NCBI RefSeq assembly: GCF_009914755.1
Contig: NC_060930.1
Strand: one strand, 5' to 3'
Origin: the human T2T-CHM13v2.0 reference genome, Homo sapiens
DNA: 64,000 nucleotides
Of the stretch, positions 1 to 64,000 are shown one piece after another (position 1 is the first letter of the stretch; the number at the start of each line of letters is the position of its first letter). The notes beneath the pieces are model-generated. The model did not search any database, was not told the origin of the DNA, and saw only the letters and a list, made by a program, of their open reading frames with translations. The position numbers and the translations under genes are program-made.

Positions 1-956
1 TCCCATCACAGGCCAGGAGGCTTAGGAGGGAAAAATAATTTCCTAGTCCTGGTCCAGGTCCAGGGCCCCTCTGCTGTGTGCAACCTCTGGACTTGGTGCT
101 CCATGTCCCAGCCATTCCAGCCCATGGCTAAAAGGGGCCAAGGTAAGAGGCTGTTACTTCAGAGGGTACAAGCCCCAAGCCTTGGGAGCTTCCACGTGGT
201 GTTGGTACTGCAGTGTGCAGAAAACAAGAATTGAGGTTTGGGGACCTCAGCCTAGATTTTAGAGGATGTATGGAAATGCCTGAAAGTCCAGGCAGAGGTG
301 TGCTGCAGGGGCAGGGCCCTTATGTAGAACCTTTGCTAGGGCAGTGTGAAAGGGAAATGTGGGGTTGGAGCCCCCATACAGAGTTCCCACTGGGCACTGC
401 CTGGTGGATATGTGAGAAGAGGGCCATTGTCCTCCAGACCACAGAATGGTAGATCCACTGACAGCTTGCACCAGGCATCTGGAAAAGCTGCAGATACTCA
501 ACACCAGTCCATGAAAGCAGCCAGGAGCAGGCCTGTACCCTGCAAAGCCACAGAGGCGGAGCTGCCCAAGGCCATGGGAGCCAACCTCTTGCATCAGTAT
601 GGCCTGGATATGAAACATGGAGTCAAAGGTGATCATTTTGGAACTTTAAGGTTTAACAACTGTTCTATTAGATTTCGGTCTTGCATAGGGCCTGTAGCCC
701 CTTTGTTTTGGCCAATTTCTCCCATTTGGAATGGGTGTAGGTACCCATTGCCTGTACCCCTACTGTATCTAGAAGTAATTAACTTGTTTTTGATCTTACA
801 GGCTCATAGGCGGAAGGGGCCTTGTCTCAGATGAGACTTGGGGCTGTGGACTTTTGAGTTAATGCTGAAATGAGTTAAGACTTTGGGAGACTATTGGGAA
901 GGCATGATTGGTTTTCAAATGTGAGGACATGAGACTTGAGAGGGGCTGGGGTGGAA
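1..956 (+). mobile_element. THE1/MST-type MaLR internal region (3' part, truncated by window edge)
   Basis: MaLR-int-like sequence ending in a purine-rich tract (gaggggctggggtggaa) directly before the LTR; the ORFs called at 213-834 are decayed MaLR-int frames. Confidence 0.85.
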
Positions 957-1309
957 TGATATGGTTTGGCTGTGTACCCACCCAAATCTCACCTTATACT
1001 GTAATAATCCTCATGTGTCAAGAGCAGGGCTAGGTAAAAATAATTAGATTATGGGAATGATTTCCCCCATAATGTTCTTTTGGTAGTGATTAAGTCTCAC
1101 AACATCTGTGTTTATAAATGGGAGTTCCCCAGCGCAAGCTCTCTTGCCTGCCACCATTTAAGACGTGACTTTGCTCCTCATTCACCTTGTGCCATGATTA
1201 TGAGGCTTCCCCAGCCATGTGGAACTGTGAGTCAACTAAACCACTTTCCTTTATAAATTACCTGGTCTCAGGTATGTCTTTATTAGCAGTGTGAGAACAG
1301 ACTTATACA
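957..1309 (+). mobile_element. THE1 LTR (3' LTR of the MaLR element)
   Basis: Starts TGATATGGTTTGGCTGTGT and ends ...GAGAACAGACTTATACA, ~350 bp, matching THE1 LTR termini. Confidence 0.9.
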
Positions 1310-2560
<1,251 letters not shown>

Positions 2561-2942
2561 TGTAAACTGAAAAGTAAATGAAATACCATCCCCATAGTGT
2601 TTTGGGCTTAAGAGTCTGAGGCTGGATAACTCTTTCTGTATTTTCCTGTGCTTCATAAAATTTTGGGGTGGAAGGTTAAATGGTATTTAAGAAATCCAAA
2701 CATTATATTCAGAACCCCTAAGTTCCTAAATGTGCCACATTTACTGCTTTTTTGAAATGACAAAAGAAGAAAATCTTTAGAAGAGAGAGAACTCCATAAA
2801 CTTAAGATTCCAAGTATGTCCAGAGCAAGACATCCAGTGTGGCTTTCCTGTTATTCCAGAATTGTGGCTGAGAACAAAAGGCACTGAGTCCACCTCCTTC
2901 TAAGAACAGTGAAGCAGCCTGAAGTTGACAGCAACCACCAGA

Positions 2943-3382
2943 TGCAAAGCAGGTTCACTGTGCACTGGTTACCGGTTCAGCCCACTGCATTTTGGACTGC
3001 ACTTTTCCTATATCCAGTGTCCAGTGACGCAGAACACTCACACACAAGTTACACGAAGTGGGTTTATTACTTACAGACAGGCAGCAAGGGACAACAGAAG
3101 CATGTCATAATGACCATATCTCCCAAGGCCGAGGAAAACTTCTTAGGGAGGATGGCGTCTCATCTGCTCGTGCACTGCTTGCACCGCAACTAAGGGACCC
3201 CAGAAAGCAGTCTGCTCTCAGTTTTTACTACAAGGCAATGGGATGTGCTGGGCTAGTACTAGTTGAAGGACATCCTATTTCTAGAAGAGACTGGAACAGA
3301 GCCTGGGCTGTTCTGGTCAGTTCCTCCTTGTCTATAGTATATTGCATTCCAACACATTCTACAGTTATTCTCGAGAACTACA
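2943..3382 (-). mobile_element. Solo ERVL-type LTR (LTR47-like, subfamily tentative)
   Basis: Minus strand begins TGTAGTTCTCGAGAATAACTGTAGAATGTG and ends ...TTTGCA (TG...CA termini); minus-strand AATAAA at 3063-3068. Confidence 0.6.
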
Positions 3383-3614
3383 AGTGAGAAAAGGGGAAGA
3401 ACTGTGTTGGTTCAAGGCCCCCAGAGAACTGTTCTGTATGAGACCCTCCATCCCTAGCCTACTGACAGCTGACAGAGAAGAAAAGTGGGTACCGCCGCCC
3501 CACCACTCTTTAGGAGGCTGAACATCCTGGGAGCTAGGGGACCTGCTACTAGGAGGAAACTCTAGGAGGAAAGCAAGCAAATGTCTGGGGAGAGACGCCA
3601 GGATCTGCATGTGA

Positions 3615-4190
<576 letters not shown>

Positions 4191-4608
4191 TTAACAAGCA
4201 TCATGTAGCTGCATAAACTACAGCAATGGGCAGTGAGGAAGAAGACTGTAGGCTTCCCTGATCATGGCCTTTCGCCTCTCCTTCTTTGTCCATCATCAGA
4301 GGAGCTACCGCAGAGGAGACCTGGAGAGAAAGAAGTGTGTGAAGGGTGTGCCTGGTGCCCAGCCCTCAGTTCTTCAGGCTGCACTGCCAAAGGGAGGAAA
4401 ATTGCACTGCGAAAGGGAGATGGACATGAGATTCAACTTTTAAAGTAAAGTTAAATGAGTCTTAGAAACCAAAATGAGACTAGTTGAAAAAGTGACAATG
4501 TTAGAAAAATTAAGTCACATAGCCAAGACGTGAACAGATGTTTCCCAGGGGGAAAAAGAGGCTTTAGCGAACAAAGAATAGGTAGGTATTACAAAAACGC
4601 AACTGTTT

Positions 4609-4760
4609 ACACACACACACGTGTGTAAATATGTGTGTATACGTGTGTATGTGTACAGTTGCATTTTTGTAATACCTCCCTAATCTTTATATATATACTT
4701 ATATAAATATAAATGCAAATAATATAAATATTATTGTTGCACACACACATATATATGATG
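4609..4760. repeat. (CA)/(TG)/(TA) low-complexity microsatellite region
   Basis: acacacacacacgtgtgt... and AT-rich tatata runs read directly. Confidence 0.8.
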
Positions 4761-5688
4761 ATAGAGGATGTAGCATGTAGGATAAACCTTGAGAAATGGG
4801 TTGGAATGTCGGCAATACCAAGTCGGGAATCAGGAATTCAGGAGAAGAGCTTGAACAAAAAGGGCAAAGACAGTACAGACTTACCGCGGGGAAGTACAAA
4901 ACCATTCTAGAGGACCACGTCGAAGTCCACATGGACAGAAACATTAGGGTGTTAAAGGGGATGATAAGGCTTGGATGGGCAGTTTGCTTCAAATAGTGGC
5001 GGTCATTGAAGTCAGGCACAATTTCTATTTTTTTTCCCCACTGTAAACCTAACCCACGGCGGTTGGTCAAAGTCTTGCCGAATAAAAAAAAAAAAAAAAA
5101 AAAAGAATTAAGTGACTGGACTGCCAAGCTGTAGAGCCTCTATTAAGCAATGTACAGCCAGGAAAGGATACCTTAGATGAGAATGACATGGGTAGAGGGG
5201 TGTTTCAGGAACATGGCTAAAGAGCCTCGCTCCCAGCCTCAGCCGGGAGGCTGAATAAAGGACAGTAGCAGGATCACTCCAGCCTTTGAGGACACTTTTG
5301 GAAACCCTGGTGGATTCCCAGCATCAACACTTACTGAGGGCTGCTTTCCATCCCTAGGTTCTTTCCGGCATTTGTAATTTCCAATCCACTTAGGACACTT
5401 CTACTCCTCAGAAACCGTTTCTGTCGGGGCCGTGAGAGGAGACAGTATAAGACTTCCTGGACCCAAGGGACGCCGGGTCCCCTGGAAGCGCCCATCGCAT
5501 TGAAGACCACGTGTGCCTTGCTGGGGTCCCATTCAGACAAGTCCCGGGTCGTTCGCTCATCGCCCTCCACGCGACCAGGGGGCGCCCGCGGTATCGGCCC
5601 GGCTAGTTCGCAGGCGTGCGCCTTCCCTCACTGCGCCGGAACGGGCCACGTTCTCGGACCCAGAAGCCGCGTCAGAATTCCACGCTGG

Positions 5689-5707
5689 CCAATCGGAACT
5701 GTCCACG
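5689..5707 (+). promoter_or_regulatory. ER stress response element (ERSE-I), CCAAT-N9-CCACG
   Basis: CCAAT(5689-5693)-cggaactgt-CCACG(5703-5707), exact consensus and spacing for NF-Y plus ATF6/XBP1s; function not tested. Confidence 0.8.
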
Positions 5708-5740
5708 TACTACTGGGGGCGGGGCTGCCAAGGGAGGAGG

Positions 5741-5751
5741 AAGATGGCGGC
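5741..5751 (+). promoter_or_regulatory. YY1 consensus site
   Basis: AAGATGGCGGC, in the typical position near a CpG-island TSS. Confidence 0.7.
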
Positions 5752-5764
5752 GGGGGCGAGGTGA
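5744..5764 (+). other. Putative uORF1 (MAAGAR*)
   Basis: aagATGG strong Kozak context, TGA at 5762-5764; relevant only if the TSS is upstream of 5744. Confidence 0.5.
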
Positions 5765-6439
<675 letters not shown>

Positions 6440-6503
6440 TAGCGCTTTCGAGGAAGGGAGATCAGCTTTATTGAACACCTACTAATTCTCTGGATTTGAC
6501 TCA

Positions 6504-6863
<360 letters not shown>

Positions 6864-8915
6864 TTATAATACTGCAGTAATGTAGATGGTATTTGTATAC
6901 CCTTGCCAAGGTTTAAAAACATTAACTGATTTGCCCAAGGCCACAAGATCGTAATGGGGCCACAAAGATCGGAATGAGGATATTGGAATTTTAGCCATTC
7001 TGTGCTTTTTCACAATCTTTGCCTTTGGTTACACCACACTGTTTCTTTAAGAGAGCTTCCAGGCGCTGTTCTTAAGTCGCAGTGAGGCTATAGAGGACTT
7101 AGGCATGGGCTGTGTGATAGGTACTGCAAATGGGAGCGGTGGGGGTCAGGTGGTATTTGAACTGGGTTTATGAAAAATATGTGAGAGATTGGATAGGCAG
7201 AAAAGAAAATGGTCCCTTTCTGTCTTGGAAGGCTGGGATGGTTTGTGATCCTTCATCATCAGTGCCCAACACAGTACTTGATAGAATTGTCCTCTCATAT
7301 GTTTTGATTGAGGGAATGAATTTCACCATAGGGAGTTTTTGTAAGTACAAAAATTCAGTACTTATTGGGTAGCTACAAACCTAAAGCACTGTGCTAGGCA
7401 TATTCCTTGGAATCTTGCATTTAATTCCATGGACTCTCAGGCTTGTTAGGAGGTAGGCACACACTCACATATTTGACATGGTTAATAACAAGAAGTGTTG
7501 AGAGTAAAATTACTATTGTGAGAAGAGAGGAGAGAAATTGTGAATGAAGGAACTTGAGAAGTTCATGCAGTGGAGGTGGGATTTAAGCAGGACCTTGAAG
7601 AATAGGTAGGAGATAAGTTGAGGAATACTCAGGTTTGGGATGTCAGGTTTGATTTTCAATCAGATCTTGAAAGCATTGGAATTTCTTTAAAGATGTGAGA
7701 AGAATGATTTAAGAGTATTGGTATGAAGGGAAGAAAACAAAAGTTTTATTCTCTGTTCAATAAATTACCTGTGTGCTCTAGAGAGGCATACATCTTTGTC
7801 AGATTGGTAAATTTAAGTGCAGGGTTTTGTCAGAAAGGGAAGGCATAGGCCAGACAGTAACGCTTACAGGCTGATCTCTGATTGCCCTATCATCTTTCCT
7901 GCAGCCCGCAAGGAACATGATGACGCAGTAGCCTGTCATCACCAAATGATGATTTGCCCTATAGGGTAAAGTTTGATATATTCAGAGACTGACATTTATG
8001 GAACTTGCTAAAGAACTCAGCAGACCAATAGAAATCATGAGACTGTTAGGAGATGACACAATCCATGCCTAAACCAATGCAACCAGTTTTGCTTGGGGAA
8101 AAAAATAGGTGAAGCAAAAGTGGACATAAAGGCATTAAGCAACGTGGTGGATTGATGTACAGCCAGGTGATTCTTTTAAAGCAAGTATCTTTATCTTCCA
8201 GTAGGGAAGGAAAATGTATAGCTAAATTGTTTGACTTGATGACCGTGCCTACTAGTACAGACTATAATGTTGCCACATTTCCTTGTTTCTGCAAGTCCTG
8301 TGTTTAAATTGCTGATGTGATTCAGAAGTATCCTGTGTCATAGTTGCTAAAAGAAAAATGATTAGTAATTAAAAGGAAGAAGTAAGCTAAGCCAAGTTTT
8401 GGCTGAGAACTGAAAGGCACCTTAAGGAGCATTTTCAGTGAAAGGGCTTACAGGATTTTGTATCTTAACTGTAAAATCAGTTTTTTTGTTTGTTTTTTTT
8501 AAAAGAATAAGAAATATTCCTGAAATAAGAGACCTTCAATTAGTCCATTCTTGGTTTTGATTCGTTCATACATTCATTTACAGGTGACAGTTGGGGTCTG
8601 TTAAGTACCAGATACTCTTCCAGACATGGGAATGCAGCAGTGTACTCATGGAACTTAGATTTCAGTGGGAGTCTGACAAATAATATACGTGGGTAAATAT
8701 GTGGTAATGTAAGTGCAATGAGGAAAAGTAAAGCAGAGAAGGGAAGATAGGAATGTTGAAAGTCAGTGGTGTAGGAAGGGGTACAGTTTTAAATAGGGAG
8801 GCCAAGGAGAGGCTCTTTGAATATAGACTTGAAAATATAGGCCATGTGGATATGTAAGAATCACTCAGAGGGAGTATAGACATGTAAGCTTTATTTAGTG
8901 TTTCTTTTTCAGTGG

Positions 8916-9266
<351 letters not shown>

Positions 9267-9693
9267 TAGATATTTAACTATGAAAAATCCTATTGACATA
9301 CTCGTAAATGCCACTGGGATACAAGAAGTACAAGAAATGGTGTCTCTTAAAGAGTTTCCACTCAAGTAAGGATGTCCATTAAAAATTAACACAAGCTAAT
9401 ATAGAAATGCTAAGTGAATGGCAGATACTTTAAGGAGCGAAAAATGGAAAATTTCCCGGGTTACCTCCATATTTGTCTGGTAAGGAAGGGAGCAACACCT
9501 GAGCTGGACCTAGTCAAAAAGATAGAATTGGGATTGGCGTGAACAGTGTTCTCTGTGTGTGTGAATGGGGATTTCCCTAATGGCAGCATTCTCATTAGAC
9601 TAGGTTCAGTAATAGCATTGAGTAGAGTGTTGGGAGCAGTGAATTTATGTAATGAACAGTTGGGAAATGAGGTAGGATGAAGGCTTGGACAGC

Positions 9694-10205
9694 TATTCTG
9701 GTTACCTACTGCTTTGTAGAAATCTACCCAAAGCATAGTGTTTTAAAACAACAATTTATATATTGACTTAGTTCAGTTGGGCAGTTTTTCCTTTGGGTCA
9801 CTCATAGCTTTCATTCAGATAGAGTCTGGGACCCAAAGGTTTCTCCTTATGTCTGGTGCCTGGTTTTTGATGGCTGAAATAGATGGGGCAGGTTGGTCAT
9901 CTGGCTTCACATGGTCTGGAGGTTGACTTCAGGGTAACCAGTTAACTAACTTCCCCCAGAACAAATGTTTCCAGAGACTTGGCCAAAGGCTGAAGCTGAA
10001 AGATGTCTTAGGACCTAACCTAGGAAATCATGCAGTGTTATTTTTGCTATGTTCTCTTGGTCAGAGAAGTCTCACATCTGTTCTGCATCAAGAAAGTGGA
10101 GAAATGGACTTCACCTCTCAATGAGAAAATGGCTTGTGTAGAAAGGTTGGGTGAGGATTTGAAGGGAGATGGACGGGCAGCCACTTTGAAGACAAGCTTA
10201 CCACC
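9694..10205 (-). mobile_element. MLT1-type MaLR LTR (old)
   Basis: MLT1-like terminus (...ctacccaaagcatagtgttttaaaacaacaattt); boundaries approximate. Confidence 0.55.
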
Positions 10206-10726
10206 TTACATTTTATTCTGTCCTACACCCCTTTGCTCTCAAATTTGTACTTAAATTCGTTCTAATTATGGTTGGATCTAGATAACAACATTTAATCCTT
10301 AGACTAAAAGATCTATTATATTGACCTTAATTTGACTGCCAGCAAACTGATCTTTTTGTTTTTCACTACCTGCAATATTTCTTGATTATAATAGAGTCTG
10401 CAAGTAATTCTTTCATCTTTCAAAAATTCAGGTTGTTCTCTCAGGACAGTGATCAGGAATTTTTTGAGTTCAGAATTCTAGCGAGATTTGGCTGTTCTGT
10501 CTATATGATTATAATTTAAGAAATGACCATAACTGGGATGGTACAAGAACCAGGGGTTGGGGTAAATGGATTTTATTGTTCTAGCCTTAGCAGTGTTGTT
10601 TGCCTGTGTCTCACATGCAGGTACACTTGGCTCCAAGTTATCTGGATATGTATTGTTATCTTAAGTGATGGAACTTGTTCTTATTTCCTGGCTTTATTGT
10701 GCCTTGCTGGGAACCTTGCTGTTGAT

Positions 10727-10900
10727 TGGTATTTTTCAAAACCTGTCTGTGGACCATCTGTGAATTAGTCATTGGGGATGCTTATAAAAAATGCAGATTC
10801 AACACACTTAGTAATCAAACTTAATGAGGGAACTGGGACCTGGGCGTCTCTGTTTTTATCAAGCTACCTGTATGATACTTCTGCACACTGAAGTTTAACC
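10727..10900. mobile_element. MER5-like hAT DNA transposon remnant
   Basis: aaaaatgcagattc ... tttatcaagct ... ctgcacactgaagttt motif order typical of MER5A. Confidence 0.55.
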
Positions 10901-12053
10901 CTAACACAGATCAAAGGATACTCTGCTACTTGCCTTACATTAGATTATTTATATTTCATGTTCCTTTTCATGATTGAGGATAATTTGGGGTAAGCCTTAG
11001 GATTATTTGCTGTAAATTGGAATGATCCAGAATAAGGCATTGCCTTCTGTGTGAGAATTCAACAGTAAGACAACAAATTTTTTTTGTGTGCTGCTCTTTC
11101 TAGTGCTATTTCCTTAGTTTATTTAAATCGAAGCTAGGTTGCTTTTGAAATGGTTTTTGGGTACAGGTTTCTCACAGTAACATTTTAAAAGTCTGCCCAG
11201 TGTATCCTATCTTTTCAACCTGTTTCTCAATGCTTTGCATACCTTTTGCTATGTCTGTATTTAGGTATTTAATGTTCCAGTTTCCTGGAACTCCCTCTTC
11301 TCCTTTTTCTGGCAAATGGCTGTATGCCTACCAAGAGGCTATTGTTCATCTTTTCCGAGTCAATCCTAAATATCACCTTGTATATTTTTGCCTTTCTTGA
11401 CTATTCACTCCGTTCCCTATCTTACTATATCTCTGAATCTCCTCAGAACTTCAAACATCTCTAAAGGTACTTCTGTTCTCTGCTTTGTGTAGTCATATTT
11501 GTATGTATATGTGCATAAACTTTCTTACTAGATTATAAGCTCCACAGATGCTATCCATCCTTCTCATTTTTGCTTTTCTTACAGAGTGTATCTTGGTGTT
11601 ATGCATGTAATGAATAGTTAATATGTGTTCCTTGAATTCAAAGAAGGGCCGCATTTCCTGTAGATAAGAATAATGAACTGAGTTGCACTCTCTGCTTCCC
11701 AACACAATACCCAGAAGCCTTAAAGTAATGGAGGAAAATGAACATAGTTTACCCTAGTTTACTTAGTTGGCACAGTGACACAGATGCTATTGAGAAGTAT
11801 GATTTTCTTAAGTTTATTCTCCTTATGTTGAAATACAGAGGTGCCGGAAATGTTGAAAGTCTAAATATAAATGTGATTACATTTGACATACTGAATAGTA
11901 CAACCTAGTGTTTATCTTCCCTCATGTGGAAACTCATGTAAGGGAGCATTCTATTCTTAATCTCTACCTTTGTGTAGTTGACTTTTTGTACAGTTTCACA
12001 TTTATCTTAACATCCTGAAATGTCCTCTTCACCTTTTTCTGGCAAAGGGCTAG

Positions 12054-12368
<315 letters not shown>

Positions 12369-12557
12369 CTTGTTGATTCTTGTAAGTTCATCCTAACTAT
12401 CATCTCTGAAGTAGCCTCTCTCGACTGTTCCATCCCCAGTCTTACTCTGTCTTTGAAAAATTCTATCCTGCTTTTGTTAACTTTTTAAATGACTTTATTC
12501 TCTATGTACCCTTTTGTTTAACTATAGTACTGGATCTGTGTATTAAAGTAAACCTTT

Positions 12558-12852
12558 GCTGAGTGTGGTGGCTCATGCCTGTAATCCCAGCAGTTTAGGA
12601 GGCTGACATGGGAGGATTGCTTGAGCCCAGGAGTTTAAGACCAGCCTGGGGAATATAGTGAGACCCGCATCTCTGAAAAATAAAAATAGAAAATGAGCTA
12701 GACATGGTGTGTGCCTGTAGTCCCAACTACTCAGGAGGCTGAGGTGGGAGGATTACTTGAGTCCTGGAGGTTGGGGCTACAGTGAACCATGGTTGCACCA
12801 CTGTACTCTAGCCGGGGTGAGACCCTGCCTCAATCAATCAATCAATAAATCA
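12558..12852 (+). mobile_element. AluJ element with (TCAA)n tail
   Basis: Diverged dimer with ggaggattgcttgagcccagg (J-type). Confidence 0.88.
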
Positions 12853-15610
12853 AACCTGTATCTTAAGCGTAATAATTATCCTTTGTTGAACTTTTAGTCT
12901 GTACTGGATACTATAGAAAAGTGCCTTAAGTCATTAGCAGTTTTACAGATAAACTGAGATTTAAAAAGCCAGGTTCCAAATCTAGTAAGGAGCAGATCTA
13001 GAATTTGAACCAGATTTTTATTCTAGAGCTTTTGTGCTTAACCGTTACATTATTTTGATTTCCACTGGTAAAAGAATGTGACGACAGTAGTCACTTTTAG
13101 TACTGTTTCTGATTCTTTTGGGTCATCTTCAAGCTTTGGTAAACAGGCACTTATCTACAGGTTATAGAAATTATTTGTAAAAGATATTTAAAGACTAATA
13201 GAGATTTCTTCATCCCACTAGTGTACATGTTCATCCTTTGAGTTATAGGACACATTTTTTAAAAAACCAGCTAAAAATTTAATGTTATGGTGCTCCAGCT
13301 TTGTGTTGAGCTGTTAGTTTGTCAGGTGAGCAGATTCTGTAAATATATTCTCATTTTAAAAATGTCCAACAAGATGCCGAAAAAACCCACATGGATTGTT
13401 CATTTTACATATCTCTTGTGCTGACAAGCTAGGACTTAAATCTAGCCCTCATTTTGTTATATACTTTGTCACCATTACACATACCTGTTCTCTTACTACA
13501 GCACTGCAGTATAATTTTCTACAGTATAATTGTTGTTCTGTGAGGTGTCCTGAAGGGCTCTCTCCTGAAATAAAATAGCTTAATGGCCTATGTATTTTGT
13601 TATGATTTATTTTCTTATGACTACTTCAGTCATGTAAAATTTTAATGGTAGATTTTTTTCATTTTAAATAATTGCTCCATAAATATATGTTTTCTTCTCT
13701 GAAGATTGCTCTCTAGTCGTTTTATAATTGAGTTGTTAGAGGTAACTTAGGTGACTAGTTTAAAAAGAAAAAGAGGTAGGCCAATTTTTAGAACAGGCAT
13801 TTATTTATAAATAGAGATTACTTTAATTCCATAACCAGTGAAGTGCTTAATAATGAGGAGAGATTGTTTCAATGCTTATCTCATTTTTTTCTCTTGTTTG
13901 TTCTTGTAAGTACTTGCTATTATTTCTTAAAAAGTCTGTTTCTGTAGAAGGGAATAAATAATCACAGTAAAAATTCCAGTTTCAGATTTAAAAGAGATAG
14001 TAAATGTATTTTAAAAGTCTCATTTTATAGACTTGATTATACATTTCACATACCTTTTAAAATAATCAGTATTTGAGGAATGCAGATAAGATTTGCTGAT
14101 GGAATACTTGTCTAATTAAACTCCTTGTGACTTGGTTCCCTTAATTTAAAAAAAGTATGCATGTCATGACTTTATTATTCAGTTAATGTGTAAGACTGAA
14201 TACAGTATGTAACCTAGTAGGTAGATTAGGCAAATTAACTTCTACTCTACTCTGTTTTCTTCTAATCCATATGTGTGGCTTCTCCTCTGTTGTACTTCCA
14301 AATGTTGTGGTGTCCTAGAGTTTGGAGCTGTATGTATGCCTTTGTCTTTCTGTTACTCACTTTGTTGCAACTACTCAACTCTGCTAGTGTAGCCAAAAAT
14401 GGCCATAAGCAAATGTGGCTGTTTTCCATAGCAGTAGTTTGCTGACCCCTGTCCTGCAGATAATCTCCCCAATCCCATGGATTTAAATGTCACGTGTGTG
14501 CTGACACACAGGTTTGGGCTGGAAATACAGTCCTGATATCTCCCATAATTCCAGACTTCTATATCTAACTCCTTGTCTAAAATAATTTATTAGGTCAATC
14601 CTATGCCTTGTATGTCTAAAACAGTACTTTTTGAGACCTAATCCTTGTTTTAGTCTCCATTGCAGCCATCCAAGTTTAAATTACCATTGTTCTTTCACCT
14701 GGATTACTGTAGTAGCCTCCTAATTGATCTCCATTTTTCTATCCTGGTCCCTGTATAATCCATTCTTCACCTACCAGCGAGGTGATCTTTTTTTGATGGC
14801 ATCATTTGGACTGAATAAAACCCTCCAACAGCTTCTCGTTGTAGTTGGAATGCTTTCGAAATTCATTACCAAGGCCCACAGGCCCCTTCATGTTACGGCC
14901 ACTGCTGACATTTCTGGTGTCCATATGATACTCTACTTTCCTCGAATGTGATGAGAAACCTGACTGCTGAGAGAATATGCAATAGAGTGATTCCTATAAT
15001 AGCAATCACCTGGGGAAGTATTGATTTTTATATTTTAAGAACTGAAAAAAACAGCAAAAAACTTTTTGTTTAATACAGTTGTTAAAATAATCATGAGACT
15101 AGCACCAAGGAAGGATACATATTACACAAGTAAAAAAAGCAGGATACAAATTGCATAATCATATACACTAGGATTACATATGCATGTGGACAAAGACTAG
15201 AAAATATTGAGAAGTCGAAATAGTTGTGTTACAATGGTAAGGTTAGGGACATTCCAGTAGTTATGGGGAAGGTTAGGGAACATTCCCTTATTATCTAAAC
15301 ATTGAACATCTTATTTTTTAAGACTAGAATTTAAAACAAATGTTTCTTAGAATCTAAAATGAAGTCTTCATTTGGCCCCCAAAATGCATACCTGCTGTTT
15401 ATTAAGAAATAACAAAAGCATGGTAGTCTTTCTGAGGTATAACTTTGCTAGAATAATATTCTTCTTTCACGGAAGTTGAAGATTTTGTGGTTTTACTTTT
15501 ATTTTTTTCAACTTTTATTGTAGATTCAAAGGATATGTGTGCAGTTTCCTTACTTTGGAAATTGAAGATTTTCTCGTGTGTGTTTTGTCATAATGGCTAT
15601 TTGATATATC

Positions 15611-15891
15611 TTTTCTTTCTTTCTTTTTTTTTTTAGAGACAGGGTCTTACTTTGTTGCCCAGGCTGGAGTGCAGTGGTGCGATCATAGTTAACTGCAGCC
15701 TTGAACTCCTGGGCAGCCTCCTGAGTAGGTTGTACTACAGGCACAAGCCACCATGCCTGGCTAATTCTTTTATAAAGACAGGGTCTTGCTACATTGCTCA
15801 GGCTGGTGTCAAATTCCTGACCTCAAGTGATCCTCCCATCTCAGCCTCCCAAAGTGTTTGGGATTATAGGCATGAGCCACCATGCCCAGCC
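15611..15891 (-). mobile_element. AluJ element
   Basis: Diverged reverse-complement Alu. Confidence 0.88.
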
Positions 15892-16019
15892 CATTTAACT
15901 TTTTTCTTTATATTTCATATAGTTTACATTTGGGAAATTGAGAGTACGTGAAATATAATTTTAAAGCAACAAAACATAAAGTAAAAATCTTTAAGTCATT
16001 ATTGCAAAAACTTATTTTA

Positions 16020-16509
<490 letters not shown>

Positions 16510-17087
16510 GCTCTAGTCCTAGTTTTTTCGAAAAATACTACTCATTTATTAAAAGATAGGTTGTATTTATTTTATAAAATTCAACTTTTTTGGAGGAATT
16601 CAAAATTTAGTTGTATAGTGGAGTTTAGTATTGTTCCTTTATCAGAGTTAGAAATAGTAACTGAACTGAATAATTTGAGGGATACCTGGATTTCAGGCCA
16701 AATTCTTAGATGCTTGGCCAAAGACAATTGCTTGACCTTTATGGATCTTTTTCCTCACCTGTAAAAGGTTGGAATAAAGTGATTCTTGAGGTGCAATACT
16801 ATATAATTCTGTAAAATACTGTTTTCTTAAAAATTTGAGTATTTTCAAGTGTTTTCCCTTAATCAGTTATTTCTGAATGAATATGGCCTTAGCTTCCTTT
16901 TACATAAAATAACTTTTGTAATAGTTTCTTTATCATTTTGGCTTTAGTTTGGATCCTAGAAGGGAAACAGGATGAATTATAATATGAGAAAAAGAATCTG
17001 TACATATACTATGATATTACTAGAGGAATTGCCTGTTTTAGTCAAAGCCAACCTTATGTCTTGTATTTCTTGTGTATCATGTGAAGT

Positions 17088-17092
<5 letters not shown>

Positions 17093-17138
<46 letters not shown>
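17093..17138 (+). repeat. (TG)23 microsatellite
   Basis: Perfect TG run read directly. Confidence 0.95.
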
Positions 17139-17142
<4 letters not shown>

Positions 17143-18173
17143 CATTGAATCCTGAAGAAAACTGTAAGCTGATAATATTGCTTGTGAATAAGTATGATCA
17201 GATTTCTGGGTGGGGGTCAAGTTATGAGTTATTAGGAATCATCTTGCCCATAGTGTCTTATCTACACTCTTAGCAATTCTCAGAAACCATACCTTTAAAT
17301 TTTACTTCTGCATCCAAATCAGCCAAGAAAGATTCTGTTCCAATAACTGTATGAAAGTCTTTATAAGAGACATTTTGTAACTGTGTCTCTCTGTAATATT
17401 CTTTCCTTTTAGTGGAACTTCTGCCTGTGTGCAATAAGGAAGTGTCTGCTTTTATTGTGGGATGTTCCTGGAAACTTAAGAAAAATTCCATTCAGTGACA
17501 TGTTCCTTTATGTTTCATTATTGTTAAGCAGCACTTTGTACATTGGTAATTCAGTTGATTAAATAAACATTGAACTGCTATATGGAAAATATGGGAAAAG
17601 AGATGAGTAAGACACATTCACAAATAAGACTACAGTTGAGGGGAGGGTGGAGAGATTTAAGCTATAATAAAAAGTAGAATATTCGTTTATTAACAAGTTT
17701 AAATGAGTGTATGTGGAGGGGTTGAGAGTGAGGGTAAGTCAGAGGAGGAATGGGGCACATCTGGCTGGGGAATTGGGAAAGGCCTCTTGAAGGTAAATGA
17801 CATTTCAGCTGGCCTGTGAAGAATTAGGAGAATTTAACAGGCATGGGCTTGGGGAAGTGGCATAAAGGATGGAGGTTGGAGTCACTCCATGTGTTTTTGA
17901 GGAACATAGGCAATTCTAATTTGTGGGGATAAAGTATTACTGGGAAATGGAAAACTTCATTTGATTTCTGTTCAACAAGCATGGAAGCATAGGCTGGAAT
18001 GTTAATGTTGGGCTGAGCAGTTCGTTCTTAATACACTAGGCATTTTAGGAAACATTTAAGATACTGAAGTTGGAATGTGCCAGGATTGAATAAGCTGGTG
18101 GTGAAGCTAGCAGTACTTAATAGAAGGGGGCAGGAACACCCACAGAAGTTGCTTATAATATTATAAGGAAGTA

Positions 18174-18466
18174 GGCTGGGCCGGTTGCTCATGCCTGTAA
18201 TCCCAATACTTTTTGAGGCCCGAGGAGGAAGGATCACTTGAGGGCCAGGAGTTAGAGACCAGCCTGGTCAACAAAGCAAAACCCTGTCTCTACAAAAATA
18301 AAAAATAAAAAAATTAGCTGGGCACAGTGATATGCACCTGTAGTCCCAGCTACTCAGGAGGCTGAGGCAGGGGAATCACAAGCCTAGAGGCTGGAGGCTG
18401 CAGTCAGCTATGATAGCCCCACTGCACTCAGCCTGGATGACAGGGTGAGACCCTGTTTCTTAAAAA
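18174..18466 (+). mobile_element. AluJ element
   Basis: Diverged Alu dimer. Confidence 0.88.
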
Positions 18467-19779
18467 TATGTGTGTGTATATATAATAAAGAACAGCACAA
18501 TGGCTTGGAGCAGTGTGGGCAATGGACAGAAAGGAATATGGATATAGGAAACATTGCTGTAAAAGAGTATATGGGCTTAGCATAATTAGTAGGGCTTTGG
18601 GGGTTGATAATGGGAGAGTAGAGAGAATGCCTGGGTGACTGGGCAGATACTGATGGCTTTTTTAGAAATAGAGCGTCAAGAAGGAGGACTTTTTTTTTTT
18701 TTAAATTATAAACCACTTTATAGCAATTACAATTTTAAATCACCTGCTGTCCTACTACCCCTATACATTTACTGTTCTCATTTTGCTTGTCCTCTTCCAG
18801 TCTTGTTCTTAAGTGCAAGTAAGTTATACACTTAAAGTCCTGCTCCTTTTAATTTATTTTCTACCCTTGATGTCATATAAGTGTTCCGAGAGCTAGCTTT
18901 ATTAGATAAGCCGCCAAGGTTTGGCTTTGTTCACTCTCGGATGCCTACAGAACTTCAAGGTAGAGTTAGATGTTTGAATGAACTAGAAATGTTAGGAACC
19001 AAATGATCCTGTTTCTACTTAAAATTTTAATGTTTTGTTCATCATGGATAGTTTGGCATTTTAATTTTTAAAGATACTGCATTGTTATTCATTATCTTAA
19101 TTACTGAGTTTTTTTGGCACCCCCTTAAATTTTTGCACCCCAAATTTTACCTCACTTATTTTTGTCTGGGCTTTCTTTGTTTTCAAGACTGGTGAGTGAC
19201 TAGAATCAGAAAAGAAGGACCACATGGACAGAAAGAGAGGGCTGAGACGGGAACCCTGAGGAATAATCTTTATTTAGGGTGAAAAGAAGAAGAGGATTCA
19301 GTGGAAAGTGAGAATGGGCCATTCAAGGAGCCAGGTTACGTGTTGAATCAGGAAGAGAACATTGAGACAAGTTGGGATAAAGATAGAATTTTGAGAAGGA
19401 AGCATGGTGGTCATTAATGGTAATGCTTCAGAGAAGCTGAGGAGGGAAGAATTAAGATTGAGGAGAGGTAGTGAATATTCTGGTGATAAGGTTGTCATCC
19501 ATTGCTTTGAAGAGGGCAAGAGTTCCTGAAAAGATTTACCATTTTAATCTGGAGGCTAAGGTAAATATGAACAAACTGGTGAGAACTGAAGGCTAGGTTT
19601 TTAAAAAGAGTATCAAAGGAGGGGATTGGTGTGATGTGAATAGACAAAGCAGGCTTTCCTAGTATTACCCGACACTATTAAAATGAATAAATCTTAGTTT
19701 TTATGGGAAAGGGAGTCATTTACCATTTGATTTTTAATAAACTTGTATGTTCTGGCTGGAGTGTTATGGAGATTTTACA

Positions 19780-20106
19780 TTTTTTTTTGTTTTGTTTTTT
19801 GTTTTTTTTTGTCTGTTTTAAAGAAAGAGTCTTTCTCTGTTGCTCAAGTGGAGTGTAGTGGCATGATCATAGCTCACTGCAGCCTTGAACTCCTGGACTC
19901 AAGCGATCCTCCCACCTCGGCCTCCTGAATAGCTGGGACTAAGAGCGTGTGCCACCACGTCCAGCTAATTAAAAAACATTTTTTTTGTAGAGACAAGGTC
20001 TTGCTATGTTGCCCAGGCTAGCCTCTAGTTCCTGGCCTCAAGTGTTCCTCCTGCCTTGGCCTCCCAAAGTGCTGGGATTACAGGTGAGAGCCACTGGCAC
20101 CCAGCC
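19780..20106 (-). mobile_element. AluJ element
   Basis: Reverse-complement Alu with degenerate T/G tail. Confidence 0.88.
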
Positions 20107-20949
20107 CATTGTTAAATTAAGAAATTTTTGAAGTTTATATGACTTCCACAATTTATACATATAATACAGACCAAAGTGTGGTCTAACTTGTATAGATAGT
20201 TGGAAATCTTGTAAAATTTATAAGCTGGCATCATATATTTTATATGCTGTTTTGGAATATATGCTTTTTATATACATGTGAATTTTATGATTGATATGGG
20301 GATATAATGATTATATCCTACACTTCTGCATTACTCCACAGGTATTACTGTTCTAAAGATTGCCATTCAAATAGCTCCTGATATTAATCACCTTCCTTTA
20401 AAAATTTTGCTAATATTTAGTGATATATTTTTTGCTTAATCTTGTTCTAGATATGGCTGTTTCAAAATGTTCACTTTTATATTTCCACGCTTAGAGTCTT
20501 ATGATTGTGGGCTTTCATAATTATTGTGGGCATTCATACGTAGTGCCATCTTAGCCTTCTACTTTTCTCTATATATACCTAATTATATTTGAAATCTTAC
20601 TAATCGTTATTCTTGTGTATATGGCTGTCCCACGTTAAGGAGGCTGACTCCCAAGTGTATATATATCTATGTCTCAGTTTCTGAGCTCCCATATTCTTTC
20701 AGCAGACATTTATTTATTGTTTGCTCTGTGCCAGGCACTGTGGTTGGCCCTGGTGAGCAAAACAGATAAGATCCCTACTCACATTGGTGCTTATATGACT
20801 TCTTTTGAACTCCTTCTGTGTCATCTCTCTTAATCACTTCTATAGTAATCCTCACCTAAATTTTCTATCATCGGCTGTCTAAAACCGAACTCATCCTTTC
20901 CTTCAAACAAGTTCTCTTTGTGGAATTTTCAACTTTTAAAAATGTTATC

Positions 20950-21241
20950 GGCTGGGTGTGGTGGCTCACACCTGTAATCCCAGCACTTTGGGAGGCCGAG
21001 GTGGGCGGATCACGAGGTCCGGAGGTCAAGACCATCCTGGCTAACACGGTGAAACCCCATCTCTCCTAAAAAAATACAAAAAATTAGCCGGGCATGGTGG
21101 CGCATGCCTGTAGTCCCAGCTACTCAGGAGAATCGCATGAACCCAGGAGGCGGAGGTTGCAGTGAGCCGAGATCATGCCTCTGCACTCCAGTCTGAGTGA
21201 CAGAGTGAGAGTCTGTCTCAAAAAAAAAAAAAAAAAAAAAA
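20950..21241 (+). mobile_element. AluSc/Y-like element with small internal deletion
   Basis: ggatcacgaggtc...gaccatcctggctaacacgg; lacks gctgaggcaggag in right arm; long A-tail. Confidence 0.9.
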
Positions 21242-21788
21242 GATTATCATTTTCTGCTACCTAGGATAAAAGCCATGGAATTTTCTACATTCACTTCTAA
21301 GTCAGTCATGTACCATATTCTCTCAATTCTTCCTTTGTGGTAAATCCTTTTTCCCCTCATCGCCTCGACAAATTATGTATGGACTAATACAGTAGTCTGC
21401 TGCTTGCCCTTCTATATGCTGTTGCCAGATTAATTCTTCTAAATATGCACATTTTTATGTATTTCCATATTGCTCAGAAATTGTTGCTTATCCATTTGAT
21501 AGGCAGAATGAGATAAAAACTAGGACTATCCTCTTACCAATTTTTTCATATCCTTTGCATCAGCAGCATTGGTCTGTTTTTTTAACATTCCGAACTCATG
21601 CTTTTTCTTAAGCATTTTTTCCCACCTGATATCTTCTCTAGTTTTTTCTGGTTTAACCTTCAGAGTTCATCTCAGCTCAAATCTTATTTTATAAAGCCTT
21701 CCTCACCAAAGGAGACTTTTGTAACTACTGTTACACATATACTTCTGGCTTGGCATTTGTATACAGTATATTCAGCAGGTTCTGTGCC

Positions 21789-21958
21789 ATAGATATAGAT
21801 ATATATATATATATATATATATAGTTCAAAATATATATTCAAAAGTGATATAATTTTGATTGTTTAATTATATATTGATTTAATATATTTATATTATATA
21901 TATTTAATATTTATTGATTTATATATTTAATTATATATTGATTGATATAATTTTAATT
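21789..21958. repeat. (TA)n and AT-rich low-complexity block
   Basis: Almost all A/T, with internally repeated ttaattatatattgatt and gatataatttt. Confidence 0.9.
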
Positions 21959-22353
21959 GATTGTTCAGAATACTCACCAGAATTTGCAAATAGTAATGAC
22001 AAAGATGATCAAGGTAAGCATGAGTGTATAATTGAACATGTAACATATGAAGATGTGTGTTTTGTGTTTCATGGCAATTTCTGTTACTCTGTCATTTATT
22101 CATCACGTTGCTCTGTTACTCTTTAATGTCAACATCTTTAATCATCAGATTTAGACTTTCCCATCTTAATCTTGGTAAAAAGTGAATACATGGTAAGGAT
22201 TTTATTAAACCAGGCAAATTTTTAAACTAGTTCCACAGAGAATCCATAGAATGGACACATTTGTAGGGATATTGAAATGAATATATAAATAGAGGTACAA
22301 CTGGTTGTTCTATGGGGTGAGGAAAGAAATTGAATCTTTGCTGGACAAGAAAG
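21959..22353 (+). repeat. Local duplicate of NUS1 exon 2 (last 55 nt) plus ~340 nt of intron 2
   Basis: Manual alignment to 23349-23744: about 11 substitutions and one 1-nt indel; both copies encode [14 protein letters not shown] and keep the AAG|gtaagc donor. Confidence 0.97.
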
Positions 22354-23240
22354 TTGGAAATTCTACAAAGAGAACTGGTTTGATGGAAAAGATTTAAGCA
22401 GCTTTATATGTATATATTTATTATATATATGTGTATATATTAGCCTGTGTTCTCTCTCCCAGTTATTTTGTTAAACTACTTTAAAGTCATGCCTGACTGA
22501 GAGTGCAGAGTAGGAACATTTGATAAAGATTAAAAAGGCAATGGCTACTAGAAAGCTGCCTCTGCAAATTGTCAAAGACTTGTTCCTTTTTTTTTAGTCA
22601 GAGCTCTTACTAGTTTTACATTAAATGTATGTCACATAGTTCCTTTGTCTTTCTCATCTTTCTCAATAACATGACAGTAGTTAACAGTGTTAACTTTTCC
22701 CTGCATAGAGGACCATACATTGTTCTTTGTATTTTATTTCTGTGCTTTGTTTTAAATTTACTAAATTGTTTTTCTGTTCTCTTTTTACGTAATCCTTATT
22801 ACTTCCTCTTATGATTTAAAAAACTAATCAAATTGAGGCAAGATTATTTAATACAAGTAGTAAATCTGCAGAAAAGGTACATTAGACTGTGAGTGAGGAA
22901 CATAACAGGCTCTAGACCACTGCTGCAGTTTATAATTTCTTGGAGAAGAACCTTAAAGAGTTTAGGCCTCAGTTTCTGAATCCATAAAGATTTTAAGTAA
23001 GTGATCTCTTAAAATTCCTAAGTCTAAATTTCTGTCATATTCACATGCCACTACTTAAGTAGTTACCTCTGTTCTTTTTTTTGCTGGAAGCCAGACTCTT
23101 GTATTAACAAAGTTTTGTTGTCATGTTTTCCTTTTAGATTCTAGTTTAGGACTAGTCATTACAGCTTTGTTTGACATTCGTTTAGTTCTGGATCTAGTGT
23201 TGTTTTCATAGCAAGCATTCACTTGAAGAGGAAAAATTAA

Positions 23241-23573
<333 letters not shown>

Positions 23574-24109
23574 TGAACACATGATAAGGATTTTATTTAA
23601 CCAGGCAAATTTTTTAACTGGTTCCACAGAGAATCCATAGAATGGACACATTTGTAGAGATATTGAAATGAATATATAAATAGAGGTACAACTGGTTGTT
23701 CTATGGAGTGAGGAAAGAAATTGAATCTTTGCTGGACAAGAAAGAATTTGCATGTCTATAGATAAGAATTTTGCAGTGTTATCTGAGAATCCCATCAATT
23801 GTAAGATAGCTCCTATAAAAGTAGAATTGATAAAGGTATGTATGCTATAGGCAATGCATATTCCACTCTAACAGTTTTTTCTTAGTCTTTATTTTTTCTT
23901 TTATTCTGTGTTACTGCTAACGATATCGCAATTATACAGGAAATTTTAGATGCGTGAAAATTTGTTAGCTAGCCTATAAAGTTTCTGTTTTCTAGAGGAT
24001 GTAGTCACAATGTATAGTCATTCTGAACACTTTGAAAAGAAGGCAGTGTATAAATATATACATGGATGTGATTTGGGATATATGGATCCTTTCAGAGGAG
24101 AATAGCTAA

Positions 24110-24469
<360 letters not shown>

Positions 24470-25148
24470 TAGTTTTGTCACACGAGGATACAGTATGAAA
24501 GAAAATATTTTTGTTTCTTTCACACCATAAAGCCTGATTCTTTTGTTGTTAATACCTGTTAAATTTCTGAAATTTAAAGACCTATGTAAAAATGGTTTCG
24601 AGACAATGAAATTTGTAGCCACTCACTCGCATGAGGATTTAATGGTAAAGGAGATGACCTTTGAGGATCTTTTTTGTAGTGATGAATATTCTTGAAAATA
24701 GGACTTCTGCTTGTTAGCCTTCCTCTCCCTCTTCCCCTTTCTTTTTAGTTTGAACTTTCCCTTAACTTTGAACTTAATCTTTTTATGAGGTGATCCCAGG
24801 AATATAATCTTACTGTTACCATGATTCCTTTTTAATTATTCTTTCTATTATGCTATACCAAATATACAACTGTATTTGTCATGTTATACCAAATATAACT
24901 TTTTTTCTTCAGCTGTTTAAATAAGCCTTTGGTTTGCATATTCTGTCTAGAGAATTCCCTCTAGGACCTTTTTGCCATAATGTCATGGTTCTTCTTGCTT
25001 ACTAGCATTAGCCTTGATCCTTTTGAAGAAAGACAATCTCTCTAGTAAATTCATGTTCATTAATAGCTTCTATAGGCATACAGTTTTAGACATTCATTCA
25101 TTTTTTATTACTTAGACTATCCATTTACTTATTAATCGTGCATTTTCA

Positions 25149-25466
25149 GGCTGGATGGGGTGGCTCACACTTGTAATCCCAGCACTTTGGGAGGCTGAGG
25201 CAGGTGGATCGCTTGAGCGCAGGAGTTTGAGACCAACCTGCGCAACATAGCAAAACCCCATCTCTACAAAAAATAAAAAATTAGCCAGGCATGGTGGCTC
25301 ACGCCTGTGGTCCCAGCTACTCAGAAGGCTGAAGCAGGAGTATAGTTTGAGTTCAAGAGGCAGAGGTTGCAGTGAGCCAAGATCGCATCAGTACACTCTA
25401 GCCTGGGTGACGGAGTGAGACCCTGTCTCAAAAAAAAAAAAAAAAAAAAAAAAAAAGAAAAAGAAA
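25149..25466 (+). mobile_element. Alu (J/S-like)
   Basis: Full dimer with long A-tail; TSD tgcattttc. Confidence 0.92.
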
Positions 25467-25864
25467 TGCATTTTCTATCTTAACTTATTTACTTAACTCT
25501 CCATTCTTTGTTTCTTCCACTTTGACATGTGTCCGTCACAGAGCAAAGTCCATCTCCCACTTCTTGGTTTCGCTAACTTCCTACTTTTGTTGACTACTTG
25601 CTTCTTACCCTACCCTGTCATTGCCTAATTATATTCAGGCTCAGTGAGTAGTAGACCATTATGGGGCCTCTCTGCTCAGATGTTACTGGGATGTTGACTG
25701 TTTCCTGCACCCTATGAGACCCTAATAAGAGAGTAATTTCATAAGGACATTCTAAAAGTTGATGGAGATCCAAAGATGACCTTCAGGTAGTCCATGGGAA
25801 AGCGCTAATGTTTATTAAGCCCAGTTGTTGCCTTCAGGCATTGTAAGCTTAGGATAAATGAAAA

Positions 25865-26273
25865 TGTACACAATTCTTAACTTATTAATTTGACAGAGGC
25901 AAGCATTCTGAATACCATCACCATCAAAAGTTCCTTTGTGACTGCATTTAGTCCCCACTCCTGCCCCCTAAACCAGCAACCACTGGTCTGGTTTCTGACT
26001 ATACTTTCGCTTTTTCTATAAATTTTATATAAAAGGAGTCATACAATATATAGTCTTTTATGTCTTGCTTTGTTTACTTACCATATTTTTGAGGTTCATC
26101 TATGTAAAATGCATTAGTTATTCATTGTTTTTTATTGGTGAGTAGTATTTTCTAGATATACCACGTTTTGCTTATGCATTCATCGGTTAATGCACATGTG
26201 GTTTGTTTCCAGTTTTTGAATAATGCTGTATGACTGTTTGTGTACAAGTTTTTGTGTGGATGTTTGTGTGTTT
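25865..26273 (-). mobile_element. Old L1M 3' fragment
   Basis: Antisense L1M 3' UTR-type sequence (ttcattgtttttattggtgagtagtatt...gtttccagttttt). Confidence 0.7.
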
Positions 26274-29200
26274 TCAAGAATTCAGAAAGTCAGAATTCTA
26301 TCAGATAAATTTAACAAAGAGAGTGAAATAATTAAAAAGAATCAAGCAGAAATTCTGGAGTTGAAAATGCAGTTGACATACTGAAAATGCATCAGAGTCT
26401 CTTAATAGCAGAATTGATCAAGCAGAAGAAAGTTACAAGCTTGAAGATAAGCTATTTACAAATACAGAGAGGAGACAAAAGAATGAAACACACCTACAAA
26501 ATCTAGGAAAAAGCCTCTTGAGGGCAAATCTGAGTTATTGGCCTTAAAGAGGAGATACAGAGAGAGAACGAGATGGGTTACAAAGTTTATTTAAACCTAG
26601 AGAACTTCCCAAACCTAGAGAAAAATATCAGCATTCAACTACAGGAAGATTATAGAACACCAAGCAGATTTAACCGAAAGATGACTACTTCAAGGCATTT
26701 AATAATCAAACTATGAAAGGTCAAGGATTTAAAAAAAAAATGGATCCTAAAAGCAACAAGAGAAAAGAAACAACATACAATAGAGGTTCAACATATCTGG
26801 CAGCAGACTTTTCAGTAGAAACCTTACAGGCTGGGAGAGAGTGGCATAACATATTTTAAAAAGTGGTGAAAGAAAGAAACTTTTACCCTAGAATAATAGT
26901 ATGCCCAGTGAAAATATCCTTCAAACACGAAGAAGAAATAGACTTTCCCAGACAAACAAAAGCTAAGAGATTTTATCAGCACCACACTTTCCCTGCAAGA
27001 AATGCTAAGGGGAATTGTTTAATCAGAAAGGAAAAGATGTTAATGAGCAATAAATCATCTGAAGGTACAACTCTCACTGGTAATAGTAAGTACACAGAAT
27101 GTTACAGAACTGTAACTGTGGTGTATAAAACTGTCAAGTAAAAAGACTAAAAGATGACCCAGTCAATAATAATAACTAAAACAACTTTTCAAGACATAGA
27201 CAGTACAATAAGATACAAATAAAAACAACAGAAAGTTTTAAAATGGGGAGATGAATGTAAAGTATACAGTTTTTATTAGTTTTCATTTTGTTTATTTGTT
27301 TATGCAAGCAGTGTGGTAATCAGCTTAAAATAATGGGTTATGACAGATAGTATTTGCAAGCCTCATGGTAACCTCCAATCAAAAAACATACAAGAGATAC
27401 ACAAAAAAATAAAAAGCAAGAAATTAAGTCATACCACCAGAGAAAATCACCTTTCCTAAAAGGAGGACAGGAAGGAAGTAAAGAAGGAAGAGAAGACCAC
27501 AAAACAACCAGAAAACAAATAACAAAATGGCAGGAGTAAGTCCTTATCGATAATAACATTGAATGTAAGTAGACTAAACTCTTCAAAAGACATACAGTGG
27601 GCGGATGGATAAAAAATAAGACCCAATGATCTGTTGCCTACCAGAAACACACTTCACCTATAAAGACACACAGACTGAAAATAAAGGGATGGAAAAAGAT
27701 ATTTTATGCCAACGGAAACCCAAAAAGAGCAGGAGTTACTATACTTATATCAGACAAAAGATATTTCAAGACAAAAACTCTAAGAAGAGACCAAGAAGTC
27801 CACTATCTAGTGATAAAGGGGTCATTTTAGCAAGAGGATATGACAGTTGTAAATACATATGCACCCAACATTGGAGAACCCAGATATATAAAGCCAATAT
27901 TAATAGAGCTAAAGAAAGAGAGAGAGAGAGACCCCAATACAATAATAGCTGGAGACTTCAACACCCCACTTTCAACACTAGACAGATAGAGACAGAAAAT
28001 CAACAAGAAACATTGAACTTAATCTGCACTGTAGACCAAATGGATCTAATAGATATTTACAAAACATTTTATCCAATGGCTGCAGAATATACATTCTCCT
28101 TGTCAGCACATGAAACATTCGCAAGAAGAGACCATATGTTGGGCCACAAAACAAGTCTAAAACATTCACAAACATTGAAATAATATCAAGCATCTTCTCT
28201 GACCACAATGGAATAAAACTAGAAATCAATAAGAGGAATTTTGGAAACTATACAAACACCTGGAAACTAATCAGTATGCTCCTGGATTACCAGTGGGTCA
28301 ATGAAAAAATTAAGAAGGAAATTGAAAAATTTACTGAAACAAGTGGTAATAAAAATACAACATACCAAAACCTATGGGATGCAGCAAAGCAGTACTAACA
28401 GGAAAGTTTAAAAGATCAGAGCAGAAATGAATGAATTTGAAATGAAAAAGTCTATACAAAAGATAAAAAATTTGGTGGTGTTTTAGAAAAGATAAAATTG
28501 AGAAATCTTTAGTTAGACCAAGGAAAAAAACCAGAAGACCCAAATAAATAAAATCAGAGATGGAAAGGAGATACTGCAACTGATGCTACAGAAATTCAAA
28601 GGATCATTAGTGGCTGCTATGAGTAACTATATGCCAATAAATTGGAAAATCTAGAAGAAATAGATAAATTCCTAGACCTACAACCCACCAAGATTGAACC
28701 ATGAAGAAATCCAAATCCTGAAGAGACCAATAATAAGTGATGAGGTTGAAGCTGAAGTAATGAAAAGTCTTAGAGCAGTGGAAAGCTCATGACTTGATGG
28801 CTTCATTGCTGGATTCTACCAAACATTTAAAGAAGAACTAATACCAATTCTACTCAAACTATTCTGCACAATAGAAAGGAGGGAATGCTTACAGATTCAT
28901 TTTGTGAAGCTAGTATTACCATGTTACCCAAACCAGACAAAGACACATCAAAAAAAGAAAATTACAAGCCAGTACCACTGATAAATGTTCATGAAGAAAT
29001 CCTCCACAAAATAATGGCAAACCAAATTCAACAATATATTAAAAAGACGATGACCAAGTGGGATTTATCCCAGGGATGCAAGGATGGTTGAACATACACA
29101 AATCAATGAATATGATATATTGACAGTATGAAAGATAAAAATCATGATCATTTCAATTGATACTGAAGAAGCATTTGATAAAATTAAACACTTGCATGAT

Positions 29201-31260
29201 AAAAACCCTAAAAAATCTGGGTATAGAAGGAACACGCTACAACATAATAAAAGCCATATATGATGGACCCATAGCTACTATCTTTCTGAATGGGGAAAAA
29301 CTGAAAGCCTTTCCTCCAATAACTGGAACACAAGGATGCCACTTTCACCACTGTTATTTAGCATAGCACTGGCGGTCCTAGCTAGAGCAATTAGACCAGA
29401 AAAAGAAGGAAAAGGCATCCAGATTGGAAAGGAAGAAGTCCTTCTTTGCAGATGATCTGATCTCAAATTTGGAAAGACCTAAAGATTCCACCGGACAACA
29501 ATTAGAACAGATAAACACATTCAGTAAAGTTGCAGGATACAAAACCAATGTACAAAAATCAGGAGCATTTCTATATGTCAATAGTGAACAATCTGAAAAA
29601 GAAACCAAGAAAGTAATCACATTTATAATAGATACAAATAAAATTAAATATCTAGGAATTAACCAAAGAAGTGAAAGATCTCTACAATGAATACTATGAA
29701 ACATTGATGAGAGAAATTAAGGAGGACAGCCAAAAAATGTAAGCCTATTTCCTGTTCATGGATTGGAAGAAGAATCAATATTGTTAAAACGTCCATAGTA
29801 CCCAAAGCAATCTGCAGTCAATGCAAAATATCAATGCAGTCTATCAAAATATCAGTGACATTCTTCACAGAACTAGAAAAAACAATCCGAAAATTTATAT
29901 GGAATCACAAAAAGACCCAGAATAGCCAAAGCTATTCTAAGCAAAAAGAACAAAACTGGAGGAATCACGTTACCTGACTTCCAGTTATACTACAGAGCTA
30001 TACTTATAGTTACCAAAACAGCATGGTACTGGCATAAAAACAGACACAGAGAATAGACAATCTAGAGACAATCTAGAGACAAATGCATACATCTCCAGTG
30101 AACTCATTTTTTGACAAAGGTGCCCAGAACATACAATGGGAAAAACCAGTATCTTCAGTAAATGGTACAGGGAAAACTGGATATCCGCATGGAAAATAAT
30201 GAAACTAGAACCCTATCTCTTGCCATATACAAAAATCAAATCAAAATGCATAAAAGACTTAAATCTAAGATCTCAAACTAAGCAACTACTACAGGAAAAC
30301 ACTGGGGAAGCTCTCTAGGACATTGAACTGGGCCAAACCCTACAAGCACAGGCAACCAGAGCAAAAATGAACAAATGAGATCACATCAAGTTAAAAAGCT
30401 CCTGCACAGCAAAGGAAACAATCAGCAAAGTGAAAAGACAACACAGAATGGGAGAAAATATTTGCAAACTACTCATCTGACAAGGGATTAATAACTAGAA
30501 TACATAAGGAGCTTAAGCAAATCTACAGGAAAAAGATCTAATCTGATTTTTTAAATAGGCAAAAGATCTGAATAGATATTTCTCAAAAGAATACATACAG
30601 ATAGCAAATAGGTATATGCAAAGATGCTCAATATCACTGATCATTGGAGAAATACAAATTAGACCTACAATAACATATTATTGTAAAATGGCTTTTTTCT
30701 AAACAGGTAATAACAAATGCTAACGAGGATGTGGAGAAAGGGAATCCTTGTACACTGTTGGTGGGAATGTAATTGGTACAACCAGTGTGGAGAACAGTTT
30801 GGAGGTTTCTCTAAAAACTAAACATTGAGCTACCACATGATCCAGTAATCCCACTGCTAGGTACATACCAAAAAGAAAAGAATATGAACTCCTATGTTTA
30901 TTGCAGCACTGTTCACAATAGCCAAGATTTGGAAGCAACTGAAGTGTCCATCAGCAGATGAATCGATAAAGAAAATGTACATATGGACCACAGAGTAGTA
31001 TTCAGCCATAAAAAGAACAAGATCCTGTCATTTGCAGCAACACGGATGAAACTGGAGGCCATTATGTTAAATGAAATAAGCCTGTCACAGAAAGACAAAC
31101 ATCACATGTTCTCACCTGTGGGAGCTAAAAATTAAAACAATTGAACTCATGGAGATAGAGAGTAGAGGATGGTTGCTAGAGGCTGGGAAAGATAATGGGG
31201 GAGTGAGCCAGCAGGGAAGTGAGGCTGGCTACTGTGTACAAAAAAAAAAATTGAATAAGA
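26274..31260 (+). mobile_element. Degenerate L1MA/L1PB-type LINE-1 (~5 kb; ORF1 3' part, ORF2, partial 3' UTR)
   Basis: Fragmentary ORF1 (NFYPRI..PVKISFKHE) and ORF2 (ICCLPETHFTYKDT, FADD, LEPYLLPYTKIKSK) peptides with many frameshifts; L1MA-type 3' UTR. Confidence 0.9.
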
Positions 31261-32060
<800 letters not shown>

Positions 32061-33745
32061 ACTCCTGCTGTCTCTGCTCAGGTTTTTTTTTATTTAATTT
32101 TTTAGTCTGGCTTATGTCTACATAGCTTAGTGGTAAGCCAATGATTTCCACATTGGTTATGCTTAGATACCTTAAATTTGTAAGGCTTCCATGATTTCTG
32201 GTATTGGAAACTGAATTTAAAGTTGCCACCAGTTCTCAAGTTTCCTTGGCTTTTGATTTTCACTGGACTTTCTTCCTGCCCTGTCCCCTACCCTGCTTCC
32301 CCTCCTAGTATGTATGTTATTTCCCAGTCGGCCATGGATATGTGAGAGTTTATCTGAGCCCTTATTTCCTGGATCTCACTGTTAAATTTCTTGCCATTGT
32401 ATTAACTGGGGCTACAACCTCAGGCAAGTAAAGCTGTGGGTTTTCCTATTTGTTCTCTTTTGAATTTCCCACCTTTAACTGTCAAACCATGGATTTTCAT
32501 TGTTCCTTTTCCTTCTTGCCTACACCCTCCAGTTCCAGATTGAGTCCGTATCTTTTGGCAGCAAGTAGCAAATCATCTAATTTTTGCTGTCAGAGCTATA
32601 CTGGTAAAATGTAAGTTCTCTCCAGTTGATTGGGGTGGGCATTGGGAGCAGTCCCAGGCAAGAAGGCCATAGACCTTTGCCATTCTTACTGAAAGCTCTA
32701 GCTTTTTTTTTGTTGTTTTCTTTAAGAATAATTGTCCGCCTTTGGTCAGTATCTAGTGTTCTTGAATGGTTGGTTTTGTCCAATTTAACATGTTTTTTAT
32801 AGAGAAGATTTGCCACCCTCTTTACATCACTATTGGTTTGGAGTTCCTTCTTGTCATTTTTTATGGAAGATAATTTATTGCTTCTTAGGTAATACAGGAA
32901 TGTGTGTTCCTCTGCTTGGCCCATTCACTCTACCAGTATGGACTTTTAGAAGGACTTTGTTATGGAAATAATTTTTTCAATAGTACTGCTGGACAGGACT
33001 GCCTGATCCAGTTTCCTTATTTGACAAATGAAGGAATTTAGCACTGGAGAGGTTGTATAACAGACAAGTTAGTGGCAGAATTGAGGATGTTAACAACTAT
33101 TGGAACCTTAGTCTCTTGGATTATAGTATCTTTTTTCTGTACTCTTCAAATTTTATTTTTAAGCTATTGAAATACCCTTGTCCTTTTTTTCCCCAAGTCA
33201 GGTCTCATATGGAAACCAGTTCATGAAAGAGATAAAAATTGACCTTGTCCTTGTTGAGGCAGATGCTTGGTCTCCTTTTCCTCTCTGAGGCTGCTCTGGC
33301 TCTGGGGACCAAGGAAGACATTTGTGATGTATGGCTAGGAGTTGGTCTTTTTGGGTTCATAGCTGTAAAATGAGGTGCATGAGGGAAGGAAGGAGAATAG
33401 ATATTTTAAAATTTCCTTTTCGTCTCTGAAGTTATTCAATTCTGTGGCCAGAATCAAGCAGTCACACCTTTAGAACTGTAGTAACTTTCCCAGGATTCCA
33501 AGAGAACACCTACATTGAGTCTTAAAAGATACATGTGATTTTGGGGGCACCTATTGGGTATAGTGTGGGAGGTGGGTTACCCTTTCTTATCAGGTAATCA
33601 ATCAAGTTAAACAGACTTTTGAGAAAACTTCCACATTTGGAATGAGCATAGATATTAAAGTATGTATTACAGAGTTGGGGGTGGGGCATGGAGACATACA
33701 GATAAAACTTCTGAAGAAAACAGGTAGTTTAAAGAACCAATTTGA

Positions 33746-33940
<195 letters not shown>

Positions 33941-34603
33941 TAAGTAATTAAAAGCGTACTGACTTTGTTTAGATTCAGCAAGTGTTTCTTGAGTTCAGCA
34001 CTGTACTAGATCTGGTGGGGATTTCCAAAGAATTATAATACTGGATCCTTTACCTCAGTTATTTCACAGTACCACTGGTAAAATAAAGTCATACATAAAT
34101 GAGTTAGACACAAGAGAGTGTATAGTTGTGCAGATGTTTGGTATTGCCACTGATTACCTTAGGAGATCAGGAGTGAGAGATAACTGTAAAGGGTGTGGCT
34201 TGATCCGCAGATACATAAAATGGGTAGTTTTCTTATTTAGAGAAAAGGCGAGAAGGGGGGAAAAAGAAAACCTGGGGTGTGTTTTAAAGAAATAAGGAAC
34301 TAGCCACACCAGAGCAGACAGTGTTAGGCAGTAGTATGAGATGAAATCAAATAGTTCAGAGGTGTCAAGGCTCAGAAATCTTTAAATGCCAGCATAGGAA
34401 TGTGTGTAGTGGTAGGCAGGCAATAGGAAACGTGTTGAGCCTGTGTATTATGTGGGAATGGTGATTTTGGAAGATTTGTTTAGCAGCTTATGCACTAGAG
34501 TGGATTGAATTTGGGAAGGGATGAGATTAAAAAGACAAGTGAAGAGGCCATAACTATAATTTAAGGGAGAATACATTGAAGAGAATGAAATTGCTTATTT
34601 AGA

Positions 34604-34828
34604 ACAGTTTAGGCAAACTTTTTTTGTAAAGGGCCAGATAGTAAATATTTTAGGCTTTTCAGGCCGTACAGTCACTTGCAACTGCTCCTCTCTATTGCAT
34701 CTATGCAACTCTGCTGCTATAGCTAAACAACCATGGATGATATGTAAACAAGCATTGTGACCGTGTTCTGATAAAACTTTGTTTACAAAAACAAGTATCA
34801 GGCTCCTGGGCTGTATTTGCTGACCCCT
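34604..34828. mobile_element. MER58A-like hAT-Charlie MITE
   Basis: ggcaaacttttt..gtaaagggccagatagtaaatattttaggcttt ... tttgctgacccct. Confidence 0.8.
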
Positions 34829-35319
34829 AATTTAGAATAAAGGAGAGACATAGTAGCCTTAAAATATATGTAAATGCTGGGTCTTGGAGAATACTACAAA
34901 TTCTCTCTCTCATGACAGGTATTTACCATGTATAATTGCAGGCATAGCACTTTACTAATTGCGATAAAATTAGAGATGAAATGACTCCTAAGTTTTTAAG
35001 CTTAAGTGACTAAGTGATTATGATATTATTGAGAGGAAACCAGAAAGTGAAGGGAATATTCATTTTTGAAGGGAAGATGCAGATGATTTTGAGGCCATAG
35101 TCTATTTGGATGGATACACTTAGTGTAGAACAGATAAAGATGTAGAATTGATGCTTGAGTGAGAAGTCAAGGCTAAAGATACATGTTTGGGGATCATTAT
35201 AACCTGGGAAGTAGTTGAACCTGTGAGAATATAGAGTATCTCTCCAAGATGTATGAAGGGGTCTTTTAAGCTTGTGGGCAGGAGGGACAAAGTATGAAAA
35301 AGAGAAGAGAACGTGTAGC

Positions 35320-35455
35320 ATGTTAGAGTTGGAAAGGACTCTAAATCATCTGGTCCCACCTTCTCATTTTATAGATAAGGAAAATAGGGAAGAGAGACAT
35401 TGTTCAAGCTTGTCACAAAGTGAATTAGAACCCAGATCTCCAGACTCAGAGTTTC
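35320..35455 (-). mobile_element. MIR fragment
   Basis: ctcattttatagataaggaaa ... gtcaca ... tagaacccagatctccagactc MIR core. Confidence 0.65.
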
Positions 35456-37010
35456 TTTATGGTGGGAGTATGTTTCTCTTACCTGGTTTTCTCCAAGGGT
35501 TTTCAAGTCATTTCAGGTTGTCTCCAAGTATGGCAGCAGTGATGCTGTGTACAGTTGGGAGTGGTTTGGAGGGAAGAACAGAAGGATTTTGGTTTGAATC
35601 TTGACTATACAGCTCTATAACTTGACTTTGGCAAGTTATTTAAACTCTCTATATTTGTACAAAGGGCATGTTAATGTGGAGTTGAGAATTTAAATCTGAT
35701 AATGGACAAGATATGAAGCACGTAACAGGCTCTTCCTTTGACCTATGTACATGTCTATGATAGCTATATCACATTATACTGAGGTTTGCTTTGTATTTGT
35801 GTACCCTCTATGAGACTGAGCACTGTGATGGCAGGGAAAATGTTAATCATAATACAGAGAAGGGAAGGGTGGGGTTCTGACAGAACAGACTGAGAAATAG
35901 CAACAGAGCTTCTGAGGCATTGAGGAGTAGTGGCACTATATTGAAGAGTCGTAGGAGATGAGGTTGATTGAAGGGGTAAGATGAGGAAGACTTAGGGAAG
36001 TTGAGAGTTTGAGGACATTTGAAGCAAGCTTTAGCAAGAATAATGCATTAAATTTGTTCTTTGAGCATATTATTTCAGAGGTGTGAATAAGACTTAAGGT
36101 TGATAGCAGAGATTATTAAGAGATGATGAGGAATTAGAAGTGGATGACTTATTGCAGAATTTCTGGCAGTCTGAGGAAGGATAAAGAAAAGTATAGCTAA
36201 AGACAGGCAGGAGTCCTTTCAAGGTAGGTTTGTTCACTCTTTTTTTGTGGTGCATGTGACTGTAGGACTCTGACTGTGACTCTTCTATTCTGACCAGGTG
36301 TTTGACCCTGATACTATTTGGAATTCCCACATTATAAAGCTACATAAATTACAGATGTTTTTCATGTTACTTATTTAAAATTAATAGTTACTTCTAATAC
36401 ATAAAAGGGAACCCTCTGATTGTGTATTCAGTCTATCTTTAAAGTGCTTATTTTCACACTGTAATTGCCCTTGAGTAATTGGAAATGGTGGAGGTAAGTG
36501 TTGATTTCTAGGTTGCTCACAACATGGCTACAATATTTCATCATGTTTGGATGCTGTGTGGCTCTGCCCAACATTAAGCATGGCTTTCCTAAACTAAGTA
36601 ATATTGGCTTTACTCTGACCAAGGAGAAATTCTTTAATGGATTTAAATGAGATCCTTTATACATAGATCTCTAGCTTTGCATTAATCTGAGCTTACGCTT
36701 TAACAAGTTATGAATCTCTCATTACTAGTTGCTTTTCTTGTGGAAAAAGAGGCATATTAATTTTTTAGTTGATGATGACATTGTGTGTCCTTGTCATCTC
36801 ATTGTCCACAATGAGCTGAACAATCTTAGTAGAATTGTTTGGCATATTCTGCTTATAATTTACCCTCAGAGCAGAGGGAATAGCTATCTTCAATGAACAC
36901 TTGTCAATAAACAGTGAGTGCCACTACCCCTCGGTGCCTCAGAGGCTCTCTGCTATTTCCCAGTCAGTTCTGTCAGGGCCCCACCCTTTCAGTCTACATA
37001 TTATGATTAA

Positions 37011-37250
<240 letters not shown>

Positions 37251-37849
37251 TGGTCATTGGTTGCATAATTTGATTTGAGGCTTGTGGAGGAAAGGAACCA
37301 AGTGACTCTGATGTTTACAAAGCACCTATGAAACCCTGTACACACCTAGTTCATAATCCTCATAATTTATCAACAAACACAAAAAAGTGTCTTACTTGAG
37401 AGTGAGTGTGTGTGTGTGCGTGTGCACGTGCACACATGTGCACGTTTGTATGTATGGAAATAAACTTATAAATGGGGACGTATTGGAGAAGGAAATACAT
37501 AGACCTACAACTTTGAGCAAATAGCAGTGATGTTTTAGGAACTGAAATGTCACACTTAAAGTCTTCAGCCCAGCTACTTCCCTATTTTTGTGGGGAGAAG
37601 AGGGCCTGATTAGAACTGTTCTGGTTGTGTTTGGCGGGAGGGGAATAATTTTTGTTCAGTCCTTCTTAGTGACCAAACTTTAATTTTTAAGAATAATATA
37701 TTGACTTACTGAACTGAAGCATTCTGAGTTGAAAGGAGCTCCAGAGGAGTGGAGTTCTGTGTTGCTCACATGTTAAAATCTTGCTCACCTTCAGAGCAGA
37801 GGGAATACCTATCTTCAGATATCCGTCCATTTTCATCTCTTAATTGTAG

Positions 37850-37987
37850 TCAAAAGTATGACTTGAGAGTGTTGCTCTGGTATTCTGGGTTCTGAAGTCT
37901 GGTATTCTGGTATTCTGGGTTCAAAAGTATGACTTGAGAGTGTTGCTCTGGTATTCTGAGAGTTGCTCTGTATTCTGGGTTCTGAAG
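37850..37987 (+). repeat. Complex tandem duplication in the 3' UTR
   Basis: 38-nt exact repeat at 37850-37887 and 37921-37958, plus five TATTCTG copies. Confidence 0.9.
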
Positions 37988-40944
37988 ATTATTTGAAAAA
38001 TAACTCCTACTACATTGAAATGCAGACTTAAAAATTTAAACATTGGATTAGGCAGTCAAAAAAACCAAGCAAGCATAAAAGGTCAATAAGTTGTAATCTT
38101 GATAGTAAAGGTGGAAAACTTATTATAAATGGAAAGAAAGTTTTATTTCCTTTTTTGTTTGATGGGCAGTATGCCATATTATACCCAAAGTTCTTTTAAA
38201 AAATATTTCCATCAACCATTTTTATTTAAAATAAACATTTGAGGGAAGTTACCAAGGCAGCTTTTTTCCTCAAAAGTAACCTGTTCCTCTTTGGAATAGC
38301 ACATTTTAGGGGCATGGTTAATACCTGAGATTTTTACTCAGTAAATCCTGATGGTTACTGTGTGTAAAATATCTTTAAGTAGGATTGAAGGCCTCTGTGG
38401 GGGAATAAAATATTACCAAAGTCTATAAAAATAAATTTTACATGTTCTCTTTTATGACAGAGAGCAGCACTGGTTCTGTTATTTTTAAAATGAATAATTG
38501 ATTTCTTGATAGGTGTTTAATATTTCTTCCCTCACTGCTGATTCTTAGATAGAAACCATTCTTTATATTTGATAGACTGCTTTCAGAAAACCCTTATCAA
38601 CAAGTGTACAATACTTATCTAAAACTATACATTTAGAATGGAGCAGTTTAATACTAGATCTCAGAAGTTTTGAAAAATAGCAAAGAAGACTGGATTTGGA
38701 AAGCATGGTCTACAATTGGTTGTTAAATTCTGAAGCTATGAAGAATAAATGTTTCAACTTTGGATTATGAAACCCCATTTATGATTTTTTAAATACACTT
38801 GAAATAAAAATGATTAAACTAAATTTTGGTCCAGTGACATTACTTTGCACTGCATAATCCATTATACGTTGTACGACTTTTTTTTTTTTGTTTTAATTTA
38901 TTACTGAGAGTTTTGTGTGAAGCTACAGCATATCTAACCAGAGAATTTCTGATTCCTTATACTGTGATTATATTATATTGAGGCATTTGTAGTGCAGCTG
39001 AAGACTGAATTTATGCCTTTTGTAAACATGATAGGTATAAATGTCTTATAAACATTCTGGAGTATGTATAGCTTTAATGAATGAAATTTAATGGACCTGA
39101 TTAAAATGAAGGGATTTAATCGTTGTTAAAGTTAAGTTAGTCAAATAAATTACCTACTGGAATATAGCCCAAGCCAGTAAAGGTTTAATATTTGCATTTT
39201 CGTGCTTTTATTTTCTCCTTCCATTCATAAGTATATACTTGAAAGTACATCTGTAGCCTATGATTTGAGTCTCTTGAAGTTCTAGGAAGAGGCAAACTAC
39301 AAACTACTAGTATTCTGATTTCAGATGTAGTCATTCCAGAACCTTCTCTTTATGAGTTCACCTGCTAGTACAATCTCCACAACTTGAATGGCATTGGTTG
39401 TTCTGTAATTCCTGCCAAAAGCATCACAAGTTGTACATCATCAAGGCTCCCTTTGCACTCCCAAGAAGAACTGGTAATTTTAAACAAAAGTATGTGTCTT
39501 TATTTGTATTGGAAAATACTGTCTTTAAATTGTTTCTTGTTGACACTCCCCACAATGGAAAAATTACCGAATTAAACCTGTTTTATGGATGGCAGCTTGG
39601 AGCATAGCAAGAAGTTGGAGGATTTGAATTCCATTCCCAGTTCTCATTGTGTTTTGTTTCTTAAAACTATAATAATCGGTTACTGTTATAAAGTTTAAAA
39701 GGTGGTTTTAATGTGAATAGCAAATTCTGGTATATCGTGACTAACGCTTAAGAATGCCTGTCTTTGAGAGGAAGGTGTTATAATATTAATGAACAGTGCC
39801 AAATACACTGTGCATATCTGCAATTTAATCTTTGAATGTATGTTACTGGATTAGCTCCCTCCTCCTGTGTGATGGTACCATGCATAGAGTCAATCAAATC
39901 CTTGTGATGTTTTGTATGGACTTTGACAATATGTAAATAATGTGTAAAGCCAGTTTTTATGATTAAGGAATCAAATTTATTGAATTTTATTATTGAAAGT
40001 TGAAACTTAACATGTATGAACAAAAACCAATAAAAGAATATACTCTTTTCATTGACTATAGTATTATGTGAATGCTACATTTGTTCTGAACACTTAGGGG
40101 CTGCAAAAATGTAATAAGAAATGCATATGACTAGATAGCAATAGTGTTTTTTTTAGATGGTATGCTCTTGATTGAAATATATTCTCACTTTTACCAGGTT
40201 AAACATTTGGAATCTTATAATGTTACTTGCTTTTTGATAGATAATAGTGAAATAAATTCAGCTTTGCCATTGCTGGAGTTGTCAAAATTCCACAGTAATT
40301 AAAATTTGAATTTTTACCGAATATGAAATTTCCAAATTAAAAACGTATATGTGTACTCTTTTAAAAAGGAATTTGATAGTTCTTGTCAAATGAGAAAATT
40401 TAAAGGTAAGAGTTATGGTTTGTCTTATGCTGCATAGACTATTCACCTCCTAACTTGAAGGTCTAATCATAAGACAATTGTTTTTTTGTGCATAGTTTTC
40501 ATCTAAAATTAAGTTTACCAAAGGCAAATAACTGCTTACTAGGAACTTCCTTTAGCAAAAATTACTATAAAGTTCAGGACAGTTTGAAATAAAACCCAGG
40601 AAACAAGATTAATGTGAGCAGTTCTCCAAGATCCTAACTGGTGGGACATAAACTATGATGCAATGGATAGGAAAAGGTAGTGCAAAAAGAATTTCTTAAG
40701 GTTTAAAAAATACACTTTTCATTATAGGAAAAAGAAGATTCAGAGAAACAAAGGAATGTAACCTTATTGATTACATTTTTGGTGATCACCGAGAATTTTT
40801 TGTACTATATTTTAAAAAATGTATTCTACTGTAACAAGTTAATAAAGAGATTTTTTAAAAAACTATAAACTAGAAATTGAGAGTCTTGCATTCTCTTTTG
40901 TATTTGATTATTGTGTCTGGATATAAATTACAATAGCACATGAA

Positions 40945-40950
40945 AATAAA
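40945..40950 (+). terminator. NUS1: Candidate distal polyadenylation signal AATAAA
   Basis: AATAAA with upstream TGTA elements and downstream U-rich sequence; one of several candidates. Confidence 0.55.
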
Positions 40951-41440
40951 ATGTTTTAAAAAATTATAGTCCACATTCAGTTATTCTTAATATTTAATGT
41001 TGGCCCAAATTCTTCAAATAATTTTATGCTCATCTCTCCCTCATCTAGTGATTCAAGGACTGTTAAGTGAATTTTAGCATGACGTATCCAGATGATTGCA
41101 ACAAATAAAATGTACTCTGAGGTCAAACTATTAGCAATATCTGCTATTGACTGTTCATAGTCCCCTTCATTAGTATTAGTAATTTAAGTTGCTGTTACAA
41201 GGACAAGAAAAACATCTGGCTTGGAAAAGGCAATCCTGGAAAAAAAGAAAAATTCAGAATATGGATAAATGCTAACAGCATAGTTCTGTCCTTGTATAGA
41301 GTAATGTTTCCATTCCGATAAAGATTTATTTCAATTGCTATATCTTATGGATTTGGTTCTATGAGTGCTTTATTTTAATAAATGTGTATTTTTCAGTGTT
41401 AATTTATCAGTAACAGCTATACTTAATAAGTGCCTTAAAT

Positions 41441-41573
41441 TTCTTTCTTCTTTTTTTTAGAGATGAGATCTCACTGTATTGCCCAGGCTAGGCTTGAATT
41501 CGGTCTCAAGCGATCGTCCCACTTCAGCTTCATGAGTAGCTGGGCTGACAGGTTGTGTGCCACCATGCCAGGC
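41441..41573 (-). mobile_element. Alu monomer (FLAM-like)
   Basis: ~130-bp reverse-complement left-arm-type monomer. Confidence 0.75.
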
Positions 41574-41744
41574 AAATTTTTTATTTTACGTGAAATAGAA
41601 GTAGATATAGGTAATGATAATAGTAAGCAACTGTTATCACCATGTATTTTACTTAGATTTCAGACAATTAGAAAATAGGACATTCAGAAAAATGTGGAAG
41701 CTACTTACCTGGGGATGTTTGACATGGCATTCATTTTTCTAGTG

Positions 41745-41949
41745 CAGTGGTTCTCACCTGGAGTGATTTTGCCCCCCAGTGGACATTTGACAACTGGAGA
41801 CATTTTTGTCACAACTCAGGAGGTATACTAGTGGTATCAAGTGGGATGAGGCCAAGGATGCTGCTAAACATGCTGCAATACACAGGACAGCCCTTGCATC
41901 AAAGAATTAGCCTCAAATGTCAGTAGTGCCAAGTCTCAGAATCTTTGGT
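41745..41949. mobile_element. MER20 hAT DNA transposon
   Basis: cagtggttctca...gattttgcccccc...ggacattt...ggatgctgctaaacat...caaatgtcagtagtgccaag. Confidence 0.85.
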
Positions 41950-42374
41950 CTAGTGTGATTTCTATAATTTTGTCACTTAATTTGTGGGAAGGTGGGGTGG
42001 TACTGGATGTTGCCTAAAATTTATTCTATAGGTTAATTTTTTAAAACATCAGATTTATTTAGAATTCATTCTAGATCCTAAATTATATGTGCATATTTTA
42101 ATTGTATGAAATTATATATTAACATTTGCCCACTCATTAATTATATTCATTATATTCACATTTATCTTTGACATTTGACTACCAGTTTTCCAAAGTCTGT
42201 TGGTTTGTTATCTTAAGTTTATTTGAAAGAAAATGTGTTCTTTGACAGATAGTAATGTTTTATCCATATACAAAGTTATGAGAAATCTCATGCTTCAGAT
42301 AACCCATTGTATAAACATTAAATTAGCAGTTTCTCCCATTCATTCTGTAGGTAATTGTGATTTCCACAGTTTAA

Positions 42375-43700
42375 TGAGACAGGGTCTCACTCTGTCACCC
42401 AGGCTGGAGTGCAGTGGTGCAATCTCTGACCCCCAGGCTCCCACCTCAGCCTCCTGAGTAGCTGGGACCACAGGTGCACATTATCGGGGGAACCCGCCCC
42501 TGATAATTCTTCGTGGGTTCTTTTCTATTTTCCCTAAGTGCTGGCTGGTCTGAGAAATAAAGGGAAAGAGTACAAAAGAGAGAAATTTTAAAGCTGGGTG
42601 TCCAGGAGAGACATCACATGTCGACAGGTTCTGTGATGCCCCCCAAGCCGCAAAACCAGCAAGTTTTTATTAGTGATTTTCAAAAGGGGAGGGAGTGTAC
42701 GAATAGGGTGTGGGTCACAGAGGTTACCATGCTTCACAAGGTAATAAAATATCACAAGGCAAATAGAGGCAGGGCGAGATCACAGGACTAGGGTGAAATT
42801 AAAATTGCTAATGAAGTTTTGGGCACCCATTGTCATTGATAACATCTTATCAGGAGACAGGGTTTGAGAGTAGACAACCGATCTGACCAAAATTTATTAG
42901 GCGGGAATTTCCTCATCCTAATAAGCCTGGATACGCTATGGGAGACTGGGGCTTATTTCATCCCTTATCTACAACTGTAAAAGACATGTCCCTAGAGTGG
43001 CCATTTTAGAGGCCTATCCGTAGGAACGCATTCTCTTTCTCAGGGATGTTCCTTGCTGAGAAAAAGAATTCAGCGATATTTCTCCTATTTGCTTTTGAAA
43101 GAAGAGAAATATGGCTCTGTTCCGCCTGGCTCTCAGGCAGCCAGACCTAATGGTTATCTCCCTTGTTCCCTGAACATGGCTGTTATCCTGTTCTTTTTTC
43201 AAGGTGCCCAGATTTCATATTGTTTAAACAATTTGTGCAGTTAATGCAATCACCACAGGGTCCTGAGGTGACATACACCCTCAGTTTACGAAGATGACAG
43301 GATTAAGAGATTAAAGACAGGCACAGGAAATCACAAGGGTATTGATTGGGGAAGTGATAAATGTCCGTGAAATCTTCACAATTTATGTTCAGAGATTGCA
43401 GTAAAGATAGGCATAAGAAATTATAAAATATTAATTTGGGGAACTAATAAATGTCCATGAAATCTTCACAACTTATGTTCTTCTGCCATGGCTTCAGCCG
43501 GTCCCTCCATTCGGGGTCCCTGACTTCCCGCAAGACAACACCATGCCTGGCTTTTTTTTTTTTTTTTTTTTGTGGTTTTGGAAGAGACAGGGTCTCGCCA
43601 TGTTGCCCAGGCTGGTCTCAAACTCTTGAGCTCAAGCAATCTGCCTGCCTCAGCTTCCCAAAGTGTTGGGATTACTAGGCGTGAGTCACTGCGCCAGGCC
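42375..43700 (-). mobile_element. AluJ split by an LTR insertion (pieces 42375-42480 and 43536-43700)
   Basis: Alu text stops at caggtgcaca and resumes at ccatgcctggc after the LTR. Confidence 0.85.
42482..43535 (-). mobile_element. MER11 solo LTR (HERV-K11/HML-8 family)
   Basis: Minus strand begins ..TTGCGGGAAGTCAGGGACCCCGAATGGAGGGACCGGCTGAAGCCATGGCAGAAGAAC and ends ...GTTCCCCCGATA; ~1.05 kb. Confidence 0.9.
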
Positions 43701-45039
43701 AAAAAAATGATCTTTAAAATGTGTGTTTGTAACACAACTATGGCTTGTTTTTGAGGTCACATCTCCAAGAACAGACTAAATCACTGTTAAATTTCTTTAC
43801 CTATTGTTTTTAAATAATTCATCTTGTGGTCTTTTTTTAGCTTTCTGAAAGCACAACATTGAGGTGGTTTCAACCTTCTGTGATTTCCACAAATAAGTAA
43901 TTAGAGTGTTTTTTATAAAGGAATTTTGCTTGCCCTGGAGATCAATGACTTTTCTAGGGGATAATAAGAGGGAAATAAACCTGCTATTGTTCAGGTACAT
44001 ATGAGATGTAAATGTATATGAGAAACTAGTCCTCATAACTGTCATTGACTGGAGTGTGCAGGGCACACCAAATGTAAAGAATCCAGGAGATTAATAGGAA
44101 AGTACAGAAAATCTCCAGGCAAATGATTTCATTAAATATTAATTTATGAGTTACTTGGAAGCTGAAAGCTATCTATACATGAGTATGCAGAATATCAAAT
44201 TGGTTGCAAATCCAAACTCTATCAGATGTACTGTAAGGTATCAGATGCCTATTAGATGTTAAGACCAGCTACAATGCTCATAGCATATCAGTTGGTGATG
44301 CCTTTAATTATTTTAAAGGAAATAATCAGTTTCCCTACTGCCTACTCTTCTGAGCACTGGAAGAAAAAAAGCAAAGTTAACAAAATGAGCCTGTGTGCTT
44401 CAGAATTTGGACTTTTGTCAATTAAAAGGAGAAATAAGTATTACACATAAAACAGCACTACTTAGTTTCTAAACTGGTGATTATGTCCAAGAATTCTCTA
44501 TTTTAAAAAAATCTAATGTCCAAAAAGATGAACTTAGCTCTTGGTAGTTAAGCATGCTGCAAGGAGGCCTTCTCTAACTCTTGTCAATGTCATTTTTTCC
44601 TACCCCCAAATTCCCTGCCCTGTGTGAAGAAAAAAAAAAGTTTATTCCTTTTACTCCTTATCACAAGTAATAAGTAAGTTCACTCCTTATCACAAGCAAG
44701 CCTCACATTGTACCTCTGATACCATTTCTTCCTCTTTTCAGGATTTTTTTTTCCCTTCCAGTCTCTGTGCTATATTCTTCCCCTCAGCTACAGGTATTTT
44801 AGGTTTTTAACCTTTCTAATTCTTCGAGTCATGGCATCTCTCCTTTTCCTGCCACTGTTAAACGTCTTGAAAGCCTTTACCTATCTCCTTGTTACCTCAA
44901 AATTCCTGATCCTCTTACCCTGCTCCCATATTACTTATCACTTTCTAACATATATTTTATTTACTTATTAAGCTTAATTTTTAATAGCCTGCCTCTTACT
45001 AGAATGTGAGCTCAAAGTCAGGGCAGGAATTAAAAAAAA

Positions 45040-47160
<2,121 letters not shown>

Positions 47161-47179
47161 TTTTAATTAAAATTTTGCA

Positions 47180-48530
47180 TTGGTGTTCTTAACTGAGGTA
47201 GGTCTAAAATTTTCTGTCCTTTGCAGTATAATTCAGGTTTGGAATCAATGTTATGTTTTCTTTATAAAAATTAATGGAAAGTTTTTTCCTCTTTTGGAAG
47301 TGTTTAAATAGCATTGGGAGTATTCGGTTCTTGAAGATTTGGTAGAATTCCCCTCTGAAACCATCTAGGACCGGTGCTAGTTAGGTTAGTTTTTGATAAG
47401 TTTTTACATTTCAATTTTTACTTTCTATCTTGTCAGATTTGATAGATATTTTCTGAGGAAATATCTGTTTCATCTAGGTTTTCAAATTTATTTGGGAAGA
47501 TGTGTATTAAGCAGTCTCTCATTTTTTAAAATATAGCATTTGTGTCAAAGTCATTTTTCCCTCTTTATTTCCTGTTTTGTGTATTTGTGTTCTTCCTGTC
47601 ATCTCTTCCCTCCCCACTTTGACTGGTTAACTAGTGACCATTTATTTTGTTGATGAATGTTTTAAGAGTCAGATTATTTAGTCTGTTGTTTCATTTCTAA
47701 ATAATTATTTGTACCTTGTCTTTATTGCATTTCCTCTTTCAGCTGTTACTATTTTTATAGCTTTTGAAATGAGTATTGAATTTAGTACATTGATTCTTTA
47801 ATTTTTATTGATATAAGTATATAGACTCTAAATTTTCCACTATTCACTGCCTTAATTTTATACTATACATTCTAATATATTATGTTTTAATTATGATTTT
47901 TTAAAAAGAAATTTGGCAATTTTTTTTCACTCTGATCTGAGCTGTTTGTTTAATGGATAATTTTTTTTTTTAATTTCCAGGGTGAAATGACATTTTTGGT
48001 TTTAAACAATTTCTAACTTTTAGTTTTACTATATTGTGACTGAAGAATGTTGGTTGTATTCTATTTTTGAATTTTTGTGATATATAGTACATTTATTTGA
48101 ATGTTTCACATTGTTTGACAGAAAGATAAGATTCTCTAGCATCAGGGTATATTTTGGATATATATAATATTGACATTATTAGTTCTGTTTTTAGGCCTTT
48201 TATATACTTAATGTATACTTTTTTCACTTGTCTTGGACTGATAGTGATCTCTTAGTATATTTCTGTTCATTTCTTCTTGCATCTTCTGTAGTTTCTGCGT
48301 TATGAAGGTGGCTGCTGTTATTTGGTATGTAGATATTCAAAATGATTATATCTTCATTATGATTATATCTTAATTATGGTTATAATACTATAAAGTATCT
48401 TTATTTGTCTTGTTTACTGCTTCGAGTCCTGAATTCTACTTTATCAGATATAAAGCTCACAACCTTGCTTTACTTTTTTTTGCAATTGCCTACTCTACTT
48501 TTCCTATTCCTTTACTTTTTGGCCTTTTTT
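47180..48530 (-). mobile_element. Highly decayed old L1M ORF2 fragment
   Basis: T-rich antisense L1 text (tttggtagaattcccctctgaaaccatct..., tttcatctaggttttcaaatttattt). Confidence 0.6.
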
Positions 48531-50383
48531 GGAAACAAGGCAATGGGTTAGGCCTGTCTACATTTATTGATACAACTTACTGGTGAGTCTGTGCAGTAGA
48601 GAAAGTCAGCCTGAGACTTCCAAATTCATGTTAGAGCTACCACTTATTACAAATCTCTAGCAATGCTAAATATTTTACTTTATAAACACATTTTACAATA
48701 CTGATGATCTTGTCTAACCTTCATTTTCTTAAATTTCATAAGTAAGAAATATTTGCCAGCTTTATCAAAAGAATATGACCACCCCAAGTTAATATTTTTA
48801 AAAATGTAGTTTTAAAATTGCTTAAGAGAAAATACATTTTTGAGTAGGAATATTATGCTTTTATTATACAAGCAAGCTCAAATGGTCAGGCAGTACATTG
48901 ATCAAGTCTGCTAGAACAGCATTCACTGGGAGAAAACTACCAAAGACAAGTAATATCCAGGGGATGCCATTGTCCATCCCCTCTAGAAAATGCATAGAGA
49001 TTTTAGCAGGGATTGGTATTCTATTCAGAAAGAATACTTAGATTGTTGGCCTTCTAACCTGCATGACTAGGAAGGCACTGGCATCCTGCTGGTTGATCAG
49101 GGACTAGGGGGATCCTGGCCCTATCCTAATAGCTCAGGCTTTGTGATTAGGGTGTGTGTGTGAAGGGATGGGGGTTGTTTTTTTTCCTCCCTTGTTGTAA
49201 TCAGGGGCCTGGTTCCAAGTGATGTAGCAATCTGGTAGTAGGATTCACCTGCCTCTTTCCTGGCATGACCAAGACACTGAAGTCCAAGATTTGGGGTTAA
49301 CTGAGAATGATTGCCTTAAGTGCTAGGCATAGTCAGTTTCTATGTAGCTTTGCAAATTCCAACTCCCTCTCTGGGAAACTAGACTCAGGCAAGTTAATAA
49401 TTAACTTTGAATTTCTATTACAGAAACATCATTATGTTAGTTAATTTTTTATCTCAGAAGCAATTTATGTTTATATAAAGTACCTTACATTTTTGATATG
49501 GTTTCCATCAGTAGGTAACTGTATCATGATTTCAGTCTGGTCAGTTGTGAGAAAGTTATTTTTGATTTTGTCATTTAAATTTGGATGTTGTTACTATGGG
49601 AAAATGGAAAAGTACAACTTCTCTTTAAAAAGTAGTAAGTGGTTTGGATATGAAGGTTGCTTCCCTTGAGGGGAAAATATGTTAGTGCAAATAATTTTCT
49701 GCACACGACATGCTTCTACAAAGTTGTTACACGTCGTTTTTATTGTACTTCAATTTTTCTAACATGGCAGCAGGTAAAGCATTTTTAATATATCATTAAG
49801 CTATAAACTGATTCACAATAGGAAATAAGACAGGAATAAACTTTAGTTGGGGTCTGGGATGGATGGATTTTTAACTCAGTTTTTCATATATTTGAAAGTA
49901 AAATATAGATAACTGAAAAAAGAGAAAGATTGATTATACTCTTTCTATGTTTTATGCCTCCTAAGTTTTCAATAATTTGTAGTATTCTAGTAAAGGAACA
50001 CCTATATAGCATACTTCATATTGAAAAAGCCAGGATTCTATATTTCATCCATGTAGTATATATTTTATTCTACTTACATAAAATTTATATAGTTTTTTGA
50101 ATTTTAAGTATTTGATATGGATTTTATATTTTTTTGGACAGGTAAAAACATCAAATATGTTTGGTATTTTCATTGGCATTTCCTTTTTCTTTTTTTATTG
50201 CACCATTTTCCACACCCATAACAATGACATGCTTATGGTGGATGCTTGACGAATATTAGATAAATAAATGACTGCAGTATGTCCTCCCTGAGGCAACCTT
50301 AATCCTTATTCGAATGTGTCTGCTGGAATCAAATTTGTGATCTCCTAGAAAGAATGAATTATCTGCAATTCGGCATGACGTGA

Positions 50384-50871
50384 TGTAACTGTTAATTTTA
50401 TATGTCAACTTGACTGGGCCACAGGGTGCCCAGATACATGGTCAAATGTTATCCTGGGTGTGTCTGTGAGGGTGTTTTTGGAAGATGAACATTTGAATGG
50501 ACAGACTGAGAAAGCAGACTGACCTTCCTAATGTTCATGGGTCTCATCCAGTCAGCTGAAAGTCATAGAGTAAAAAGGCTGATCCTCCAGGTGAGTAAGA
50601 GGGAGCTCCTCCTGCTTGACTACCTTGATCTGGGACATTGGTTTTTTTTCTGCCTTGAACTTGAACTGAAACATTGGCTCTTCCTGGGTCTTAAGGCTGC
50701 AGGCCTTCAGACTGGAACTTACACCATTGCTCTCCTGTCTCCAGCTTGCCAACAGCAGATCTTAAGACTCCATAATCATGTGAACAAATTCCTTATTATC
50801 AATCAGTCTCTTTCCCTCAGCCATCCCCCACAGCCTATTCATTTTGTTTCTTTGGAAAACCCTGGAAATAC
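50384..50871 (+). mobile_element. MLT2-type (ERVL) LTR
   Basis: gttaattttatatgtcaacttgactgggccacagggtgcccagata ... tgtttctttggaaaaccct termini. Confidence 0.85.
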
Positions 50872-51001
50872 CTGGCTACCATTCTGTTTTCAAAAATAAT
50901 TAAAAGTATTAATGCTCATCATTTCCTTGAAACTAATCTCTCTTTAAACCAGTCTTATTTTACTGGGTACTTTAGTAATATACAGGAATAGATTATGATG
51001 G

Positions 51002-51469
51002 TATAGTAGGTTCAGTAATGGCCATCCAGACATCAAGTCCTAATCCCTAGAATTTGTAAATGTTACCTTATTGGAAAAGGGGTCTTTGCAGATCTAATTA
51101 AGGGTCTTGAGGAAAGGGGATTACTCTGGATTATCTGGGAAGGCCTTAAGTACCATCACAAATAGTCTTAAAAGAGACAAAGGGAGATAACATGAACACA
51201 CAGAGGAGAAGACATACAGATGAGGAGGAGGCGGTGTGACCATGAGGCAGAGATTGGAGTGATATAGCCACAAGCCAAAGAATACCTAATACTGTCAGTA
51301 GCTGGAAGAAGCAAGAAACAGATTCTCCCCTAGAGTCTTAGGAAGGAATGTGGCCCTGTTCACAACTTGATTCAAAGTTCAGCCCTCCAGAACTTCAAGA
51401 GAATAAATTTTTGTGCTTTAAGCCACTAATTTGTGATGATTTGTTACAACAGCCACAGGAAAGTAATAC
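51002..51469 (+). mobile_element. MLT1B/C-type MaLR LTR
   Basis: gtcctaatccctagaatttgtaaatgttacctta ... tttgttacaacagccacaggaaagtaatac. Confidence 0.85.
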
Positions 51470-51984
51470 GGATGGAAAAAGCTACAGTTACTCAGGTGAT
51501 CATTAAAAATGCTATTGTAATAGAAAATAGTGGGGGAGGAGCCAAGATGGCCAAATAGTAACAGCTCCAGTCTACAGCTCCCAGTGTGAGCGACGCGGAA
51601 GACGGGTGATTTCTGCATTTCCATCTGAGGTACCGGGTTCATCTCACTAGGGAGTGTCAGAGAGTAGGCGCAGGACAGTGGGTGCAGCGCACCATGCGCG
51701 AGCCGAAGCAGGGTGAGGCATTGCCTCACTTGGGAAGTGCAAGGGGTGAGGGAGTTCCCTTTCCTAGTCAAAGAAAGGGGTGACAGATGGCACCTGGAAA
51801 ATCGGGTCACTCCCACCCTATTACTGTGCTTTTCCGATGGGCTTAAAAAACGGCGCAGCAGGAGATTATATCCCGCACCTGGCTCGGAGGGTCCTATGGC
51901 CACGGAGTCTCCCTGATTGCTAGCACAGCAGTCTGAGATCAAACTGCAAGGCGGCAGCGAGGCTGGGGGAGGGGCGCCCGACAT
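51418..51984 (-). CDS. L1 ORF0 homolog, open and extended to 188 aa (putative)
   Basis: MSGAPPPASLPPCSLISDCCASNQ... matches the primate L1 ORF0 N-terminus; real ATG at 51984-51982; no expression evidence. Confidence 0.45.
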   Translation of the reverse strand: MSGAPPPASLPPCSLISDCCASNQGDSVAIGPSEPGAGYNLLLRRFLSPSEKHSNRVGVTRFSRCHLSPLSLTRKGNSLTPCTSQVRQCLTLLRLAHGALHPLSCAYSLTLPSEMNPVPQMEMQKSPVFRVAHTGSCRLELLLFGHLGSSPTIFYYNSIFNDHLSNCSFFHPYYFPVAVVTNHHKLVA

Positions 51985-52567
51985 TGCCCAGTCTTGCTTA
52001 GGTTAACAAAGCAGCCGGGAAAGTTGAACTGGGTGGAGCCCACCACAGCTCAAGGAGGCCTGCCTGCCTCTGTAGGCTCCACCTCTGGGGGAAGGGCACA
52101 GACAAACAAAAAGACAGCAGTAACCTCTGCAGACTTAAATGTCCCTGTCTGACAGCTTTGAAGAGAGCAGTGGTTCTCCCAGCGCGCAGCTGGAGATCTG
52201 AGAACGGGCAGACTGTCTCTTCATGTGGGTCCCTGACACCTGACCCCTGAGCAGCCTAACTGGGAGGTACCCCCCAGTAAGGGCAGACTGACACCTCACA
52301 CGGCCGGGTACTCCTCTGAGACAAAACTTCCAGAGGAACGATCAGACAGCAGCATTCGCGGTTCACGAAAATCTGCTGTTCTGCAGCCACCGCTGCTGAC
52401 ACCCAGGCAAACAGGGTCTGGAGTGGACCTCTAGCAAACTCCAACAGACCTGCAGCTGAGGGTCCTGTCTGTTAGAAGGAAGACTAACAAACAGAAAGGA
52501 CATCCACACCAAAAACCCATCTGTACATCACCATCATCAAAGACCAAAAGTAGATCAAACCACAAAG

Positions 52568-53580
52568 ATGGGGAAAAAACAGAGCAGAAAAACTGGAAAC
52601 TCTAAAAAGCAGAGTGCCTCTCCTCCTCCAAAGGAACGCAGTTCCTCACCAGCAACGGAACAAAGCTGGACGGAGAATGACTTTGATGAGTTGAGAGAAG
52701 AAGACTTCAGATGATCAAACTACTCCGAGCTACAAGAGGAAATTCAAACCAAAGGCAAAGAAGTTAAAAACTTTGAAAAAAATTTAGACGAATGTATAAC
52801 TAGAATAACCAATACAGAGAAGTGCTTAAAGGAGCTGATGGAGCTGAAAGCCAAGGCTCGAGAACTACGTGAAGAATGCAGAAGCCTCAGGAGCCGATGC
52901 GATCAACTGGAAGAAAGGGTATCAGCAATGGAAGATGAAATGAATGAAATGAAGCAAGAAGGGAAGTTTAGAGAAAAAAGAATAAAAAGAAACAAAGCCT
53001 CCAAGAAATATGGGACTATGTGAAAAGACCAAATCTACGTCTGATTGGTGTACCTGAAAGTGATGCGGAGAATGGAACCAAGTTGGAAAACACTCTGCAG
53101 GATATTATCCAGGAGAACTTCCCCAATCTAGCAAGGCAGGCCGACGTTCAGATTCAGGAGATACAGAGAATGCCACAAAGATACTCCTCGAGAAGAGCAA
53201 CTCCAAGACACATAATTGTCAGATTCACCAAAGTTGAAATGAAGGAAAAAATGTTAAGGGCAGCCAGAGAGAAAGGTCGGGTTACCCACAAAGGGAAGCC
53301 CATCAGACTAACAGCTGATCTCTCAGCAGAAACTCTACAAGCCAGAAGAGAGTGGGGACCAATATTCAACATTCTTAAAGAAAAGAATTTTCAACCCAGA
53401 ATTTCATATCCAGCCAAAGTAAGCTTCATAAGTGAAGGAGAAATAAAATACTTTACAGACAAGCAAATGCTGAGAGATTTTGTCACCACCAGGCCTGCCC
53501 TAAAACAGCTCCTGAAGGAAGCACTAAACATGGAAAGGAACAACCGGTACCAGCCATTGCAAAATCATGCCAAATTGTAA
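52568..53580 (+). pseudogene. L1 ORF1p, disrupted
   Basis: ATG at 52568; in-frame TGA at 52712 (codon 49); frameshift near 52990; C-terminal ...NRYQPLQNHAKL* intact. Confidence 0.92.
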
Positions 53581-53643
53581 AGACCATCGAGGCTAGGAAG
53601 AAACTGCATCAACTAATGAGCAAAATAACCAGCTAACATCATA

Positions 53644-57457
<3,814 letters not shown>

Positions 57458-57708
57458 ACAATGAGAACACATGGACACAGGAAGGGGAACATCACACTCT
57501 GGGGACTGTTGTGGCGTGGGTGGAGGGGGAAGGGATAGCATTATGAGATATACCTAATGCTAAATGATGAGTTAATGGGTGCAGCACACCAGCATGGCAC
57601 ATGTATACATATGTAACTAACTCGCACATTGTGCACATGTACCCTAAAACTTAAAGTATAATAATAACAAAATAAAAAATAAAAAAAAGAAAATAATCTG
57701 ACTGGTTA

Positions 57709-57745
57709 GTGTGTGTGTTTGTGTGTGTGTTTGTGTGTGTGTGTG
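57709..57745 (+). repeat. Imperfect (TG)n microsatellite
   Basis: Read directly. Confidence 0.85.
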
Positions 57746-58009
57746 AAAAATGTGCAAATAACCATTATGATTTACTATGTAATTATTTAAATTTTACAAA
57801 CTGTTGCTATTTGTCTGCATACTCTAAATTGTTTCAAATTATTGTGCTGTACAGACTTTTTGAGGCTCAATTTGGATTTCTAAGATAAATGAGGTAAGGA
57901 TTGCCCTCAAATATTACTGAACTACAGTCACTTGGTAAGACTTACTTTTTGGACAACTAGTCATAAGGTGGATACCAGTCTGATGTTAATATGTCTAACA
58001 ATTTAAAAG

Positions 58010-58436
58010 TGTAGTGGACAATCAGTGTTTGGGTGGCTGTCCACCCTCCAAATATTCCCTCCTGTTTGGTATAGTCCACCACTGGCATAATCTTCATGGA
58101 AGATAGGATACTACCCCTACATATAGTAGCTAAAATGTTTTTCTTTTCCTCTTCCCTCTCCTGGAGCCAGGAGTTGGTCATGGGATCAGGGCTCAGTTAA
58201 TTAAACACTCCCACCCAGAACTTTGCATCTCTGGTGACTAACGTATCCATAGGAGGAGTTCGGCAGGATTCATGGTGGCAGGGGCAGCTATTTCTGCTCT
58301 TCAGCGCTGCCTTTGTTGGCACATATTCCAAGTTTGGTTTGCCAGCATCCCATCAATAATGTGAGCTCTCAACATCCTTCCAATAAATTCCCTTGTTACT
58401 TGAAAGAACCAGTGTTGGTTTCTGTTACTTTCAGTT
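58010..58436 (+). mobile_element. Old ERVL-type LTR (LTR16/33-like, tentative)
   Basis: TGTAGTGGAC start; caataaattcc...gttggtttctgttactttca end region. Confidence 0.5.
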
Positions 58437-58779
58437 GAAAGGCTTATAAAAGCTATAATGGTTCTTGGTATCCATCTTAGTTCATGATGGTTTTTTAGCA
58501 GTTCAAGGTTTATTAATCCAACAGAATTTCTGACTCAGAGATGGTAAAAGTGAAACATCCTGTATAGCCTTAAACTTATAGGTGTTGATTATCTTTTCAA
58601 GCTATACCAGATTGTAAAAAGTAATTGAAACATGTAAGCAGCTTTGTCACAAGCTAGCTAGTGTCTTTGCATCATTATAACACCAAAGGTAACAAATTCT
58701 GCTTGAAATTTAAGATAAAATGATATAATATTTTTTGTTGCATGAATAATATGACATATATAGGAAATTATATAATAGA

Positions 58780-58905
58780 TAAACTTATTATTGAAGCTTT
58801 ACTTCATGCCAGACATTAAGCATTTAGACATTTATTTAATCCTCATAACAATCTTATGAGGAAGGTACCATTAAAATTCCCATTTTGCAGATAAGGAAAT
58901 GGGGG
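58780..58905 (-). mobile_element. MIR fragment
   Basis: tttaatcctcataacaatcttatgagg...cccattttgcagataaggaaa. Confidence 0.7.
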
Positions 58906-59660
58906 CATTTGCAAAATCAAAAATAAAAGGCAGCCGATACTTTGTTACTCTGTAGTGCTTTTAACTTCATCATTATTAGTAAGTCAGTCCTGTAAGACTC
59001 TGCCTTCTAAAGTGCAGCCAGGTCCAGACAGCTCAGCCACTGCAAGCTTCATGTATCCTTTATCTGCTGCTTAAGTATGGATCTCAAAATAGCACCACAT
59101 ACAGATGGTGCAGCTGGCCTAGCAGATGTAGAGTGAAGCTATCTGCAAAATTTTGCAAATGAATCTGTAGCTTAATATGTTACAGATATATAAAAATAAT
59201 AAGAGTGCACTATTTTAATGTATAATTTTTTTAAGGAACACCTTCCTCATCTAGAGAATCATTTGGGATTATTTAAGGCAATGTCAATTTTATAGCTTAG
59301 CTGGAAACCATAAGGAGAATCTCAATACAGAAGTGTACACCAAAAATGACTTTTAAAGAAGTCAGTATGGGTTAGGTTTCATAATCAAGCTGGCAGAAAT
59401 AGCTTTTTAGGCATTTCTGCCCTAGTACCATCCTTTGACCTAGTGATATTTTACCTCTTTGCTGCGGCAGGCTAAAGGCATCATACAGGTAGAAAGGATT
59501 GTCTGAAGCACAATTCTGTGTTTCTGGGATTCTCCTGTTTCTTCAGTATTATATGTATCTGCCTTGATCTCCTTTGTTCTTTGATTTTCTGTTCATTCTC
59601 ATATTGCCTCTTACCCCCTTCTCCTGGCCCCAGCTTTCCCTTGGCAGCTTATCCCATTAG

Positions 59661-60207
59661 GTGTCTTTCAGCTATCTAGTGCTGCATAATGGAGTACCCC
59701 AAAGTTTACTGGCTTAAAACAACAACTGTTTTTATTATTTCTCACTATTCTGTGAGTCAGGAATTCAAAGAGGGAAGAGCAGAGATGACTAATGTCTGCC
59801 CCGTATCATGTCTATTAGAATGTCCAAAATGGTTTCCTCACTTCCATGTCTGGTACCTGCACTAACTAGTCTCTAATGGTAGGAGCTGGCTTGAGTGATT
59901 CTGCTGAGGTTATATATTTAGGGTCTTTGGTCTAACTCTTGACTGGGTTCCTCAATTCTTCATGCAATCTAATGACCTCTCCCTCTCCACGTGGTGTCTC
60001 CATAGGGCTTCTATATGTGGTGTCAACAATGGGGTAACCAGACTTCTTATGTAGCAGCTCAGGACTTTCAAGAGTACAAAAGCAGAAGCTGCCAGGGCTT
60101 CTGCCTTATTCTGTTGGTCAAAAGAGGTCACTGGGCCAGGTGAAATTCAAGGGGAGGAGACTATAAAAGGACAACTTTGAGAGTCACCAAAGAACCAGGG
60201 TACCACA
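59661..60207 (-). mobile_element. MLT1-type MaLR LTR (old)
   Basis: cagctatctagtgctgcataa...ccccaaagtttactggcttaaaacaacaac...ttctgtgagtcaggaattc. Confidence 0.7.
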
Positions 60208-60541
60208 TTGTGTAATTGCAGCATCACAACCATGTTTGTGTTCAAACATTGTGTGCATGTACATGATGGACATTTGATAAAAGCATTTTCTCCATTCTCC
60301 TTGCATTAGGCTAGATCCTTATTTCAGTCACCCATACACAGATGTAAAAACAATTATCTTGCATATCATGGTTATTACTGCTTCTCTGGGTTAGGTCAGA
60401 TTTGTAATAATTTTGGTCAGGGTTTAACACAGAATTTTGAGAGCAGTGAGTTATGCCTTATCTTCAAAATAAAGGTAAGACCAGAACGAAGTGATAATAC
60501 ATTTCTGAATAAAAGAATTGGGAGAGCCTATGGGTTGATTC

Positions 60542-60846
<305 letters not shown>

Positions 60847-60859
60847 GGGTTGATTCTTT

Positions 60860-63420
60860 TAAAATCAACATTCTTGAGATATAACATGTAATATAATTTA
60901 AGGTATAACTAACCTAAATATAATCCATGAATCTTGTGTTTTTTTCTCTGAGTTTTGACAATTTCATATACTTGTGTAAACATTATTCAAAACAAGACAT
61001 AAATCATTTCTATCACCTCAGAAGGTGTTTTCATGCCCCTTTCCGGGTGGCTCCTTCTCACACCTAGAAGCAATCTTTGCTCTCATTTCAACTACCACTG
61101 ATTAGCTTTTCTAGTTCTTGAATTTAATGTAAATGGTATACACTATGCAACCTCTTGTGTTTGGATTTGTTCTCTTATGATGTTTTTGAAATTCTTCTGT
61201 TAAGGTCAGTGTATTCATAGTTTATACCCTTTACTAATGAGTTTTCAATTGTATGGCTATAGCAAACTTTGTTTTTCCATGTGCCTGTTTCCACAGGCAT
61301 TTTGGTAACTTCCAGTTTTAGGCTACTTTAAATAAATTTTTGCATAAAAGCTTGCTGGGATATTGATAAGAATTGCATTAACTCTGCAGATCAATTTGGA
61401 GAAAATAAAAGTCATCAATTTTGAGTCTTTCAATCAACATAGAATGGTTTGTATCTCTAGGGTTTCATTTTTCTCAGCTATGTTTTGTGTTTTGTACTGT
61501 AGCAGTTTCCATATTTCTCATGTTTATTTTTAGATACTTATTGTTTCTTGATATCCTGTCACATGGCTAATTTCACTTATTAGTTGAGTAGTCATTTTTT
61601 AGATGTCATAGTTTCTTTGAATGCAATCATGCCACTTGTAACTAAGCATCATTTAGCTTCTTCCTCTCCTGTCTTCATGCTGCTTATTTCTTTTCTCTTG
61701 TCTTGTCTTTCTTTCTAGCTAGGACTTCCAGTACAATGTTGGAGATAGTACATATCCTTGCCCTTTTGCCAAGGATAAGGGAAATATTGTAATACTTCAC
61801 CATTAAAATATGATGTTGGCTGTTTATCAGATTGACAAGGTTACCCTCTGTTTCTTGTTTCCTGTGAGTTTTTATTTTTAAAATCATGAATGGGTATTGT
61901 CTTTTATCAAATTTCTGTTTTCTCTATCTGTGGAAATGATTTTATGACTTTTCTTCTTTACTATTGTAATGTGATGAATTACAGTGATTTTTTTTAACTG
62001 TTAAACCAATCTTATATTCCTAGGATAAACTCCACTTGTTTGTGATGTGTTATAGTTTTAATTGCTGGATTTGGCTTGCTAATTTTTGTTACGGAGTTTT
62101 AAAATATTTGTTCAGGAGGTATACTTGTCTGTGCTTCTATTGCACCGTATTTACTTCTAGTAGGAAGGTTATGCTGCCTTGTTTCATAAAACAAGTTGGA
62201 AAGTGTTTCTGTAAAAGAGTAATAACTCTTTTATAAAACAGTTTAAGATGGGCATTATTTCTTCCTTAAATGTCTGATGGCATTCATTGGTGAAGCCATC
62301 TGGACCTCGAGTTTTCTTTGTGGTAATGGTTTTGATTACAAATTCCATTTCTTTCATGGATATAGGTTTACTAAGGATATTTGCTTTCTCTTGAATGAGC
62401 TTTGGCAGCTTGTGTTTTTTGCCTTGCTTGTTGGATTTTGTTGGCATAAAGTTGTTTATAATACCCATTATCATTCTTCTAATATCTATCAGATCATAGT
62501 GATATCCTCTTTTATTTGTGAAACTGATAATTTATGTTTTCTTGTTCTGTAATCTTTGGCCCTTGTGTTAGTTAGAAATGTGTGGCTCAATTTCCTAATG
62601 TTTGGGAATTTTCTGGGTATTGTATTGTTATTCATTTCTAATTTCATACTTGTGTGGTCAGAGAATTACTCTATCATTTTTATTATTGGAAATTCATTGA
62701 GACTTTTTTTCTGGCTTGACACATGTTGTATCTTGGTGTATGTTCCATGTGGACTTAAACAGAATGGATATTCTGCAGTTGTTGGATATTATGTTCTATA
62801 AATGACAGGTCCAGTAGTATTATTTAAATCTATGTGTTTGTTGATTTTTGTCTCTGCTTTCTTTAAGTAGTGAGAGAAGGGCATTAAAATTTCCAGCTAC
62901 AATTGTGTATTTGTTGATTTCTTTAGTTTTGACAATTTTGACTCATGCATTTTTAGGTTCTGTTATGAGGTGATTACATACATAGTATTGTCATATCTTC
63001 TTAATAATTGTCCATTTTATCATTACCAAATATCCCACTTTATAGTAATACTTCTTGTCTCAAAGTCTGCTTGGTCTGATATAACACAGTCACAAACACT
63101 TTCTTATGCTTAATGTTTGCATAGTATAGCTTCTTGCACATTTTACAACTTTATATTTAATGTGTTTCTTTGCTATATTTTTTGGTATTGCTTATTTATC
63201 AAATCTAATAAACTGCCTTTTAACTGGAATGTTTAGTCCATTTTTACTTGATATGGTTGAGTTTAATTCTACCATCTTGCTACTTTAAAAAATTATTTAT
63301 TTTTTGTTTACCTCTTTCTCCATTCTTGCCATCTTAGGTATTTTCAATATTCAGTTGCTTTTCTCCTCTATTATATTGTCAGGTATTTTATAGTTAAATC
63401 ATTTTATTCAGAAAGAAACT
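60860..63420 (-). mobile_element. Decayed old L1M fragments
   Basis: Minus-strand ORF2 remnants (KTRGPDGFTNECHQTFKEEIMPIL; [10 protein letters not shown]). Confidence 0.75.
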
Positions 63421-63506
63421 AAAATTTATTTTTATTTTGAATGACTTTATTTTTTAAAGCAGCTTTAGGTTCACAGCAAAAATGAGCAGAAAGAACAGAA
63501 AGTTCC

Positions 63507-63800
63507 TGTGTTAGTCTGTTTTGCATTGCTATAAAAGAATACCTGAGGCTAAGAAATTTGGAAAGAAGAGAGGTTTATTTAGCTCATGATTCTGTAGGCT
63601 ATACAAGAAGTGTAGTGTCAGTATCTGCTTCTGGTGAGGCATTAGGAAGCTTACAATCATGGCAGAAGGCAAAGGAGAAGCCAGCGGGTGACATGTTGAG
63701 AGAGGGAGCAAGAAAGAGAGGGAGGAGGTGCCAGGCTCTTTTTAAACAACTGGATCTAATGTTAACTCATTACCACAGGGAGGACACTTAGTCATTGATG
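63507..63800 (-). mobile_element. MST-type MaLR LTR fragment inserted in an L1M 3' end
   Basis: tgtgttagtctgttttgcattgctataaaagaatacctgaggct...ggaagcttacaatcatggcagaaggc. Confidence 0.85.
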
Positions 63801-64000
63801 AGTCATTTACTGTCACCATACTTTTGTCTTTTCTAAAATGTCATGTAGTTGGAATCACGTAGTATGTAGACTTTTCAGATTGGCTTCTTTTACTTAATAA
63901 TATGCATTTATGTGTCCTCCATGTCTTTTCATGGCTTCATAGCTAAGGTGTTTTTTTTTTAGCACTGGATAATTGGATAATATTCTGCAATATTATCCAC

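What the first reader, a model, noticed from the sequence alone, without database searches (positions are those of the whole stretch)
21969..22013. Nascent in-frame 45-nt cassette exon created by one A>G change in a duplicated piece of NUS1 exon 2
Seen: the intron-1 copy reads ttttaattgattgttcAG|AATACTCACC...GATCAAG|gtaagc, while real exon 2 reads gattgttcAAaatac. The single A>G at 21968 creates a CAG acceptor, preceded by a T-rich stretch with TTAAT branch-like words, and the copy keeps the authentic exon-2 donor. The exon so defined is exactly 45 nt, phase 1-1, with no stop. Inference: inclusion before exon 2 would add [15 protein letters not shown] (308-aa NgBR with a duplicated acidic segment); use instead of exon 2 would give an in-frame 27-aa deletion (266 aa). 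This looks like exon birth by partial duplication in a dosage-sensitive disease gene. The polypyrimidine tract is mediocre, so usage may be low.
Basis: partly seen in the sequence, partly recalled or inferred. Interest (0 to 1): 0.8.

Follow-up and report, generated by a model that had tools for sequence, protein, structure and literature searches.

The report
Duplicated NUS1 exon-2 fragment, probable silent pseudoexon
A 395-base copy of the end of NUS1 exon 2 and the start of intron 2 sits in intron 1 and could in principle be spliced as a 45-base in-frame exon, but its acceptor site looks like ordinary intron background, so it is most likely a silent relic of an old DNA-repair insertion.

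Summary
Window 21959-22353 is a 97% identical direct copy of 23349-23744, which is the last 55 nt of NUS1 exon 2 plus 340 nt of intron 2. The only exonic difference is G at 21968 where the parent has A at 23358 (c.496). This G makes a CAG acceptor. All four processed NUS1 pseudogenes in the same genome carry A, so the G is derived in the copy. The 45-nt unit 21969-22013 is phase 1-1, has no stop and keeps the authentic exon-2 donor. Inclusion gives 308 aa and replacement of exon 2 gives 266 aa.

The acceptor has 10 of 17 pyrimidines against 13-15 of 17 for the real NUS1 acceptors. On a crude score, 469 of 2196 intronic AGs do as well or better. RefSeq lists one transcript (hub table), and seven paper searches found nothing on it. 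No RNA data could be queried.

New here: a 44-nt inverted copy of 20893-20936 follows the duplicate, joined through AAAG microhomology, and TA-rich repeats lie on both sides. That pattern indicates a complex templated insertion. Intronic divergence (K = 0.030) suggests ape-age origin. The best reading is a neutral pseudoexon with at most trace use.

The parts
21959..22353 (+). Intron-1 copy (A') of the 3' 55 nt of NUS1 exon 2 plus the first 340 nt of intron 2
   Evidence: 96.97% over 396 columns to 23349-23744, E = 0.0; 12 differences; the only two full-length matches in the assembly are this place and the parent.
23349..23744 (+). Parent segment: exon 2 bases 72-126 (23349-23403) and intron 2 bases 1-341
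   Evidence: exon limits from the hub's RefSeq table.
21969..22013 (+). Potential 45-nt in-frame pseudoexon (phase 1-1, no stop)
   Evidence: translation by coordinates. It is identical to exon 2 bases 23359-23403.
21967..21968 (+). AG of the candidate acceptor; the G at 21968 is derived (parent A at 23358 = c.496, first base of the Lys166 codon)
   Evidence: for the difference; 4 of 4 processed pseudogenes have A; weak pyrimidine tract, and the nearest upstream AG is 122 nt away.
22014..22019 (+). Donor GTAAGC, identical to the exon-2 donor, within a 134-nt run of perfect identity (21969-22102)
   Evidence: In the crude donor score only 4 of 1686 intronic GTs score at least as high.
22350..22393 (+). 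44-nt inverted copy of 20893-20936, overlapping the end of A' by the 4-nt microhomology AAAG
   Evidence: blastn 22354-22393 vs 20932-20893, 87.5%, E = 1.9e-8; local alignment, 39 of 44 identical.
20893..20936 (-). Source of the inverted piece, just upstream of an Alu-type element
   Evidence: SRP/Alu-type Rfam matches at 20951-21218; no other copy of 20870-20950 found in the assembly (low sensitivity).
21789..21958 (.). TA-rich compound microsatellite directly upstream of A'; it supplies the candidate branch sites and the poor pyrimidine tract
   Evidence: TRF arrays of periods 2, 4, 12, 13, 15, 24 and 39; sequence.
22405..22440 (.). (TA)n tract 12 nt beyond the inverted piece. Together with the left array it suggests insertion into one TA-rich tract.
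   Evidence: period 2, 18.5 copies.
21818..21833 (+). 16-nt fragment resembling the same exon-2 spot (14 of 16 to 23347-23362), carrying the ancestral A. It may be a further short templated piece.
   Evidence: 1 of 500 shuffles reaches the score. GTTCAAAATA occurs only here and in exon 2 within the window, with 0.37 expected by chance.

Best explanation
The feature is a neutral relic of one old, complex templated insertion into a TA-rich microsatellite in NUS1 intron 1. While a break or stalled fork in the TA tract was being repaired, the end copied 395 nt from a template 1.39 kb downstream (the end of exon 2 plus the start of intron 2, direct orientation). It then switched through an AAAG microhomology to a template 1.4 kb upstream and copied 44 nt in inverted orientation before rejoining. 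The copy brought an authentic strong donor into intron 1 but no acceptor. A later A>G at its tenth base produced a CAG. The resulting 45-nt unit is a pseudoexon: it has the right dinucleotides and frame, but its acceptor is no better than about a fifth of all AGs in the NUS1 introns, and it is short. I expect it to be skipped in nearly all transcripts, with at most trace inclusion (PSI well under 1-2%) and no selected function. Shown here: the duplication, its limits, the derived G, the frame, the inverted second piece and the weak acceptor context. Inferred: the repair mechanism, the age and the lack of usage.
For: The second, inverted templated piece with AAAG overlap comes. TA-rich arrays lie on both sides. 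A possible third 16-nt fragment appears. The G is derived, since 4 of 4 processed pseudogenes have A. The acceptor is weak: 10 of 17 pyrimidines against 13-15 of 17, a longest pyrimidine run of 4 against 5-14, A instead of G at +1, a crude score of -1.7 against 0.4-8.9, and 469 of 2196 intronic AGs at least as good. There is no sign of constraint on the copy. Zero differences in 45 nt is unremarkable at 3% divergence, and the 134-nt identical run has P = 0.084 under uniform placement. The hub's RefSeq table lists 1 transcript of 1 for NUS1, without this exon. No paper in 7 full-text searches describes a NUS1 pseudoexon, cryptic exon or isoform here.
Against: The donor is the real exon-2 donor with 89 nt of identical downstream intron, and it ranks in the top 4 of 1686 intronic GTs on the crude score. 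The CAG is the first AG after a 122-nt AG-free, U/A-rich stretch containing TTGAT words that put a candidate branch A at -24 and -28. The unit is in frame and purine-rich. NUS1 is broadly expressed (recalled), so some junction reads in very deep data would not be surprising. My acceptor score is home-made from recalled frequencies and is not MaxEntScan or SpliceAI. Exon 4 of NUS1, a real exon, scores only 0.4 on it, so the scale is coarse. No RNA data were examined. The 44-nt piece is 11% diverged against 3% for the main piece, so a common origin in one event is an inference.
Confidence: 0.7

Rival explanations
1. The unit is a genuine low-level alternative cassette exon. The derived CAG is used in a minority of transcripts (PSI about 1-10%, perhaps tissue-dependent). 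This gives a 308-aa NgBR with a second copy of the acidic flexible loop inserted after Gln138, or a 266-aa form when exon 2 is skipped as well.
For: The frame, the lack of stops and the authentic donor support it. The CAG is the first AG after a 122-nt AG-free zone containing branch-like TTGAT words. The duplicated peptide corresponds to residues 166-180. Residues 167-175 were removed as an assumed-flexible loop for crystallisation with unperturbed catalytic activity (PMC7573591, passages seen; the shortened constructs are visible). An extra copy of this loop could therefore be structurally tolerated.
Against: The acceptor cannot be told from background. The unit is only 45 nt. There is no RefSeq model (hub table) and no mention in the papers found. 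A second in-frame AG 12 nt downstream (21979-21980, giving a 33-nt unit) scores slightly better (-0.7) on the same crude scale, so even the exon limits are uncertain. The 266-aa form lacks residues 139-165 of the folded pseudo-cis-prenyltransferase domain (domain residues 100-293) and is unlikely to be functional (inference).
Confidence: 0.2
2. The unit is a selected, regulated new coding exon of apes or humans that gives NgBR a new property.
For: Only the permissive facts support it: the frame, the intact donor and 0 of 45 bases changed relative to exon 2.
Against: Zero changes in 45 nt are expected by chance at this divergence. About 0.7-1.4 changes are expected (my arithmetic), so P(0) is about 0.25-0.5. 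The intronic part of the copy next to it is equally unchanged for a further 89 nt, which argues against exon-specific constraint. The acceptor is weak and there is no annotation.
Confidence: 0.04
3. The unit is a non-coding splicing element. The extra strong donor in intron 1 binds U1 snRNP and acts as a decoy or a resplicing/telescripting site. It would modulate removal of the 17-kb intron 1 or use of exon 2 without ever appearing in mature mRNA.
For: An intact, strong 5' splice site with its native downstream context lies 1.26 kb upstream of the exon-2 acceptor. A second donor-like site, ATG|GTAAGG, was created in the copy by G at 22193.
Against: There is no direct evidence. Three other intronic GTs in NUS1 score at least as high on the crude scale, so such sites are not special. 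Conservation could not be tested.
Confidence: 0.05

Closest known systems
Pseudoexons: intronic stretches flanked by splice-site-like sequences that are normally ignored, some of which are activated by deep-intronic mutations in disease (general concept recalled; activated examples in AGTPBP1 and ATM seen in passages of PMC13206262)
   Same: It is intronic, has AG and GT in the right places and a plausible length, is absent from the reference transcript, and has one good site and one poor site. A single further mutation that improved the pyrimidine tract could activate it.
   Different: Its donor and body are not chance look-alikes. They are a true copy of a constitutive exon end, so the exon body, the donor and 89 nt of downstream intron are native. 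It is also in frame, so activation would not cause nonsense-mediated decay.
Tandem exon duplication giving alternative or mutually exclusive exons
   Same: An intragenic copy of exon sequence lies in the neighbouring intron, in the same orientation and the same phase.
   Different: Only 55 of the 126 exon bases were copied, and the acceptor was not. The copy cannot substitute for exon 2, because replacement removes 27 residues. The acceptor had to arise by mutation. The event included an inverted piece from elsewhere.
Complex rearrangements by replication-based template switching or microhomology-mediated repair (FoSTeS/MMBIR-type events and templated insertions; concept recalled, not read here)
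   Same: There are two, possibly three, short templates, all within about 1.4 kb of the insertion point. Orientation is mixed. A 4-nt microhomology lies at the internal junction. The insertion sits in a structure-prone TA-rich tract.
   Different: This is a fixed, old, small (about 0.44 kb) event seen in a reference genome, not a de novo pathogenic copy-number change. The empty ancestral site was not seen, so the breakpoints are inferred.

Membership tests
Alternative cassette exon | AG acceptor and GT donor flanking an internal unit of exon-like length | tested here: met
   CAG|...AAG|GTAAGC, 45 nt.
Alternative cassette exon | Acceptor context (pyrimidine tract, -3/+1 bases) comparable with acceptors in use | tested here: not met
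   It has 10 of 17 pyrimidines against 13-15 of 17, a longest run of 4 against 5-14, and a crude score of -1.7 against 0.4-8.9. 469 of 2196 intronic AGs score at least as high. The score is home-made from recalled frequencies.
Alternative cassette exon | Observed inclusion in mRNA (junction reads, cDNA, annotated transcript) | not testable with these tools
   No RNA data are available here. The hub's RefSeq table shows 1 transcript without it. 7 paper searches found no report.
Pseudoexon | Lies within an intron of the reference transcript and has splice-site dinucleotides on both sides | tested here: met
   It lies within intron 1 (6324-23277 per the hub table); sequence.
Pseudoexon | Not spliced into normal mRNA | not testable with these tools
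   Only indirect evidence: absence from RefSeq (hub table) and a weak acceptor.
Tandem exon duplication | Whole exon with both of its splice sites duplicated | tested here: not met
   Homology starts at exon base 72 of 126. The 71 upstream exon bases and the acceptor are not copied.
Template-switch / microhomology-mediated complex insertion | Two or more templated segments from nearby sites, with mixed orientation | tested here: met
   395 nt in direct orientation from +1.39 kb. 44 nt inverted from -1.4 kb, 39 of 44 identical, E = 1.9e-8.
Template-switch / microhomology-mediated complex insertion | Microhomology at the junctions | tested here: inconclusive
   AAAG is shared at the junction of piece 1 and piece 2. 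At the left junction, TTGATTGTT also occurs 101 nt upstream in the array, but this is within chance expectation (2 found, 1.86 expected). The right junction into TA-rich sequence is undefined.
Template-switch / microhomology-mediated complex insertion | Empty ancestral site in an outgroup | not testable with these tools
   No primate genomes are held.

The most novel reading that the evidence does not exclude
An ape-lineage in-frame coding exon is being born in a haploinsufficient neurodevelopmental and movement-disorder gene. The derived CAG would be used in some tissue or cell state. NgBR would then carry a tandem second copy of its flexible acidic loop, placed between Gln138 and Gly139 of the cis-prenyltransferase-like domain. 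Variants in the TA-rich tract upstream, which is likely length-polymorphic, would tune inclusion between people.
Probability: 0.07. Interest if true: 0.6.

Novelty: new member of a known kind. Interest (0 to 1): 0.3.

Why it matters
As evolution, this is a clean, datable example of how a repair accident plus one point mutation places an almost-ready in-frame exon inside a gene. Without evidence of use it remains a pseudoexon.

Three practical consequences follow, all inferences from the anatomy.

1. The last 45 bases of NUS1 exon 2, its donor site and 89 nt of intron 2 are duplicated exactly 1.39 kb upstream, in a 134-nt run of perfect identity. Short reads from the exon-2 donor region can therefore be placed ambiguously. 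The A/G difference would appear as an apparent c.496A>G p.Lys166Glu if reads are mismapped or after gene conversion. No paper mentions such a variant.

2. The two 395-nt direct repeats could mediate a 1,390-bp deletion that removes the exon-2 acceptor and the first 71 exon bases. It would leave only the 45-nt unit and would be invisible to exome copy-number calling.

3. A deep-intronic variant that improves the pyrimidine tract at about 21949-21965 could activate the unit in patients. Because it is in frame, the transcript would escape nonsense-mediated decay and could be missed by expression-outlier tests.

Tried and rejected
- MaxEntScan, SpliceAI and similar packages are not installed. I used pyrimidine counts and a crude log-odds score built from consensus frequencies recalled from memory. 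It is coarse: real exon 4 scores only 0.4.
- Seven paper searches found nothing about this duplicate or any exon in intron 1: NUS1 + pseudoexon (2 papers), NUS1 + intron 1 + splicing (9), NUS1 + cryptic exon (4), NUS1 + exon 2 + isoform (2), NgBR + splice variant (18 papers, 15 listed), the structure papers (21, 12 listed), and NUS1/Lys166Glu/K166E (3, none on NUS1).
- The passages read concern other matters: a microdeletion, a NUS1 cDNA insertion in SLC25A13, expression changes, a 24-bp inversion at exon 3, c.791+6T>G, and a splice variant that lowers mRNA. Supplementary tables of these papers were not opened and could hold junction lists.
- A simple tandem duplication of a 1,390-bp unit was considered and rejected. 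The 995 nt between the copies have no second copy.
- Gene conversion as the cause of the 134-nt identical run is not supported (P = 0.084).
- The inverted 44-nt piece could have been a shared interspersed repeat. Searches of the assembly with 81-nt stretches around either member found only the query's own place, but that search is insensitive to short diverged matches.
- The Rfam scan of 20500-24800 gave 8 weak matches at E <= 1, none inside the copy.
- I did not fold the hypothetical isoforms, because spliced sequences are not letter-for-letter window translations.

Full report
**Observation**

A BLAST of window 20001-23200 against 23201-27000 returned 4 alignments. The relevant one is 21959-22353 = 23349-23744: 96.97% identity over 396 columns, 11 mismatches, 1 gap, E = 0.0. 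The other three are Alu-type or TA-repeat matches.

The parent segment is the last 55 nt of NUS1 exon 2 (23349-23403) plus the first 341 nt of intron 2. The copy lies in intron 1, 1,390 bp upstream, in the same orientation.

Column by column there are 12 differences in 396 columns:
- One falls in the 55 exonic bases: G at 21968 against A at 23358.
- Ten mismatches and one indel fall in the 340 intronic bases, giving a Jukes-Cantor K of 0.030.

The G turns CAA into CAG. The unit from 21969 to the retained donor (AAG|GTAAGC after 22013) is 45 nt, phase 1-1 and free of stops. Translation by coordinates gives 293 aa for the reference, 308 aa with the unit included and 266 aa if it replaces exon 2.

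**Direction of the change**

A search of the window's own assembly with the 395-nt copy gave 13 matches:
- the copy itself and the parent;
- four matches covering only the exonic bases 1-55 (one on contig 23, three on contig 13);
- seven weak matches (72-80%) to columns 250-392 on other chromosomes, which indicate that the distal intronic part is an old interspersed repeat.

The four exon-only matches are processed NUS1 pseudogenes. They align across the exon 1-2-3 junctions at 99.5, 96.4, 96.1 and 88.7% identity, and all four have A at the position in question.

**What the event was**

The copy is not a plain duplication.
- Immediately after it, 22350-22393 is an inverted copy of 20893-20936. 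Identity is 39 of 44, blastn E = 1.9e-8 within the window, and it overlaps the end of the main copy by AAAG.
- The 995 nt between copy and parent have no second copy. This excludes a simple tandem duplication of a 1.39-kb unit.
- To the left of the copy lies a compound TA-rich array (21789-21958). Twelve bases beyond the inverted piece lies another (TA)n (22405-22440).
- Within the left array, 21818-21833 matches the same spot of exon 2 at 14 of 16 bases and has the ancestral A. One of 500 shuffles reaches that score. The 10-mer GTTCAAAATA occurs only there and in exon 2 in the whole window, with 0.37 expected.

I read this as one complex templated insertion into a TA-rich tract, with at least one template switch. 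It is of the kind attributed to replication-based or microhomology-mediated repair (a recalled concept). This is an inference, because the empty ancestral site could not be seen.

The 44-nt piece is more diverged (11%) than the main piece (3%). I cannot explain this beyond small numbers or error-prone synthesis.

Searches of the assembly with 81-nt stretches around either member of the inverted pair found only their own places. This argues weakly against a shared repeat family.

**Age**

Paralogue divergence and species divergence both accumulate as 2 x rate x time. An intronic K of 0.030 is about the level I recall for human-orangutan divergence, and about 2.5 times the level I recall for human-chimpanzee. 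Barring gene conversion, the insertion should therefore be shared by the great apes. The 134-nt run of perfect identity at the 5' end of the copy is not significantly long (P = 0.084), so conversion is not indicated.

**Is it an exon?**

The donor is as good as a real one. It is the exon-2 donor with 89 nt of identical intron behind it. Only 4 of 1686 intronic GTs in NUS1 score as high on my crude scale.

The acceptor is poor:
- 10 of 17 pyrimidines at -20..-4, against 15, 15, 13 and 15 for exons 2-5;
- a longest pyrimidine run of 4, against 14, 10, 5 and 13;
- A rather than G at +1;
- -1.7 bits against 6.2, 6.4, 0.4 and 8.9, on a log-odds score built from consensus frequencies that I recalled (not MaxEntScan);
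- 469 of 2196 intronic AGs (21%) do as well or better.

Points in its favour:
- C at -3.
- It is the first AG after a 122-nt AG-free stretch.
- TTGAT words place a candidate branch adenosine at -24 and -28.

A second AG 12 nt downstream (21979-21980) would give a 33-nt unit, also in frame, and scores slightly better at -0.7. With acceptor and donor thresholds set at this unit's own scores, the NUS1 introns hold 27 such AG...GT pairs of 25-300 nt, including this one.

The hub's RefSeq table lists a single NUS1 transcript without the unit. None of the papers found in seven searches mentions a pseudoexon, cryptic exon or isoform in intron 1 (passages read). I could not query RNA-seq junctions, so use is untested.

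**Protein consequences if it were used**

The unit encodes a near-copy of residues 166-180, with Lys166 replaced by Glu. Residues 167-175 were removed from NgBR for crystallisation as an assumed flexible loop, and catalytic activity was unperturbed (PMC7573591, passages). The shortened constructs are visible as PDB chains that match only the first 29 residues of the exon-2 peptide (2 of 5 distinct sequences).

Inserting a second flexible acidic loop after Gln138 might be tolerated. Replacing exon 2 would remove residues 139-165 inside the folded domain (residues 100-293) and is unlikely to give a working subunit. Both statements are inferences.

**Verdict**

The duplication and the mutation-made CAG are real. 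The best-supported reading is a neutral pseudoexon left by an old complex templated insertion (confidence about 0.7). A low-level alternative exon remains possible (about 0.2). A selected new coding exon is unlikely (about 0.04).

It is a new instance of known kinds: pseudoexon, partial intragenic exon duplication and template-switch insertion.

Its main practical value lies in three untested inferences:
- ambiguous read placement over the exon-2 donor, with an expected paralogous variant c.496A>G;
- a possible 1,390-bp repeat-mediated deletion that would remove the exon-2 acceptor;
- a site that deep-intronic variants could activate without causing nonsense-mediated decay.

Noticed in passing
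window 22192-22198: The copy has G at 22193 where the parent has A (23584). This creates a donor-like ATG|GTAAGG inside the duplicated intron-2 stretch, so it is a second mutation-made splice-site look-alike.
   Followed up: partly
window 21979-21981: A second CAG lies 12 nt inside the unit (CACCAG|AATTTG) and would give a 33-nt unit, also in frame. It scores slightly better than the proposed acceptor on the crude scale (-0.7 against -1.7). The same AG exists inside real exon 2.
   Followed up: partly
window 21818-21833 and 21846-21865: The TA-rich array upstream of the copy holds a 16-nt fragment matching exon 2 at 14 of 16 bases with the ancestral A. It also holds a 20-nt near-repeat of the left junction region (TGATATAATTTT...GATTGTT; 18 of 20). 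The array may have grown by slippage that included the junction, or it may hold further templated snippets.
   Followed up: partly
L003 (G000:C23:46921332-46924386), L004, L005, L006 (G000:C13): There are four processed NUS1 pseudogenes in the assembly. One, on contig 23, is 99.5% identical to the spliced exon 1-3 stretch and therefore very young. A paper passage (PMC12269974) describes a recurrent pathogenic insertion of processed NUS1 cDNA into SLC25A13 intron 16. NUS1 mRNA therefore seems to be retrocopied repeatedly.
   Followed up: partly
window 22208-22353 and 23598-23744: The distal third of the duplicated segment has 72-80% matches on at least 7 other chromosome places. It is probably an old interspersed repeat that the hub's list of masked stretches does not name.
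   Followed up: no
window 23358 (c.496): The only exonic difference between parent and copy corresponds to c.496A>G p.Lys166Glu. A call of this variant in NUS1 could be a paralogous-sequence artefact or a gene-conversion product. No paper with NUS1 and this change was found.
   Followed up: partly
window 24428-24458: A (TA)n tract starts 12 nt after the exon-3 donor and draws weak sub-threshold Rfam miRNA hits. TA-rich tracts recur around exons 2-3 of this gene.
   Followed up: no
window 20950-21241: An Alu-type element with a 22-nt A tail (SRP-like Rfam hits below the gathering score; TRF A-run) lies directly downstream of the 44-nt source segment 20893-20936.
   Followed up: no
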